Below, piece after piece: positions 1-64,000 of a DNA stretch of 64,000 nucleotides. How positions within the stretch are numbered: position 1 is the first letter of the stretch; each line of letters starts with the position of its first letter. A program made the translations under genes and the position numbers. The notes under the pieces are model-generated. The model did no database searches. It was not told where the DNA came from and saw only the letters and a program-made list of their open reading frames with translations. The stretch lies in sequence record PZ386961.1; one strand, 5' to 3'. The stretch comes from a phage.

Positions 1-60
1 TGCTACGTCTTCTTTGTCAGTTGCAATCTGCAATAGTGTGGTTAATTCTACATGTTCCAT
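1..60 (-). CDS. hypothetical protein, N-terminal fragment (gene runs off window start)
   Basis: ATG at 60-58 preceded by the same promoter/leader cassette as neighbouring early genes; only 20 codons inside window. Confidence 0.3.
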   Translation of the reverse strand, partial: MEHVELTTLLQIATDKEDVA

Positions 61-124
61 TTGGAATCTCCTAGTTTAAGGACTTTACTTAGTGGGGAAG
101 GTCATTCCCTCCCCGTTGATTGAT

Positions 125-153
125 AATTTACAGACTTTTGATTGTTTCGTCAA
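125..153 (-). promoter_or_regulatory. sigma70-like promoter (TTGACG-17-TAAATT) with downstream leader hairpin (type A cassette)
   Basis: Minus-strand -35 TTGACG and -10 TAAATT with 17-bp spacer, followed by GGGGAGGG..CCTTCCCC hairpin and AGGAG RBS before ATG at 60. Confidence 0.45.
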
Positions 154-658
154 TATCTTTTTCAATATCTTTTAAAGTTTTTTCTAAGTTCTTGATATTG
201 AAGGATAAACCTTCACCGAGAGTCTTAGAATAGCCACTAGGACGTAAATCATAAAGGCTAATTTGTTCTACATTAAAGAGGCTGACCATTTCACCGCTTA
301 CATCATAAGCTATTGATACAGTATTTTCAGGGGCTTTATAGAACTTGTTTAAGGACTTGATAGAACGTTCATAAGCCATTTTATAACTATTTAAAAGGTC
401 TTTAACGTGGTTGCGAACGTTTTTACACTCATCTAAGTAAATACCTAAGAATAACGGTAATAACTCCGCTACGGCTTGCATAAAGTGAGAGACTACAACG
501 GTTGAAACATTGCGACGATGTACATAATAAGCCCCGTTTTCTGATTTAGTGATGGTTGCAAAGTGTACACCATTACAGCGGAACTCAAAGGTATCTTTAA
601 CAGGCTTAGACATGACACTATTTGAGCGAATGTAGTTGATAGCTTTGAACTTGTTCAT
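128..658 (-). CDS. hypothetical protein
   Basis: 176-aa ORF; conserved leader CCTAAACTGGAGATTCAAAA immediately 5' of ATG; no recognisable motif. Confidence 0.55.
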   Translation of the reverse strand: MNKFKAINYIRSNSVMSKPVKDTFEFRCNGVHFATITKSENGAYYVHRRNVSTVVVSHFMQAVAELLPLFLGIYLDECKNVRNHVKDLLNSYKMAYERSIKSLNKFYKAPENTVSIAYDVSGEMVSLFNVEQISLYDLRPSGYSKTLGEGLSFNIKNLEKTLKDIEKDIDETIKSL

Positions 659-858
659 TTTTGAATCTCCAGTTTAGGAAAGCATTATTGCTTGAGATAA
701 ACTATAAAGTTTTTGGAAGATGATTGCAAGCAATTTTTTAAGCTTATCTATAAAGAATCTTTTAAGTGAATCCCTTTTAGATAAACCCCCTCGAACAAAG
801 TTACCAATGTCAAGGGGTATTGTCAACACTTTTTTAAAAGTTTTTTGTAAGTTATTGA

Positions 859-1200
859 TTAACTGATGAATATTTTTTCAGGTTTTACATAGCTGATACG
901 CTGGCTTTTTAGCAGGTCATCCCAGATTAGCGCGGCAATATGAGAATAGCCGGATTCACGTAAAAGCTTCATTGTTTTACTTCTCGTTTCAAAACGGCTT
1001 GCGTAGTATTCACTGTTCAAGGTCGTTTTATTCCCTTCGTTATCTGTATGGATGATTTGCATCACTTGAAAGGGGCTTACATCCTCGCCTTTGTTCCACT
1101 GCTCAAAGTATTTTAGGCACTGCATAGGCGACATCTTATCACTAACCTGAGTTGACCAAGATGAGCCAGCTTTATCGGTAATTACGGTTACATAAGCCAT
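859..1200 (-). CDS. hypothetical protein
   Basis: 113-aa ORF preceded by type A promoter/leader cassette and AGGAG RBS. Confidence 0.55.
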   Translation of the reverse strand: MAYVTVITDKAGSSWSTQVSDKMSPMQCLKYFEQWNKGEDVSPFQVMQIIHTDNEGNKTTLNSEYYASRFETRSKTMKLLRESGYSHIAALIWDDLLKSQRISYVKPEKIFIS

Positions 1201-1265
1201 TTTTGAATCTCCTAGTTTAAGGACTTTATTTAGTGGGGAAGGTCATTCCCTCCCCGTTAATTGAC

Positions 1266-1294
1266 AATTTACAGATTTTTATCAGGCTTGTCTA
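1266..1294 (-). promoter_or_regulatory. sigma70-like promoter (TAGACA-17-TAAATT), type A cassette
   Basis: Minus-strand -35/-10 hexamers with 17-bp spacer upstream of leader hairpin and gene 859..1200. Confidence 0.45.
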
Positions 1295-1525
1295 GTCTTT
1301 TTCAATGATAATTTCATATTGACCATCAACACTGTCGAAATAGATTCCATCGTCATCTTCTGTCTTAAAGTAGCATTGAATATCATCACTGGCGGGATAG
1401 TCTTGCCTTGCTATCTGGCAAACTTGAATAGCATTTTCTTTACTTCCTGTAAACTCTTCAAGCCCTTTAAAGTCACATGAATGGCCATTACAAAGAGAAA
1501 GGATGAGGTAAATGGTTGTAAGCAT
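1292..1525 (-). CDS. hypothetical small protein with hydrophobic N-terminus
   Basis: 77-aa ORF, N-terminal hydrophobic segment MLTTIYLILSLC. Confidence 0.45.
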   Translation of the reverse strand: MLTTIYLILSLCNGHSCDFKGLEEFTGSKENAIQVCQIARQDYPASDDIQCYFKTEDDDGIYFDSVDGQYEIIIEKD

Positions 1526-1587
1526 GTTTTAAGTCCTCTAAATGGCCCTGTACGGGCCTTAAGTTGGAAATTGGTGCTTTGTATTGG

Positions 1588-2151
1588 TTAGCCTAAAAAG
1601 TCTCTTAGATTGCGTTCTGTGAGGCTGTTAGTAATTTTGTCCAGTAGGTCACAGTACACGGAGCTATCACTGCTATTCTGTACAATTTTTGCAATACTCA
1701 ACAAATCATCGTCAATATAGCCCAAATTGCGGTTAGTTGTATCAGGTACAAAGAAAGGCGCATACATCGCACTAAATTTCGCGGAGTGAATACCAACAAT
1801 CCAGTCTTTATCAAAGTAACCTGTAAAGCTGGCAATTTCGCTCATGTTGTCACAAGAATAATCATCCTCGAGTTCTTCCTCTGGTATATCCATTTCAATA
1901 ACAATCACTTCTTGCGTTTCCATTTGGAAAGCTGCCGTGATAAGCCCCGACTCTAAGGCGTTTTGAATGCAGCGTTCACGGATATAAGGGGCTTCCTCAT
2001 CCTCCAGACATTCCGTTTTGATAACCTTATTCATTGGGTAAACGTATAAACAATCATCCATGTAGGAGCAGTTCCATATTCCGTCCGGCTTATCGCCACC
2101 ATTCAGCATGTTTACAAAGTTTTTCAGAGTAGTGCCGTGATAGCATTTCAT
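1588..2151 (-). CDS. hypothetical acidic protein
   Basis: 187-aa ORF; conserved leader CCTAAACTGGAGATTCTAAA before ATG. Confidence 0.55.
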   Translation of the reverse strand: MKCYHGTTLKNFVNMLNGGDKPDGIWNCSYMDDCLYVYPMNKVIKTECLEDEEAPYIRERCIQNALESGLITAAFQMETQEVIVIEMDIPEEELEDDYSCDNMSEIASFTGYFDKDWIVGIHSAKFSAMYAPFFVPDTTNRNLGYIDDDLLSIAKIVQNSSDSSVYCDLLDKITNSLTERNLRDFLG

Positions 2152-2236
2152 TTTAGAATCTCCAGTTTAGGATTTAGTGGTAAAGTTCTTTATCTGGGGC
2201 TTACTCTATCGAACTATAAGCCCCTTGTAAAGTACT
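2152..2236 (-). promoter_or_regulatory. type B intergenic element: AAAGTACTTT palindrome + GGGGCTTA..TAAGCCCC hairpin + conserved translation-initiation leader
   Basis: Near-identical copies at 2947..3030, 4016..4103 and 4395..4480. Confidence 0.45.
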
Positions 2237-2440
2237 TTATTTGTTATTTTTGACAACTTTTAAAACTGCAAGGTAACCTAAGCAATAAGAATCACCGAAG
2301 AGAGTCCTACCCATGAAAGAATCCTCTTTAATATCCTTTGCAGTGACAGTTTTCTCTACGCCGTGGGAAAGGACTACATCACCAACTTTAATGTCTTTGA
2401 TGTGCGTGGTTTCAATGGTTAAACCGTTGATAATAGCCAT
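2237..2440 (-). CDS. hypothetical protein
   Basis: 67-aa ORF with type A cassette upstream. Confidence 0.5.
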   Translation of the reverse strand: MAIINGLTIETTHIKDIKVGDVVLSHGVEKTVTAKDIKEDSFMGRTLFGDSYCLGYLAVLKVVKNNK

Positions 2441-2504
2441 TTTGAATCTCCTAGTTTAAGGACTTTATTTAGTGGGGAAGGTTGTTCCCTCCCCGTTGAT
2501 GTGT

Positions 2505-2533
2505 AATTTAATCTATCTAAAAACCAGTGTCAA
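2505..2533 (-). promoter_or_regulatory. sigma70-like promoter (TTGACA-17-TAAATT), type A cassette
   Basis: Perfect -35 TTGACA on minus strand, 17-bp spacer, -10 TAAATT, then leader hairpin and AGGAG RBS. Confidence 0.5.
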
Positions 2534-2541
2534 CAAAATTT

Positions 2542-2946
2542 TTAGAGTTCTGCATAAATTGCATCACAGACATCACGAAAATCATGATTTGTCAAATTAC
2601 GTTGCAACCAAGTGGCGAAGAAATCAGCGATTGCAAAATTAGCGTCATACTCGACGGATAGCCATACTTTCACGGCAAATCGAAACATTTTTAAATCAAG
2701 TTCTTTATTCATTACCTTTGATTTGCCTAACATGTCAGCCATTTCATATTGCGCACCGTCTAGCGTGATACCTGCTGCAACGTCAGCCAATGAACTTTTT
2801 ACTTTTTCAACGTCTAAGATAACGCTTTGAATCTTTCCGATAATGTTGTGCAATGTTTCATCTGGTGCTGATGACGTGATAACATTGATTCGATTAACGG
2901 TCAAACGTGCTTTTAAGATTGATAATTCACGATTATTGATAGCCAT
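2542..2946 (-). CDS. hypothetical protein
   Basis: 134-aa ORF; conserved leader CCTAAATTGGAGATTCAAAA before ATG. Confidence 0.55.
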   Translation of the reverse strand: MAINNRELSILKARLTVNRINVITSSAPDETLHNIIGKIQSVILDVEKVKSSLADVAAGITLDGAQYEMADMLGKSKVMNKELDLKMFRFAVKVWLSVEYDANFAIADFFATWLQRNLTNHDFRDVCDAIYAEL

Positions 2947-3030
2947 TTTTGAATCTCCAATTTAGGATTAGTGGTAAAGCTCTTTATCTGGGGCTATCTT
3001 ATCAGCTTGATAACCCCCCTGTAAAGTACT
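2947..3030 (-). promoter_or_regulatory. type B intergenic element (palindrome + GC hairpin + conserved leader)
   Basis: GTAAAGTACTTTAC palindrome at about 3011-3026 adjacent to GGGG..CCCC hairpin. Confidence 0.4.
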
Positions 3031-3303
3031 TTACACTAAATGCAGTTTTTTACCTTTTACTATAATGTAACTCGATGCACTATTGCTGCAAACATCCTGA
3101 TAAATTCTGCGCAAACGTCCTTCATAGTATACTTTCCAGCTAGTTGGAATCTTTTTGCCGTATCCGGTAGCAGTTTTTTGGAGTCCTGCGACTTGCCAAT
3201 CTAAGATATGTTGCTCAGCCTGTAAATCCTCAAAGTGCATCACACCGTCTACATAGTGACGTAGAGTGACATTTAAAGTGCGGCCATTGTTAGTAGTATA
3301 CAT
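3031..3303 (-). CDS. hypothetical protein
   Basis: 90-aa ORF with type A cassette upstream. Confidence 0.5.
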   Translation of the reverse strand: MYTTNNGRTLNVTLRHYVDGVMHFEDLQAEQHILDWQVAGLQKTATGYGKKIPTSWKVYYEGRLRRIYQDVCSNSASSYIIVKGKKLHLV

Positions 3304-3367
3304 TTTAGAATCTCCTAGTTTAAGGACTTTATTTAGTGGGGGAGATTATTGCTCCCCGTTGATGAGT

Positions 3368-3396
3368 AATTTAATCTATCTAAAAATCAGTGTCAA
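3368..3396 (-). promoter_or_regulatory. sigma70-like promoter (TTGACA-17-TAAATT), type A cassette
   Basis: Same architecture as 2505..2533; hairpin GGGGGAG..CTCCCC in leader. Confidence 0.5.
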
Positions 3397-3725
3397 CAGT
3401 TTTGTTTTCGTTTGCTCAACTCTTGAACAATTACAGTATGATAGTCTTTTAAGTCACTAATATTTAAAGCATTTATCAGAGAATTATAATCATCGACTAA
3501 TTGAAAATCATCTTTGAAAATGTCGCTGATTTGATAAGTTCTCGCCCTGAATCTGAAGCTCATTTCTAACCGCTTTAATTGTTCATCGCTCAACCGCTCT
3601 AGAAAGCTCATTACAAGGCTATTGCTAACCTGTTGTGTGATTGCCTTATTTGCTAGATTATAGGCTTTATATGCCTTATAGAGCGCGAAAATGGCAATGA
3701 TTGCAGTGATACCAGTCATTAACAT
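3393..3725 (-). CDS. hypothetical membrane protein
   Basis: 110-aa ORF; N-terminal transmembrane-like segment GITAIIAIFALY. Confidence 0.5.
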   Translation of the reverse strand: MLMTGITAIIAIFALYKAYKAYNLANKAITQQVSNSLVMSFLERLSDEQLKRLEMSFRFRARTYQISDIFKDDFQLVDDYNSLINALNISDLKDYHTVIVQELSKRKQNC

Positions 3726-4015
3726 GGTGCTTCCTCTTTACGTGACACTTTGCCATTTACAGTTATCTCATAAGAATCTAGTAAATCGCTTTTAGATTTG
3801 ACAGGACTTTTAAGAGTATCATCGTAGATATTGACTTGCAATACAGGTTTTTTATACTCCCTGCAACTATTCCATAAGCAAATCACTACACGACGACCTT
3901 TTATTTTGCCGTGTAACCATTCCATAACATCATGACTATTCCTTGATGTTTCAATAAAATCAATTTTGTTAAGTAACTTGCTTAGATTTTCACGGACTTT
4001 ATTTGATAGTTTCAT
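3719..4015 (-). CDS. hypothetical protein
   Basis: 98-aa ORF; conserved leader before ATG. Confidence 0.5.
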   Translation of the reverse strand: MKLSNKVRENLSKLLNKIDFIETSRNSHDVMEWLHGKIKGRRVVICLWNSCREYKKPVLQVNIYDDTLKSPVKSKSDLLDSYEITVNGKVSRKEEAPC

Positions 4016-4103
4016 TTTTGAAACTCCAGTTTAGGATTAGTGGTAAAGCTCTTTATCTGGGGGCTTAAGGTATCAACTTTTAAGCCCCTTGTAAAGTACT
4101 TTA
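4016..4103 (-). promoter_or_regulatory. type B intergenic element
   Basis: GGGGGCTTAAGG..TTTTAAGCCCC hairpin followed by TTGTAAAGTACTTTA. Confidence 0.4.
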
Positions 4104-4394
4104 TCAGTTAATTTTCAGCTTTGCATGACTTCTCATTGTACGAATTGGAGATGTTAAGGCTACGCGTCTAATATATGCCTTTTTCGTGTATACATTTGTC
4201 TTTCCGATAGTGTTTACACATGTAAAAAGATTTATTGGTGAATTTTTTAACTTCAACTGTTTATCAGCCTTCACACCCCATCTTACAGCAGATTGTTTTC
4301 CGTTGTCAACCACTTTCCCGCCTAACTTTTTCGCCATGATGCGAGCGTCATCACGAGTTTTTACAGGAATTACAACGTTTTTGATAGTAGCCAT
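4104..4394 (-). CDS. hypothetical basic protein
   Basis: 96-aa ORF; conserved leader before ATG. Confidence 0.5.
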   Translation of the reverse strand: MATIKNVVIPVKTRDDARIMAKKLGGKVVDNGKQSAVRWGVKADKQLKLKNSPINLFTCVNTIGKTNVYTKKAYIRRVALTSPIRTMRSHAKLKIN

Positions 4395-4480
4395 TTTTGA
4401 ATCTCCAATTTAGGATTTAGTGGTAAAGCTCTTTATCTGGGGGCTTACTTTATCGAACTATAAGCCCCTTGTAAAGTACT
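4395..4480 (-). promoter_or_regulatory. type B intergenic element
   Basis: Almost identical to 2152..2236. Confidence 0.4.
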
Positions 4481-4687
4481 TTATTTGTCGTAGTAGTAAA
4501 TCGCTGTCTGCCTTGTAAATTTCTTAGTGTTTCTTGTAAGGTAACAATCAGATTTGATTGCCGTTTCTACATAGTTGCAATAGTCAGCTTCTGATATTCT
4601 GGACCATACGCCACAGATTTGCATGTAAAAACGTTTTCCCTTTGTGTTAACGTTAGTTGTAACTATCAATTCACGGTAGTAAGTCAT
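4481..4687 (-). CDS. hypothetical protein
   Basis: 68-aa ORF, overlaps next gene by 4 nt (coupled). Confidence 0.45.
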   Translation of the reverse strand: MTYYRELIVTTNVNTKGKRFYMQICGVWSRISEADYCNYVETAIKSDCYLTRNTKKFTRQTAIYYYDK

Positions 4688-4875
4688 TTTTTAATACTCC
4701 ACTTTTCGAACAATTCAGCAGGGAAACGTTCGCTATATCCTTTTAGGGAAAATGTACCGTCTTCGTGGATAGCTTCCACCTGATAAACCTTGTAAGAGCG
4801 AATAGTTAACATTTTGTAAGAGTGTTCATATTTTACGTTAACCTCATCGCCAACTTTGATTTTTCTTGATGCCAT
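4684..4875 (-). CDS. hypothetical protein
   Basis: 63-aa ORF; RBS CTGGAG; promoter at 4926..4954. Confidence 0.5.
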   Translation of the reverse strand: MASRKIKVGDEVNVKYEHSYKMLTIRSYKVYQVEAIHEDGTFSLKGYSERFPAELFEKWSIKK

Positions 4876-4925
4876 TTTTAGATTCTCCAGTTTAGGAAGT
4901 GGGCTTGTTTGCCCGTCTGATGCAA

Positions 4926-4954
4926 ATATTACGTAAACCTGTTTTGTGTGTCAA
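4926..4954 (-). promoter_or_regulatory. sigma70-like promoter (TTGACA-17-TAATAT)
   Basis: Minus-strand hexamers with 17-bp spacer, followed by GGGC..GCCC leader hairpin. Confidence 0.5.
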
Positions 4955-5128
4955 CAGTTTTTATTAAATATTTTTGTAAGGTTGGGAAAGGAACGGGCGC
5001 GCGCGACTACCACAAAACAGAACTACAATCAAGAATTATTTTTCAATCCGCTACAAATTTTTCTGTTGACTTTTATTTCCAGATGTGGTAGCCTTGTGAG
5101 AAATGGCGACATCCCCACCTGCACCCAC

Positions 5129-5311
5129 CTACCTGCACAATTCTAAAATGATTTTTCTTGCCCGACCTGAGCGGGGTCTGCACGTTTTGAAAATGAAAAA
5201 GCTCTTTGGAGATTACCTGCACAGTTTGAAAATGAATTTTCTCTTTGGAGTTCAAAATTCTCTCTACAGATTTCTCTACAGAACTCTACCTGCACAATCC
5301 TAAAATGAAAA
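5129..5311. repeat. four iteron-like direct repeats (about 22 bp, TACCTGCACA-N-T-AAAATGA core) in a 505-bp noncoding region
   Basis: Copies at about 5129, 5176, 5214 and 5287; the region also holds a GCGCGCGCG run and tandem TCTCTACAGA. Confidence 0.6.
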
Positions 5312-5381
5312 AGCCCTCCTTACCTGAAAAATTTACCAGATAAGTAAGGCTTAATCTATTGTGAATATTCTACAGAGTTTC

Positions 5382-6167
5382 TTAGTTCTTTGCGTCTAAG
5401 AAGGTAACTTCTGATGATGAGAAGACCGTCTCGATATCCTCATCAGTTCTTGCATAGATATATGTATCTGCATCACTGCCAAATGTTACTGCAATCCTGT
5501 GATTGCTCTTCGACAGGTGGGTAACTAGAGCGTTACTTAGAGACATCTTTTCAACCGGAGGGTTACTTTGATGTATCTTACCTTTTCTTCGTCTGAAGAG
5601 GGTAACTGCATTATCCGTGAACACAACTACACCTGCAAAGTATTCTGGTTCACAGTAGTTCTTCCAACCTGAGCGTAACTTGTGGTACATCTCTCCTTCA
5701 TAGACATATAGATAAACATCTACACTCTTCATCACCTGATTGATGATAACTGTGACGGCTTGAGGGTCCAACCCACCGATACCTGCACCAATCATAGGTA
5801 AACCAACTTTCTTCAACTGATTAACTTCACAGTATCTGTTAAGCTGTTTCAAAGATGACTCTAAAGCACTGTATCGGGCATCTTTACCAGTCTTAAGCTG
5901 AGTGTAAAGGTTAGCTATACGACCTTGTTTTAAACGTGCTACAGAGAAATTACCCAGTAAATTTTCACAGGGTTTGTGTCCTATACCACCTGCATACAGA
6001 TAAACTTCTGTATCGGTCTCATATGCTTTTGGGTAAAGTTTAGAAATCTTGTCAGCGATACCTGCACCCATTAAATTCATACAGTTGCAACCGTGACCGA
6101 TGATGTCAAACTTACCTTTATCAAATGCGGCAAAGATATCACCATTAATTATTTTTACAATACCCAT
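5382..6167 (-). CDS. macrodomain protein, TARG1/OARD1/Poa1p-like (ADP-ribose hydrolase family) with unknown C-terminal domain
   Basis: Motifs NGDIF, DIIGHGCNCMNLMGAGIA and GLPMIGAGIGGLD match TARG1 GDLF / AHCISEDCRMGAGIA / PRIGCGLD; RBS GGGAGAG; 261 aa. Confidence 0.7.
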   Translation of the reverse strand: MGIVKIINGDIFAAFDKGKFDIIGHGCNCMNLMGAGIADKISKLYPKAYETDTEVYLYAGGIGHKPCENLLGNFSVARLKQGRIANLYTQLKTGKDARYSALESSLKQLNRYCEVNQLKKVGLPMIGAGIGGLDPQAVTVIINQVMKSVDVYLYVYEGEMYHKLRSGWKNYCEPEYFAGVVVFTDNAVTLFRRRKGKIHQSNPPVEKMSLSNALVTHLSKSNHRIAVTFGSDADTYIYARTDEDIETVFSSSEVTFLDAKN

Positions 6168-6368
6168 TTAACATCTCTCCCAAGATTCTTTGTCTTCTGA
6201 AGGTTTTACACGTTGTCCTTCGTGGTCTACCCAGATGCACCCACAACCTTCACAGATTACTGGCATTGCATAACCAGCTTTAAAGTCATCTTCAGTGATA
6301 AGACCTTTTAAGTCACCTGTATCACGTCCGAACATTTCGATAGAACAGTCTTTGCAGAAGTCAGCCAT
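6168..6368 (-). CDS. small Cys-rich (zinc-ribbon-like) protein
   Basis: Internal start MADFCKDC with AAGAGG RBS; CxxC...CEGCGC; stop abuts the macrodomain gene start. Confidence 0.45.
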   Translation of the reverse strand: MADFCKDCSIEMFGRDTGDLKGLITEDDFKAGYAMPVICEGCGCIWVDHEGQRVKPSEDKESWERC

Positions 6369-6588
6369 TGATAATTGCCTCTTGAATGATGATACCTTTA
6401 CCACAACGGCTTTTAAAGTCTTCCAACGGTTGGGAGATGAAGCCACGCAAGCAATCACTAAACACTAAGTTTTTCCTGTAGGCTATCACATCGTTTGCTG
6501 TAAACGGGATGACTTCATTTCTTCCAATGAATACTGCTGACCGGATGAGTTTCCGTGTCTTTTTATCTCTGGCTAGAATTACTCTCAT
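6361..6588 (-). CDS. hypothetical protein
   Basis: 75-aa ORF in tightly packed operon. Confidence 0.45.
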   Translation of the reverse strand: MRVILARDKKTRKLIRSAVFIGRNEVIPFTANDVIAYRKNLVFSDCLRGFISQPLEDFKSRCGKGIIIQEAIING

Positions 6589-6889
6589 AGTTTACCTTCT
6601 CAGTTAGCTCATATAAATCAACATGCTCAATACTATCAATGTTGATATCAATCTTTTTGAAGCGTTCTATCACTTCGTTGTCAGTCATCCATATCAGACA
6701 CCAATGATTCTGAATGGATTCTTCAAGAAGGTCAACACAATCTTTAAAAGTTTTTGTATCACTTCTCGTTCCAACTACTGCGATTGTTCCATATAGCCAC
6801 CCACCATTGCCATAAGATACTTGCGCTACGCCAACTTCTTTACCTTTCTCGTAGTAAACGGCTACAAAGTCTCTTCCATTAATCTGCAT
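6563..6889 (-). CDS. hypothetical protein
   Basis: ORF 6563..6928; start moved to internal ATG at 6889, which has an AGAGGA RBS. Confidence 0.45.
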   Translation of the reverse strand: MQINGRDFVAVYYEKGKEVGVAQVSYGNGGWLYGTIAVVGTRSDTKTFKDCVDLLEESIQNHWCLIWMTDNEVIERFKKIDINIDSIEHVDLYELTEKVNYESNSSQR

Positions 6890-7193
6890 TTGTAAGTTCC
6901 TCTGTTGGTAATTCACCATTTTCAGCAAAGTATTGAAGGTACGGCAACAACTCTTTTACCTGTTCTTGATTGAGCTTCATTCTTTGATTACCTACAAAAT
7001 CTTTACCAACTAATGCTGGGATATCAAGTGTTTTCCAGCCACCATCTAGGTACTGAACAGAGACCTCTTTAGCACCTAACCAAATACATGGTTCATATGA
7101 TGAACTCTCTTGTAAAGTACAAATTTCCCCTTTAGCATCTTTAAATTCTGCATAAGAAAATCCACGATTGGTTGGCTGGAATTGCATAATCAT
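6879..7193 (-). CDS. hypothetical protein
   Basis: 104-aa ORF; true start may be the third codon (GAGGA RBS). Confidence 0.45.
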   Translation of the reverse strand: MIMQFQPTNRGFSYAEFKDAKGEICTLQESSSYEPCIWLGAKEVSVQYLDGGWKTLDIPALVGKDFVGNQRMKLNQEQVKELLPYLQYFAENGELPTEELTNAD

Positions 7194-7462
7194 TTCCTCG
7201 TTTTAAGAACTGCTAAGATTTCTTTAGAATCTGGTAAGAACCATGTGTAGTGATTCTCTTTGATTTCTGGATGAGTGTCAACCTTTATTTTGCACTCTTT
7301 ACCAACATGCTTAAGCTGTGCTGTGATACCTTGCATAAAGATGTGACACATTACATTATCCATAATCGTAGGTAAGAAATCAATCCTCATGTAAGTATCT
7401 TTCGGTCTCGGTAGAAGTAAGTAACCTTCTGTGTAGAAAGTTTCATCATTACTTTGTGTCAT
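7190..7462 (-). CDS. hypothetical protein
   Basis: 90-aa ORF, 4-nt overlap with downstream gene. Confidence 0.45.
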   Translation of the reverse strand: MTQSNDETFYTEGYLLLPRPKDTYMRIDFLPTIMDNVMCHIFMQGITAQLKHVGKECKIKVDTHPEIKENHYTWFLPDSKEILAVLKTRK

Positions 7463-7728
7463 TACTGCTTATTCCCTAATAAAATCATATCAATCAAGTT
7501 GTTAGCTTTCATAGTACACTGATAGTACCCGTCACGATAAAACTCAATGGCTTCTGATAAGTCTGCACCAGTGTTACCTTTGACAGCATATCTTACATCT
7601 TCCTGAGTGTACTTATCACTTTCACTTACTTGGGAGTTTTTGAATGTATTGCTCACTTTGTTCGTTGAACACCCTGACATAGTTATCAGTAACACAAACA
7701 TTATAAAACTCTGGCTTAGTCTTTTCAT
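7462..7728 (-). CDS. putative lipoprotein, o-spanin (Rz1)-like
   Basis: Signal peptide with lipobox-like ITMSGC; overlaps the 3' part of the upstream membrane protein gene in another frame. Confidence 0.4.
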   Translation of the reverse strand: MKRLSQSFIMFVLLITMSGCSTNKVSNTFKNSQVSESDKYTQEDVRYAVKGNTGADLSEAIEFYRDGYYQCTMKANNLIDMILLGNKQ

Positions 7729-7969
7729 ATGTCAGTACCTCTTTTGTGTGCTTATTCTTAGCAAGCACGTCTTTCAAATCATTTTTGTAATTGGTGCTCA
7801 GTGTAGCTAATCCTTCCTGATAAGCATCTTTAGCAACACTTATTAGCTTCTGGTTGTTTAGCTCAGTTTCAGCAACTTGGTAGTCTCTGTAAGAGTATCC
7901 TCCCCAGACACCTGCCCCAACTAAGAAAACAATTATGAAAGTAGCTTGACAGAACTCTTTAAATGTCAT
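7622..7969 (-). CDS. putative i-spanin (Rz)-like membrane protein
   Basis: N-terminal TM segment ATFIIVFLVGAGVWGGY then charged/coiled region; overlapping lipoprotein gene embedded at 3' end. Confidence 0.4.
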   Translation of the reverse strand: MTFKEFCQATFIIVFLVGAGVWGGYSYRDYQVAETELNNQKLISVAKDAYQEGLATLSTNYKNDLKDVLAKNKHTKEVLTYEKTKPEFYNVCVTDNYVRVFNEQSEQYIQKLPSK

Positions 7970-7986
7970 TTAACAATCTCCTGAAA

Positions 7987-8010
7987 TGAAAAAGGCTCCC
8001 GAAGGAGCCT
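7987..8010 (-). terminator. rho-independent terminator (GGCTCC-CGAA-GGAGCC + U-run)
   Basis: Perfect 6-bp GC stem, tetraloop, T-run on minus strand. Confidence 0.6.
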
Positions 8011-8021
8011 GTATCTTAACC

Positions 8022-8501
8022 TTAACCGAGGACTTTAGCAAGGATATTTGCAGCCATCGAAGAAGCTTTTGCAGCAGCAACTACGCCAGCTTTGACAGTG
8101 CTATCCTTAATAGCAGATACCGTTGCAGCATCAGTAAAGAGATAAGTGATTGTTTTAGAACCACTTGTAAAGGAAAGCATAAGAGTAGTTTCCAGATTGA
8201 AAGAGCGATACGGAGCACCTTCTTTAACGATACCTTCAGCACCTAACTCTGAAGCCTTACCCATATCATAGATAGTCATCAGGTTTTCTTTGTGTGCAGT
8301 CGTTGAACCAGCACCTTTTACGTGCTTTTTAACATTCAACAATGCACGATATTCACGAATACTACCATCAGCTTTTACATTAACAGCACGGAAAATTTTA
8401 CCTTCAAAGTTACCTTGAATCATTTTACGAACTACTTCAGATTTGTTTGCCGTATCGTCCAGTGCTACCGTAATGATATTGTTCATAAGTTCTTCTCTCA
8501 A
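8022..8501 (-). CDS. hypothetical protein
   Basis: 159-aa ORF, Ala-rich C-terminus. Confidence 0.5.
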   Translation of the reverse strand: MREELMNNIITVALDDTANKSEVVRKMIQGNFEGKIFRAVNVKADGSIREYRALLNVKKHVKGAGSTTAHKENLMTIYDMGKASELGAEGIVKEGAPYRSFNLETTLMLSFTSGSKTITYLFTDAATVSAIKDSTVKAGVVAAAKASSMAANILAKVLG

Positions 8502-9193
8502 TGTTTAACTAACATAGTTTTAATGTGTGGAAGGATTCTGTTTACCTTCTGAACATTATTCTCTGTATCTTCTATAAAGCATACTATATTAAAGTAAGGA
8601 AGAATGCAAGACTGAATCATCCTCACTTTCAAACTTTCTGCACTTATAGAGTTAGTTCCAAAACCACGCATAAAAAGCAAGTAATCATGCTCTATATTGT
8701 GCCTTAAAAACATCTCAGTAGGTATTCTCTGAGATTCACCTCTTGCTGTCAAGAGTCCAACTGCTGCATGATTTGCAATTGCATCAATAATGTTGAAAAC
8801 ATATGTTGGTTTTGCTCTTACAGAATCAAGAAGATTAGTGTACTGTGAGAATGACCCATCAGTCAATTCCGTTGAGCAATCTTCGTGATTAAAATTTGTA
8901 AGAACGCCATCAATATCTGCTAAGATGAGGTTACCTTTTTCTACAAGGTCTTTATTGACTATGACTAAACTATCACGCCTTACACCTATAGTTTGTCCAG
9001 TCTCTTTGTCCACAACGTTCACAATGGGTTCTGATGTGTGGAACTCTTCAAGTGAACATACAACTTCTCTTGCAGTGTCTTCAAAATCCCTGCACTGTTC
9101 TGGAGTCCATACACAGGAATCAAGACATAACTCATGAGGATGCAAGTCATAAGCGTGGCACAGGACTTCATCAGACTTTCTTAATTTTTTCAT
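8498..9193 (-). CDS. HAD-superfamily phosphatase (possible nucleotidase) with Cys-rich N-terminal extension
   Basis: HAD motif I LILADIDGVLTN; motif II-like GLLTARGES; acidic motif FIEDTENN. Confidence 0.5.
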   Translation of the reverse strand: MKKLRKSDEVLCHAYDLHPHELCLDSCVWTPEQCRDFEDTAREVVCSLEEFHTSEPIVNVVDKETGQTIGVRRDSLVIVNKDLVEKGNLILADIDGVLTNFNHEDCSTELTDGSFSQYTNLLDSVRAKPTYVFNIIDAIANHAAVGLLTARGESQRIPTEMFLRHNIEHDYLLFMRGFGTNSISAESLKVRMIQSCILPYFNIVCFIEDTENNVQKVNRILPHIKTMLVKH

Positions 9194-9719
9194 GATTTAC
9201 CTTAGAAATGTTTGTTGCAAATTCACATTGAGCGATAACTTTCATATTGTTATAGACATCTTGAGAGTATTTCTTAGCTTTAGGGATTCTGTACGAATAC
9301 CCAGCATTATATGATGCTAAAACTTTTTGTAAAGTCTTCTTTGACTTTGGGTGACCGTGTACCTTCGTCCAAAACTCAAGCTCTTTATGTGTTTCTTTTG
9401 CGGCATAGTCAAAATCTTTTAAGAGTTTCTTTTTAGCAACATTAGGACTAATTTTGTTACGCTTTACAACAGTCTTCAAGTGATTCTGGAAGATACCATA
9501 GTCATGGGTCTTTTTATTTTCTACCTTCAGACCTAACTCTGACTCTTGTAAGGCTATAGCTGCTAGAGTGATACCCCAACCTTTACCCATGTTATTCTCA
9601 CCATACTGGTAAGCTTTTAACATGTTCACTTTTTGGCTAATTGATAGCTCTGGGCAGTCAACTGCATAAGATAAGTGTGCTGTAAACATTAAGCACAAAC
9701 CTAGAATCAATTTCTTCAT
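9171..9719 (-). CDS. secreted lytic transglycosylase-like protein (SLT domain), possible endolysin
   Basis: N-terminal signal peptide MKKLILGLCLMFTAHLSYA; catalytic-type motif LQESE...DYGIFQ resembling SLT E-S...G-L-M-Q. Confidence 0.5.
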   Translation of the reverse strand: MKKLILGLCLMFTAHLSYAVDCPELSISQKVNMLKAYQYGENNMGKGWGITLAAIALQESELGLKVENKKTHDYGIFQNHLKTVVKRNKISPNVAKKKLLKDFDYAAKETHKELEFWTKVHGHPKSKKTLQKVLASYNAGYSYRIPKAKKYSQDVYNNMKVIAQCEFATNISKVNHEKIKKV

Positions 9720-9780
9720 TGGTTCTCCTGTTTAGTTTATCGTGACATCAATTATACAGCACTCTGCACAAAATACAAAT

Positions 9781-9806
9781 AAAAAAGGCCGCCGAAGCAG
9801 CCTTTT
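9781..9806 (-). terminator. rho-independent terminator downstream of rIIB
   Basis: GC hairpin GGCCGC-CGAA-GCAGCC flanked by A6 and T4 runs. Confidence 0.5.
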
Positions 9807-9819
9807 AAGAAATTACTTA

Positions 9820-10929
9820 TTAGATTTCACGTTTACGTTGAGAGATGAGTTCACCAGCAGTGCCAACGATGACATGCAAAGCTTCAGTCTTACCGTCCCA
9901 TGCTTCCAGCACTTTACGTTGATTATCAACGATTGCTGCAACTTCATAACGAGAGGAACGCATCTTCATATCGTTGTAATCAGTTGGTACGGATACAACA
10001 TCTCGTGGATGGACACGAACCTTCAGGATGGTATCACCTGAGAAGCAACGAACATAATCCCAAGCGCCAACATGAAGACCTTGAGAGCAAGTTACGTTAC
10101 GGTTATTATCAACCATCCAACGTGGCATTTCTACAATGTTACCCAAATCATTAGGCACTTTGTAGGTGTGAGAGTCAACCAGCTTGCCTTCACGAGTAGA
10201 GACTTTCTTCCAACCAATGATGTAACCTTCTTCATCAATTTCAACATCAAGGTGAGATACAAATCCCCAAAGTTGTTCTACAGAATCTTTAGATGGGTTT
10301 TCCATCAGTTTTTCGAAGAACATTACAAGTCGTTCAAAACCTTTATCACCAGTTTTCATCATGTGAAGAATACGGTCAACCAGAGTAGAACGCATCTCAA
10401 CAGCACCGTAGAATAGCTTGTCGCCTTTGATTGTGATAGCACCCTGAGTGAAGTTTTCGATAGACTTACGAATGTTCATCAGTTCAAATGCTTTCTTGAA
10501 CTCACCTTTCACAACATGAACTACAATCTCTTGATAGTTCGGATGAGTAGACTCAACAATTTCAGATTCTGAACCATAAGTCATAATTACAGAATCACCA
10601 GTAATCATGTACTCAATCTTGTCATCTTTCTGCATAGCTTCGTGCAGTTTATTTACTGGAGCTTTCTGTACAGTGTATTTAACGACCTTTTCAACTTGTT
10701 TGCCAGCTTTCTTTTTAAAAGTCTTAGCAACTTGCTTTAGGGTCTTCTTAGCTGGTGTAGAAGTCACCTTCTTCTTACCTTTTAAGGTTGCTTCATGACG
10801 CTCTACAGCACGACCAACTGAACGGGCTGAAGTATTGAACTTCTGTGCAATAGCTGTTTTAGTCAGCTTACCTTCTTTAACCAGTTCGTAAATTTCTGCG
10901 TCAATCTGTGCTTTAGTTTTAGTAGTCAT
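9820..10929 (-). CDS. rIIB: rIIB-like protein
   Basis: C-terminal blocks CSQGLHVGAWDYV and RVHPRDVVSVPTDYNDMKMR match my recollection of T4 rIIB; follows rIIA. Confidence 0.8.
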   Translation of the reverse strand: MTTKTKAQIDAEIYELVKEGKLTKTAIAQKFNTSARSVGRAVERHEATLKGKKKVTSTPAKKTLKQVAKTFKKKAGKQVEKVVKYTVQKAPVNKLHEAMQKDDKIEYMITGDSVIMTYGSESEIVESTHPNYQEIVVHVVKGEFKKAFELMNIRKSIENFTQGAITIKGDKLFYGAVEMRSTLVDRILHMMKTGDKGFERLVMFFEKLMENPSKDSVEQLWGFVSHLDVEIDEEGYIIGWKKVSTREGKLVDSHTYKVPNDLGNIVEMPRWMVDNNRNVTCSQGLHVGAWDYVRCFSGDTILKVRVHPRDVVSVPTDYNDMKMRSSRYEVAAIVDNQRKVLEAWDGKTEALHVIVGTAGELISQRKREI

Positions 10930-11008
10930 CTTATTACTCTCTCTTGTTAGTTAATAAATCATTTTGTAAGGCTATTCTAAGGGGCTTCAAAGCCCCTTGT
11001 CAAACACT

Positions 11009-13375
11009 TTAATCGTAAATTGTAGTCCCTTCTGGAACACACTTCACATCAAAACCTAAGAACTTACTCACTTCGATGGGTGACACTTTATTCCAATCTA
11101 AATGAGAAAGCAAGAAGTTTTCTTGTTTTCTTTTTGAAAGGTAGTTTGTCACCTTAATGACCATGCGGTCACCAGCTTTCTTAATTTTCTTGTACAGCTT
11201 TGTATCATTGTCAAGGCAGTCTTTCAAAGTTTGCAACCTACTAATAGTGTAAGTATATGCAAACGGTGCAGCAACGTATTGAATTTTACCAAACATTGCC
11301 TCTACAGCATCTTCATTACCTTCTAAGAAGATAGTTTTGTTTGTATCCCGCGAATAACAATAGCCACGAGAAATCTTCCTGTTATTGAACGTAAAGTTTC
11401 TGGCAATAATCCAACTGCTTGTAAGGTCGAGGACACCATTCATATAGATACGTGTCATATACCTGTTATGATTAATCCAATGAACATCAGTTAAGCTGTC
11501 GTTCAAGAGTTTCTCATCTACTTCAATCCAGTCTTCTGGTATCTTTTTCCAATTTGCTTTTCGGAAAACATAGACTGTCTTACCTGTAACATTAGCAACT
11601 GACTTAGCTACATCTTCTGGAGATGAGCAAAAACATTCACCATCAACTGTGTCACCGACTGCCTTAATGTAAAGCTGAGGTTCTTCAATTGTATCAAAGT
11701 CCTCTGAAACCTCTTTATAGGAAGCTACACCTTCTGCTGGAACAGCTTTCCAGAGTTTTACAACACCTCTTACAGCTTCTTTACGCTGATAATGATGTTC
11801 CTTGTCAGACATCTTCACAATCTTTAACAAGCTTTTATCAAGTTTGTGCAGATTGATTAAGTCGTCTAGCTCTTTCTCTGTAGAGAATACAAAGACAATA
11901 CCATTGTATCTGTGAAACAGACTTGACTCACTGGCATAGTCTCGACATGCACCACGCAAGATTTGGTTGCGTCCTACAGTCTTCTCAGTACCATTTTTAT
12001 TTCGACGGTCATTTATAACAAACAAAAACTGTTCAATTTGACTTTTACGCATTGCGCCAAAGATATTGAACATACTTGCCTCTTGAGTGTAGGAAAGCGA
12101 TGTTGCACGAATCTTACTCTCTAAAGAGTTGAACTTGACATAAGCAACTGGGTCATAAAGATAATCTACTTTAGGGATATTGTTCCCGTTCCTATCAACC
12201 TTGATATTGCCTTTACCGTCACGTTCGTAAATGACTGAGCCGTCTTCTGCGTAGATAATTCCACGACGAATGTTTAGTAATTCTTCTTCCAGAGAATCAA
12301 GCTTAACACCGCCCCACTCTAGCTTTGGACACACAGCATTAAACATCTCTCGTGAGTTCAAACGTAACTCAGCATAAGCCTGTGCAGCATCCATGAGTGT
12401 AGGTTGGCTATTAACTTTCTTGATAACATCCTTTGTAATTGCTTCAGTTATCTTTTTAGTAGCCTCAATGATAACGTTTTTTGTCGTGTCATTCATCTGC
12501 AATGCTTCACGAGAAGCTGCAATAGCAACTGAACCAATAGGCATGTAGATGTTTACAAGGTCTACGCTCCTACGGAAAAATTCTGGCAATACTTTGAAGA
12601 AATCATCGCCAAGTAATGCTTCCATATTAACAGGGTAGGCAATGTTACCCATCACCACATTAAACTCTGTCCTGTTACCACTAGAACGCCAGCTTTGCTT
12701 ATGAATCATGGCATCATAAACACCTTCTTCACGGGCAATGACGTTCATATCTGCTAATACATCGTCGTACTCAATATTACTTTCTGGTTTTACAGTGAAG
12801 TATGAGTACACATTCCCAGCTTCTTCAAAGAACTTTGAGATACGGTGGTCAGCAACTGCCACACGTACAGCTAAACCATTAGGTTCTTTTGTTGGGTTAG
12901 TTGTCAGCTTAGTTACTTGAGGGATGCCATTCTCAAGATAAACAGAGTACTTATTAACAACACCGTCAACATAGCTAGACACTGTGAATGACTGAGCAAT
13001 TGCAAATGGGGATTTTGAGCCGATACCCATTGCACCAATGTAGTCATTAGATTCATTCTTCGTAGAAGCCCCGTAGTTTAGGTACAAACTCATAACTTTA
13101 TCATGAGTCAATCCAGTTCCAAAATCACGAACTTCAAAGTAAGGCTCAAAACGAGTAGGTAAATGCACATGGAACGGAATGTTCTCTTTTCCAGCTTCTT
13201 TCTGAGCATCTACTGCGTTACATGACAGTTCACGAATCACTGCCCTTTCTTTAAAGGTATATACACCAGAACTCAAAAGGCTGAACATCTCAGGTGTCAT
13301 TGTAATCTGTGCTTGAGACGTCTCTAAAGAAGTTGAACTCTTAATCACTTCTGCGTGGTCATTTACCATGCGCAT
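11009..13375 (-). CDS. rIIA: rIIA-like protein (GHKL/Bergerat ATPase-like N-terminus)
   Basis: 788 aa; N-box-like RELSCNAVDA, G1-like RDFGTGL, G2-like GAMGIGSKS; immediately upstream of rIIB. Confidence 0.75.
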   Translation of the reverse strand: MRMVNDHAEVIKSSTSLETSQAQITMTPEMFSLLSSGVYTFKERAVIRELSCNAVDAQKEAGKENIPFHVHLPTRFEPYFEVRDFGTGLTHDKVMSLYLNYGASTKNESNDYIGAMGIGSKSPFAIAQSFTVSSYVDGVVNKYSVYLENGIPQVTKLTTNPTKEPNGLAVRVAVADHRISKFFEEAGNVYSYFTVKPESNIEYDDVLADMNVIAREEGVYDAMIHKQSWRSSGNRTEFNVVMGNIAYPVNMEALLGDDFFKVLPEFFRRSVDLVNIYMPIGSVAIAASREALQMNDTTKNVIIEATKKITEAITKDVIKKVNSQPTLMDAAQAYAELRLNSREMFNAVCPKLEWGGVKLDSLEEELLNIRRGIIYAEDGSVIYERDGKGNIKVDRNGNNIPKVDYLYDPVAYVKFNSLESKIRATSLSYTQEASMFNIFGAMRKSQIEQFLFVINDRRNKNGTEKTVGRNQILRGACRDYASESSLFHRYNGIVFVFSTEKELDDLINLHKLDKSLLKIVKMSDKEHHYQRKEAVRGVVKLWKAVPAEGVASYKEVSEDFDTIEEPQLYIKAVGDTVDGECFCSSPEDVAKSVANVTGKTVYVFRKANWKKIPEDWIEVDEKLLNDSLTDVHWINHNRYMTRIYMNGVLDLTSSWIIARNFTFNNRKISRGYCYSRDTNKTIFLEGNEDAVEAMFGKIQYVAAPFAYTYTISRLQTLKDCLDNDTKLYKKIKKAGDRMVIKVTNYLSKRKQENFLLSHLDWNKVSPIEVSKFLGFDVKCVPEGTTIYD

Positions 13376-13403
13376 AATACTTTCCTCTTAGTTTACTGTT
13401 AAA

Positions 13404-13580
13404 TTACTTATTAAACATTTTACCAGAACCACCACACATAGGGCAACAACCTGCTCTTGTATACCCTTCCCCATTGCAGTAGTCACACTTCTTGTGTTCT
13501 GCAAAGTACTTACAAAGAAGGTAAACAAGTACTGCTACGCTACCAAGTGACAGTAAAATTTCTATCCAATATGCTTGCAT
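13404..13580 (-). CDS. small membrane-anchored zinc-ribbon protein (58 aa)
   Basis: Not in track (<60 aa); GAGGTGA RBS; TM segment then CDYCNGEG...CCPMCGGSG (CxxCxGxG-like). Confidence 0.35.
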   Translation of the reverse strand: MQAYWIEILLSLGSVAVLVYLLCKYFAEHKKCDYCNGEGYTRAGCCPMCGGSGKMFNK

Positions 13581-13897
13581 GACTCACCTCTCATATTTTT
13601 GTAAAGGATAAAGCTTCTGTCATGGACGATACTTGTAGATACTGCAAAGTTACTTTCAAGCATCTGTTTGTTTGGATTGTAGAAGCTTTTTTTAAACTCG
13701 TCAAGCGCAAATTGGTGGTTGTCTGGAAGACCTTTTACACAAACTTTTATTGTGACTGCTGCTGCAATCTTGCCATTCAGTTCTTCTTTAGCTGCTACTA
13801 AAATTTTGTTAAGGAACTTTTTACCATCTTCAGGTTTCTTAATATTCTCCCAACGTTCTTCTAAGACAATGTTGATGTTCATCTCTTTGATTTTCAT
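13562..13897 (-). CDS. hypothetical protein
   Basis: 111-aa ORF downstream of terminator 13905..13927. Confidence 0.5.
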   Translation of the reverse strand: MKIKEMNINIVLEERWENIKKPEDGKKFLNKILVAAKEELNGKIAAAVTIKVCVKGLPDNHQFALDEFKKSFYNPNKQMLESNFAVSTSIVHDRSFILYKNMRGESCKHIG

Positions 13898-13904
13898 AAT
13901 CTTC

Positions 13905-13927
13905 TCCAGAAATTAAAAAGGCTCCCG
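13905..13927 (-). terminator. rho-independent terminator after NAMPT-like gene
   Basis: GGCTCC-CGTA-GGAGCC hairpin followed by T5 on minus strand. Confidence 0.6.
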
Positions 13928-13950
13928 TAGGAGCCTCTTATCATATACTT

Positions 13951-15732
13951 TTAAAGCTGCTTGTCAATATTATTTCGAATATCACCAAGAGTTGTGTAAC
14001 CGTACTGCTCAGAGTCGCTAAAGACTAAACGTAAAGCACAAGCTGGATGTTCAAGTGCATCTGCAAAGCTCTGGAATCCATAGCCATCTACAGCTTTCAA
14101 ATTCTCACCATCCCACATAGGTGCTACACCACCAAAGGCAGATTTCTTAACACCACTATCTGTTTTAGGGTCTTTTGCAAGCATAATCTCTTTGCCACCA
14201 ATGCTTGCAAGAGTTGCTTTGACAGCAAATGCAAAGGTGTCACGAGTCATGTACTGGTAAGTGTAAGAGCCTACACCAAACACTACGTTAGAGCTTGCAA
14301 AACCCATTTCATACAGACGCTTCAGGATTTCGTTTGCACGTTCCAGCGTGATAGAGTCACCATAGATAAGGCCGATATGCTCATCCAGTACCTTAAACCC
14401 TTTAGAGTTAATAGTTCCACCAAAGATGTTGTACAGTGTCTTAATAGCTCCATCAATCTCAGCTACAGGACGTGTTACAATGTTTGCAGAGCCGTTGATG
14501 TAAGCATCTTTCAGCAACACTGTATCGGCTACTTCAAAGTCTTCTCTGTCAACCACCATTTCATAGCCTTCTACACGTAACCACCCAGCCATAACATAGT
14601 TAATATCTTCAAGCTTCATGTTCAGGACGGTGCTCAGCATTGTGTCACTGGCATTCTGCTTGATAAGGTGCTCGTAATAAGCCTTTTTAGCACACTCTAA
14701 GTGGATTGCTTTATAACCTGTGACAATATGTACAGGGTCTCCAGAGTCAGGTCGAATTACCAGTTTACCGTCACGTTCCATAATCTCTTTACGAAGTGCT
14801 GGTAAGATTTCTGACACAGTTCTCCAGAAGTTATAAGTATCTGAAACAATACTTGCAATACCAGTTGGGTAAGTTTCTGTTAAGAAGCGACGGAAGGTTT
14901 GCAACTCACCTTTAAAGCGTCTTTCTTCTTCAACCAACTCATTACCACCTTCCCAAGCAATGTTTGCACACATCACAGAGTGTTCAGTGGCTGGTACAGA
15001 GCTACCAATATCAGAGATTGGGTAGGACTGTCCATAGATTCGTTTAGCCGTATACACAGCCGGGAAGCTATCAGTTCCTTTAAAGCTGGTTAAGTGTCCT
15101 ACAGCGTTAAATGCGTCATCAGTAAAGCCAGACATACCACGCATAGCAAAGTCATGGCACTGATAAGGCAAGTGTAAGTCGTTGTCACAAGTAAGGTCAG
15201 ACCACTTCTTACAGATACGTTTGTAGTGCAATGCAATAGTTGCAATGGTACAAGCCTTCCAAATTTCAGCAGAGAAAGCATCTTCCAGATACCCCGCTAC
15301 CCAATGGAAACCTGAAACAGTGTTCTGGAAGACAATCATTGGTACACGCATAGGTACAACTGTGCCTTCTTCTACAGCGTATACTTCAACTGGTAGATAA
15401 CCTAAGTCGTGAAGTGCTTCCCAATGCTCTCGACCGATAGCATCTTTACCCAGAACACCATTCATGACTTCTAAGATTTCATCAATGGCTTCTTTTTTAT
15501 CACGTTCAAAGAAAGTGGCGTTCCAGTGGTCTATCAAGTAATCTTTAACAAAACGTTGAATACCAAAAGCTACTACACCATCAATTGCTAAAGGGCTGTT
15601 AAACCATTTATCACTACGTGGTGTCAGGTTCAACATAAGATATTGCGTAGCATCTGGATACTGATATATATGTGATGCCTTGTAAGCATCTGCATTAAGA
15701 CCTGCTGGTACTGCGTAAAGTGACTTACTCAT
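13951..15732 (-). CDS. nicotinamide phosphoribosyltransferase family protein (NAMPT/Namat-like)
   Basis: Motifs FKGTDSF, PATEHSV, IVSDTYNF, IRPDSGDP, YGDSI match NAMPT blocks; 593 aa, about 100 aa longer than classical NAMPT. Confidence 0.85.
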   Translation of the reverse strand: MSKSLYAVPAGLNADAYKASHIYQYPDATQYLMLNLTPRSDKWFNSPLAIDGVVAFGIQRFVKDYLIDHWNATFFERDKKEAIDEILEVMNGVLGKDAIGREHWEALHDLGYLPVEVYAVEEGTVVPMRVPMIVFQNTVSGFHWVAGYLEDAFSAEIWKACTIATIALHYKRICKKWSDLTCDNDLHLPYQCHDFAMRGMSGFTDDAFNAVGHLTSFKGTDSFPAVYTAKRIYGQSYPISDIGSSVPATEHSVMCANIAWEGGNELVEEERRFKGELQTFRRFLTETYPTGIASIVSDTYNFWRTVSEILPALRKEIMERDGKLVIRPDSGDPVHIVTGYKAIHLECAKKAYYEHLIKQNASDTMLSTVLNMKLEDINYVMAGWLRVEGYEMVVDREDFEVADTVLLKDAYINGSANIVTRPVAEIDGAIKTLYNIFGGTINSKGFKVLDEHIGLIYGDSITLERANEILKRLYEMGFASSNVVFGVGSYTYQYMTRDTFAFAVKATLASIGGKEIMLAKDPKTDSGVKKSAFGGVAPMWDGENLKAVDGYGFQSFADALEHPACALRLVFSDSEQYGYTTLGDIRNNIDKQL

Positions 15733-15751
15733 ATTTTAATCTCTCTCTCAA

Positions 15752-15772
15752 AATGGGGCTTTTAAGCCCCTA
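15752..15772 (-). promoter_or_regulatory. intergenic GC hairpin (GGGGCTT-TTA-AGCCCC) between PRPP-synthetase-like and NAMPT-like genes
   Basis: Perfect inverted repeat; weak U-tract, so attenuator or processing site rather than strong terminator. Confidence 0.35.
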
Positions 15773-15779
15773 TAAAGTT

Positions 15780-16661
15780 TCAATCAAGGTTTGCTACAGT
15801 AACTTGACCATAATGTGTTAAGCCACGGTCTTTAGCTTCCCCTAAAGAGTTTGTAGTGTAGATGTGGTCAATGCCATTGTCAAGAAGGTTTTCAACATCT
15901 TTAGAGAAGATACCGTGTGTTACATAGAGTTCCACACGTTTTGCACCTGCTTCACGAAGATGTTTAGCTGCTTCTATGAAGGTTCGACCACCATCACAGA
16001 TATCATCCAGAATCATGACGGTTTTATCTGTCAAATCAACATCATCAAGGATTCGCATACCAGTAATTTCACCAGTCTTAAGGTTGCGTACTTTAGACAT
16101 TGTGATATATGGTTTATCCACCTCTTTAGCAGTCTCTGCAATCTTCTTAGCAGCACCTGCATCTGGGGCTACTAAGTAATCAATCAGTGGGTCATTTGCA
16201 TAGTGGACTGCAATTTCCTTTTGAGGAATACTCTGGAAGCAGTTAAACAGGTTATCTGGTACATAGCTGTGAGGGTCAACTGCACAGACTGCACCAAATC
16301 CCATTGCATTTACCTGTTTAGCAAAAACCTTTAAAGCTGCTGCGTCGCCTTTAAACATGTGACGGTCATAACGTGCATTTGGTAAGTAGTAAAAGATGAC
16401 AGTCTTTAAAGCATAATCATGAGGAATTAAATCATCAATTGCTTCTTTAGCAAGTGCCACAGCAAACAATGTATCCTTATCATAACCTTTTACAATCATA
16501 ATCACATTGTTGATGGATGATGCTGCATAAGCAGTGAAATCAACAAACTCTGGCGAAAAGTGTCCACCAATTTCACCAGAAGGAAATTGGATGATGTTAA
16601 ACTCTTCTTCATGAGTTCCTTTAGTTGGTGAATGAACTGTAACACGGATAGATGTTTTCAT
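15780..16661 (-). CDS. ribose-phosphate pyrophosphokinase (PRPP synthetase) family protein, possibly ADP-ribose pyrophosphokinase
   Basis: PRPP-binding loop VMILDDICDGGRT and C-terminal block RVELYVTHGIFS; start at internal ATG 16661 (track 16676). Confidence 0.8.
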   Translation of the reverse strand: MKTSIRVTVHSPTKGTHEEEFNIIQFPSGEIGGHFSPEFVDFTAYAASSINNVIMIVKGYDKDTLFAVALAKEAIDDLIPHDYALKTVIFYYLPNARYDRHMFKGDAAALKVFAKQVNAMGFGAVCAVDPHSYVPDNLFNCFQSIPQKEIAVHYANDPLIDYLVAPDAGAAKKIAETAKEVDKPYITMSKVRNLKTGEITGMRILDDVDLTDKTVMILDDICDGGRTFIEAAKHLREAGAKRVELYVTHGIFSKDVENLLDNGIDHIYTTNSLGEAKDRGLTHYGQVTVANLD

Positions 16662-16672
16662 AGTTTTCTCTC

Positions 16673-16951
16673 TCAATCAAAAGTTACGTTTGTTACTGCC
16701 ATTGCAGATTTACATTTTGCAGGGTCTACAACGTGATAAAGTACACTACAGTTACCTGTGCTGTCTGGTACAGGTTTAACCCATTGTTGCTTGACAGTTG
16801 GTTCGCCTAAGTCTTTGTAAGAACCATCTGTAAAGTTGTTTACCATCTCAAGTGCAATTGGCTCTGGAACATGACCACGTATCATGTACATTTCACAACC
16901 ATTACCACCCTCACTGACTAGTGGTAAAATCTCCCACTTTTCTTTAGCCAT
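16673..16951 (-). CDS. hypothetical protein
   Basis: 92-aa ORF directly upstream of PRPP-synthetase-like gene. Confidence 0.5.
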   Translation of the reverse strand: MAKEKWEILPLVSEGGNGCEMYMIRGHVPEPIALEMVNNFTDGSYKDLGEPTVKQQWVKPVPDSTGNCSVLYHVVDPAKCKSAMAVTNVTFD

Positions 16952-17459
16952 TGTAAGTTGCCCTATAAACTGTCTCGAACTTCAACAGGAGAGATATTGC
17001 CAAATCTGTATAGTTGTTGTCAAGCACATCTGGCATATTATTTTTGATATATTTCTCTTGCTCTTCATAGGTCATCTTGGGAGTGCTTAGAAGGCTATCT
17101 CCTTGCTTTTGATTATCAGCTTTAGTCTGAATAAACCAGTTTGCACAGTGATGTTCACCACCTTTTGTAACAGGCTTGTGGTGACCTAATGTGAAGGATT
17201 GACTATCTGTGTATCTGCAAAGTTTATTGAGAACTGTAATGGTGTTCTTCACAACAAAACATTCATACAAATTATCTATAGTGTAGTGTGGGTAATAGCG
17301 GAATAGTGCTCTTTCACGAGTGCTCTCACGATTCCAGAGAATCATGTGATTTGAGTTAGAAGGGTCGTATTGGTGGGAGTCAATGAACTCTTGACGTTCC
17401 TCAAAGCTGAGTCTTAGAACTGACATTGCAGCCGAACGTTTCAGATTTGACAGATACAT
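16944..17459 (-). CDS. hypothetical protein
   Basis: 171-aa ORF, overlaps next gene by 8 nt. Confidence 0.5.
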   Translation of the reverse strand: MYLSNLKRSAAMSVLRLSFEERQEFIDSHQYDPSNSNHMILWNRESTRERALFRYYPHYTIDNLYECFVVKNTITVLNKLCRYTDSQSFTLGHHKPVTKGGEHHCANWFIQTKADNQKQGDSLLSTPKMTYEEQEKYIKNNMPDVLDNNYTDLAISLLLKFETVYRATYNG

Positions 17460-17510
17460 GTTATCTCCAAAATAAAAAGGGAACCTTTACAGTCCCCTTA
17501 TAGTATCTGT

Positions 17511-17831
17511 TTACTGAGCTACTTTCAAGATGCTTGTGAATGAAATCTCACTCTCATCCATAAACTCTTTTGCTTCTCCAGTAACTTTCACAAAGTTATC
17601 TAGGCAGATAATCTTCTTATCTTTCTTGCTGTAGGTTAGCTTAACCTTTTCAATATCTTTCTTAGAGCTTTTCTCTTCATTGAAGAGTTTTACAGCCTCT
17701 TTGAATGGGAGGTATGAGCCATCATCATCACTAATAAAACCTGTACCACAATAGTAGAAGTTGTATTCTTTAGCCATAAACTGGCACAGTACGAAAATCT
17801 GTAATTTACGAGTGTTATAAACTTTGCTCAT
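17511..17831 (-). CDS. hypothetical protein
   Basis: 106-aa ORF. Confidence 0.5.
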   Translation of the reverse strand: MSKVYNTRKLQIFVLCQFMAKEYNFYYCGTGFISDDDGSYLPFKEAVKLFNEEKSSKKDIEKVKLTYSKKDKKIICLDNFVKVTGEAKEFMDESEISFTSILKVAQ

Positions 17832-17833
17832 GG

Positions 17834-18091
17834 TTATTTAACCTTCTTGTTACGTTTACGGTTACGAGCTTTCTTAGCTGCTCGTTTAATAGCTGCTGCA
17901 CCGGATTGGCGGTGGGCTTGTTTCTTACCACCTTTGCCACGGCCTACATAGATACTTTCCATAATCTCATTAGCCAGCCTCTCATCCATCTTAAAATTCT
18001 GCATAAGATGAGTCACATCAACACCAGTGAGCATACCTAATGAAGCTAGTGCTGCTTTTACTTTTAATTTAAAACTATTCCAGAGTCCCAT
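17834..18091 (-). CDS. hypothetical protein with highly basic C-terminus
   Basis: 85-aa ORF; C-terminal KRAAKKARNRKRNKKVK. Confidence 0.45.
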   Translation of the reverse strand: MGLWNSFKLKVKAALASLGMLTGVDVTHLMQNFKMDERLANEIMESIYVGRGKGGKKQAHRQSGAAAIKRAAKKARNRKRNKKVK

Positions 18092-18214
18092 TTCATATCT
18101 CTCAATCTTTTCACAAAAGGTTTTAAGTTGCTCTTCAGTGACACCAAACGGTTAAGTTTGTTCTGTAGAACATTGTAAAGTGGCCTTTACCGATAACCTA
18201 CTTTACGACGAGAC

Positions 18215-18700
18215 TTACTCGGCTCGCCACTGACAATCACCTTGCCATCCGTACTCTTTTCTCCAGAGGTTTTGGTTATCAGAACCACGATATGGTTTAA
18301 CTGTTGGTTTAGATGAATCATACTTACCATCAATCACCACGTCAACATATTTCATCACATCAAGGTGAATTTTTTCATGTAACTGAAAACCTGTCCAGAG
18401 CCAGATAGATTTTTCTGGGTAAATGGTTTTAATACGTTTGCATATGTTGGTAACCTCTTGAATGTTTCTAGCATCCAGAGGTTCTCCACCAAGTATTGAC
18501 AGCCCACTGATGGCATTATCATCCATTAACTTAATGATGCCATAAAGGTTTGCATAAGTGAACTCTTTACCAGCATTAAACTTCCAAGATTCCTTATTAA
18601 AGCAACCTTCACAGTGATGCTTACAACCAGCTACGAAGAGGCTTACACGAACCCCTTCACCATTAGCTGTGTCAAATGGTCGAATCTCCATGTAATTCAT
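18215..18700 (-). CDS. nrdG: anaerobic ribonucleotide reductase activating protein (radical SAM)
   Basis: CxxxCxxC motif CKHHCEGC near N-terminus; 161 aa; downstream of nrdD. Confidence 0.8.
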   Translation of the reverse strand: MNYMEIRPFDTANGEGVRVSLFVAGCKHHCEGCFNKESWKFNAGKEFTYANLYGIIKLMDDNAISGLSILGGEPLDARNIQEVTNICKRIKTIYPEKSIWLWTGFQLHEKIHLDVMKYVDVVIDGKYDSSKPTVKPYRGSDNQNLWRKEYGWQGDCQWRAE

Positions 18701-18709
18701 CTAGTTACC

Positions 18710-19009
18710 TCACCAATACATATAAGTGTTCTTAGCGGCTTTCTTTGGAGACTTGCTATCAATATCAAAATCTTCATCTAAGAAGGATGTCTTAGAAAGC
18801 TGCCTTATTTGTGTTCTTGTAAGACGTTTAGTGGCCTTCTTAATCTCTCTACAAGGCTGGCTTGTGAAGTCGTAAGAGCCACCTTTTCTGGACATCATAT
18901 CAGAATGGAAGTAGACATCTGAAGCATTTTCTCTGTTACGTACCTCATTTCTCCACTCATAGAGTCCATGAACGTTCTTTAAACCTTTTCTTCGAATTGT
19001 TTTACTCAT
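18710..19009 (-). CDS. hypothetical protein
   Basis: 99-aa ORF. Confidence 0.45.
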   Translation of the reverse strand: MSKTIRRKGLKNVHGLYEWRNEVRNRENASDVYFHSDMMSRKGGSYDFTSQPCREIKKATKRLTRTQIRQLSKTSFLDEDFDIDSKSPKKAAKNTYMYW

Positions 19010-19401
19010 TCAAACACCACCTGACAAGGAACCTGTTTAGTAATAAACTCTTCACAGTGCTCTTTAATGAAGTTTTGTAATGGCACACAATCTTGTGCAC
19101 AAGTCATTAGCATAATGTACTCTGGATTCATAATATTTTCAAGACTGTAGAAGACAACATCGTCAGATAATTCATGACCGTCTTCTTCAGACCAAGTTCC
19201 AGTGACTACAGCTAATTTGTCAAGCAATTCATTAGGCAATGCTACACCATCTTCTACAGAATCACTTAGAACGTTGTCACCAACATACAATGTGAAGGTC
19301 GTATGAAATGTTGAGTATTTTACGTGATTCTTTTCGCAAGAGCCACACTCTGAGGCGTAATCTTTAATCCACTCTAATTGTTTTTGGCTTAACTTAATCA
19401 T
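19006..19401 (-). CDS. hypothetical protein
   Basis: 131-aa ORF, 4-nt overlaps on both sides. Confidence 0.5.
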   Translation of the reverse strand: MIKLSQKQLEWIKDYASECGSCEKNHVKYSTFHTTFTLYVGDNVLSDSVEDGVALPNELLDKLAVVTGTWSEEDGHELSDDVVFYSLENIMNPEYIMLMTCAQDCVPLQNFIKEHCEEFITKQVPCQVVFE

Positions 19402-19613
19402 AATTTGACCTTAGTTGGTATTGCAGAAAATGCAATAGTTAACCCTAAAAATGGTTTGAAGCATGACCACAAATCCATCTGACCCTGATATGAAAACTCC
19501 CATTGTGGGTCTGAGAAACCCCATACTGTGACACTAACCCCAATAAAGAATACCGCTATATGCAGTATTGGTGTCGACACCTTTAAAAGCTTAGACATAA
19601 TTAATTCCACCAT
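19398..19613 (-). CDS. hypothetical small membrane protein
   Basis: 71-aa ORF with hydrophobic segments. Confidence 0.4.
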   Translation of the reverse strand: MVELIMSKLLKVSTPILHIAVFFIGVSVTVWGFSDPQWEFSYQGQMDLWSCFKPFLGLTIAFSAIPTKVKL

Positions 19614-19984
19614 ATAGTTTTCCCATTATCACATGTGTAAAGATATTCTATAGAAGTTTGTGGAACAAGTATAGTGGTACTCCCACTAAGCACGCTCACA
19701 AAATAAGTGACCTCACGGTTTTGAGAGGTTTTTACACAATTGTTTGCATCCATCCATGCCATTACCTTATACGAATCATATACAACAAAAGCACAAAATA
19801 TAAGGAATCCCACTACCATAGCTTTAAAGATAAACTCAGGCCAAAAATCTGAGCAAATAATGTCTTTAAAACGCATGACACCGATAATGATTAATATGAT
19901 GAGACATGCAAGGCTACAAACTGCTACATAAAGCCACAAGTCCATGATACAACTCCAATAAAAAAGGTGATGTAAGCCTATCAA
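19601..19984 (-). CDS. hypothetical multi-pass membrane protein
   Basis: 127-aa ORF with 3 hydrophobic helices. Confidence 0.45.
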   Translation of the reverse strand: MIGLHHLFYWSCIMDLWLYVAVCSLACLIILIIIGVMRFKDIICSDFWPEFIFKAMVVGFLIFCAFVVYDSYKVMAWMDANNCVKTSQNREVTYFVSVLSGSTTILVPQTSIEYLYTCDNGKTIWWN

Positions 19985-20018
19985 GACTCACACCACCATG
20001 TCAAGTTTTTACATAAGG

Positions 20019-20576
20019 CTATTTTTTCTTACAATTGTCAAAATGGTATCGAGTCATGTTACCAGCACCACCAGTCATACCACAATGAGGGCAAGTTTTC
20101 TTTTTCTTTGGCTTTTTTCCGGCTTCTGACATCTTCTTCCTTGTTTCTATAGACCTTTTACAACCTTTTGATTTTGTATTGCCTATTTGAGATTCTCCTA
20201 ATCGTCTTCGATGTTCTTCAGTGAAAACCCTACCTTTATTCACAATAGATAGAGCTTTCGAGTTCAAAGCCCTTACCTTTTCATAGTCTCTGGATGATAT
20301 TTTCCTATCTAGGCCATCATGAGCTAACCTGTTCCATGCAAACCATAACTTATGATTGTTTGGATACATCTTAACCAGTAATTTATGAGCTATATAATGC
20401 TCTCTAGGTGTAAGTAAAGCAATATTATCTCCACTAATTTTATCGCCACCTAGACATACTGGTATGATATGGTGTCTTTCATAACCCTTACCTTGACATT
20501 TGTAGTATGTAAGAGGCACACCCCTTTCAGAATGTGCCTTCTTAATAATTGCATTATATATCAGTTCGTAATTCAT
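20019..20576 (-). CDS. HNH homing endonuclease (free-standing) with C-terminal zinc finger
   Basis: HNH motif ERHHIIPVCLGGDKISGDNIALLTPREH; C-terminal CPHCG; track ORF extends to 20627, overlapping nrdD 3' end. Confidence 0.7.
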   Translation of the reverse strand: MNYELIYNAIIKKAHSERGVPLTYYKCQGKGYERHHIIPVCLGGDKISGDNIALLTPREHYIAHKLLVKMYPNNHKLWFAWNRLAHDGLDRKISSRDYEKVRALNSKALSIVNKGRVFTEEHRRRLGESQIGNTKSKGCKRSIETRKKMSEAGKKPKKKKTCPHCGMTGGAGNMTRYHFDNCKKK

Positions 20577-20583
20577 TTGTATG

Positions 20584-22728
20584 CTACATAGAAACCCTAT
20601 CCTTAATTTCTGCCATCTTAGCGTCATTCATTCGAGACTGACCTTTAATTTTTGTGAATGACAAGTACCCACACACCCTGTTAATCACAGAGATATCATG
20701 TGAGTGACAAACTTCACACTCTTCAACATCTGATTTTGGTCTGTTACCACAATGCTCACAGATTGCTAAGTCAAAGTTAAGTCCCTGATAAAAACCCTTC
20801 AACATCCCTCTTGTAATACAGCTCTTAAGTGCTGTTAAGTTTTCTGGGTTAGCTACTCTTACATACTGGATTCTACCGCCTCTACAGATATGGAAGAATG
20901 GCTCTTCTAAGTCCTGCTTCTCAAATGGTGAGATGTCTGCTGCAACATTCATATGGAAACTGTTTGTAAAGTATTCCTTATCGGAAACACCTTTGATAAC
21001 CCCAAACATATCTCTGAACTGTTTTAGCTGAGTCCCACATAGTGATTCTGCTGGAGTACCATAGACGGCATATAAGAAGCCATCTTCATTTTTAAACTCT
21101 TCGGTTTTCATGTTAATGTATGCCAGAACATCATATGCAAAACTATAGCTTCCAACTTCATGAAGTCGTTTACCTTCAGCAAGAACAGACAACTCATCAA
21201 GCGCAGTAACACCAAAAGAAGCTGTGAAGGACTTCACAATATCCCAACCAACCTTGTCAGTAGGTTTCTTAGTTCCTTTGTACAGACCACCTTGTGTGAA
21301 TGCAAGAGGGTTAGAACTTGCTGGCATATTAGCAATCATTTCGTAGCGTTTCTTATGGAAACTACGAATCATCTCTAGGTACTTATCAAGCTCTTTCCAG
21401 AAATCTAAACCATTCTCTTTAGAATACTGGTAAATCATTGGCAAGTTCAAAGATACAGCACCAATGTTAGCACGACCAACGTAGAACTCTTCTCCACCCT
21501 CATTAAGATATGGAGATAAAAAGGCTCTGCAACCCATCGGTGAAATTACCTTACCAGAACGCTCAAAAGCCTCTGCTACAGCACCATGACCAGACACACT
21601 TAAGAAATCTGGGTACATTGCTTTAGAGCAACACTCGATGGCTTTACTGTACAGGTGACCTTGACAGATATTTTCATCATGTCTCTTCTGGTCATAAATA
21701 TAAACCAGTTTAGGGAATACAACAGGTTTTTTGCTCTTGCCTTGTCCATTCATACGAACATCTAGGAGAGTACTTGCAATCATGTATTGGAGTCGATTAT
21801 CCTCATTAGACATATCTGAGTCAAGTAAACCAAATGTTAAAGTTGTGAATGCAAAATCACCACGGCTACAAGGTACGGTATTTAGTTTCATCTCAAGTGA
21901 CTGAAAACCCTGAGTCAGTTCAATTTGTAACTGCTCCATTACATAATTGTGGTAATGCTCTTTAGGAATACCATAAGATGATGCTTTCTCAGCATGATAG
22001 CGTAGAGACTTCTTAGCATACGGTACAAGTACCTTATCAATCTCTGCTAAAGTAAAACCACCAAATTGCTGTGCAGTTGCTGAAAGTACTACGTCACCAA
22101 TAACCTGCAACGCTGACAGTACAGATTTAGGTTCACAGTACTCAATGCCGGACATTTCAAAGCCACCTTTTAGTACTTTACCAATGTCAAACAGGCAACA
22201 GTTAATACCACCAAAAATCAGGTCTCTCAAATCGTGGATATAGATAAAGCCTTTCTCAATGGCTTCAAGTTCCTCTGGTGTTAGATGATACTGTTTAAAG
22301 ATTTCTTTAGTCAGGTAACCACGGATAATTGAACCTTTCGTAGAAATTAAACTGCTGTCAAAGTTAGCATTTTCACGGTCACCTAAGAAGAGTGTATCTT
22401 TAGTCTTCTGGTAGAGTTCGTCCCAATTTTGAGCAACCTCTTTACGGTAATTTCTGTATGTTGAGTAAGACTCATAAATCTCGTGATTGACCTCTGCCAA
22501 AGCACCTTCAACAATACTGTGAATATCATTTACCGAGATAAGCAAATTATTCTGCTTAGTGGACTTTACCAAAATCCTCATGAATGCTGACTCAAGAGCT
22601 TGGGTAACATCTGGTGGCAGTTCTTTATACCCAACCCTGTTAGCTGACTTTGTTACTGCCGCTAAAACTTTTTTGATATCGGGTTCTTCAAGTGAGCCGT
22701 TCTTTTTAATAATCTGTACTTTGTTCAT
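20584..22728 (-). CDS. nrdD: anaerobic ribonucleoside-triphosphate reductase
   Basis: 714 aa; C-terminal Zn site CEHCG...CEVCHSHD and glycyl-radical motif RVCGYL. Confidence 0.9.
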   Translation of the reverse strand: MNKVQIIKKNGSLEEPDIKKVLAAVTKSANRVGYKELPPDVTQALESAFMRILVKSTKQNNLLISVNDIHSIVEGALAEVNHEIYESYSTYRNYRKEVAQNWDELYQKTKDTLFLGDRENANFDSSLISTKGSIIRGYLTKEIFKQYHLTPEELEAIEKGFIYIHDLRDLIFGGINCCLFDIGKVLKGGFEMSGIEYCEPKSVLSALQVIGDVVLSATAQQFGGFTLAEIDKVLVPYAKKSLRYHAEKASSYGIPKEHYHNYVMEQLQIELTQGFQSLEMKLNTVPCSRGDFAFTTLTFGLLDSDMSNEDNRLQYMIASTLLDVRMNGQGKSKKPVVFPKLVYIYDQKRHDENICQGHLYSKAIECCSKAMYPDFLSVSGHGAVAEAFERSGKVISPMGCRAFLSPYLNEGGEEFYVGRANIGAVSLNLPMIYQYSKENGLDFWKELDKYLEMIRSFHKKRYEMIANMPASSNPLAFTQGGLYKGTKKPTDKVGWDIVKSFTASFGVTALDELSVLAEGKRLHEVGSYSFAYDVLAYINMKTEEFKNEDGFLYAVYGTPAESLCGTQLKQFRDMFGVIKGVSDKEYFTNSFHMNVAADISPFEKQDLEEPFFHICRGGRIQYVRVANPENLTALKSCITRGMLKGFYQGLNFDLAICEHCGNRPKSDVEECEVCHSHDISVINRVCGYLSFTKIKGQSRMNDAKMAEIKDRVSM

Positions 22729-22746
22729 TATTGCCCCTTTACATGC

Positions 22747-22769
22747 TAAAAAGGTCTCCGAAGAGACCC
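22747..22769 (-). terminator. rho-independent terminator-like hairpin upstream of nrdD
   Basis: GGTCTC-CGAA-GAGACC with flanking A/T runs. Confidence 0.45.
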
Positions 22770-22776
22770 TTTCATT

Positions 22777-22983
22777 TTAAATCTTTTTAGAAAACTTAGA
22801 AACGAGTTTTCTCAGTTTTTCAGTGATGCCTAACTGTATCTCTAATATTTCAAAGATAACCCATAGTAACATGGCCCCAAACAATGAACCTTGTTCAAAA
22901 TCAGTAAATAGGTTAACAATCAGCATACCAATCACAATAGCTGGTGCATCAACAACCAAACCTTCCCAAATGCGTTTAAGCAT
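22777..22983 (-). CDS. hypothetical small membrane protein
   Basis: 68-aa ORF with two hydrophobic segments. Confidence 0.45.
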   Translation of the reverse strand: MLKRIWEGLVVDAPAIVIGMLIVNLFTDFEQGSLFGAMLLWVIFEILEIQLGITEKLRKLVSKFSKKI

Positions 22984-23218
22984 TATTCACCTCTGTCATA
23001 AAATTCTGTAGCGTCCCAACAGGCTTTAGGTTTTGTCCATCAGTTTTCATGATGAATGGCATCTGACGAACTGGCATCTGTGCAATATCCATCAGGTCTG
23101 ACAGTTCATAATCCTGCCCTAACATTCTCACAACATGGTCAATACCACGAGTTTTTGCAAAATTCTTTGCAGTCTCACACTGAGGGCATCCAGTTTTGGA
23201 GTAAATCACATAAGTCAT
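22976..23218 (-). CDS. glutaredoxin/NrdH-like redoxin
   Basis: Active-site CPQC near N-terminus (YSKTGCPQCETAK); 80 aa; adjacent to nrdB. Confidence 0.65.
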   Translation of the reverse strand: MTYVIYSKTGCPQCETAKNFAKTRGIDHVVRMLGQDYELSDLMDIAQMPVRQMPFIMKTDGQNLKPVGTLQNFMTEVNNA

Positions 23219-24291
23219 TAAGGAACCTCTAAAAATCCACTATTCAAATCATCTACAACAGTATTCAACAGGTACGCACCGTTCTGTTGCTCCTGATTAG
23301 CATTCTGCTCTTTATCAATTTCCATCTTCTTAATCATATACTTCAAAGGTGGTTCTTTAGGAGCTACAAAATCTCTGGGAATACCAAACATATCATACAG
23401 TGGGGCAGCATTATAGTAAACCCACTCATGAAGAAGTTTTGTATTTAACCCAACTACAGCACGTCCTTCAGAGAAGATATAATACGACCATTTCTCTTCA
23501 CTTTCAACTACTTCATCTAAGATTACTTTAATCTCTGGAAGAATTTGTTGAAAAGCTTTCTGCCACTCATCATCTCTTAAAGTTTCTTTTAAAACTTCAA
23601 TATCAATTTTGGTGTGAAGGATTTCATCAAGCATAATCTTCTGGACAGCTTGAGCAATACCCTGAAATTTATCCTGAGCATCAAGTGCAAAGGTACATGC
23701 AAAAGATGCCATGAAGGAAATACCTTCGAGTGCAGTCACTGCAAACAGCCCTTTCAGAATCACTTTATGGAAGTGTAAAGGGTCTTTGTCCAGAAGTGAA
23801 TCACGGACATAACTCAGGCGATAGTTTATACCTTCATCCAGTAATTCTTCAAGAACACGATTCACAGTTTTTAATCGGTCTTGTACAGCAACATTCTGGT
23901 TAATCTCATCTAAGATTGTTTCAGGGTTTTTAATACATTGCCTTACAATCTCTGAGTAAGTAAGAGCATGTAGGTTTTCAATCTCAGACTGCTTCATAAT
24001 TGCAGTTGCATAGATGTCATCAGAGATGAATGGTGCAAAGGCGAATGCCAAGCTCTTAGCAACTTGGGTATCTGCTTCCCACTGCCACTTAAGAATCTCA
24101 AGCATTACACCTGACATTGATGCTGGCACACTCTCAAAATCAAGACGTGATTGTTCAAAAGGAAACTCATCTTCTGACCAGTCTTGCGCTTTTTGTTGTT
24201 TATATAGCTCAAAGATTTTTGGGTAGTGTTTATTAAGTGAGTCAAATGTCTTTCTCTCACCACCTAAAAAGATTGGGTGTTGGTTAATCAT
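23218..24291 (-). CDS. nrdB: ribonucleotide reductase small (beta) subunit
   Basis: Position directly downstream of nrdA, typical size; ferritin-like region with DEILH; start at internal ATG 24291 (AGGAG RBS; track 24351). Confidence 0.75.
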   Translation of the reverse strand: MINQHPIFLGGERKTFDSLNKHYPKIFELYKQQKAQDWSEDEFPFEQSRLDFESVPASMSGVMLEILKWQWEADTQVAKSLAFAFAPFISDDIYATAIMKQSEIENLHALTYSEIVRQCIKNPETILDEINQNVAVQDRLKTVNRVLEELLDEGINYRLSYVRDSLLDKDPLHFHKVILKGLFAVTALEGISFMASFACTFALDAQDKFQGIAQAVQKIMLDEILHTKIDIEVLKETLRDDEWQKAFQQILPEIKVILDEVVESEEKWSYYIFSEGRAVVGLNTKLLHEWVYYNAAPLYDMFGIPRDFVAPKEPPLKYMIKKMEIDKEQNANQEQQNGAYLLNTVVDDLNSGFLEVP

Positions 24292-24545
24292 AGTGTGATT
24301 TCTCCTTTCTTTATCATTTCTAAGGCTTGTTTTCTGTCTAGAACTTCCCAATTTTCTTCATTGAACATTTCATATGGTCTTGCATAGATTTTACCATCTG
24401 CTGTAGAGACGTATGACACACCATCGACCCATGAGTCATCATTTTGTTTTATCATCATATCTGTGCTACTTACATAGTACATCGTTTTCCGAGGTTTGTA
24501 GAACAGATAAATTGGCCACTTATGATTTGCTATTAAGTCCTTCAT
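24288..24545 (-). CDS. hypothetical protein
   Basis: Track ORF 24288..24629; start moved to the internal ATG with a GGAGAG RBS; stop overlaps nrdB start (ATGA). Confidence 0.4.
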   Translation of the reverse strand: MKDLIANHKWPIYLFYKPRKTMYYVSSTDMMIKQNDDSWVDGVSYVSTADGKIYARPYEMFNEENWEVLDRKQALEMIKKGEITL

Positions 24546-24600
24546 ACTCTCTCCAAAGTTATTTTTAGAGGGTCTTTTACGACCCTCATAGTTGTTAAAA

Positions 24601-26835
24601 CTAAACACCACAACCCTCGCAATAAGCATCTTGCAGTGCAGATTTACCTACACCAATGCGACTGTTAAGGTAGTACATGGTTTTCATACCTACCGAGTTG
24701 GCATAAATCATGTACTTCAAAGCTTGAGCCAATGATACCTTCTTAGCTTTTGCGTAGTCAACATAGAAATCTGAAGAGATAGCTTGACCAGTGAACTTTT
24801 GAACAATTGCATAACAATCAATCAGGTCAAAGGTGTCAATACCCCAAGCAATTTCATATACATACTTCAACTCTTCATAATCTGGAACAATAAACAACAC
24901 GTTACCAGTTGCAGACTTTTTAGTTAAAATAAAGTCACGAATTGGGTACAAGCCATTTGTCGTATTAGTTGCTAGTGAAGAACTCTCATTAGGCATGTAA
25001 GCTTCTAATACAGAGTTTCGGATTCCACCATTCTCTTTGATACGTTGTGCTAAGTCATCCCAATCATATCGTAGTTTCGCATCATGCTTTTCATCAATCT
25101 TCTTGTTAGCTGTCTTTGGAGGAACCCACCCTTCAGGATACTTAGTGAACTGCATATACTCAGGTACACCACGTTCTTTAGCAAGTCTCAAAGAAGCTTC
25201 GTGTAAGTAGTAAGAGTGCATTTCAGCAAGCTCATGAAGCTTCGTCTTACCCGCTCTTGAAGAATAGTTCACGTAGTTCTTCGCAAGGTAATGAGCCACA
25301 TTTGTAAGGCCAATCCCAACAGAACGACGCTTCTGAACATGGTTACGCATCGACGGATACGGATAATCCATAAGGTCAATAACGGAGTCAACCATTGCAA
25401 GAGCATAATAAGCAACGTCAGCGTATTCATCTTCTGAAATTCTCCCTGCAACCAAACTAGCTAGGAAGCAAAGAGCCACCTCACCATCCTCTTTCACAGC
25501 ATCGTCTCTGTAAAGGTCTGTCTCTTTCTCAAAACCATACACTGGCAATACAATTTCCATACAAAGATTTGACATCTTCAATGGTTCTTTAAATGGTGTA
25601 TGTGTGTTTGCATTGTTAGTGAAGAATGGATACACACGACCTGTAGCATAACGCTGTTGAATAAACAGCTTAGCAATTTCACGAGCCTTGACTCGTCTGT
25701 GTTTAACACCTGAATGTACTGCATGACCAACTGCCATAGCAAACTCATCAGCAGATGCTGTGTAGAACATGTCATAGAGTTTTGGTGCATCTTTGTAAGA
25801 GAATAGCAACCAATCTGTATCATACTGAACACACTGCCAGAAATAATCGTTTGTGCCGAATGAGTAGTCCATCTCATTAATACGTTTAGAAGGAACCGTT
25901 GTAGGGTGCTTCAAACGCAGTAAATCTTCAATCTGCGGGTCTAGAGCAGTGTAGAAGTTATTAGCTGAACCACCACGACTCTTCTGTTTGTTTGCCTCTA
26001 CAGATGAACGTACAAGCTTGTAATAAGGTAGCTTACCCATGTGCTCAATAGTATTTTGACGGATACCATCACCAATAGTGCGAGTCTCCATCAGCATACC
26101 AATACCAGCTTGCTTTGTAGTCATGTCATAAGCAATCTTTGCAGCAATACCAAGTGATTCAGCAGTATCATTTGCCTTAATCAAACAGCATGACGCATAG
26201 CCTGATTTAGTTGCTCTTAAACCGTTTAAATAAGGCGTAGGAGCGTTAATCTTCAGGTCAGATAGGTAAGTGTACAGCTTGATAACATCTTGCAGTCTAC
26301 GGTGCTTTGGTTGCTTCTCAAAGGCTTTCATAGCCATACCCATAAACATAAATTGAGGTGACTCAAAAAGTCTTCCAGTTTTAATATCACGGATACCATA
26401 CTTGTCTCTGAACTGTTTCAATACTGCATAGCCGTAAGAGATATCTTTTGAGTGTACGATGTAACCTTGCAGATATTCAAGCTCTTCCTGTGAATAATCC
26501 ATCTTCTCCCAAAGTCCTGCTCTCTCCATATTTTTAACGAAGGTAATCAGTGTAGGAACCTTAGTAAAGCCTCCAAAGGCTTCTTTGTAGATAATACCCA
26601 GAAGTAGCCGTCCAGCCATATCTGAGTACTCTTGAGTTTGTTTATCAACACAAACATCAATCATGGCTTGGTGCATCTCTTTTGTGGTGCAACCTTCATA
26701 GACACGTTTCATAGCTTCCATAGTGACTTCTGACCAGATAATTCCACGCTTATCTGCCCATGATGCCCATTTATTCAGTCTTTCTGGGTCAAAGCTTACT
26801 ACTGTACCGTTTGATTTTTTAATTGTCTTAATCAT
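24601..26835 (-). CDS. nrdA: ribonucleotide reductase large (alpha) subunit
   Basis: 744 aa; catalytic block SNLCMEI; C-terminal CEGCG. Confidence 0.9.
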   Translation of the reverse strand: MIKTIKKSNGTVVSFDPERLNKWASWADKRGIIWSEVTMEAMKRVYEGCTTKEMHQAMIDVCVDKQTQEYSDMAGRLLLGIIYKEAFGGFTKVPTLITFVKNMERAGLWEKMDYSQEELEYLQGYIVHSKDISYGYAVLKQFRDKYGIRDIKTGRLFESPQFMFMGMAMKAFEKQPKHRRLQDVIKLYTYLSDLKINAPTPYLNGLRATKSGYASCCLIKANDTAESLGIAAKIAYDMTTKQAGIGMLMETRTIGDGIRQNTIEHMGKLPYYKLVRSSVEANKQKSRGGSANNFYTALDPQIEDLLRLKHPTTVPSKRINEMDYSFGTNDYFWQCVQYDTDWLLFSYKDAPKLYDMFYTASADEFAMAVGHAVHSGVKHRRVKAREIAKLFIQQRYATGRVYPFFTNNANTHTPFKEPLKMSNLCMEIVLPVYGFEKETDLYRDDAVKEDGEVALCFLASLVAGRISEDEYADVAYYALAMVDSVIDLMDYPYPSMRNHVQKRRSVGIGLTNVAHYLAKNYVNYSSRAGKTKLHELAEMHSYYLHEASLRLAKERGVPEYMQFTKYPEGWVPPKTANKKIDEKHDAKLRYDWDDLAQRIKENGGIRNSVLEAYMPNESSSLATNTTNGLYPIRDFILTKKSATGNVLFIVPDYEELKYVYEIAWGIDTFDLIDCYAIVQKFTGQAISSDFYVDYAKAKKVSLAQALKYMIYANSVGMKTMYYLNSRIGVGKSALQDAYCEGCGV

Positions 26836-26852
26836 TTTTAAATCCTACAGAT

Positions 26853-26878
26853 GAAAAGAGCCTCCGAAGAGGCTCCCT
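26853..26878 (-). terminator. rho-independent terminator-like hairpin upstream of nrdA
   Basis: GAGCCTC-CGAA-GAGGCTC followed by U-run on minus strand. Confidence 0.5.
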
Positions 26879-26881
26879 AGT

Positions 26882-27217
26882 TTAAATCTTGAAAATTTGC
26901 TCATTCTGCCACATATCGTAAAACTTATCGCTTACCTTTGTGACTGATGAAGTGTGCATACAATTCAGGAACCACGATGATGTGTTGCCATTCATAATTG
27001 CTTCAAGCTCTTGTGTAGTGTTCTCATCCATGTCTGCAACAACGTAATTACCTCGCATCTTGCAAACAATTCTTCCAAACAAGATTGCACTTCTGCCTCT
27101 TCGGTCGTCGCAGTACATAACTGTATCCCCGTGCTTGATATCTTGTCCGATACTGTCAACACCTAACTTAGCACCTGAGATGATGTCATCATAAGATAGC
27201 TTTTTTGTTTTAGACAC
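26882..27217 (-). CDS. hypothetical protein
   Basis: 111-aa ORF. Confidence 0.5.
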   Translation of the reverse strand: MSKTKKLSYDDIISGAKLGVDSIGQDIKHGDTVMYCDDRRGRSAILFGRIVCKMRGNYVVADMDENTTQELEAIMNGNTSSWFLNCMHTSSVTKVSDKFYDMWQNEQIFKI

Positions 27218-27542
27218 GGTATTTCTCCAAGTTTCTTTTTAGGTACAACCAACCATAGTCAGTCCTTTCTACACCCATAAAGAGTGGAGCCATCACAACT
27301 TTACCAAAAGTGTTCCTGTGTTGGCAGATTTCAAAAGAATACTCTTTCTCAATATCAATCCCGTATTTGTACAGGACTGCTTTTAAAACTTGTTCATTGT
27401 CCAGAAGTGTATCTGGAGTCTCACCATACTTCTCAAGTAACGGGTCATTCATAAACACCGTCATAGAAATATTATAGTTTGAGAAGTGGCTCTTCTGAGC
27501 CACACCTTCTTTATTAATGTTCTGTGAATCCATTATAACCAA
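27210..27542 (-). CDS. hypothetical protein
   Basis: 110-aa ORF. Confidence 0.5.
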   Translation of the reverse strand: MVIMDSQNINKEGVAQKSHFSNYNISMTVFMNDPLLEKYGETPDTLLDNEQVLKAVLYKYGIDIEKEYSFEICQHRNTFGKVVMAPLFMGVERTDYGWLYLKRNLEKYRV

Positions 27543-28269
27543 CCCCTTTTAACCAGCACTTCAGGTTATTAGCATCATAATTCAGTTTCGGGTATGAGGT
27601 TACATGGAACTGCTCACCATCATAGTAGACAATATCTGCAATCCATAGTCCGTTCTCTTTACAGAAATCTTTATCTGCTTTAGAGGTAATTGGATTAACT
27701 TCTACAAAACCATCTACACCCAAATCCTTTAAGCTACCTACAATACCTTTGCAGATAACGCATGTCTCAGATACTACCACAAAAAGTTCTTGGCTTTCAA
27801 GTTCTACAATGTATTCACCAAGCTGTACTTTTGGGAGATTCGATTGCTTCATAATCTTCCCATCGGCTACACGAACAATTGCGTACCACTCTTTACCATC
27901 AACTACTGACATTCTGACAATACAATCTTGACCAGTACGCTTCTCAATATCTGCAAGACGTTTTAAAGCTTCTTCATAATCGTCTGTGTATTTCAGGTCA
28001 TTATTATGGCAAACAGCTTTCATAGCACCGTTATGGTCATGTTGTGACAGGTAAATCAAACCGTCAAGAACATATTGCAAATCTGCCTGAGCATCCAGTG
28101 TCTCAATGGGGTCTTTCTCTTCAATTGCTTTTACAAGCTCTTTTGCTTCTTCAAGCATACACAGAGATTGAGATTTCAAAGACTCCCAATACTCATTACT
28201 GTATGGTTGTTTTTGAGTTTTTCCGCAACGAAGATTCCAGTTTTTTACTGATTCTCTTGAGTTAAACAT
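27514..28269 (-). CDS. MazG-like nucleotide pyrophosphohydrolase domain protein with extra C-terminal domain
   Basis: N-terminal EExxE..D motif (LEEAKELVKAIEEKD...DAQADLQYVLDGL); 251 aa. Confidence 0.4.
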   Translation of the reverse strand: MFNSRESVKNWNLRCGKTQKQPYSNEYWESLKSQSLCMLEEAKELVKAIEEKDPIETLDAQADLQYVLDGLIYLSQHDHNGAMKAVCHNNDLKYTDDYEEALKRLADIEKRTGQDCIVRMSVVDGKEWYAIVRVADGKIMKQSNLPKVQLGEYIVELESQELFVVVSETCVICKGIVGSLKDLGVDGFVEVNPITSKADKDFCKENGLWIADIVYYDGEQFHVTSYPKLNYDANNLKCWLKGVGYNGFTEH

Positions 28270-28508
28270 TCGGACTCCTTAAAATATCTGTTAACCTTTA
28301 GCTCTCGTGTTTCAATATATTCCAGATGTTCACGTAGCTCTTGGCGTTTAAGCATTAGGTGCTGCATTTGAGATTCAACAGCTTCAACTTCTTTAATTAT
28401 CGACTCTCTAGCATTTGCAAGAATGCGCTCAAGTTCTTCAATCTTACTGTCAACTTTTGCTACATGACTCACAGCTTTACTTTTGTTAAACATTTTATTC
28501 TCTCTCAA
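28245..28508 (-). CDS. hypothetical coiled-coil protein
   Basis: 87-aa ORF rich in E/K/L/R. Confidence 0.45.
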   Translation of the reverse strand: MRENKMFNKSKAVSHVAKVDSKIEELERILANARESIIKEVEAVESQMQHLMLKRQELREHLEYIETRELKVNRYFKESECLTQENQ

Positions 28509-28514
28509 TAGTTA

Positions 28515-29015
28515 TCAAGCACAATTTGCTTTCATTACCTTATGGATTCTTTTTTCAGCATCTTCATAAGTTTCTTTGGTAATAAACTTAATTGCTGCAA
28601 TATTGGCATTGTAGAAGAGTCTGAGCTTAGAGTCAATCCTTTTTGTCATTACATCGAATTTATGTTGGAGGTTTGCTTCACCATAAACTAGACCACCTTT
28701 TGTGTAGTAGGTTTGAATAATGTAAAAGTCAAAAAATTCTTTTCCAAAGCTCTCAATATCTTTTTTAATATACTCAGAAGAAGTTTCATAAGTCATCCAA
28801 TCACTCTCCTTAGTGACTACCTTCTTCCGAGTCTTGCCAGCAACTTTTCTTTTAGTCACACTATTAAGCTGTTTCTTACCCAAATAGTACTGTCCAGTCT
28901 TTTTGCAGTACACTAGGTAGACAAAACCAAAGTGCTTTGCTGGGTCAACTTCACCACATAGTGAAACCCAATGTCCATATTCAGGGCAATTGCCAAAACC
29001 TTTTATTTTTCTCAT
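28515..29015 (-). CDS. GIY-YIG-like homing endonuclease (putative)
   Basis: N-terminal GFVYLVY-(7)-YYLGKK resembles GIY-(10-11)-YIG. Confidence 0.4.
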   Translation of the reverse strand: MRKIKGFGNCPEYGHWVSLCGEVDPAKHFGFVYLVYCKKTGQYYLGKKQLNSVTKRKVAGKTRKKVVTKESDWMTYETSSEYIKKDIESFGKEFFDFYIIQTYYTKGGLVYGEANLQHKFDVMTKRIDSKLRLFYNANIAAIKFITKETYEDAEKRIHKVMKANCA

Positions 29016-29527
29016 TCATCACCTTTATTAGCAAACTCTTTGTGTAAACGTTGACGTTCCCTATTTACAACCTCTGCTGCTTCATCAATAGTGTCATAGT
29101 TGCCGAAGAAGTAGACCCTCTTCTTAAAAGTTATCTGTGTAGACCACTTACCATACTGTTTTTTGTAGTACACACCTTTAACACCTGATTTATTGTTCTT
29201 ATTGAGCAACCTATTGCATTGGTTCTCTGATAACGTACATGCCCTAAGATTTACCCAGCGATTGTCTAGTGTTACATGATTTTTATGGTCAACACACTCA
29301 GGTAGGTATCCATCCATATACAGAACGGCTAGGGTATGTGCATAATAGCCCTTACCAAACAAATAAATTCTGGTATACCCTCTTAAGTTTGTACCTGCAA
29401 CAGAGCCAATTTTTGTGTGTCTAGCAGATTTCTTAATCCAAGTAAAGACCCCTGTTTCGGGGTCATAATGTAGGTACTCTTTAAGAGTTTGTTGAGTTAA
29501 CATTTGGTGTCCACCCATACTTATCAA
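29012..29527 (-). CDS. HNH homing endonuclease with AP2-like DNA-binding domain
   Basis: HNH block VDHKNHVTLDNRWVNLR; AP2-like SGVKGVYY..KWSTQI..FGNYDTIDEAA; paralog of 39076..39579. Confidence 0.7.
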   Translation of the reverse strand: MISMGGHQMLTQQTLKEYLHYDPETGVFTWIKKSARHTKIGSVAGTNLRGYTRIYLFGKGYYAHTLAVLYMDGYLPECVDHKNHVTLDNRWVNLRACTLSENQCNRLLNKNNKSGVKGVYYKKQYGKWSTQITFKKRVYFFGNYDTIDEAAEVVNRERQRLHKEFANKGDE

Positions 29528-30527
29528 AAGTAAAATCGTCTTTCTTATTTCTTTCCTGATAAGCTAAGAAGAAGTGTTGCTGCATTAGTTCTAAAGGTGT
29601 TCTGGTAATTGTTTGACCATCCCACGAGACATAAGTGTAGGACTCTTTCTTAGCATAAAGTTCATAGATTGCATCAAGACACTCTTTGTAAGTAGTTTTA
29701 CCTTCAAGGGCTTTCATTACAGCAACCTTACCAACGCCCTTTAAACCAAAATAGTTATCTGCATTATCACCAGCCACAGCTTGATAACAAAGAAATTTAA
29801 AACCTACACCAACTGTCTTCTTAGCTTTTGGTGTTGATTTTATTGGGCAATCCCAAATTTCACCAACGTTGTTATCAGCAATAAAAATTAAAGGTGATTT
29901 TTCATAGGTCATATCAATGCAGTAAGTACCTTCAGCTTGTCGAAGGTCTTTATCAATACTCATTAAGGCAGCCTTTTTACCCATCTTTTCAGCTTTAGCA
30001 ATAACGATAGAGTCAGCTTCAAATCCATCAAGAATTAATTTGAACTCTGGTCTTGACAGAAGGTATTCACGACAAGCGACTAAGTGTGTTGGTGTGACAG
30101 CATCTTTACGATTACCTTGATATTGGTGCTCAAGACCTTTAATGTCTTTATGTTTATGCACACCCTTCTCTGTTAAATAACCTACCCAAGTTCTTTCTTT
30201 ACCAACAATCTTAAGCCATTCCTGAAGCACCTGTTGAGTAGCCATGATAGCTTCTTTTTCACTCTTAGCTTCTTTCCAAGTTTGTCTTTCCCATTCATCT
30301 TCATCAAATGTCAGGCCAAGCTCTTCCACAAGGATTCTCTGGTCTGCTAACCATCTTGCAGCATCTTTCGCATTATCAAATGGTTCAGATTCTTCTGCTG
30401 TAAGTTTATTGACGTATTTATATTTTGCTTTCTCAACTACACAAGAACCTTTATAGGCAATACTGTCAGAGTCAATAAAAACATGTGTAACTGAATCGGG
30501 AAGTTTTGTTAATGTGTACTTCTCCAT
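29481..30527 (-). CDS. flap endonuclease / 5'-3' exonuclease (RNase H-like)
   Basis: Motifs GFEADS and H3TH block AVAGDNADNYFGLKGVGKVAV, resembling T5 D15/T4 RNase H. Confidence 0.8.
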   Translation of the reverse strand: MEKYTLTKLPDSVTHVFIDSDSIAYKGSCVVEKAKYKYVNKLTAEESEPFDNAKDAARWLADQRILVEELGLTFDEDEWERQTWKEAKSEKEAIMATQQVLQEWLKIVGKERTWVGYLTEKGVHKHKDIKGLEHQYQGNRKDAVTPTHLVACREYLLSRPEFKLILDGFEADSIVIAKAEKMGKKAALMSIDKDLRQAEGTYCIDMTYEKSPLIFIADNNVGEIWDCPIKSTPKAKKTVGVGFKFLCYQAVAGDNADNYFGLKGVGKVAVMKALEGKTTYKECLDAIYELYAKKESYTYVSWDGQTITRTPLELMQQHFFLAYQERNKKDDFTFDKYGWTPNVNSTNS

Positions 30528-30589
30528 TATGGCTCTCCATATGAAAAAGCCCCATACTAAGTACAGGGCTTTAAAGTAACTTTTAGAGA

Positions 30590-31447
30590 TTAGTCTTCTG
30601 TATCGAAGTCTTCATCTTCTTCGTCATCTGGGTCTGGCAAATCTTCATCATCACCATCATCAGAATCATTCGAAGGTTTGTGGTCTTTTGCATCTTCTTC
30701 AGTGATTTCACCGTTATCTTCGACACCATCAAGACCAAGCATAGCCAGTTCATCTTCATCCAGTTCAGGTTCACCGTTAGCACCGTTACCACCAGTGTAA
30801 GGCACAAGAGTATCAATGATAAACTGTTCCTGAATAGGTTTTGTCAGAACATTGTTCTCAAAAGTATAGAAGTGAGTAGAAAGAATCACACTACCAAAAG
30901 AACCGTTACCAACTGCAATATCTGGATGAATTACATCATAGTTCTTATCATCTTCATGTTTATCAGATGCTTGAGCTTTGATTTTCTTCATCGGCTGCTT
31001 AACAGCTACACGCTTACCATTTACTTCTTCAATAAGCATAACAGGGAATGACTGTTTAGCTGTCCATACAGCACCATCTTTATAAGCTGCTGCACGACTT
31101 ACTTTCAAGATGTAGTAAGTGTCTGCTTCAAAAGGTGGTTTACAACCAAACTTCTCTTCGAAGTCGTCTGCATCAACTGCTTCAGTAGTAACTTTATCCC
31201 AACCTTCTGGGTTTTTCTTAGACTTAGTAAACTCTTTAAACAGTTTGTTACCGTCTTCTGCCAGAATTGATACGCTGTAGTTACAGTCTTTGCCTGGGAA
31301 TTTCTTATCAATAGACTTACCTTTTCCCGGACGTGGTGAAGTGTTCAGGTAATAAAACCAGACATCTTTCAGCAGGTATCGCAGAGTTTGGCGTTCAGTG
31401 CCATTGTATTTCTCTACCGGAGCTTTCATTTTAACAACTTTAGACAT
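30590..31447 (-). CDS. putative single-stranded DNA-binding protein with acidic C-terminal tail
   Basis: 285 aa; C-terminus DDGDDEDLPDPDDEEDEDFDTED as in T7 gp2.5-type SSBs; sits in replication cluster; own promoter. Confidence 0.45.
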   Translation of the reverse strand: MSKVVKMKAPVEKYNGTERQTLRYLLKDVWFYYLNTSPRPGKGKSIDKKFPGKDCNYSVSILAEDGNKLFKEFTKSKKNPEGWDKVTTEAVDADDFEEKFGCKPPFEADTYYILKVSRAAAYKDGAVWTAKQSFPVMLIEEVNGKRVAVKQPMKKIKAQASDKHEDDKNYDVIHPDIAVGNGSFGSVILSTHFYTFENNVLTKPIQEQFIIDTLVPYTGGNGANGEPELDEDELAMLGLDGVEDNGEITEEDAKDHKPSNDSDDGDDEDLPDPDDEEDEDFDTED

Positions 31448-31483
31448 TATTTAAACCTCTATCTCAATTTATGAAGAGTACCA

Positions 31484-31512
31484 ATTCTAGTTTGTTGATA
31501 CTCTATTGTCAA
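31484..31512 (-). promoter_or_regulatory. sigma70-like promoter (TTGACA-17-TAGAAT)
   Basis: Near-consensus hexamers on minus strand upstream of putative SSB gene. Confidence 0.55.
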
Positions 31513-31519
31513 ACATTAA

Positions 31520-31669
31520 TTACTGGAAGTTGTGCTTATCTTTAGAAGCTGCTTTACGTGCAGTTTTTCCAGTTCTTACACGCTTCTCTTCATAGTATTT
31601 TGCTGGTTTTCCAGCAGTGGCTTTTAAGGAATCCCCAAAAACTTTTTCAAATGCTTTAGAGTGTTTCAT
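31520..31669 (-). CDS. hypothetical small basic protein (49 aa)
   Basis: Not in track; GGAG RBS 7 nt upstream of ATG. Confidence 0.25.
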   Translation of the reverse strand: MKHSKAFEKVFGDSLKATAGKPAKYYEEKRVRTGKTARKAASKDKHNFQ

Positions 31670-31953
31670 GATATTCTCCGATATACTTGATATTCAAACA
31701 CATTTTCTTTTATTACAAACAGCCAACCAATATTATGTTTAGGTATAGTAATAGTGACTGTGATTATGCTGTGATGGAACTTTTCTTCTACCTCAACGCC
31801 TCCATCACATTTCATGTAGAGCATTCTATAGAACCTATCAACCTTTGTCAAACACTCTTCCTGAAATTCATTTAAACTTTTTTCTTCAAAGAAGGGTATA
31901 AGCCCCTCTCTTTTATAACTATCACTCAGTTTCGAATGGGCAGTCATCTGCAT
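31666..31953 (-). CDS. hypothetical protein (uncertain)
   Basis: 95-aa ORF overlapping primase 3' end; may be spurious or start internally. Confidence 0.25.
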   Translation of the reverse strand: MQMTAHSKLSDSYKREGLIPFFEEKSLNEFQEECLTKVDRFYRMLYMKCDGGVEVEEKFHHSIITVTITIPKHNIGWLFVIKENVFEYQVYRRIS

Positions 31954-33913
31954 CCTCGCTTAATACAGGTGGAATCATTGAGCTTTGACGCTGTTCTTCA
32001 GTATAGACTTCACCAGTCTCACGGTCAAACACTTCATCCTCATAATGAGGTAAAGAGTCGTCATAATGGTCTTCAGCTTCACCAATACCAAACTGTTGAC
32101 GGATATTTTCTGCTGCACCATCAATGTCAACACCACACCCAGAAGCTTTGATAAGACGCCCTGTGTCTGGATTGTACCAAGTATGACCAGCAATACCTGT
32201 TGACTTACCATGACGACGACACTTAGTTAACTTTATTTTTGTCAAGTTTTTCTTAACAGGGTCTGGGTCAACCTTGTTACGCATTAACAGAATGTTGTTC
32301 ATGGAAATCTGGAAATACGCACCAGAGCCTTTAATATCCTCTTCAGAGATGTCTCCACCTTCAGAGTTGGCTTTCTGACCACCTGCACTCTTACGAACGT
32401 GACAGACGTTAACCTGTGCATACTGGTAGCGTTTGCAACGACGCAATAGCTCAGACAAAACTTCCTCTTCATCCGTATCTGAACGTGACAGAGCCAACGT
32501 AATAGGGTCAAGAATAATAATCTTACAGTCTAAACTGTTAACAAGATAGTCAACAAATTCCAGCAGGTTGTCTTGGTCAATCGCCCCTTGATGGTCTACG
32601 ATGTGGATACGACGACCTTTAGATAGTTCTGCGTGTGCTTCCTTTAATTCATCCCAATCACGTTCGTCATAAGGAATCTCAGAAATCTGTTTGCTCAGGT
32701 GAATTGCACAGAGCATCTCCATCAACTCTTCATAGGTATCTTCTACCGGAATTACACCAATATTGTAATCGGTTTCCTTCCAAGCTGAATAAATCATCTC
32801 ACGAGTGTAAGCTGATTTACCTACTGAAGATGGTGCTGCCAGAGTTGTAATCTCTCCTAAACCATAACCACCGTAAGTTAGTCTGTTCAAATCCCCGAAA
32901 GATTCTGGGAAAGGAATCAAAGGAATCTGACCACGATTCTTCATTGCCTCAAAACCATCTGCAAAGTTCTTGATACCAGCAGGGCAATAACGAGGTGCGT
33001 TGTAGATACGCTGCTTAAATCCTTCCAGAACTGTATCTTTCTCTTTATAGAACTTTGTCCACCATTCGTTTAGGTCTTTTACACCCTCTGGATACTGGAA
33101 TAAACGAACCTTCTCAATAGGTAGGATACCAGCAGCCTCTTTGGTAGCTTTAGCACCTGCTTCATCGTTATCAAAGCACAAGTAAATTTCATCAAATGAT
33201 GTAATGTACTGATAGTTATCTTTGATAGACTTAATGTTTGCACCTGACGGAACAGATACGTGACAGTAATTCTTACGACGAGACTTATCTTTAATCGCCA
33301 AAGAAGTCATGTAGATTGCTGTCGCACATTCCATCTCACCTTCCCAGATGAATAGACGGTTACCACCTTCTGGAGCAATCCATGAGCCGAACATTGCCAG
33401 TTCACCTTTAATGTCTCCAACACCACCAGAAAAGTCTTTTAGCTTACCTCGTAGGTGTTCTTTTGGATGGTCTTCTGGGTAACGGTGACGAACACGGTAG
33501 CCAACATGCTCTAGCTTGCCATCTTCATTGCGTTTGTAAGTTGGGTAGAAATGTGCGTCAATTTCACCGTCACTGTCAATGTCAACCTTGATACCCAAAC
33601 GCTCAAGAACTTTTGCAGGAATCTTCCTGTCTTTTAAGTCCATTGCTTCAAGGTTTTCTTTTACATCGTCTAAATCCATTCCACGGAAAGTACGGTTTTT
33701 ATTGTCTGGACCAGTAGAATAAGTGCTCACGATTTGTCCTTTATCAAAATCCCACTCTGGGAAACCTTTGTTACAACTAAAGCAAGTCATCGAATAAGAA
33801 TCATCGTCATGATGATAGATGGAACCAGCATCTGATGAACCACAACGTGGACATGCACAATGACCAATAAACTGACCAGCCTCTTTCAATTTACGACCTT
33901 TAGACATTAGCAC
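31922..33913 (-). CDS. bifunctional DNA primase/helicase (T7 gp4-like)
   Basis: N-terminal zinc ribbon CACPRCG...CFSCNKG; TOPRIM LCFDNDEAGAKA; Walker A AAPSSVGKSA; 663 aa. Confidence 0.85.
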   Translation of the reverse strand: MLMSKGRKLKEAGQFIGHCACPRCGSSDAGSIYHHDDDSYSMTCFSCNKGFPEWDFDKGQIVSTYSTGPDNKNRTFRGMDLDDVKENLEAMDLKDRKIPAKVLERLGIKVDIDSDGEIDAHFYPTYKRNEDGKLEHVGYRVRHRYPEDHPKEHLRGKLKDFSGGVGDIKGELAMFGSWIAPEGGNRLFIWEGEMECATAIYMTSLAIKDKSRRKNYCHVSVPSGANIKSIKDNYQYITSFDEIYLCFDNDEAGAKATKEAAGILPIEKVRLFQYPEGVKDLNEWWTKFYKEKDTVLEGFKQRIYNAPRYCPAGIKNFADGFEAMKNRGQIPLIPFPESFGDLNRLTYGGYGLGEITTLAAPSSVGKSAYTREMIYSAWKETDYNIGVIPVEDTYEELMEMLCAIHLSKQISEIPYDERDWDELKEAHAELSKGRRIHIVDHQGAIDQDNLLEFVDYLVNSLDCKIIILDPITLALSRSDTDEEEVLSELLRRCKRYQYAQVNVCHVRKSAGGQKANSEGGDISEEDIKGSGAYFQISMNNILLMRNKVDPDPVKKNLTKIKLTKCRRHGKSTGIAGHTWYNPDTGRLIKASGCGVDIDGAAENIRQQFGIGEAEDHYDDSLPHYEDEVFDRETGEVYTEEQRQSSMIPPVLSEDADDCPFETE

Positions 33914-34100
33914 CTCTTCGTTGTAGTTCTGCCTTCAATCCATTTTCAATCTTGTCCAGTTCATGAATTTCATCTGCAATCTCTTCCCTTCGTGATTCAA
34001 CTCTCTTAAGACGTTCAATCATTACCTCATTGGAAAGAGATGAGAGTTCCACTAAACGGTGGTCAATAACTTTAAAATTGTCTTTTACTCTCATCTTCAT
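33900..34100 (-). CDS. hypothetical coiled-coil protein
   Basis: 66-aa ORF. Confidence 0.4.
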   Translation of the reverse strand: MKMRVKDNFKVIDHRLVELSSLSNEVMIERLKRVESRREEIADEIHELDKIENGLKAELQRRGANV

Positions 34101-34108
34101 TATCTCTT

Positions 34109-34852
34109 TTAAACTTTAATGATGGCTCTTAGCTTGTTCTCAAGGTCTGCAAGAGTACCATTATTATGAATAATGTCACGCTCATATTTTGTAGAAATCC
34201 CATTTTCTGAAACATGTGATGAAACTTTGTCCACATTGTCTCTTTTTACTTCAATAGTTTGGTGTGCAAATCTACTCAACCATTCAGCTTCAGAGTCAAA
34301 TCTTAAATCACTGATTAAGACAAAACCATATTGATTTCTAAGTGAGCACATTTCATGGAATCTAACCATTCTTTTTTCAAGGTCTTTAGACCAGAACTTG
34401 TCGCCCATTACTTTACGGACAACTTCAGTACCCCAAATCTGTTGAATTTGTCTTGATGAGAATTTATACTTTTTGCTAAACCCCAGACGTGTCAATAGAG
34501 TCGGTTTAGCAACCTTCTTAAGCTCCATGATTAATCGTCCGGTTAACTCTGACATAAGCTTGAAGTCCATATGGTAACGTTCATCTCTGAAGGTGAACTC
34601 CATAGCTTCCGTAACTTTAAACATCAGTTCAGGATATGATAAGTCAAAAACCTGTGGAGTCTCTTTAGTTTCACCGTACAGGTCATTCCAAGTCAAGTCA
34701 AATATCTTTGATGCAGATAGTTTAAGGTTGTCTGCAAAGGCCATTACAGCAACATTGTATCCGTACTCATCCTCTAAGATGTTCTTCACAATAGAACATG
34801 AGGTGTCTTTTCCAGAACGTGCCTTTCCAGTAAATGCTATAATATTACTCAT
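34109..34852 (-). CDS. deoxynucleoside monophosphate kinase
   Basis: N-terminal P-loop IIAFTGKARSGKDT resembling T4 gp1 LIFLSGVKRSGKDT; 247 aa. Confidence 0.7.
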   Translation of the reverse strand: MSNIIAFTGKARSGKDTSCSIVKNILEDEYGYNVAVMAFADNLKLSASKIFDLTWNDLYGETKETPQVFDLSYPELMFKVTEAMEFTFRDERYHMDFKLMSELTGRLIMELKKVAKPTLLTRLGFSKKYKFSSRQIQQIWGTEVVRKVMGDKFWSKDLEKRMVRFHEMCSLRNQYGFVLISDLRFDSEAEWLSRFAHQTIEVKRDNVDKVSSHVSENGISTKYERDIIHNNGTLADLENKLRAIIKV

Positions 34853-34867
34853 TTTATCTCCATTAAT

Positions 34868-34895
34868 TACTAAAAAGCCCCCAACTAAGGAGGCT
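34868..34895 (-). terminator. possible rho-independent terminator
   Basis: Imperfect hairpin AGCCCCC..GGAGGCT followed by U5 on minus strand. Confidence 0.35.
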
Positions 34896-34903
34896 TGTAA
34901 GAT

Positions 34904-35713
34904 TTATAAAGACTTAGTGTAGTTTCTCAGCAGACTCTTTTCAGCCATAGCTGAAAGTTGCTTCACAAAAGCATCACCGAAGTTAATGCGTAGTTTCTCT
35001 TCAATGATGGAAGCACCAATGTTCACCAAAACATCATTGATTGCTTGCATACTGACTCCGCCAGTCATCTCTTCAATGAACTCAATACTCACACCCATCA
35101 TCTGTGAAAGTTGGATTAGTGCAACGATATTCATCATCGTAGATATAGCTGGAATCATCAGTGCAACTTTCACCTGAAGTGGTTCTATATCAGCTACAGA
35201 GTCATTTTCAACAGCTTCTTCCAAAGAATCCTTAGTTTGCTGGATAATCTCTTTGATTCGTGGGTTTAATTCTTCGACGCCCCAATCAAGTTTTTCATAT
35301 CGTGAAAGTTTCTCTTCCATGCGCTTCTCAAGAACAGCCATAACAGCACTCGTTGATGAGATAAGCGTATCAATAATGAAATCAGTGTCCTTAGTCAGCA
35401 ACAGTTCCTTATCTTCATCTGACATTCTGATATAGTCATTCTTTTGCATTTCATAAAAAATGAACTCAGCAAGCGCATCAACACCAACTGCAATAGATGC
35501 CAGAGCAAGTGTAGTGTCTGTCAACATCATATTAACCTGTTCTGCAAAAGCACCGTTATCAGACTTGTCTTTAGGTAGGTTATAGCTTGCAGGCATAAAC
35601 TGTTCTGTGTAGTTATTACCACGAAGAATCATAGCCATGCTTTCTACGGCATTGATTAAAAATGCTTCGTCAATACCTTTTTCTTCAAGCATCTTTTCTA
35701 CATCGATATTCAT
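34904..35713 (-). CDS. hypothetical protein
   Basis: 269-aa ORF. Confidence 0.55.
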   Translation of the reverse strand: MNIDVEKMLEEKGIDEAFLINAVESMAMILRGNNYTEQFMPASYNLPKDKSDNGAFAEQVNMMLTDTTLALASIAVGVDALAEFIFYEMQKNDYIRMSDEDKELLLTKDTDFIIDTLISSTSAVMAVLEKRMEEKLSRYEKLDWGVEELNPRIKEIIQQTKDSLEEAVENDSVADIEPLQVKVALMIPAISTMMNIVALIQLSQMMGVSIEFIEEMTGGVSMQAINDVLVNIGASIIEEKLRINFGDAFVKQLSAMAEKSLLRNYTKSL

Positions 35714-35714
35714 A

Positions 35715-36137
35715 TTATTTCTCTCTCAGTTGGTTAAGTTTCTTTCTAGAACATTTTAAGTTTTCGGATGAAGAAAAGTCAAGTGTCTTTTCAGAACGTG
35801 GATAATAGTGCCTATCCCAAGAAGTTTCAACATCGTTAATCAGTGATGCTAGATTACACAGGTCTGTACCACTTTGCAACCTCTTTTTAAGAGAATCTAG
35901 TAAAGCAACTGTATCTTTAGCTTTACGTCTCGCTGTAGCAACATCTTTCATATGCTCAAATACAGAGCATTTTAAGTCATCTTCATAGTTTTCAGACAAC
36001 TCTATTTCATGTTGTATATCAACCATTCTCCTGTGATGGTGAGCATATTCCCGTTGAGCAGCAATGTCAAGTTCTTCCAACTTCTGCAAAGCTCTAACGA
36101 AGTCAGCTATGTCTGGGTGAACAAACATTTTCTGCAT
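35715..36137 (-). CDS. hypothetical protein
   Basis: 140-aa ORF; first gene of minus-strand block next to divergent AT-rich region. Confidence 0.55.
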   Translation of the reverse strand: MQKMFVHPDIADFVRALQKLEELDIAAQREYAHHHRRMVDIQHEIELSENYEDDLKCSVFEHMKDVATARRKAKDTVALLDSLKKRLQSGTDLCNLASLINDVETSWDRHYYPRSEKTLDFSSSENLKCSRKKLNQLREK

Positions 36138-36394
36138 GTAAGCCTCTTTTAAGTAACTATTAAGTTTTAATCTTTTATCTTAACGTATTCTATACGTTAT
36201 ACTTTAAAGCTTTTTAAAAGCTATTAAACAATCTTTTAAGAGTTTTAAAGTATCTGTATAGTTAAACTGTTAAGTAACCTTTTAAGTAAAAACCCACTTC
36301 GCAAAGATTAACACCTTGTCAAGTACATTGTCAACTTGCTTTTTATAATTTTTTGCAGTAATGTATGAGGTTAATGATTTTAGAGGGAGTAAAA
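36138..36394. promoter_or_regulatory. divergent AT-rich control region between early minus-strand block and DNA polymerase gene
   Basis: 257-bp noncoding; TATAAT at about 36344 and TTGTCA/TTGACA hexamers on both strands; exact promoters not resolved. Confidence 0.4.
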
Positions 36395-39094
36395 ATGGAA
36401 AACGTAGATTTTAAAAACTTACATTTAGTTGGTGATACAGAAACTGATGGTTTACTCCTTGAGTTCACTAAAGTTCACGTAATGGCTTTTGCAGACTATA
36501 AATCTGACGATGAAGAGCCACCTGTATGGGTCTTTACAGATGAGCCTATCCTCGGTCACAAGTACACTAAGTACATTAAGGGTGGTTTACGTGAAGGTGT
36601 TGAGTTTGCGTTAAAGGCAAAACGACTTTGTATCCATAATGGCCTCGGTTATGACTGGTGGGTTTTCAATCACATTGCACCGGATTTATGGAACTTTGAT
36701 AATCCAAAATGTAAGCCGTGGAGTAATTTCTTTCAGGATTCTCTTATTCAGTCTCGTGTTCAGTGGATGGATAGGCCAACTCCAAAAGGCTATAAAGGTG
36801 CTCATGGCTTGGCTGCATGGGGTGCTCGTGTTGGTGTTCGTAAACCAGAGATTGAACATTGGGGTGTGTGGGATGCAGAAATCTTCACTCGTGTTGTAGA
36901 AGATATCCGTATTAACGCCAAAACTAAACGGGCACTTGATAATGAGTATCTCAAGCTTAAGAAGTGTGGCATAGATACTTATGAAACCTATATGCGAGCT
37001 AAAGAAACATCTTTCTGGATGAGTCAACAAGCTATCAATGGTTGGAAAGCTGATAAGGAGCTTATGGAGTTTCATGTAAAGGAACTTGACAAGTTGACTA
37101 ATGAGCTTGCTTCAGAAGTTGAACCACATCTTCCTCCAACTATTAAGACCAAAGGTAAAGTCACTGGAGAAGAGTTTGCAAAAGCTTGGAATGAGTATGT
37201 TGAAGCATTCGGTCATGCAGATGGACTGAAGAGAATTACCAAGTACCCTAAGACAAAGTACCGTCAGCAGGTACGTAACGGTGAGATGCAGACATACGAA
37301 ATCAAGCCATTTGGTAAGCCAACTACAAAGATTTTTAACATTGAAAAGAGAAATTGCTACACCCCAACCAACCCTGTAACTGGTGAAGAGTACAAGGAAG
37401 GCTTTGTAGCAATGAAGGATGCTCGTGCAATTTGCAATGAGTTGAATGCAAAGATTGGTAAGAAATGCAAAGACTGGAAGCCAGTGAAAACAGTCAAAAC
37501 TGTGAAGTACTATAACAGTCACGTTGTTAACCACTTTGAACTTGAGTCAAGTCGCTACACAGGTTTGATTGATGCACCATATACACCAATTGAGTTCGAA
37601 GTTTCTCGCATGACTCAGGTAGCAGTTGTTAAAGACTACTTGAAATCAGTTGGTTGGATTCCAGATGACTGGAACTACAAGAAAGACTCAGATGGTCGCC
37701 CTGTCAAAGTTTGTCGTTTCAAAGACAATAAAAAGATGATTACAAAACATCCTAAGTGGCAGGAAATGGTTGAGCGGTGTGGTTTGAGTTATGTTGAACA
37801 TGAAGGTGTTCAGTACATTGAGCATAACTGGTCCGTGAAGAAATACACAGATTTGCTTGAACCTTGCTTAATCCGTACTTCACCAAAACTTACTGAATCA
37901 TCTTATGATACGATTGAAGGTGAGCTTGGACAGAAGATTGCTAAGTACTACACTTTGATGCACAGACGCAGAACTATTGAGAACTCAAAGGATGACGAGA
38001 AAGGTTGGCTGAACCAGATTCGTCCAGATGGTCGCCTTAGTGCTGGTGCAATGGTATTTGGTACTTCAACTGGACGTATGACACAATATGGTATTGTAAA
38101 CGTACCGTCTGGTGCTGCTGTCTATGGGGAACCAATGAGGGCAGTGTGGATTTGTGAAGAAGGTACAGATATCATCTCCGTAGACCAAAACTCAGCCCAG
38201 CTAGTTCTTCTTTGTAACTTTATGGGTGATGAAGACTTCACTAAAGCGGTAACTGAGGGTAAAGAGTCAGTTGAGTTCACTAAGCAAGATGATGGTAGAT
38301 ACTACTGCAAGCATCTTGACAAGTATCTTAACCCAGAAACTGACAAGTATCTGCGTTATGATGCTGAGAATGACCTCTATGAAGTCTACACAGGTACTGA
38401 TGCACATACACTGAACAGTATTTACTTTGGTTTGAACAAGGAAGAAGATATTGTTCGTTGTAGGGAGACACAGGATGAGGAACTTCTTCACGAGATTACA
38501 AAAGGCCGTAAGAAGGCTAAGAATGGTATCTACGCCCTGTTATTTGGAGCCGGAGACGAGAAGTTTGCAAAAACTATCAAGGCATCATCTACGGAAGAAG
38601 GTGCATTGACTAAACAAACTTACTTTGTGCGTCTGCCTAAGATTAAAAAGCTTCTGGACAGGTTAGAGGAAGACTTCAAAGCAACTAAGAAAGCACTTGA
38701 AGAGGTTTTCGGAAAAACTTCTGCAATTGCCAAAGGTGGCTATATCAAAGTTGCTGGAGCGTGGTTATGGTGTAAATCTCCACATAAGTTATTGAATTAC
38801 ACACTTATGGGCAGTGAGGCGCAGGTGCAGAATGAGGGTATTAACTTGGCTAACAGAGAGTTAACAGAGCGCAAGCTTACAGTTCTAAATGGTAGGAAGC
38901 CCGCTATTGGTGCTAGGTGGGTCTGTAGTTACCACGATGAGGTCTCTTTAGAGGTTCCAACCAAAGATGTACCTGATGTTAAGGAAATTATTGATAGAAT
39001 GTATGGTCAAGCATCAAAAAATCTTGGATTAAAGAGTAAGACGCTTGTTACAGGCACTGGTAAGGTAGGTAAGACATGGTACGCCGTACACTAA
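36395..39094 (+). CDS. DNA polymerase, family A (Pol I-like) with 3'-5' exonuclease domain
   Basis: Exo I DTETDGL; motif B-like KAKNGIYALLFGAG; motif C YHDEVSLEV; start at ATG 36395 after GGGAG RBS (track 36365). Confidence 0.9.
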   Translation: MENVDFKNLHLVGDTETDGLLLEFTKVHVMAFADYKSDDEEPPVWVFTDEPILGHKYTKYIKGGLREGVEFALKAKRLCIHNGLGYDWWVFNHIAPDLWNFDNPKCKPWSNFFQDSLIQSRVQWMDRPTPKGYKGAHGLAAWGARVGVRKPEIEHWGVWDAEIFTRVVEDIRINAKTKRALDNEYLKLKKCGIDTYETYMRAKETSFWMSQQAINGWKADKELMEFHVKELDKLTNELASEVEPHLPPTIKTKGKVTGEEFAKAWNEYVEAFGHADGLKRITKYPKTKYRQQVRNGEMQTYEIKPFGKPTTKIFNIEKRNCYTPTNPVTGEEYKEGFVAMKDARAICNELNAKIGKKCKDWKPVKTVKTVKYYNSHVVNHFELESSRYTGLIDAPYTPIEFEVSRMTQVAVVKDYLKSVGWIPDDWNYKKDSDGRPVKVCRFKDNKKMITKHPKWQEMVERCGLSYVEHEGVQYIEHNWSVKKYTDLLEPCLIRTSPKLTESSYDTIEGELGQKIAKYYTLMHRRRTIENSKDDEKGWLNQIRPDGRLSAGAMVFGTSTGRMTQYGIVNVPSGAAVYGEPMRAVWICEEGTDIISVDQNSAQLVLLCNFMGDEDFTKAVTEGKESVEFTKQDDGRYYCKHLDKYLNPETDKYLRYDAENDLYEVYTGTDAHTLNSIYFGLNKEEDIVRCRETQDEELLHEITKGRKKAKNGIYALLFGAGDEKFAKTIKASSTEEGALTKQTYFVRLPKIKKLLDRLEEDFKATKKALEEVFGKTSAIAKGGYIKVAGAWLWCKSPHKLLNYTLMGSEAQVQNEGINLANRELTERKLTVLNGRKPAIGARWVCSYHDEVSLEVPTKDVPDVKEIIDRMYGQASKNLGLKSKTLVTGTGKVGKTWYAVH

Positions 39095-39579
39095 CACTTC
39101 AAGATTACAAGGATAATTTTATTTACGACCCCGACAAAGGGGTCTTCTACAACAAGTATGACAGGAATAGACAAGCTAAAGCTGGGCAGATTGCAGGAGG
39201 TGCTGATGCTTACGGTTACAAAGTACTTAAATTCAAAGATGTCGTAATAAAAATTCATCACCTCGTTTGGTGGTTCGAACATGGTTACAAACCCACTAAG
39301 ATGATAGACCACATTGATGGTAACAGAAGTAATAATCACATTGCTAATCTTAGGGAGACTGATAAATACGGAAATGCACAAAATAGAATAAAGCAGACGA
39401 CTAATAAATCAGGTTACAAGGGTGTACATTACTTTAAAGACTGTAATAAGTGGAGGGCAGCTATAACATGCAGAGGTAAAAGGACATCACTTGGTTTATT
39501 TGACACACCAGAAGAAGCCCATAAAGCTTACTGTGAAGCTGCTATTAAACTCCACGGAGAGTTTGCAAAACTAAGTTGA
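39076..39579 (+). CDS. HNH homing endonuclease with AP2-like domain
   Basis: IDHIDGNRSNNHIANLRE HNH block; AP2-like SGYKGVHY...KWRAAI...LGLFDTPEEAHKAY; overlaps polymerase 3' end by 19 nt. Confidence 0.7.
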   Translation: MVRRTLTLQDYKDNFIYDPDKGVFYNKYDRNRQAKAGQIAGGADAYGYKVLKFKDVVIKIHHLVWWFEHGYKPTKMIDHIDGNRSNNHIANLRETDKYGNAQNRIKQTTNKSGYKGVHYFKDCNKWRAAITCRGKRTSLGLFDTPEEAHKAYCEAAIKLHGEFAKLS

Positions 39580-39630
39580 CAAGGTGCTCAGGGAAGAGTA
39601 CCTTATACTACATCTTGTATAGGAGGGCTT

Positions 39631-39840
39631 ATGAGTCACCGTGGAAGAACCCATGCAGCAATGATGAAAGGTGCTTCAAAGGAAACTATTAAGAACCGTA
39701 AGCAGAAGTTGTTTGAGAGGATGAACAGGTTAATTGATAACTCATCTCTTTCAGGTTCTGAGAAGGTTTTCTTGAAAGGTAATCTGAAAAGCATTGCACA
39801 AGAACTTATTGATATTGAGTATTGGAGACATCAAAAATGA
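39631..39840 (+). CDS. hypothetical protein
   Basis: 69-aa ORF, AGGAGGG RBS. Confidence 0.5.
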   Translation: MSHRGRTHAAMMKGASKETIKNRKQKLFERMNRLIDNSSLSGSEKVFLKGNLKSIAQELIDIEYWRHQK

Positions 39841-40055
39841 CACTTTCAGACGTTATTCAGCAACTTCGCGACAACTGCTACACCACAGAGTTGATTCAAG
39901 AGATGCTTATTGTGGTAATGCCTAGTAAGTTCTTAAAAGGTTTTAATCGTGAGGCTTTAAAGGTCGCGCATATCCTTATCGTTGACGGTAAGATTGCAAG
40001 AGACCGTACAGGTGTTCTTAAGGGTGAACGTATTGATATTCTGGAGTTGATATGA
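39822..40055 (+). CDS. hypothetical protein
   Basis: 77-aa ORF. Confidence 0.45.
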   Translation: METSKMTLSDVIQQLRDNCYTTELIQEMLIVVMPSKFLKGFNREALKVAHILIVDGKIARDRTGVLKGERIDILELI

Positions 40056-40187
40056 AGAAAATGTACAGCCTCTGGGGAAGGGTTGGTAAAGGTTTTGACT
40101 GGACACTTCTTCGTTCAAACGTTAAACGTAGTGAATTACCAGAACTCATCACTCACTATTTAAAAACATACAGAGAGATAGACTATC

Positions 40188-40445
40188 GTGAACAATAAGG
40201 TTAAGATTTGTGTGAAAGCAATGGTTGCACTTGGAGTAATTTTTCTATCTGGCTGCAACCCATCTTATGAAAACAAAGATGCTTCTTACAGCCTTCCTCC
40301 AGAGATGCAAGACTGCAAAATCTACAAACTCAATGGTGATGCTATAAGCAGAGATATTGTTGTTGTAAGATGTCCAAATTCTCAAACAACAACATCTTAC
40401 AACTATGGCAAAAATGGACAATCACACACTACGGTTATTGAGTGA
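40188..40445 (+). CDS. putative lipoprotein
   Basis: GTG start; signal peptide with canonical lipobox FLSGC; 85 aa. Confidence 0.5.
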   Translation: MNNKVKICVKAMVALGVIFLSGCNPSYENKDASYSLPPEMQDCKIYKLNGDAISRDIVVVRCPNSQTTTSYNYGKNGQSHTTVIE

Positions 40446-40455
40446 GGTTTTCGCG

Positions 40456-40662
40456 ATGGAAGTCTTAGTAAACTACATCTATTGTTATGATGTTGTTCAC
40501 TCCACTACAACGGTAGCTCAACGTAATCCAATCATCCCACGAGAAGGTGAGTTGGTTCGCATTGATGGTTGGACTTACACTGTGGAGAGCATCATTCATA
40601 AGTTTGATGTTGCTGGTGATGTTCAAGTTATTGATGTAGAGATTGGAGGTAAGAGAAAATGA
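40456..40662 (+). CDS. hypothetical protein
   Basis: Track ORF 40405..40662; start moved to internal ATG at 40456 with GAGTGAGG RBS. Confidence 0.4.
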   Translation: MEVLVNYIYCYDVVHSTTTVAQRNPIIPREGELVRIDGWTYTVESIIHKFDVAGDVQVIDVEIGGKRK

Positions 40663-40877
40663 CTGTAGAAGATAAATTTAAGAACGCAGTTCTTACAGAA
40701 GATGGTGAGCTTGAAACATTCATTCTTCGTGTTGATGGTAAGTTATTCCGGTGTCGTTGTGGGTCAAACTGTTTCCATAAACCAGATAAAAACGACTTAG
40801 AGCTTTACGCATGTAATGCTTGCAACACTTGGTATCACTCAGAGGTTAAAAATGACAATTCTGTACAAACAAAATAA
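40659..40877 (+). CDS. hypothetical Cys4 zinc-ribbon protein
   Basis: CRCGSNC...CNACNTW. Confidence 0.45.
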   Translation: MTVEDKFKNAVLTEDGELETFILRVDGKLFRCRCGSNCFHKPDKNDLELYACNACNTWYHSEVKNDNSVQTK

Positions 40878-41955
40878 AGATGGTTCCTTCAACGTCTGGT
40901 CATGTGTTGCTGTAGGTGACAAAGTTATCACAACCTATGGTAAAGAAAATGGCAAGATGATGTTTGAAGAGTACACAGCAGAGCCTAAGAACATCGGTAA
41001 AAAGAATGAGCGTAACGCTGAACAGCAAGCTCTCTTTGAAGTTACTGCTAAGTATAAAAAGCAAGTTGACCGTAAAGGTTATGCTTACACAAAAGAATCT
41101 GCACAGAACACTGAGAAGGTAGGTGTACAACTTGCTCACGATGCTGCAAAGGTTAGCCATGCAAAGTATCTGAAGTTCCCTGCTGATGCTCAACCAAAAC
41201 TTGATGGTGTCCGTTGTAGAATTTCAAGACACTTGAGTATTGGCAGTGTATTTACAGCATATTCTCGTGAGAATACTGTTTACAAAATCCCTACTGAACT
41301 AATACCTGACATTATGGCAATGTTAAGGCTCCACAAAGATGTTGATGAATTTGATGGAGAGATTTATGCTCATGGGTGGGACTTAGAAGATATCGTCTCC
41401 ATGATTAAAAATGAAGACAATCCTGACCGACATCTACTCAAGTTTTACTGGTATGATATCTGTGACAGTACTAAGACGTGGCCTGAGCGTAGAGATATCA
41501 TTGAGACTTCACCATTGAATGACTTTAGAGATGGCTGTAAAGTTGTCCCTGTTAAGTCTCGTCGTGTAAATTCTTGGGAAGAGTTTGATGAAGCTCATGA
41601 TAAGTGGGTTGAAGCTAAGTTTGAAGGTGCAATGTACCGTTCAATCTCTGAAGACTCCTTCTATGAGTGTTGTCACCGTTCATACTTCTTGATTAAGCAC
41701 AAGAAGATGCACACTGAAGAGTTTAAAGTGACTGGTGTCAAGACCGATAAACGTGGGCATGGTAAGTTCGTTGTAGAGACTCTTCCTAACGTCTTTGTAG
41801 ATGTTTCATGGAAAACTACACACGAGAAGAAACAGTATCTTGCTGAACATCCTGAAGAGTTTATCGGGAAACCTTTAACGGTTCAGTTCCAGAAGATGAC
41901 TCGTAAGGGTTCTTTACAGTTTCCTGTTGGGCTAGTTATTAGGGATTATGAGTAA
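40852..41955 (+). CDS. ATP-dependent DNA ligase
   Basis: Adenylation motif I PKLDGVRC; about 370 aa; start at internal ATG 40852 with GAGG RBS (track 40816). Confidence 0.8.
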   Translation: MTILYKQNKDGSFNVWSCVAVGDKVITTYGKENGKMMFEEYTAEPKNIGKKNERNAEQQALFEVTAKYKKQVDRKGYAYTKESAQNTEKVGVQLAHDAAKVSHAKYLKFPADAQPKLDGVRCRISRHLSIGSVFTAYSRENTVYKIPTELIPDIMAMLRLHKDVDEFDGEIYAHGWDLEDIVSMIKNEDNPDRHLLKFYWYDICDSTKTWPERRDIIETSPLNDFRDGCKVVPVKSRRVNSWEEFDEAHDKWVEAKFEGAMYRSISEDSFYECCHRSYFLIKHKKMHTEEFKVTGVKTDKRGHGKFVVETLPNVFVDVSWKTTHEKKQYLAEHPEEFIGKPLTVQFQKMTRKGSLQFPVGLVIRDYE

Positions 41956-41958
41956 ACT

Positions 41959-42105
41959 ATGTTCAGTACAGTCATTTTGTTTATACTGGTTGTCTTTGTA
42001 TTGTCATACGTTGCAAGTAAGCTTTTGGACACATCTTTTGCAATGGGTGTCTTGTTTACAATCTTTTGTTTCGTGACGCATATAGCTATCAGAACTTTTT
42101 TATAA
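41959..42105 (+). CDS. hypothetical small hydrophobic protein (48 aa)
   Basis: Not in track; two predicted TM segments; weak RBS. Confidence 0.25.
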   Translation: MFSTVILFILVVFVLSYVASKLLDTSFAMGVLFTIFCFVTHIAIRTFL

Positions 42106-42111
42106 AAGTTG

Positions 42112-42139
42112 TTGACATAGAAAATTTGGTGAGTATACT
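42112..42139 (+). promoter_or_regulatory. near-consensus sigma70 promoter (TTGACA-16-TATACT)
   Basis: Hexamers at 42112-42117 and 42134-42139; sits directly upstream of GG-pentamer repeat arrays. Confidence 0.6.
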
Positions 42140-42169
42140 GAGCAGCATAAACCGACGGGTACTCACCAG

Positions 42170-42470
42170 CATCACTTAAGAGTCTTTTAAAAGGGTTTTT
42201 AAGTGATGTCCGGTCGGGTGAGGTAGGGTTAAGTATTGTCCGGTACGGTAGGGTAAAGTACGGTACGGTAAGGTAAAGTAGGGTATGGGTAGTTAGTCTC
42301 AGCTACATTAAAATGAGACTTACCTTTTTAAAAGGTCTTTAAAGAGGGTCTTTTAATGAGGTCTGGCGCGGTAGGGTCTGGTCTTGTCCGGTCGGGTATG
42401 GCATGGTGTTGTGAGGTATGGGTGGATGGTAGTAGCCACGTTAAAAATCTACCAAGTTTCTAAAGAGTCT
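42170..42470 (+). repeat. two about 130-bp units, each an AT-rich stem-loop followed by about 14 period-5 GG-containing pentamers
   Basis: Unit 1 from about 42170 (CACTTAAGAG...TTAAGTG hairpin then TCCGG TCGGG TGAGG...); unit 2 from about 42330 (TTAAAAG...CTTTTAA hairpin then GGTCT GGCGC GGTAG...). Confidence 0.7.
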
Positions 42471-42511
42471 TCTGTTGAGGGTTCTTTACAAACAACTTAA
42501 CAATCAACTAA

Positions 42512-43117
<606 letters not shown>

Positions 43118-43119
43118 TT

Positions 43120-43560
43120 ATGAATACAAAAGCATTAGCAGCAAAGTTTAGTTACGGTGACACTGTATCACACTCTGAGATGGACACCTTCTTAGGTATT
43201 GTGAAGCCAACTTATCAAGGTGACATTGTTAAGTACGAAGATGAAATGAAGGCTTATGCGCTTACACGTCTAAACCGACTTGAGAAGTTTATTGAGAAGC
43301 TTCTTAAAGAAGAGAAGATTTATCTGGTTGCTTCAATGGGTGTTGGTTATCGTGTGGTTGAACCTAAGCATCAAGCAACTATTGCAAAACGCAAAATGTC
43401 TGGTAAGATTGGTCGTGCTTTAAAGCAAGCCACTCAAGCGATTGAGAATGTGAACACTATGGCACTTAGTCATCAAGAACGTTCACGACTGATTGAACAG
43501 CAAAATCACTTAGCTGCTATGAAAGCTAATATTAACAAGCAACGCAGAAAACCTTTCTAA
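43120..43560 (+). CDS. hypothetical protein
   Basis: Track ORF 43060..43560; start moved to internal ATG at 43120 just after the upstream stop. Confidence 0.45.
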   Translation: MNTKALAAKFSYGDTVSHSEMDTFLGIVKPTYQGDIVKYEDEMKAYALTRLNRLEKFIEKLLKEEKIYLVASMGVGYRVVEPKHQATIAKRKMSGKIGRALKQATQAIENVNTMALSHQERSRLIEQQNHLAAMKANINKQRRKPF

Positions 43561-43571
43561 GTTGACTAGGT

Positions 43572-43594
43572 AGCCTCTTCGGAGGCTCCTTTTT
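43572..43594 (+). terminator. rho-independent terminator
   Basis: AGCCTC-TTCG-GAGGCT hairpin followed by CCTTTTT. Confidence 0.65.
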
Positions 43595-43595
43595 A

Positions 43596-43860
43596 AAAGG
43601 TCTTTAAAGAAGGTCTTTTAATAAGGTAAGGCACGGTTATGTCAGGTATGGTACGGTACGGTTAGGTAAGGTGAGGCGGAGTAAGGTATGGGTAGTTAAT
43701 CGGAGCTACATTAAAATTCGATTACATCACTTAAGAGTCTTTTAAGAGGGTTTTTAAGTGAGGTGTGGCACGGTAATGTTAGGTAGGGTCAGGTCAGGTC
43801 AGGTGAGGTAAGGTAAGGTGATGTATGGAAGGATGGCAGTAGCCTTATAAAAAATCTGCC
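43596..43860 (+). repeat. second pair of stem-loop + GG-pentamer array units (heads/tails recombined relative to 42170..42470)
   Basis: TTTTTAAAAGGTCTTTAAAGAAGG head then GGTAA GGCAC GGTTA...; CACTTAAGAGTC head then GGTGT GGCAC...GGTCA GGTCA GGTCA GGTGA GGTAA. Confidence 0.7.
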
Positions 43861-43879
43861 AAATAAGCTATAAAATCTG

Positions 43880-43908
43880 TTGACAAGTCAGGTGTTATAG
43901 CTTATTTT
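43880..43908 (+). promoter_or_regulatory. candidate sigma70-like promoter (TTGACA-17-TATTTT)
   Basis: Perfect -35, weak -10; upstream of secreted-protein gene. Confidence 0.4.
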
Positions 43909-43952
43909 TATACTCAACGTAATACAAAATTTAATATAACTTTGAGGTCATT

Positions 43953-44336
43953 ATGAAAAAGATTTTATTAGCTGCTGCAATGGTTATGGCAATGAATTTA
44001 TCAGTCAATGCAACAGAACTTCCAAATGTGGACTTATCAGGTGTTCCAGAGGATACTTGCCAGATTGTAAAAGGTGTTGCTCTGGCCAATGGTGAGCTAC
44101 TTAAACCAATCTCTGAAGAGTCTTTAACAGAGATGACTGATAAGGTAACTGACTATCAATATCGCGTTCTTGCAGAGTATTTCCTGCAATCTGCAAATAT
44201 TAAAGAGAAGCACCATGATGATATTGATGTACAGGCGATGCTCAACCACCGTATCCAGTTTAAAGAAGATTTGATGCAAAAAGCTATGTATGGTGTTGAG
44301 TATTTCTTAGAAAACAGAAGCTGCACAGGTATTTGA
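43953..44336 (+). CDS. hypothetical secreted protein
   Basis: Signal peptide MKKILLAAAMVMAMNLSVNA; 127 aa. Confidence 0.55.
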   Translation: MKKILLAAAMVMAMNLSVNATELPNVDLSGVPEDTCQIVKGVALANGELLKPISEESLTEMTDKVTDYQYRVLAEYFLQSANIKEKHHDDIDVQAMLNHRIQFKEDLMQKAMYGVEYFLENRSCTGI

Positions 44337-44337
44337 T

Positions 44338-44550
44338 ATGGCTCTTAAAAAGTTACATCCCAGAAGCGGTTATGGTAAGATAATTGACGATACAGACGGC
44401 TTTACAGTCTTTACAGTCATCTGTCAAGATGATTCACAGATTGAAAAGGCTCTTGATGATTATCTTAATGATGAACGTGAAAAGGTCAGAGCTACAAACA
44501 TAGACTCATTAATTGATACTTCACGTAAACGGAAGAAGAAAGATGAATGA
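44338..44550 (+). CDS. hypothetical protein
   Basis: 70-aa ORF. Confidence 0.45.
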   Translation: MALKKLHPRSGYGKIIDDTDGFTVFTVICQDDSQIEKALDDYLNDEREKVRATNIDSLIDTSRKRKKKDE

Positions 44551-44842
44551 GGTTTTTGACCCTTATGCTCCACAAGATGATTGGGAGGCTGATAGAGAGG
44601 CTGAAATGGAGAGTTATATTTGTCCAATGGATGTAGACGAAATGAGAGACTTCGTTGCACATCGTTTTAAGAGAGAGATTAAATCCAGAGGTCTTTCTCA
44701 AGAACAAGTTGCTAAAATTTGTGGTATCTCTCAAGCTCGTGTATCCAACATAATCCACCTCACTGGGAATGTCTCTCTTGAGTATATGTTGGAAGTGTGT
44801 GAAAAATTTGGTGTTAATTTCAATTTAAGGTTGGCAGATTAA
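44543..44842 (+). CDS. HTH (XRE-like) DNA-binding protein
   Basis: Helix-turn-helix LSQEQVAKICGISQARVSNI; start at internal ATG 44543 (track 44513). Confidence 0.5.
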   Translation: MNEVFDPYAPQDDWEADREAEMESYICPMDVDEMRDFVAHRFKREIKSRGLSQEQVAKICGISQARVSNIIHLTGNVSLEYMLEVCEKFGVNFNLRLAD

Positions 44843-44843
44843 T

Positions 44844-45203
44844 ATGAAACGTGAAAACATTATCCACTCTGAAAACTTCGCATTAGGCTTTTATGGTGCA
44901 CCTACTCACCTTGAAAAGTACTACGGTGTAAAAATTCTTTCCAATCTCATTATGGCTTACAAAGATGGTAAGATTAAGCACACTGAGAAGAAACGTGTCA
45001 TGGGCTACATGGCTGTAGGTTCAGCAATCTCGAACATTAAGCTGGAAACCACTAGCAGTCAGATTGTAAAAGACCACTTCATCAAAGAGCTTTACCATAA
45101 TCTTGACGGTGTAGATGTTCAGGCTGTTTGGTTGGATGTTGATGGTTACAACTACACGAGTTTTGTTTTCAAAAACGACGACATTAAGTGCTTGTTCCCA
45201 TAA
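44844..45203 (+). CDS. hypothetical protein
   Basis: 119-aa ORF. Confidence 0.5.
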   Translation: MKRENIIHSENFALGFYGAPTHLEKYYGVKILSNLIMAYKDGKIKHTEKKRVMGYMAVGSAISNIKLETTSSQIVKDHFIKELYHNLDGVDVQAVWLDVDGYNYTSFVFKNDDIKCLFP

Positions 45204-45216
45204 TAGGTGATTAACT

Positions 45217-45732
45217 ATGATTGATATCTTCTTACAAGATGCTCATGCAGACTTCCTTAAAGAGATGCTTAAAAAGTTTATGGCTTCACAGTATGAGAAT
45301 GAAGCATCTTTTAAAATAGTTACATGTGGCGATGAAGCTGGTTTTGTTGAGATTGAACATGAAGGTACTGGAAAGACTGTTTGTAAGCTACCTGATAGTA
45401 TGTTCTCTAGTGCATTCTTAACAAAGACTAGTATAAATGTTAAGCTTGTACCTCAGATTGAAACATACTCTGGTACAGATTACCCTAAAGGTTTCAAGTC
45501 ATTGATGAAGTACTTCTTAGATGACTTTGTGGGTAATCTTCTGAGGGAGGTAAAAGAAAGTCGTACAGTGTTAACTGTAGAGAACATGGGAGGAACTATA
45601 AAGGTTACTTCTGACTGTTTTGTGATGAGCCTCTTCGACTTCGTTCCTAAGAACTTTGATGGTATTCTGGATGAAGAAGATGACTGTGTAGACTTTATAT
45701 TGGTTCTTGAACCAGTTTTTGAGGTTAAATAA
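45217..45732 (+). CDS. hypothetical protein
   Basis: 171-aa ORF. Confidence 0.5.
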   Translation: MIDIFLQDAHADFLKEMLKKFMASQYENEASFKIVTCGDEAGFVEIEHEGTGKTVCKLPDSMFSSAFLTKTSINVKLVPQIETYSGTDYPKGFKSLMKYFLDDFVGNLLREVKESRTVLTVENMGGTIKVTSDCFVMSLFDFVPKNFDGILDEEDDCVDFILVLEPVFEVK

Positions 45733-45993
45733 ATGAAAATTGAACACTGCTATGAGCCTGACGGAACACCTATCCGATGTCCACATTGTGGGTGTACAGA
45801 CTTACAAGGTGAGGTAAGTGAAATAGTCAACGGTCATATTGCTGAAGAAAGTACCCGATGCACAGGGTGTAATGAAATTATCGCTTTCTGGGCTTATGGT
45901 TCATACCAACCCTCTCCACATTTTATCTACCATCGTAGTAAAGTTGTGAAGAGTGTCATCAACTGGTTCATTAAGAAAGGGTTTACAAAATGA
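45733..45993 (+). CDS. hypothetical zinc-ribbon protein
   Basis: CPHCGC...CTGCNE; 86 aa. Confidence 0.45.
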   Translation: MKIEHCYEPDGTPIRCPHCGCTDLQGEVSEIVNGHIAEESTRCTGCNEIIAFWAYGSYQPSPHFIYHRSKVVKSVINWFIKKGFTK

Positions 45994-46535
45994 TTAAACT
46001 AATATTTGCAAGTGGTGAAAACGGTGAATTTGGTACTCCAACTGGTATGCCGTGGCCTCGACATAAAGAGGATATGCAAGAGTTTAAGAGACTCACTAAA
46101 GACAACTTAGTAGTAATGGGTAACGAGACTTTCAAAACTCTGGGAAGTAAACCTTTACCTGAACGTGAAAACCTTATCTTAACAAACTCTGTGCCTTATT
46201 ACGGTATAGATTTTAGTAAAGATGATGTTATGTTTGCTAAAGCGCATCAAGACTCTTTTGGAGCATTTTTAAAGTATCTTGATAGTAATATTGAAGAAGA
46301 CGTCTTCGTAATTGGTGGTGTAGGTATTCTTGTCAGTGCTTTACCGTATGCTGATGTAGTGTTCCATACAGTTTTCCATGAAGTTACTGAAGAGGCAACT
46401 GTACATCTACCTTTTGAGAACTTCTTTGACAAGTTGCATGACCGTAAAATTTTCGCTAAGATTCAGTCAAAACCATCAGAGGATGGTAAAGCAACTTTTG
46501 AAATTTATGTTCCACAAGTAAAAGGACACTTTTGA
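45990..46535 (+). CDS. folA: dihydrofolate reductase
   Basis: N-terminal IFASGENGEFGTPTGMPWP and VVMGNETFKTL blocks; 181 aa; directly upstream of thymidylate synthase. Confidence 0.85.
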   Translation: MIKLIFASGENGEFGTPTGMPWPRHKEDMQEFKRLTKDNLVVMGNETFKTLGSKPLPERENLILTNSVPYYGIDFSKDDVMFAKAHQDSFGAFLKYLDSNIEEDVFVIGGVGILVSALPYADVVFHTVFHEVTEEATVHLPFENFFDKLHDRKIFAKIQSKPSEDGKATFEIYVPQVKGHF

Positions 46536-46536
46536 T

Positions 46537-47436
46537 ATGTCACAAGCAGATACAAGTTACAAAAATATCCTGAACCATGTTTTATCCGTTGGTGAACTGC
46601 GTACTACACGAACTGGAGATGTTATCTCTGCTTTTGCTCCACCTCAGTTTCGTTTTGATATGAGGACTGGTTTCCCGCTCTTAACATCTAAACAGGTGTT
46701 TACACGGCAAGTTATTGGGGAGGCTTTATGGTTCCTGAATGGTGAGAATAAGCTGGGTGAACTTCGTTACCGTACTTGGGGTGAAAATGACGGAGAACGC
46801 TGGACTATCTGGTCAGATGATTTTAAACGTTGGTTAAGCTCTAATTATTCTTCTGAACAAGATTGGTTAGAGGATGCAGGTGGGAGAATCTATGGAGTTC
46901 AGTGGAGAAACTTTGAAGGTCATAACGGTTGTGTTGTAGACCAGCTAGAGACCTTAGTAACGAAGATGAAGGGTGATATCACAGACCGATACATGCTTGT
47001 TAATGCTTGGAATGCAGCAGATATCGCAGCAAACTCAATGGCTTTAGCACCTTGTCATGTTCTGTTTCAGATTTATATCACTAACGAAGGTGAAGTTGAC
47101 TTGCAATGGTATCAACGTTCTGTAGACACCTTTTTAGGGCTCCCATTTAACATTGCGTCTTATGGCTTCATCTTAGAAGTTCTTTGCAAGATGACTGGAT
47201 ACACTCCACGGTACTTGATAGGTGTCTTTGGAGATACTCAGATTTATCAGAACCATATGAAACAGGTTTATGAACTGATGAACAATGAAGAGTTCCATGC
47301 ACCAACTTTTGAGATTGGTCTACCACTTAACACTTTAAGTGACCTGAAACATCTTACTGCAAGTGATTTTATTGGTGGCATTAACAACTACCAACATGCA
47401 GGGAAGATTGAAGCACCTCTGTCAGTAGGTAAGTAA
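46537..47436 (+). CDS. thyA: thymidylate synthase (ThyA type)
   Basis: Catalytic block LAPCHVLFQIY; FPLLTSK folate-binding region; 299 aa. Confidence 0.9.
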   Translation: MSQADTSYKNILNHVLSVGELRTTRTGDVISAFAPPQFRFDMRTGFPLLTSKQVFTRQVIGEALWFLNGENKLGELRYRTWGENDGERWTIWSDDFKRWLSSNYSSEQDWLEDAGGRIYGVQWRNFEGHNGCVVDQLETLVTKMKGDITDRYMLVNAWNAADIAANSMALAPCHVLFQIYITNEGEVDLQWYQRSVDTFLGLPFNIASYGFILEVLCKMTGYTPRYLIGVFGDTQIYQNHMKQVYELMNNEEFHAPTFEIGLPLNTLSDLKHLTASDFIGGINNYQHAGKIEAPLSVGK

Positions 47437-47446
47437 AAACAAAAAA

Positions 47447-47475
47447 GGCTCCCGTAAAAAGGAGCCTTAAAATTT
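47447..47475. terminator. bidirectional rho-independent terminator between convergent thyA and late operon
   Basis: GGCTCC-CGTAAAAA-GGAGCC hairpin flanked by A-run upstream and T-runs downstream. Confidence 0.65.
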
Positions 47476-47846
47476 TATTTTTCAGTATTCTTTGTGTTCT
47501 TTTCAGTAATAGCTTGCAAGGCTGATACTGATTGGGCCAGATTGTTCACACTGTCAGAGAATTTATCAAGAGTTTTGGTAAGTTTCGCATTCTCACCCTT
47601 AATATTCTCTAACTGGACTTTCTGGTTCTCCATCCCTAGCTGAATCAGTCTCATGTCAGACTGTAAATCACGAATAGCTGAATAGTTACTTTTGGAATAA
47701 TTATCTAGCTGCTGTAACTTTGTTGTGACAGATACTTCTTGCTTACCACTTGAAACTTGCATAGTGGTATACATTCCAATAACACTAAAAATACCAACTA
47801 CAATTGCACCAATATTATTTTTAAAAGCTTCCTCTAGCCACTTCAT
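47475..47846 (-). CDS. hypothetical membrane-anchored coiled-coil protein (possible lysis or fibre-assembly factor)
   Basis: N-terminal TM AIVVGIFSVIGMYTTM then coiled-coil-like region; last gene of late operon. Confidence 0.4.
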   Translation of the reverse strand: MKWLEEAFKNNIGAIVVGIFSVIGMYTTMQVSSGKQEVSVTTKLQQLDNYSKSNYSAIRDLQSDMRLIQLGMENQKVQLENIKGENAKLTKTLDKFSDSVNNLAQSVSALQAITEKNTKNTEK

Positions 47847-48040
47847 TTATTCTCCCCCTTAAAAGCTTTTTCTAAGTTATCTACGAACTCATCATCAATA
47901 GGTGTGTCTGTCTTACTCGCAAGATATCTTGCAAGCTTAAAGAACACTTTCTCAATCATGTATTCACTTAGAAGGGATAAAATGAGTTTCCAGAAGAAGC
48001 TACCTAGATTTTTTAGAAGAATTGCTAGGATTGTAGGCAT
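47843..48040 (-). CDS. hypothetical small membrane protein (holin candidate)
   Basis: 65 aa; hydrophobic N-terminus PTILAILLKNLGSFFWKLILSLL, charged C-terminus. Confidence 0.35.
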   Translation of the reverse strand: MPTILAILLKNLGSFFWKLILSLLSEYMIEKVFFKLARYLASKTDTPIDDEFVDNLEKAFKGENK

Positions 48041-48119
48041 TTAATCACCTCATCAGCCAAGATGGTGAGAATACCCATAAAGAATATTAACACCATCTTA
48101 ACAATCAGTCAACAAGGGA

Positions 48120-50489
48120 TTAAGCAGTTCTTACCCAAGCCATTAACTTATAGAACTTGTTAGTAACACTGAATGCTGAACCAGAACCAGTACCACCTGT
48201 GTTACCACTAACTGTGTGGCTGTGAGCACCAATACCAACAGTGTGGCTGTGAGCACCTGTTGTATTTGTTACACCTGTCCAAGTCCTTGACGCTTGGAAA
48301 TCAGCAGCAGCACCGTAAGTGAAGTTAGAGCCTGTGAAGCCATGTGAAGACTGAGAACTACCCATCTTAAACGCACCACTAGCAGTGTAGAATGAACTAT
48401 TATCACTTCTGAACCAACCAACCACACCAGTAATCTCCATAGTACCTCTGTTGTGGTTATGGTTACCAGTTGTACTAGAAGTTTTAGTACCATAATCAAA
48501 TGACGAAGTAGTCGCAGAGAAACTATGCGTGTGTGAAGGCAAGTTACCAACAGCTAATGTTACAGAGTCTGAACCACCAGTTGTAGCAACATCTGAACCG
48601 TTTGCTGCTGCAATTCTAATAGTTCTACCAACACCATTGTTCAGGTACGTCCAAGTTAACCCAGGAAGTGCTGTGTTAGGGTTGACATTACTGTTAAACC
48701 ACGTCACAATCCCTACTGGATAGATTTTATTCAGGTCTGTAGAGTCACTAATTGCATCTGCAATCTTCTGGTCAGTTTCAGCTTTAGTGTATGCACCGAT
48801 GTCTGAAGGGGTTGGTTTATCTTTGTCTGTATAGATTTTAGACCAAGCACTCTCAAAACCATAACCGTCTCTTGCTGACCTATACCAAAAACCGCCATTG
48901 TTGTAGTTAAATTTTAACTGAGTTGCTGGTGTAGAACTGCTACCCTGATACATATGGTAGACCAGTTGTGTTGAACCACCAGATTTCGTTGTAACATTAT
49001 ACAGACCAGTTTTAGCATTCCAAGCAATTCCATCACTATCACCTACCTCTGTACCAGAACCAGTAGATACAGCAAGCATGTACCTAGAGTTTGCGACAGA
49101 TTGCGTATAATATCTAGCATCTAAGTTAGAGAAATCTGAAGGTTGAATCTGCCCTGCTAGGGTTAATGTCTTATTGATACTTGCAGATGAGTTACCTAAA
49201 ATTAACCAAGTGCCAGAGAAGCTGTTGTTTAAGGCTACATCAGTAGAATTTGGGTCACCAACACCTAACCACCATCTTGATACATTGGCAGCGTCCTTAC
49301 CACGAATATACAATGGCCTATTCTGAGTAGAGTTTTTAATAACTAAACCTTCACCATCACTAACAACTGTTTGCGCACCATTAAAAGTATTTTGTGCATT
49401 AGTTCTTGCAATCGTACTTAATGTTGCTACCGGAATATATCTAGAGTCAATGTTAGCCCAATCTGAAGGTTGGACTTGTCCAGTGATTTGCACAGTTTTA
49501 TTGATACCAATAGTAGTACCTAGTGAAACCTGTGAACCTGTAAGGTAGTTATAAATGTTTAGACGTGTCTCGTCAGAATCTGTACCAACATACCATTTAT
49601 TTGTTCCATCAGACTTCTTACCGAGAATGTAAAGTGCTGTATTTGCATCAGTATTCTGCAAAGTAATGGCATTAGCATTCTTCTTAGCAACAAGGTTAGT
49701 GAAAGTGTTAGCACCTGTAAAAGTATTATTGCCAGCTAACTGTGCAAATCTCTGATTAGCAACTGTCTGAGTGAAGTATCTCGCATCTAAGTTAGAGAAA
49801 TCTGAAGGTTGAACTTGACCAGTGATTGCTAAAGACTTATTAACAGAGACATTACTTGCAACAGTCAAGGCTGAGTTGTATTTGTTATTGTACAGCTTTA
49901 CTTCGTCAGAGCCATTACTACCAATACCAACCCACCATCTAGTCGAACCATCTAGGTTTACACCTTCGATATATTGTGCATTATTTGCATTTTGGTTTCT
50001 AAGGCGAAGTAAGTTAGCATCACCTTGAATATTTTGAGTTCCAGAAAATGTGTTTGTGATAGCAAGTCTTGCGTATCTTGCATCATTCTCTTCATTAGTC
50101 CTCATACCAAGCTCATTAGGACTTGGCTTATTCAGAGTATGATAAACAGTTGCTGACCTTGAAGCATCTGCAATAGTTAGTTTAAGACCATTTGCGTTAA
50201 TTTTAAAAGTCTTTAAAATATCCCCAATAGTAATCTCAGAAGAGCCTGTAGGGTCAAATACAGCCTTACCACCATAAAGTAACTTGACAATACCTAAATC
50301 CCCCGTCATAGTGCTCCCAGCAATCTGAACAAACCTTTCTAGTTTGAAGGAAGCTAAGAAGTCTTGATAGGTCATTCTGCGGTCTTCATCACCCAACATT
50401 TCAGGTCTTTTCTTAACTCTGATGTGCAATAGGTCTTCTGAACGAATTGTGTCGATTGAGTTTAATTGACTCAATTTGTAATCTGCCAT
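48120..50489 (-). CDS. tail fibre protein (long), His-box C-terminal tip
   Basis: 789 aa; three internal ~100-aa repeats (SDFSNLDARY...); C-terminal HTHSF / GAHSHTVGIGAHSHTV repeats. Confidence 0.7.
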   Translation of the reverse strand: MADYKLSQLNSIDTIRSEDLLHIRVKKRPEMLGDEDRRMTYQDFLASFKLERFVQIAGSTMTGDLGIVKLLYGGKAVFDPTGSSEITIGDILKTFKINANGLKLTIADASRSATVYHTLNKPSPNELGMRTNEENDARYARLAITNTFSGTQNIQGDANLLRLRNQNANNAQYIEGVNLDGSTRWWVGIGSNGSDEVKLYNNKYNSALTVASNVSVNKSLAITGQVQPSDFSNLDARYFTQTVANQRFAQLAGNNTFTGANTFTNLVAKKNANAITLQNTDANTALYILGKKSDGTNKWYVGTDSDETRLNIYNYLTGSQVSLGTTIGINKTVQITGQVQPSDWANIDSRYIPVATLSTIARTNAQNTFNGAQTVVSDGEGLVIKNSTQNRPLYIRGKDAANVSRWWLGVGDPNSTDVALNNSFSGTWLILGNSSASINKTLTLAGQIQPSDFSNLDARYYTQSVANSRYMLAVSTGSGTEVGDSDGIAWNAKTGLYNVTTKSGGSTQLVYHMYQGSSSTPATQLKFNYNNGGFWYRSARDGYGFESAWSKIYTDKDKPTPSDIGAYTKAETDQKIADAISDSTDLNKIYPVGIVTWFNSNVNPNTALPGLTWTYLNNGVGRTIRIAAANGSDVATTGGSDSVTLAVGNLPSHTHSFSATTSSFDYGTKTSSTTGNHNHNRGTMEITGVVGWFRSDNSSFYTASGAFKMGSSQSSHGFTGSNFTYGAAADFQASRTWTGVTNTTGAHSHTVGIGAHSHTVSGNTGGTGSGSAFSVTNKFYKLMAWVRTA

Positions 50490-50507
50490 TATAAATTTTC
50501 CTCTTAA

Positions 50508-50527
50508 AAGGGGCTACAAAGCCCCTG
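50508..50527 (-). promoter_or_regulatory. intergenic GC hairpin between tail-fibre genes (attenuator/terminator-like)
   Basis: GGGGCT-ACAAA-GCCCC followed on minus strand by UUUU and the AAGAGG RBS of the next gene. Confidence 0.4.
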
Positions 50528-50535
50528 TAAAGAAA

Positions 50536-51711
50536 TTAAGCTGTTCTCTGCCACACATATACTACAAAAGATGGTTGCTCAACACTGAAAGCTTGACCAC
50601 CACCAACAGAACCAGATGTTCCTGAGTGTGTATGTTCGGAGCTAGAAACAGTAACAGACCCTGTATGACTGTGTGAACCAATATTAACAGTGTGGCTGTG
50701 AGCACCAATTGCAACAGTATGACTGTGAGCACCAGATGATGCAGTTGTACCTGAGAAGCTATGAGTATGAGCACCAGCCAAATCAGTATACACAGCATAC
50801 CCAACACCAGCATCAGCGGATGCAGTAATAGCATTTGACCCACCTCTGTCGTTACCCCTCATAGGTACTCTATGGTTGTGGTTACCAGCATTACTTGTCG
50901 TGCCACTAAAAGTGTGGGTGTGAGCACCAGAACTGTCAGTCGTTTTTGTACCGTAGTCAAAAGTTGATGTACTCTTTGAACCATAATCAAAACTAGAGAT
51001 AGATACACTTGCAGAGTGTGTATGACCACCACCTGTTAAATAGATAGAGTGAGTGTGTGCTGGTAAATTATTATTTGTTAATGCTACAGTCTGAGAACCA
51101 AACGTTGAACCAACAGGTCTAGAATCTGTATCATAACCAACTAGTGCTCTACCTTTAGAAACTAACTCCCAAGTACCTCCACAAAGTAAGTAAGTGGATG
51201 GGTTAGCTGGATTCACAGATAGATGGATTGTCCCTACTGGATATGATGCTTGGATAGCTTTGTACAATTTATTGACTGCTTTTGCTGTAGCATATTTATC
51301 AGCATCTTCATTATATAAATTAGATGTTGTCCAGTTTTGAACGTTACTTAAACCAACCTGTGCTTTCGTTGTATTGTGTGGGTTACTTTTATCGTCAATA
51401 TGTTTCTTAATTAAATTATTCACTTCCTCTGACGACATAATTTGTAGATTTGCTCTTGCCTCAGCAACATTCACAATGTCTGACAAGTTATTAGCTGCAA
51501 CTAATTGAAGAGAGTTAATAACATTATCAAGACCCACTTGTGATTTAGTTACACCATGAGGATTATTCCTCAGAGATGCGTGAGGTGCTAACAACTGCTC
51601 AAGCGTACATCTTTTATCCTCAACACCTTGCTTAAGGTGGAAGATATCACTCAAATCAATTGGTAAGGCCGCTTGTGGCAAGGCACTAATTTGAATTTCA
51701 CCTACTGCCAT
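50536..51711 (-). CDS. tail fibre protein (short), His-box C-terminal tip
   Basis: 391 aa; N-terminal repeated NPHxxTKxQVGLxNV motif; C-terminal HTHSFSGTT...GAHSHTVAIGAHSHTVNIGSHSHTG. Confidence 0.7.
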   Translation of the reverse strand: MAVGEIQISALPQAALPIDLSDIFHLKQGVEDKRCTLEQLLAPHASLRNNPHGVTKSQVGLDNVINSLQLVAANNLSDIVNVAEARANLQIMSSEEVNNLIKKHIDDKSNPHNTTKAQVGLSNVQNWTTSNLYNEDADKYATAKAVNKLYKAIQASYPVGTIHLSVNPANPSTYLLCGGTWELVSKGRALVGYDTDSRPVGSTFGSQTVALTNNNLPAHTHSIYLTGGGHTHSASVSISSFDYGSKSTSTFDYGTKTTDSSGAHTHTFSGTTSNAGNHNHRVPMRGNDRGGSNAITASADAGVGYAVYTDLAGAHTHSFSGTTASSGAHSHTVAIGAHSHTVNIGSHSHTGSVTVSSSEHTHSGTSGSVGGGQAFSVEQPSFVVYVWQRTA

Positions 51712-51713
51712 TA

Positions 51714-52016
51714 TTAAGCTCCTACATATTCATATGTGTAAAGGTTTCTTGTACTTGTTGATGCAGTCCCTGTCTCAGACTTAATGAGGTTCCAGCCATT
51801 AGCCACTAAATCTGGTTGCTCAGTTGCATATGAACGAACTTCACCAACAGTGCCATTTACTTTATTCAGCAGGTAGTTGATAATATAGTTGAACCACTGT
51901 CTACCCATAGGCTCACCCTTTAAAAGACCTGTCTCTTGAACTTCCGGTGGTGGTAAAACTTTTAACTGATTACCATCAGTATCTACTTCGTTTGTAGACC
52001 AATTTAGAACTGCCAT
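51714..52016 (-). CDS. hypothetical tail/baseplate-associated protein
   Basis: 100-aa ORF between baseplate and fibre genes. Confidence 0.45.
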
Positions 52017-52870
52017 TAAGAATTTCCTTCTTGTTGTGATTTATCTTTTCTGCCTTTGACAATTTGTGCAACCTCAGCCATGATTCCGTATGCACCACCT
52101 GCAATAGCTTCTTTACCAACGATGAAATAACCACTCTTATTAGACCTATCTACAGTCATATAATCATCGCTCTGTGAGTTTGCTGTTCTGTCAACCTTAA
52201 AGTAACCATCAATAACACCAGCATCTGCAAGACTCCCTACTAGGTTGGACTCCAGAGAGCCACCAGTGTTATTTGTGACCAGACCTCTGTTAGCATCAGT
52301 TACAAACCAGTTCTCTTTATCATCAACAATAGCAAGTGATGAATCAGCAACCTCTACAGGTGTCCAAGCGGTCCCATTTAAAGTAACATCTCTTAAGATA
52401 ACAGCGGAACCAGTGGTTGTTGCAGAAATCTTTGACAGTGTATACGCAGCATCAAGAACGCTTTTTCTAGTATTAATACGGATAACGATACCACCAGTCT
52501 TAGGAGTAATATGCTCAAAAATCTGAGAGAAAGTTGCACCATACAATGTCATAATTGCTTTTTGCAAGAATGTTGGAGTAGTATCAGAACGTCTTAGGAA
52601 GATTTGGATATAAAGCATAGCTCTATATGTTTCATCATCAGCACCTAAAGGTCTAGGAACTTTAATCAGTGAGCCAATATTATCAAGTTGTTGACCTACT
52701 GACATCCTGATATTTCTCTCTGTGTGCATCTGCCAGCAAACATCCTCTAGTGTTTGTAGCTCATCAGTGATTGCTTTCAAGATACTTGTATAGATAAATT
52801 TATCTTTAAACTGTGTTACAGTCCTTTCATCAAGTGTTTTATAATAAACACTATCAATCTTTTCAAACAT
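52016..52870 (-). CDS. putative baseplate protein (fibre attachment, gpI-like position)
   Basis: 284 aa; synteny after J-like baseplate gene. Confidence 0.4.
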
Positions 52871-52872
52871 TA

Positions 52873-54341
52873 TTACTCCTTAGTGATGGTATACTGGCTA
52901 CTTTCCCAAACAGTATATTGGTCACCGTCAACAGTAATTCTTGCTGTAGTATATTGTCCGTCACTAGGTGGAACTGATTGGCTGTTTGATAATGCTACTT
53001 TCACCTCATTAATCTCAATACCTTTGATTACGTCATAGATGTACCCATAAATTCTGTTAGGGATAACATCATTACCAACCTTAAGAGTTCTTCCGTAGGC
53101 GTTAATACCTTGCACAATACTATCTCTGATATCTTCTTCAGGGGTTGTCAAACTTTCTTCGTCATATAATGAGTAAGACACCTTAACAAATGCGTATTTT
53201 GGTGTTGGTCTGCTAAAATAGATATTATGTGCCAGACCACCTAAATCATAGGCTGTACCAAAAATTGAGCCATAAGCCCTGATACCAGCAGGTTTTGTAT
53301 CCCAGATTGCTTGAGCAACATTATCATTTTGACCACCAACTACAACAATCTTAAAAGATTTTGGTGGAAGACCTTCTGAGTTTGTCTCTTCAGTATCATT
53401 CTCAACACCTGAAGCATCTGAGACACCTTGAACTCTTTTAACAGCAGCTACAATTGCATCCAAAGTCCCTACACCAGTAACTGCTAAGGATTCTAAATAT
53501 CTCTGTCTAAGTTCTGTGTCAGTTTCTTCGTTTCTACCAGTTGTTAAGTCATACCTGTTATAAATACTGTCAAGACCATCAACAGTTGTCTCAATCTCAA
53601 TAAGAGTTCCAGCTAAAGCAGGAATAGCACCAACCTCTTCAGCTACTACATCTGAGATAGTTGTAATCTTTGTAAAGGTCAGAAACGTTGTCGCAGTGAC
53701 AACCATAGGGTTTGTTCTTGCAATGATATCACCCTCATCTTTATAGACTCTTAATGCGGCTCCATCATTGATAACTTCTGCTTTTGCTACAATACCACCA
53801 TTAATAGCCTCTGCTAATTTAGTTAGGAGTGTGGTAATTGTGTCTGATGAGGTTGGTTTATACGAGAAAATAACGTTATCAATAATAATAACATAATCTG
53901 CATCAGTTCGTAAAGAGTTAACTTCAAGAACAGCTTCAACACAATATGATGGGGTAAGGGTAATATTGTTAACTGGATAAAAGATATTTCCAGCAGTACT
54001 TCTCAATCTTGTTGTTGAAGAGATGGTAGCACCAGTTGTTCCAGTAAACTCAACCTGACCCCTTGTTGCCTGAGCAACATATCTGTATACAGCATTCAAA
54101 GCTGTAATATCATCAAGGTTAAATCCTTCAGCCTTGTCAATTGTCCCGCCGTCATAGATTTCTGATAGAATCTCATGTGTATCTGCTAAAGACCTTGCAA
54201 TTGAAGCTAGGAAGAGACCTAATTGGCTATCTTCAGAAACGTCAAGGTTTGGTGAAATATCTCTAAGAAGTCTTGATTTGATATTATCAAAAATTTCCTG
54301 ATATCTTAGAGTTTGTAATCCTGTTGTAGTTAATCCTGCCA

Positions 54342-54342
<1 letters not shown>
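52873..54342 (-). CDS. putative baseplate wedge protein (gpJ/gp6-like position)
   Basis: 489 aa; synteny in contractile-tail baseplate module. Confidence 0.45.
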
Positions 54343-59726
<5,384 letters not shown>

Positions 59727-59727
<1 letters not shown>

Positions 59728-59966
59728 TACATTTTTCCTGCTCTTCTAAGTTCGTTGTAAGCAATTTCCTCTTTATACGACCTCTGAATCTCAAGAAATT
59801 GTCTCAATGATAATAAATCAGAGAATGTCATAGCAAAGAGTTGGTCAAGTGTTTCTTTACACCCTTCCATACCATAAATAGCAAGCACAAATTTCATCTC
59901 GTCTGCTTCTTCATAGGTTGCCTCTACAGCAGCATCAGTTAGTGGTGTCTGTAGAGTGTTACCCAT
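59727..59966 (-). CDS. putative tail assembly chaperone (small)
   Basis: 79 aa; between tube and tape-measure genes. Confidence 0.4.
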
Positions 59967-59968
59967 GT

Positions 59969-60367
59969 TTACTGAGAAGTTAGGCTTTTGAAAATGCTTG
60001 CTTCGAAAAAACTTCCGAAGTTTGCCTCCAGCGCAAATGCTAAGTAATCAATAAACTCACCGTAGTTTGCTTGGAAGTACGTATCAATATTAAGTGGGAA
60101 GTCATCAACAGTTGCCCCTTGAAATAATAAGGTTGCCATCTCTTCAAGGTTAATTTCTTCAATTCTGTCAAAACAAGCTTCAACAAGTTCTTTAAATGGA
60201 ACCATTGGAGCTTCTTTCTTGTCTTTATCAGTCAGACTTGATAGCATCTGTGCAAAGGTTGGAACAACAATTTTACCCAACTTCATAGACATCTTAATAC
60301 CATCTCTTGCCCCAAGCAGAACAATATTTACTTTCTTACCATTAATTACTCTAGATTCTGTTTTCAT
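59969..60367 (-). CDS. putative tail assembly chaperone
   Basis: 132 aa; synteny. Confidence 0.45.
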   Translation of the reverse strand: MKTESRVINGKKVNIVLLGARDGIKMSMKLGKIVVPTFAQMLSSLTDKDKKEAPMVPFKELVEACFDRIEEINLEEMATLLFQGATVDDFPLNIDTYFQANYGEFIDYLAFALEANFGSFFEASIFKSLTSQ

Positions 60368-60396
60368 TGTGATTCCTTAATACTTTTAAAAGAAAC

Positions 60397-60430
60397 AAAA
60401 AAGGGGAAGACCTTTTAAAGTCTCCCCCTT
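60397..60430 (-). terminator. rho-independent terminator after tail tube gene
   Basis: GGGGAGAC..GTCTTCCCC hairpin followed by UUUUUUGUUUCUUUU on minus strand. Confidence 0.55.
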
Positions 60431-60440
60431 ATAGGATTTA

Positions 60441-60887
60441 TTAAACACTTGACGCTGGAATTGTAGAAGTATAGTCTAGCTTCTCACAACCAAAAATCCA
60501 AGTTTTAGAGTTCTGGTCACGACCAAGTTCAATCTGTGGTAATTCCTGCAACCAAGCATTAATACCAGTTGCCAGAACAGAGCCTGATGGGTCGTAGATT
60601 ACGAAGTTAGAAGAGATATCTTCTTCAAGTTCCATATTGTCTTGTTTAGCTTGAATTGCAGAAAGCATCTGGTTAGAGAGAGAAGTCTGCATTAGCTCAA
60701 TCTCAATAGTACCTGTCTTGTCTGCATTTCTTGTCAGAGCAACTTGACCACCTGCACCTACAACTGGTGTCACAAGTGGTGATGTTCTCTGTAGACGTAA
60801 GAATGAGTCTGGGGCAAAGCCTTCAATGGCAATACCATTCCAGCTACACACAACGTCTTTAGGGGAATATTGCTGATACATAGCCAT
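60441..60887 (-). CDS. putative tail tube protein
   Basis: 148 aa; directly downstream of sheath-sized gene and followed by terminator. Confidence 0.5.
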   Translation of the reverse strand: MAMYQQYSPKDVVCSWNGIAIEGFAPDSFLRLQRTSPLVTPVVGAGGQVALTRNADKTGTIEIELMQTSLSNQMLSAIQAKQDNMELEEDISSNFVIYDPSGSVLATGINAWLQELPQIELGRDQNSKTWIFGCEKLDYTSTIPASSV

Positions 60888-60902
60888 TCCAATTTACCTC
60901 TA

Positions 60903-62255
60903 TTATTCGTAAGCCACTGTACCTTTCAAGTCAACATCCAAGATAGCCCCTGCTAAGATACCTGCGAAGGTAACATCTTTCAGGATACGAGCTTTCTTGT
61001 CTGCTAAAGCAACTTGAGAGGCTTTAGGAACATTAACTGTGTAAGATGACAGGAAGTTTCTGTTGACTGCTCTTTGCAGAGAGGTTTCAATGACTTGACG
61101 AATACGGGTAATACCAGTATCATCATAAGTAATCTTACCACCCTTCTGGTTAATTAGCAAGTCTCTCAGAGAAGTTTTCAGGTCTGATTCTAACCAGTCA
61201 ACACCACGGATGATATCAATCCATTCCCCACCAGAAGTAATCCCTCTACGAACCACTGGAACACCACCATCAAGGTCAATAAAGTTACAGTGACGTGCAT
61301 CTAAAGCTGACTTCTGAATACTTGTCAGAGGTCTCTGATTAGATGGCTGTAGAGAAGCAGCTACGCCAGTTAACTGTGCATTACCCCAAGCAATTGAACC
61401 TGCATCATACGGAGCACCATAAGCAATGTATGCCATTTCTGGATAGTCTTCTGCTGCTGTGTGATGCCACAAGCAAACGGTACGAGTGTACTGACTCTTA
61501 GTAAGCTGTGCTGGAACATCATTTGCACTAGCTAATTCTGTGCCTTGTAGGGCTGTTACATCGGAGTTAGCTGTAAAGAAAATCTTCTTGCGAGCTTGAA
61601 TCTCAGAAGCCATTGCTAAGACAAACTGTTGAGTTCTGTCTTCTGCTGCAATGAAATACCAGTCAGTTGAGTAAGCTTCAATAGCTGCCAGAGCAGTCGA
61701 TGCTGTGTCAGCAGTAGTACTTGCAATTGATACTGTTTGTGCTGTAGAAGTCACCTTCACGAAGTCATTATCACCAGCTTTGGTAATTACCATTGTTGCT
61801 GAACCACCAGCACCAGTTACATTGACGGTAACAAGGTCTTTTACAGAAGGCTCTGCTTCAATCTGAGTTTTAAGCTGCTGTAGCACCTTCTCAGCAGTAT
61901 CTTCTGACTGTGAAGTGTACTGGAATGGCTGAGAAACTCCACCGCTCACAGCTACAGTTAAAGAATAGTCGGTGCTCTCAGTAACCTCATCAGGAATTGA
62001 TACAGTGTACTGCATAGCACGTCTACCAATATAAAGCTGAGTTACTTTAGGAGTCTGACTCCAAAGTTGTTTAGCAGCCTTATATGCAGCAGAGTTTTCA
62101 TCGAAATCTTCAGCAACTTCAGTTAAGGAAGTGTAACCACGGACTCTTTCTTCAAAGTTATCTGTTGAAGCTAAAAATAGTGGTAGCCCAAAACCTTCTC
62201 TTGTAGTTCCTGCGGTGTTCAATGTAATATCTACATTAACAATTGGATTCCACAT
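60903..62255 (-). CDS. putative contractile tail sheath protein
   Basis: 450 aa; position upstream of tube/chaperones/tape measure. Confidence 0.5.
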   Translation of the reverse strand: MWNPIVNVDITLNTAGTTREGFGLPLFLASTDNFEERVRGYTSLTEVAEDFDENSAAYKAAKQLWSQTPKVTQLYIGRRAMQYTVSIPDEVTESTDYSLTVAVSGGVSQPFQYTSQSEDTAEKVLQQLKTQIEAEPSVKDLVTVNVTGAGGSATMVITKAGDNDFVKVTSTAQTVSIASTTADTASTALAAIEAYSTDWYFIAAEDRTQQFVLAMASEIQARKKIFFTANSDVTALQGTELASANDVPAQLTKSQYTRTVCLWHHTAAEDYPEMAYIAYGAPYDAGSIAWGNAQLTGVAASLQPSNQRPLTSIQKSALDARHCNFIDLDGGVPVVRRGITSGGEWIDIIRGVDWLESDLKTSLRDLLINQKGGKITYDDTGITRIRQVIETSLQRAVNRNFLSSYTVNVPKASQVALADKKARILKDVTFAGILAGAILDVDLKGTVAYE

Positions 62256-62855
62256 TTATTTTACCCCTTTGGAGTCTACATCTAGATGGATAGTATATTC
62301 TGGTGGCTCTTGTCCTTCTTCGTAAACTAATTCACCATCAACAATGACACGTTCAATAATACCTCCACGTTCATCTTTCAGGACTGAATTTTTTACAAGA
62401 GTTACAACAAGAGGTGCAGAATTTTCGAAATCTGTATTAAGATAAGTGTAGTCATTTGGGATAGCTCCAGTGTCTAGAACTGTAGCTCCTGTCTCTTCAA
62501 GAATTAAATCTCTGACTGAACTCATCTCTAATCGTTGTTTAAGCTCAAGCATAATACTGTGAGCACCTTTACCATTTACCGTAATTAATACTGGAATCTG
62601 AAAAGCAATTCTGTAGCAAACTACATCATCCTCAACAAACTTATCAAGAACCCAACCATAAGGTGTTGCAGCATCTTGACAATATACGGTAATAAATGGC
62701 TGGTCAGGTTTTAAACCTTTGTCATTTGAGTTATCAGAAGGGTAAGCTCTAATTACGTTTGGTCTATTATTTTTATCACGAGCTAGTCTGTGACCAATAA
62801 CATCCACTAAGGTTCTAACTAGACCTTTTTCAAGTTCTGCTGTTTCTAACTGCAT
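62256..62855 (-). CDS. putative neck/tail completion protein
   Basis: 199 aa; synteny. Confidence 0.35.
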   Translation of the reverse strand: MQLETAELEKGLVRTLVDVIGHRLARDKNNRPNVIRAYPSDNSNDKGLKPDQPFITVYCQDAATPYGWVLDKFVEDDVVCYRIAFQIPVLITVNGKGAHSIMLELKQRLEMSSVRDLILEETGATVLDTGAIPNDYTYLNTDFENSAPLVVTLVKNSVLKDERGGIIERVIVDGELVYEEGQEPPEYTIHLDVDSKGVK

Positions 62856-63231
62856 TCATTTTATCCCTTCTAATAATGATATATTCATAATGGGACGTAT
62901 GGGCTAATTGCTGTGACCAATCCATAGTCATAAATACTTCATACTCATGACCGTCAATCATAACAATGTCAGACTCATTCCACTCTACATCATCTGAAGT
63001 TCTAAGTTTATATGTAGTATACAGGATTCTTGTATCGGTAAGCCTGATACCTTCCGGTAAAGCAATCTGTGTACCATTCTTTACAGAACCTTTGATATAT
63101 GGCTGGATATTACCTTTGCAGTTAACCTCTACAATATCTTGTGAAGCTACCCAATCACCATCATCATTGTAATAACCGTCTTCAGAGACTTTACGCTTTA
63201 CTACAAAGCTGTGTCTGTTTAAGAGTCTCAT
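62830..63231 (-). CDS. hypothetical virion protein
   Basis: 133 aa. Confidence 0.4.
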   Translation of the reverse strand: MRLLNRHSFVVKRKVSEDGYYNDDGDWVASQDIVEVNCKGNIQPYIKGSVKNGTQIALPEGIRLTDTRILYTTYKLRTSDDVEWNESDIVMIDGHEYEVFMTMDWSQQLAHTSHYEYIIIRRDKMNAVRNSRT

Positions 63232-63710
63232 TTCTTAATACCCTTCTTAGTAGAAATTTTATAAGCAAGGTTATCCCTTAAGTCACCTGTCTCAACAAGA
63301 GGTGCATTAAAGCCTTTTTTCTTGACTGTGGAAGGTGCGTTAGGAGGGAGTATAGCAGAATTACCAAAACCTCTTTTAATTGCCTTTTGAGCATCCTTTG
63401 CAAATGCTTCTAAAGTATTTGAAGGGTCTGTGTTGAGACTGCTAAGTTGCTTATATAGATTCTTCTTAGTCTGCTCTAACAAGGTCTGTTTGTTTAGCAT
63501 CATAGTGATTTCAAACAACCTACGATATACTTTACCAGAAGCTGAAGGAACCCCAATAACTTCTTGTAAATACATTAAAGCAGGATAAGAAAAACCAGAG
63601 CTATGTTGACCTTGTTCTTGAAAATACCCAACTTGAGCATTAGCCGTTTGCAAGTTCTTCATAGCCCCGACTAATTTTGCTCTAGCGGGGTGAATAACCC
63701 TTTTAACCAT
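63228..63710 (-). CDS. putative virion morphogenesis/tail completion protein
   Basis: 160 aa; synteny. Confidence 0.35.
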   Translation of the reverse strand: MVKRVIHPARAKLVGAMKNLQTANAQVGYFQEQGQHSSGFSYPALMYLQEVIGVPSASGKVYRRLFEITMMLNKQTLLEQTKKNLYKQLSSLNTDPSNTLEAFAKDAQKAIKRGFGNSAILPPNAPSTVKKKGFNAPLVETGDLRDNLAYKISTKKGIKK

Positions 63711-63973
63711 TATTCATCTCGCTCGATAATAAATACGCCATTAACACGGTTGCAGTAATCTCTGCCTTCGTATCTGGCAGCATCACCATATTCTGTGTAT
63801 TTCTTGACAGAGCAAGGATTTTGACGACGCATGTCAATATCACACTGATTAATACCACCTGCATAGGGCAGTCCTGAAACAGAGCTTTTAACAAGGTCAT
63901 CATAAACAGCTTTCAGAGATTTGAATCTGGAAGAGTTACGTAAATAAACACCACCAACCTTCTCATCTCCCAT
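63710..63973 (-). CDS. hypothetical protein (possibly N-terminally extended beyond track start)
   Basis: 87-aa ORF near window end. Confidence 0.35.
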   Translation of the reverse strand: MGDEKVGGVYLRNSSRFKSLKAVYDDLVKSSVSGLPYAGGINQCDIDMRRQNPCSVKKYTEYGDAARYEGRDYCNRVNGVFIIERDE

Positions 63974-64000
63974 CTTGGCTACTTGAAAGAGTAAATATTT

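What the first reader, a model, noticed from the sequence alone, without database searches (positions are those of the whole stretch)
48120..51711. Two tail-fibre genes share a His-X-His-rich C-terminal tip despite different lengths and repeat architectures
The 789-aa and 391-aa fibre proteins both end in HTHSF...GAHSHTV(A/G)IGAHSHTV...AFSV...W(V/Q)RTA. The long fibre has three internal ~100-aa repeats and the short one has repeated NPHxxTKxQVGLxNV motifs near its N-terminus. By established knowledge, HxH boxes in T4-type fibre tips coordinate metal ions in an interdigitated needle domain. Shared tips on two fibres suggest tip duplication or exchange and possibly a common receptor class. The internal repeats are hot spots for length variation.
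Basis: partly seen in the sequence, partly recalled or inferred. Interest (0 to 1): 0.45.

Follow-up and report, generated by a model that had tools for sequence, protein, structure and literature searches.

The report
Felix O1-type phage's two T4-like fibre tips
These are the short and long side-fibre genes of a Felix O1-like coliphage; both end in the already described T4 gp37-type histidine-stapled needle, which is the constant scaffold, while the probable receptor-contacting head is a different, swappable insert in each fibre.

Summary
The two minus-strand ORFs (391 aa and 789 aa) exist as described. Both carry the quoted GxHxH boxes and the AFSV…W(V/Q)RTA ending, far beyond chance.

The window is a Felixounavirus, 92-94% identical in DNA to E. 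coli O157 typing phages. The genes match Bas63 gp26/gp27, Felix O1 gp76/gp77 and Sf14 gp52/gp53.

Both C-terminal regions are homologous to the T4 gp37 receptor-binding tip (PDB 2XGF). This was noted for Felix O1 in 2010 and described for both Bas63 fibres in 2025, so it is already known.

The interpretation needs three corrections:
- **The chain doubles back.** The shared C-terminal motifs are the nearly invariant scaffold, not the distal end.
- **The heads differ.** The distal head is the insert between the descending and ascending HxH strands. The two heads here are unrelated (67 vs 34 aa), so a common receptor or recent tip duplication is not supported. Each tip is closer to more than 100 foreign fibres than to its partner.
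- **Repeat number is constant.** Length differences come from swapped modules.

Beyond the finding, the LTF gene is a clear mosaic, and its head cassette is shared at 85-92% DNA identity with T-even gp37 genes. In Felix O1 itself the two heads are 29/31 identical.

The parts
50536..51711 (-). Short side-fibre gene (STF, 391 aa). Orthologue of Bas63 gp26, Felix O1 gp76 and Sf14 gp52.
   Evidence: ORF. phrog_2097 tail fiber, E=1e-136. 91-100% DNA identity to O157 typing phage 15 over most bins.
51277..51711 (-). STF N-terminal baseplate-binding and shaft region (aa 1-145), with two NPHxxTKxQVGLxNV motifs at aa 50 and 110.
   Evidence: The motifs are conserved at the same positions in 9 of the 12 relatives examined. 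[quoted passage not shown] That these sequence motifs are those structural motifs is my inference.
51058..51276 (-). STF collar domain (aa ~146-218), T4 gp10 C-terminal / gp37 collar type.
   Evidence: Pfam PF21939 Gp10_C, E=5.8e-18, residues 154-276. 2XGF and 2FKK sequence hits. Foldseek of the AF2 monomer gives weak gp10 hits, E 5e-3 to 8e-3.
50872..51057 (-). STF descending needle strand (aa 219-280): four HxH boxes plus two 10-aa FDYG(S/T)K repeats.
   Evidence: Aligns to the T4 gp37 descending strand, including its HxH boxes.
50770..50871 (-). STF head insert (aa 281-314, 34 aa). Predicted distal, receptor-contacting part; the most variable stretch of the protein.
   Evidence: Identity to the sampled phages from hosts other than O157 E. 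coli or Shigella falls to 22-40% here, against 85-100% at the N-terminus. This allele is found in 61 phage records, mainly from E. coli O157/STEC, Shigella and Citrobacter.
50539..50769 (-). STF ascending needle strand (five HxH boxes) and the C-terminal return segment AFSV…WQRTA (aa 315-391).
48120..50489 (-). Long side-fibre gene (LTF, 789 aa). Orthologue of Bas63 gp27, Felix O1 gp77 and Sf14 gp53.
   Evidence: ORF. phrog_4277 tail fiber, E=0, full length.
49074..50087 (-). LTF shaft: three ~110-aa repeats (aa 135-246, 247-357, 358-472), each ending in the linker QPSDxxNxDxRY (aa 227, 340, 449).
   Evidence: Pfam PF20744 three times. Repeat alignment. Linker positions. DNA mosaic breakpoints at about aa 360 and 450.
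48738..49064 (-). LTF gp37_C / phage Mu fibre-S-like domain (aa 476-584).
   Evidence: Pfam PF12604, E=4e-27. PDB 8JU3 Mu tail fibre S, E=5e-25, aligned 477-577. Replaced by a different, ~60 aa longer module in the 843-848-aa LTFs.
48534..48734 (-). LTF collar (aa ~586-652).
   Evidence: Pfam Gp10_C weak hit, E=1.3e-3, below the curated cut-off. The column set Y-P-x-G…P-N…W-x-Y…R…G-G-x-D…P-x-H-x-H is invariant across 117 homologues. 95-100% conserved among most Felixounavirus sampled.
48453..48533 (-). LTF descending needle strand (aa 653-679): two HxH boxes plus one FDYGTK repeat.
48252..48452 (-). LTF head insert (aa 680-746, 67 aa). Predicted distal receptor-contacting domain, and a swappable cassette.
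   Evidence: 10-18% identity to Felix O1-type LTFs in this bin, against 97-100% in the flanks. The allele occurs in 61 phage records, mainly O157/STEC, Shigella and Citrobacter. It includes gp37 of two T-even phages, with 86% aa / 85% DNA identity to CJY920.
48123..48251 (-). LTF ascending needle strand (two HxH boxes) and the C-terminal return segment AFSV…WVRTA (aa 747-789).
   Evidence: 93-97% conserved in the Felixounavirus sampled and 79-86% in Mooglevirus/Suspvirus relatives.
48209..48257 (-). LTF copy of the 49-nt His-box patch (encodes GAHSHTVxIGAHSHTV). This is the only DNA-level similarity between the two fibre genes; the STF copy is at 50685-50733.
   Evidence: blastn of STF nt 979-1027 against LTF nt 2233-2281: 89.8% identity, E=3e-14.
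50685..50733 (-). STF copy of the 49-nt His-box patch.
51714..52016 (-). LTF-platform protein (100 aa), the baseplate attachment point for the long fibre (context).
   Evidence: PDB 9NDY chain S, 'LTF platform protein (gp025)' of Bas63, E=1e-58. The neighbouring 489-aa protein matches 9NDY wedge protein 2.

Best explanation
**What the genes are.** They encode the two side fibres of a Felixounavirus (Felix O1-like myophage): a 391-aa short fibre and a 789-aa long fibre.

**Architecture of each tip.** Each fibre ends in a T4 gp37-type receptor-binding tip module. After a small collar domain the chain runs away from the virion as a beta-strand carrying GxHxH boxes. It forms a small head at the far end, then runs back as a second strand with more GxHxH boxes, finishing near the collar.

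**Role of the HxH boxes.**
- In the trimer the six strands make a needle. Each HxH box from the three chains provides six histidines around one metal ion (Fe2+ in T4).
- This predicts up to 9 metal sites in the short fibre and 4 in the long one.

**Where specificity lies.** Receptor specificity should sit in the head insert between the two strands. The two heads here differ (67 aa in the long fibre, 34 aa in the short one), so the two fibres most likely recognise different surface structures.

**How heads change.** The conserved collar, FDYGTK and His-box sequences flanking the head act as homology arms. Heads are exchanged as cassettes among related phages and even with T-even gp37 genes.

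**Shown versus inferred.**
- Shown here: homology, the motif layout, head variability, the mosaic breakpoints and the cross-family cassette sharing.
- Inferred: trimeric needle geometry, metal binding, which receptor is bound, and recombination at the His boxes as the exchange mechanism.
For: **Identity and context.**
- The region is 92-94% identical in DNA to O157 typing phages and MET-P1-301, within 232 Felixounavirus-type records.
- The upstream genes match Bas63 wedge 2 and the LTF platform in PDB 9NDY.

**Homology to the solved T4 tip.**
- STF 146-362 matches 2XGF at E=2e-25, and all seven T4 HxH boxes align.
- The LTF matches 2XGF at E=8e-4 alone and at E=7e-15 as a 117-sequence profile.
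- HxH enrichment is non-random: 0 of 20000 shuffles reach the observed count.

**Published structure work.**
- Bas63 (PMC12609058): both fibres have collar, HxH needle and head, and the chain doubles back.
- Sf14 and Felix O1 papers agree.

**The head is the variable part.**
- It is the lowest-identity bin in both proteins, while the flanks stay at 93-100% in most Felixounavirus sampled.
- In 117 homologues the head segment ranges from 46 to 97 aa, with 4-7 HxH in those inspected.

**The two heads are unrelated here**.

**Cassette exchange.**
- The window LTF is about 97-100% TP15-like over aa 1-360. It is 98-100% Felix O1-like over aa 361-450 and 88-98% HMD-P10-like over most of aa 451-570. 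The head is 89-93% HMD-P10-like.
- Head cores are 86-92% aa and 85-92% DNA identical to gp37 of Tequatrovirus CJY920 and Mosigvirus ZQ3. Two Felixounavirus sub-alleles of the same head are only 66% identical to each other.
- The phage REP7 fibre carries a T4-like head, 66/76 identical.
- fBSPA4 keeps the window-type STF head (97.7% identical) but has another LTF head.
Against: - **No trimer model.** AF2 monomer models are poor (mean pLDDT 60-61, heads below 50). Foldseek recovered only weak gp10-collar hits for the STF and nothing significant for the LTF.
- **Weaker LTF evidence.** The LTF has only 4 HxH boxes and its single-sequence match to 2XGF is weak.
- **Metal untested.** Metal identity and occupancy were not tested.
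- **No chaperone found.** T4 gp37 needs the gp38 chaperone, and no gp38 homologue is detectable in the 64-kb window. Folding may therefore differ.
- **Adaptive changes elsewhere.** One evolution experiment on Felixounavirus phages found changes at aa 497 and 534 of the long fibre, in the Mu-S-like domain rather than the head (PMC6669636).
- **Linkage.** The LTF and STF head alleles co-occur in nearly the same ~58 phages. Host association may partly reflect linkage rather than function.
Confidence: 0.85

Rival explanations
1. One reading: the two fibres carry the same tip because of a recent duplication or exchange within this genome. They would therefore recognise one receptor class.
For: - 31% identity over ~270 aa, E=2e-19, with identical GAHSHTVxIGAHSHTV boxes.
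- A 49-nt patch of 90% DNA identity between the genes.
- In Felix O1 itself the two heads are 29/31 identical, with 270 nt at 81%. Such exchange does therefore happen in this genus.
Against: - In the window phage the heads are unrelated in sequence and length (67 vs 34 aa, local score 17).
- Each tip is more similar to over 100 foreign fibres, and the STF tip to T4 gp37, than to its partner (ranks 112 and 122 of 123).
- The shared strings are the parts conserved across phages from different host genera.
Confidence: 0.06
2. The His-rich region adopts the gp37-like fold, but the histidines serve something other than permanent iron stapling. Examples would be Zn sites as in T4 gp12, or a pH- or metal-sensitive switch that controls fibre deployment.
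For: - The number of boxes varies widely between homologues, from 4 to 9.
- The LTF keeps only four boxes yet has a larger head. The boxes are thus not all essential.
- Metal identity was not tested here.
Against: - All seven Fe-binding boxes of T4 gp37 align with STF boxes.
- Four His-containing columns (two HxH boxes) are invariant across 117 homologues, and a third box is nearly invariant.
- Published interpretations of the Bas63 fibres follow the T4 iron model.
Confidence: 0.1
3. Host specificity is set mainly outside the needle head, for example by the Mu-S-like domain (LTF aa 476-584) or the shaft repeats. Head variability would then reflect hitch-hiking in a recombination-prone region.
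For: - Shaft repeats and the aa 476-584 module are also strongly mosaic.
- Adaptive substitutions at aa 497 and 534 of a Felixounavirus long fibre were reported (PMC6669636).
- The Mu fibre S domain is homologous.
Against: - The head is the most variable bin in both fibres.
- Head alleles track host genus: 61 records, almost none from Salmonella.
- The same head moves between unrelated phage families with only its His-box flanks. This is expected for the specificity determinant, as in T4.
Confidence: 0.12

Closest known systems
T4 gp37 long-tail-fibre receptor-binding tip (PDB 2XGF; Bartual et al. 2010)
   Same: Collar, descending and ascending GxHxH strands, a variable head between them, FDYGTK repeats, and a hydrophobic C-terminal return (IAFNYIVRLA vs AFSV…WVRTA). 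STF E=2e-25, with 48% identity over 121 aa.
   Different: - T4 has 7 HxH boxes. Here there are 9 (STF) and 4 (LTF).
- T4 gp37 is the distal quarter of a four-protein fibre and needs gp38 and gp57A. Here the tip is fused to a single-protein fibre, and no gp38 homologue is seen in the window.
Bas63 (Escherichia phage JohannRWettstein) STF gp26 and LTF gp27, cryo-EM plus AlphaFold (PMC12609058)
   Same: Same genus, same gene order, two fibres, and both described as having the T4-like collar-needle-head tip. The neighbouring platform and wedge proteins match PDB 9NDY.
   Different: - Bas63 has 7 (STF) and 6 (LTF) HxH boxes. The window phage has 9 and 4.
- The window LTF carries a different, larger head allele (67 aa).
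- The fibre chains are not in the deposited model, since searches gave no 9NDY hit.
Felix O1 gp76/gp77 (Whichard et al. 2010, PMC3185647)
   Same: Orthologous genes. C-terminal similarity of both proteins to T4 gp37 was already noted.
   Different: Felix O1's two heads are nearly identical to each other (29/31), and its LTF has 6 HxH boxes. In the window phage the two heads are unrelated.
Shigella phage Sf14 gp52 (391 aa) and gp53 (792 aa) (PMC11821841)
   Same: Same sizes. Sf14 carries the same LTF and STF head alleles at 75% and 70% identity. The authors suggest the two fibres may bind different receptors, and report no chaperone gene.
   Different: Different genus (Mooglevirus). The paper places the 'C24-like'/gp37-like domain mid-fibre rather than treating it as a folded-back tip.
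Phage Mu tail fibre S/S' (PDB 8JU3) and Pfam PF12604 gp37_C
   Same: LTF aa 477-577 is homologous, E=5e-25.
   Different: In Mu this domain lies near the end of the fibre. Here it is followed by an additional T4-type collar-needle-head module.

Membership tests
T4 gp37-type receptor-binding tip (collar-needle-head) | Significant sequence homology to the solved tip (2XGF) | tested here: met
   STF E=2.3e-25 over chain residues 18-227. LTF E=8e-4 alone and E=7e-15 as a family profile.
T4 gp37-type receptor-binding tip (collar-needle-head) | Collar domain of the gp10_C / phage tail collar type preceding the needle | tested here: met
   - STF: PF21939 E=5.8e-18, above the curated cut-off, and weak Foldseek gp10 hits.
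- LTF: only E=1.3e-3, below the cut-off. Its collar columns are nevertheless invariant in the 117-sequence family.
T4 gp37-type receptor-binding tip (collar-needle-head) | Two blocks of GxHxH boxes (descending and ascending) separated by a head insert | tested here: met
   STF has 4+5 boxes around aa 281-314. LTF has 2+2 boxes around aa 680-746. Enrichment is beyond all 20000 shuffles.
T4 gp37-type receptor-binding tip (collar-needle-head) | Trimeric six-stranded needle with octahedral metal sites formed by six His | tested here: inconclusive
   - Only monomer AF2 was available: pLDDT 60-61 and the needle was not recovered.
- The trimer geometry is supported indirectly by Bas63 cryo-EM density with fitted AlphaFold models. 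Metal binding there is an inference from T4.
- Metal binding cannot be tested with these tools.
T4 gp37-type receptor-binding tip (collar-needle-head) | Dependence on a dedicated gp38-type chaperone encoded next to the fibre gene | tested here: not met
   - tblastn of a T-even gp38 against the window finds nothing (best E=2.4).
- The downstream genes are 65-aa and 123-aa membrane/holin-like proteins.
- Only 64 kb was searched, and gp57A was not tested.
- This feature belongs to T4 fibre assembly rather than to the fold.
Felixounavirus / Ounavirinae STF-LTF pair | Synteny wedge 2 - wedge 1 - LTF platform - STF - LTF, and high identity to genus members | tested here: met
   92-94% DNA identity to O157 typing phages, and the same gene order in 13 related phages (12 sampled plus fBSPA4).

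The most novel reading that the evidence does not exclude
The head insert is a self-contained, portable receptor-binding cassette that has moved repeatedly between two unrelated myophage lineages.
- At least three allele pairs are shared between Felixounavirus long fibres and Tevenvirinae gp37: window/HMD-P10 with Tequatrovirus CJY920, wV8/TP15 with Mosigvirus ZQ3, and REP7 with T4.
- Exchange appears to use the His-box and FDYGTK motifs as recombination arms.
- The cassette would fold in the Felixounavirus context without a gp38-type chaperone.

If so, the O157/Shigella-type Felixounavirus long fibre would share its receptor with those T-even phages (OmpC or an LPS-core sugar). Heads could then be transplanted across families by design. 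This cross-family sharing was not mentioned in the papers I read, but I cannot show that it is unpublished.
Probability: 0.4. Interest if true: 0.5.

Novelty: already known. Interest (0 to 1): 0.25.

Why it matters
As stated, the finding restates published knowledge. Similarity of both Felix O1 fibres to T4 gp37 was noted in 2010, and T4-like tips on both fibres were described for Bas63 in 2025. Its value lies mainly in correct annotation.

The practical point is where specificity lies. The conspicuous shared HxH motifs are the constant scaffold. Host-range engineering or prediction should instead target the 67-aa and 34-aa head inserts.

The conserved flanks and the natural cross-family sharing of heads suggest precise, ready-made junctions for tip swapping in O157, Shigella and Salmonella biocontrol phages.

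Tried and rejected
- **AF2 monomer models of both tips**, using 117-118-sequence alignments: mean pLDDT 60.4 and 61.0, with heads below 50.
- **Foldseek against the PDB.**
  - The LTF tip gave nothing significant (top hit 6OV6 C24, E=0.65).
  - The STF tip gave only weak gp10-collar hits.
- **BLASTP self-comparison of the LTF** did not report the internal repeats. They were shown by Pfam and by explicit alignment instead.
- **Search for a gp38-like chaperone** in the window: none.
- **PDB sequence search of the alternative module** in 848-aa LTFs: no significant hit.
- **tRNA scan of the window:** none.
- **Terminator scan:** it did not flag the STF-LTF intergenic hairpin, which has only four trailing T.
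- **Rejected: recent intragenomic duplication**.
- **Rejected: variable repeat number as the cause of length differences**.

Full report
**1. Observation.**

The two ORFs are as described: 48120..50489 (-) encodes 789 aa and 50536..51711 (-) encodes 391 aa. I call them LTF and STF, following the Bas63 nomenclature.

BLASTP aligns LTF 563-789 with STF 136-391 at 31% identity, E=2e-19. Both proteins contain the quoted HTHSF, GAHSHTV(A/G)IGAHSHTV, AFSV and W(V/Q)RTA strings.

HxH motifs number 4 in the LTF (653, 677, 747, 756) and 9 in the STF (219-360). Most sit in a GxHxH(S/T) context. None of 20000 shuffles of either whole protein reaches these counts.

The three ~110-aa LTF repeats (135-246, 247-357, 358-472) match Pfam PF20744 three times, E=1e-83. 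The STF NPHxxTKxQVGLxNV motif occurs twice, at residues 50 and 110.

**2. What the locus is.**

The 3.6-kb region is 92-94% identical to E. coli O157 typing phages 1, 12 and 15 and to MET-P1-301. It matches 232 phage records, essentially all Felix O1-like.

The genes upstream match the Bas63 baseplate model PDB 9NDY. The 100-aa protein is the 'LTF platform' (E=1e-58) and the 489-aa protein is wedge protein 2. Gene order is identical in 13 related phages (12 sampled plus fBSPA4).

The two genes are therefore the Felixounavirus short and long side fibres. They correspond to Bas63 gp26/gp27, Felix O1 gp76/gp77 and Sf14 gp52/gp53. The Sf14 proteins are 391 and 792 aa, almost the same sizes as here.

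**3. Anatomy.**

*STF.*
- N-terminal region of ~145 aa.
- Collar: Pfam Gp10_C, E=6e-18.
- Descending strand with four HxH boxes and two FDYG(S/T)K decamers.
- A 34-aa insert (aa 281-314).
- Ascending strand with five HxH boxes.
- The AFSV…WQRTA end.

STF 146-362 matches the T4 gp37 tip crystal structure 2XGF at E=2e-25. All seven T4 HxH boxes have STF counterparts, and there are two extra boxes at the collar-proximal ends.

*LTF.*
- N-terminal region.
- Three PF20744 repeats.
- A PF12604 domain homologous to phage Mu fibre S (8JU3, E=5e-25).
- Collar.
- Two HxH boxes.
- A 67-aa insert (aa 680-746).
- Two HxH boxes.
- The AFSV…WVRTA end.

Alone, the LTF matches 2XGF only at E=8e-4. A profile of 117 homologues matches at E=7e-15.

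According to the Bas63 cryo-EM paper, the chain doubles back at the head and returns to the collar (PMC12609058). The insert between the HxH blocks is therefore the distal head. The C-terminus is not the far end of the fibre.

**4. Structure prediction.**

Only monomer AF2 was available. Both tip models are poor (mean pLDDT 60-61, heads below 50). Foldseek gave nothing significant for the LTF and only weak gp10-collar hits for the STF. The needle geometry and metal binding therefore rest on homology and on the published work. I did not show them here.

**5. What is shared and what is not.**

I compared the window with 12 relatives from Salmonella, E. coli, Shigella and Citrobacter hosts.
- In most Felixounavirus sampled, the collar, the His boxes and the last ~40 aa are 93-100% conserved. 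In Mooglevirus/Suspvirus relatives they are lower, at 60-86%.
- The head bin falls to 10-25%.

Within the window phage:
- The two heads are unrelated (67 vs 34 aa, local score 17).
- The two genes share only a 49-nt His-box patch at the DNA level.
- In a pool of 123 sequences (the query itself, its partner, T4 gp37 and 120 foreign fibre proteins), each tip ranks its partner 112th and 122nd. The STF tip is closer to T4 gp37 than to its own LTF.

Recent duplication or exchange, and a common receptor, are therefore not supported for this phage.

In Felix O1 itself the two heads are 29/31 identical, with 270 nt at 81% between the genes.

**6. Mosaicism.**

DNA identity of the window LTF gene to its relatives, in 90-nt bins:

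| LTF residues | Closest relative | DNA identity |
|---|---|---|
| 1-360 | TP15/wV8 type | 97-100% in most bins |
| 361-450 | Felix O1 | 98-100% |
| 451-570 | HMD-P10 | 88-98% in most bins |
| 571-660 | conserved in the Felixounavirus compared | about 90-98% |
| 661-750 (head) | HMD-P10 | 89-93% (Felix O1 40-64%) |
| 751-789 | conserved in the Felixounavirus compared | >90% |

The breaks at about aa 360 and 450 lie just after the QPSDxxNxDxRY linkers that end each shaft repeat.

All four LTFs scanned have three PF20744 repeats. The 782-794 and 812-848 aa size classes come from an alternative module in place of the Mu-S-like domain. The Bas63 authors likewise found no variable repeat number.

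The only copy-number variation I saw is in the 10-aa FDYGTK decamer of the STF needle, with 2-4 copies.

**7. Head alleles and hosts.**

The window LTF head allele occurs in 61 phage records, from E. coli O157/STEC, Shigella and Citrobacter, and almost none from Salmonella. The STF head allele also occurs in 61 records, nearly the same set, plus Salmonella phages fBSPA4 and S19cd. fBSPA4 keeps the window-type STF head (97.7% identical) but has a different 6-HxH LTF head, so the two heads can assort independently.

Two of the 61 LTF-head records are T-even phages: Tequatrovirus CJY920 and Mosigvirus ZQ3. In ZQ3 the cassette sits in the annotated gp37 gene, which is followed by a gp38-like gene. 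In the unannotated CJY920 record it sits in a 1091-codon ORF of the same type.

| Head-core pair | aa identity | DNA identity |
|---|---|---|
| window vs CJY920 | 86% | 85% |
| HMD-P10 vs CJY920 | 92% | 88% |
| TP15 vs ZQ3 | 90% | 92% |
| window vs TP15 (both Felixounavirus) | 66% | 67% |

DNA similarity to the T-even genes spans only ~285-298 nt, covering the head and its FDYGTK and His-box flanks. The phage REP7 fibre carries a head that is 66/76 identical to T4's own.

More broadly, 328 database proteins, mostly prophage fibres of Erwinia, Providencia, Photorhabdus, Mixta and Serratia, share the constant collar and His boxes. Among the 116 aligned, head segments range from 46 to 97 aa, with 4-7 HxH in those inspected.

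**8. Mechanism.**

*Best supported.* Both fibres end in a gp37-type trimeric needle stapled by HxH-metal sites, with predicted 9 and 4 sites. Specificity resides in the distal head. The two fibres of this phage carry different heads and so probably bind different receptors, as the Sf14 authors also suggest. Heads are exchanged as cassettes by recombination in the conserved flanks.

*Inferred.* The metal, the receptors and the recombination mechanism are all inferred. From my own knowledge, recombination at 'His boxes' was proposed for T-even gp37 by Tétart and Krisch in the 1990s. My literature search did not retrieve those papers.

*Caveats.*
- No gp38 homologue is present in the window.
- Adaptive changes at LTF aa 497 and 534, outside the head, were reported in one Felixounavirus evolution study.
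- Felixounavirus receptors are generally thought to be LPS.

**9. Novelty and verdict.**

- Whichard et al. 2010 noted that both Felix O1 fibre proteins resemble T4 gp37 at the C-terminus.
- The Sf14 (2025) and Bas63 (2025) papers describe the two fibres. The Bas63 paper also describes the T4-like collar-needle-head tips with HxH boxes on both fibres and the variability of the tips.
- The finding as written is therefore already known.
- Its interpretation is only partly right: the fold is correct, the common-receptor idea is not, and the length-variation idea is not.
- The additional points (cross-family head sharing, the Felix O1 double head, the chimeric LTF) are modestly interesting. They are recorded as the novel case and as side notes.

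Noticed in passing
L001 (Felix O1): STF CDS 1529-2695 (head aa 281-311) and LTF CDS 2746-5094 (head aa 695-725): In Felix O1 itself the heads of the two fibres are 29/31 identical, and 270 nt of the two genes are 81% identical. None of the other 12 phages examined, including the window phage, shows this. Felix O1 may therefore point both fibres at one receptor.
   Followed up: partly
Window 48252-48452 (-); L013 ORF 1109-4384 (aa 970-1028); L014 CDS 1229-4369 (aa 925-983): The LTF head cassette is shared with gp37 of T-even phages (Tequatrovirus CJY920, Mosigvirus ZQ3) at 85-92% DNA identity over ~290 nt. Two Felixounavirus sub-alleles of the same head are only 66-67% identical to each other. 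The phage REP7 fibre (P0001) carries a head 66/76 identical to T4's.
   Followed up: partly
Window 48120-50489 (-): The LTF gene is a chimera. It is about 97-100% TP15/wV8-like over aa 1-360, 98-100% Felix O1-like over aa 361-450, and HMD-P10-like over most of aa 451-570 and in the head. Breakpoints fall next to the QPSDxxNxDxRY linkers that end each shaft repeat.
   Followed up: yes
L003 (TP15) LTF aa ~473-646; also wV8, finno, ph2-2 and Henu12: The 812-848-aa long fibres lack the PF12604 / Mu-S-like domain. They carry a different module in its place, ~60 aa longer in the 843-848-aa fibres, with no Pfam or PDB sequence match. This module, not repeat number, explains the two LTF size classes.
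   Followed up: partly
Window 50510-50525 (-), in the 46-nt STF-LTF spacer: A GC-rich hairpin, GGGGCTTTGTAGCCCC, followed by TTTT lies between the two fibre genes. The equivalent site is annotated as a rho-independent terminator in wV8. It may lower LTF expression relative to STF. The consensus terminator scan did not flag it.
   Followed up: no
Window 48084-48112 (-) and 47445-47468: A promoter-like TTGACT-17-TAATAT with an upstream TG lies directly after the LTF stop. It sits ahead of the 65-aa and 123-aa (holin-annotated) genes. A bidirectional terminator hairpin separates these from the convergent thymidylate synthase gene.
   Followed up: no
STF needle, window aa 241-260 (about 50932-50991); L007, L009, L010, L011: The 10-aa FDYG(S/T)K decamer in the descending needle strand varies from 2 to 4 copies among short fibres. 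Extra copies accompany fewer or repositioned HxH boxes in that strand (finno and SUSP2 have 7 boxes in total; Mordin and Henu12 keep 9).
   Followed up: partly
L015 (Salmonella phage fBSPA4) CDS 1140-3518 and 3565-4740: fBSPA4 has the window-type STF head (97.7% identical), but its LTF carries a different head (43 aa) and 6 HxH boxes. The near-identical genome fKMPT1 is listed with an E. coli host. This is a natural single-head swap, useful for host-range tests.
   Followed up: partly
Whole window 1-64000: ARAGORN finds no tRNA genes in the 64 kb, although Felix O1-like genomes carry 22-26. The tRNA cluster must lie outside this window.
   Followed up: no
Proteins P0009-P0120: A large family of prophage tail-fibre and 'baseplate' proteins occurs in Erwinia, Providencia, Photorhabdus, Mixta, Serratia and Xenorhabdus. 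They share the same collar plus His-box scaffold at ~39-52% identity, with hypervariable heads.
   Followed up: no
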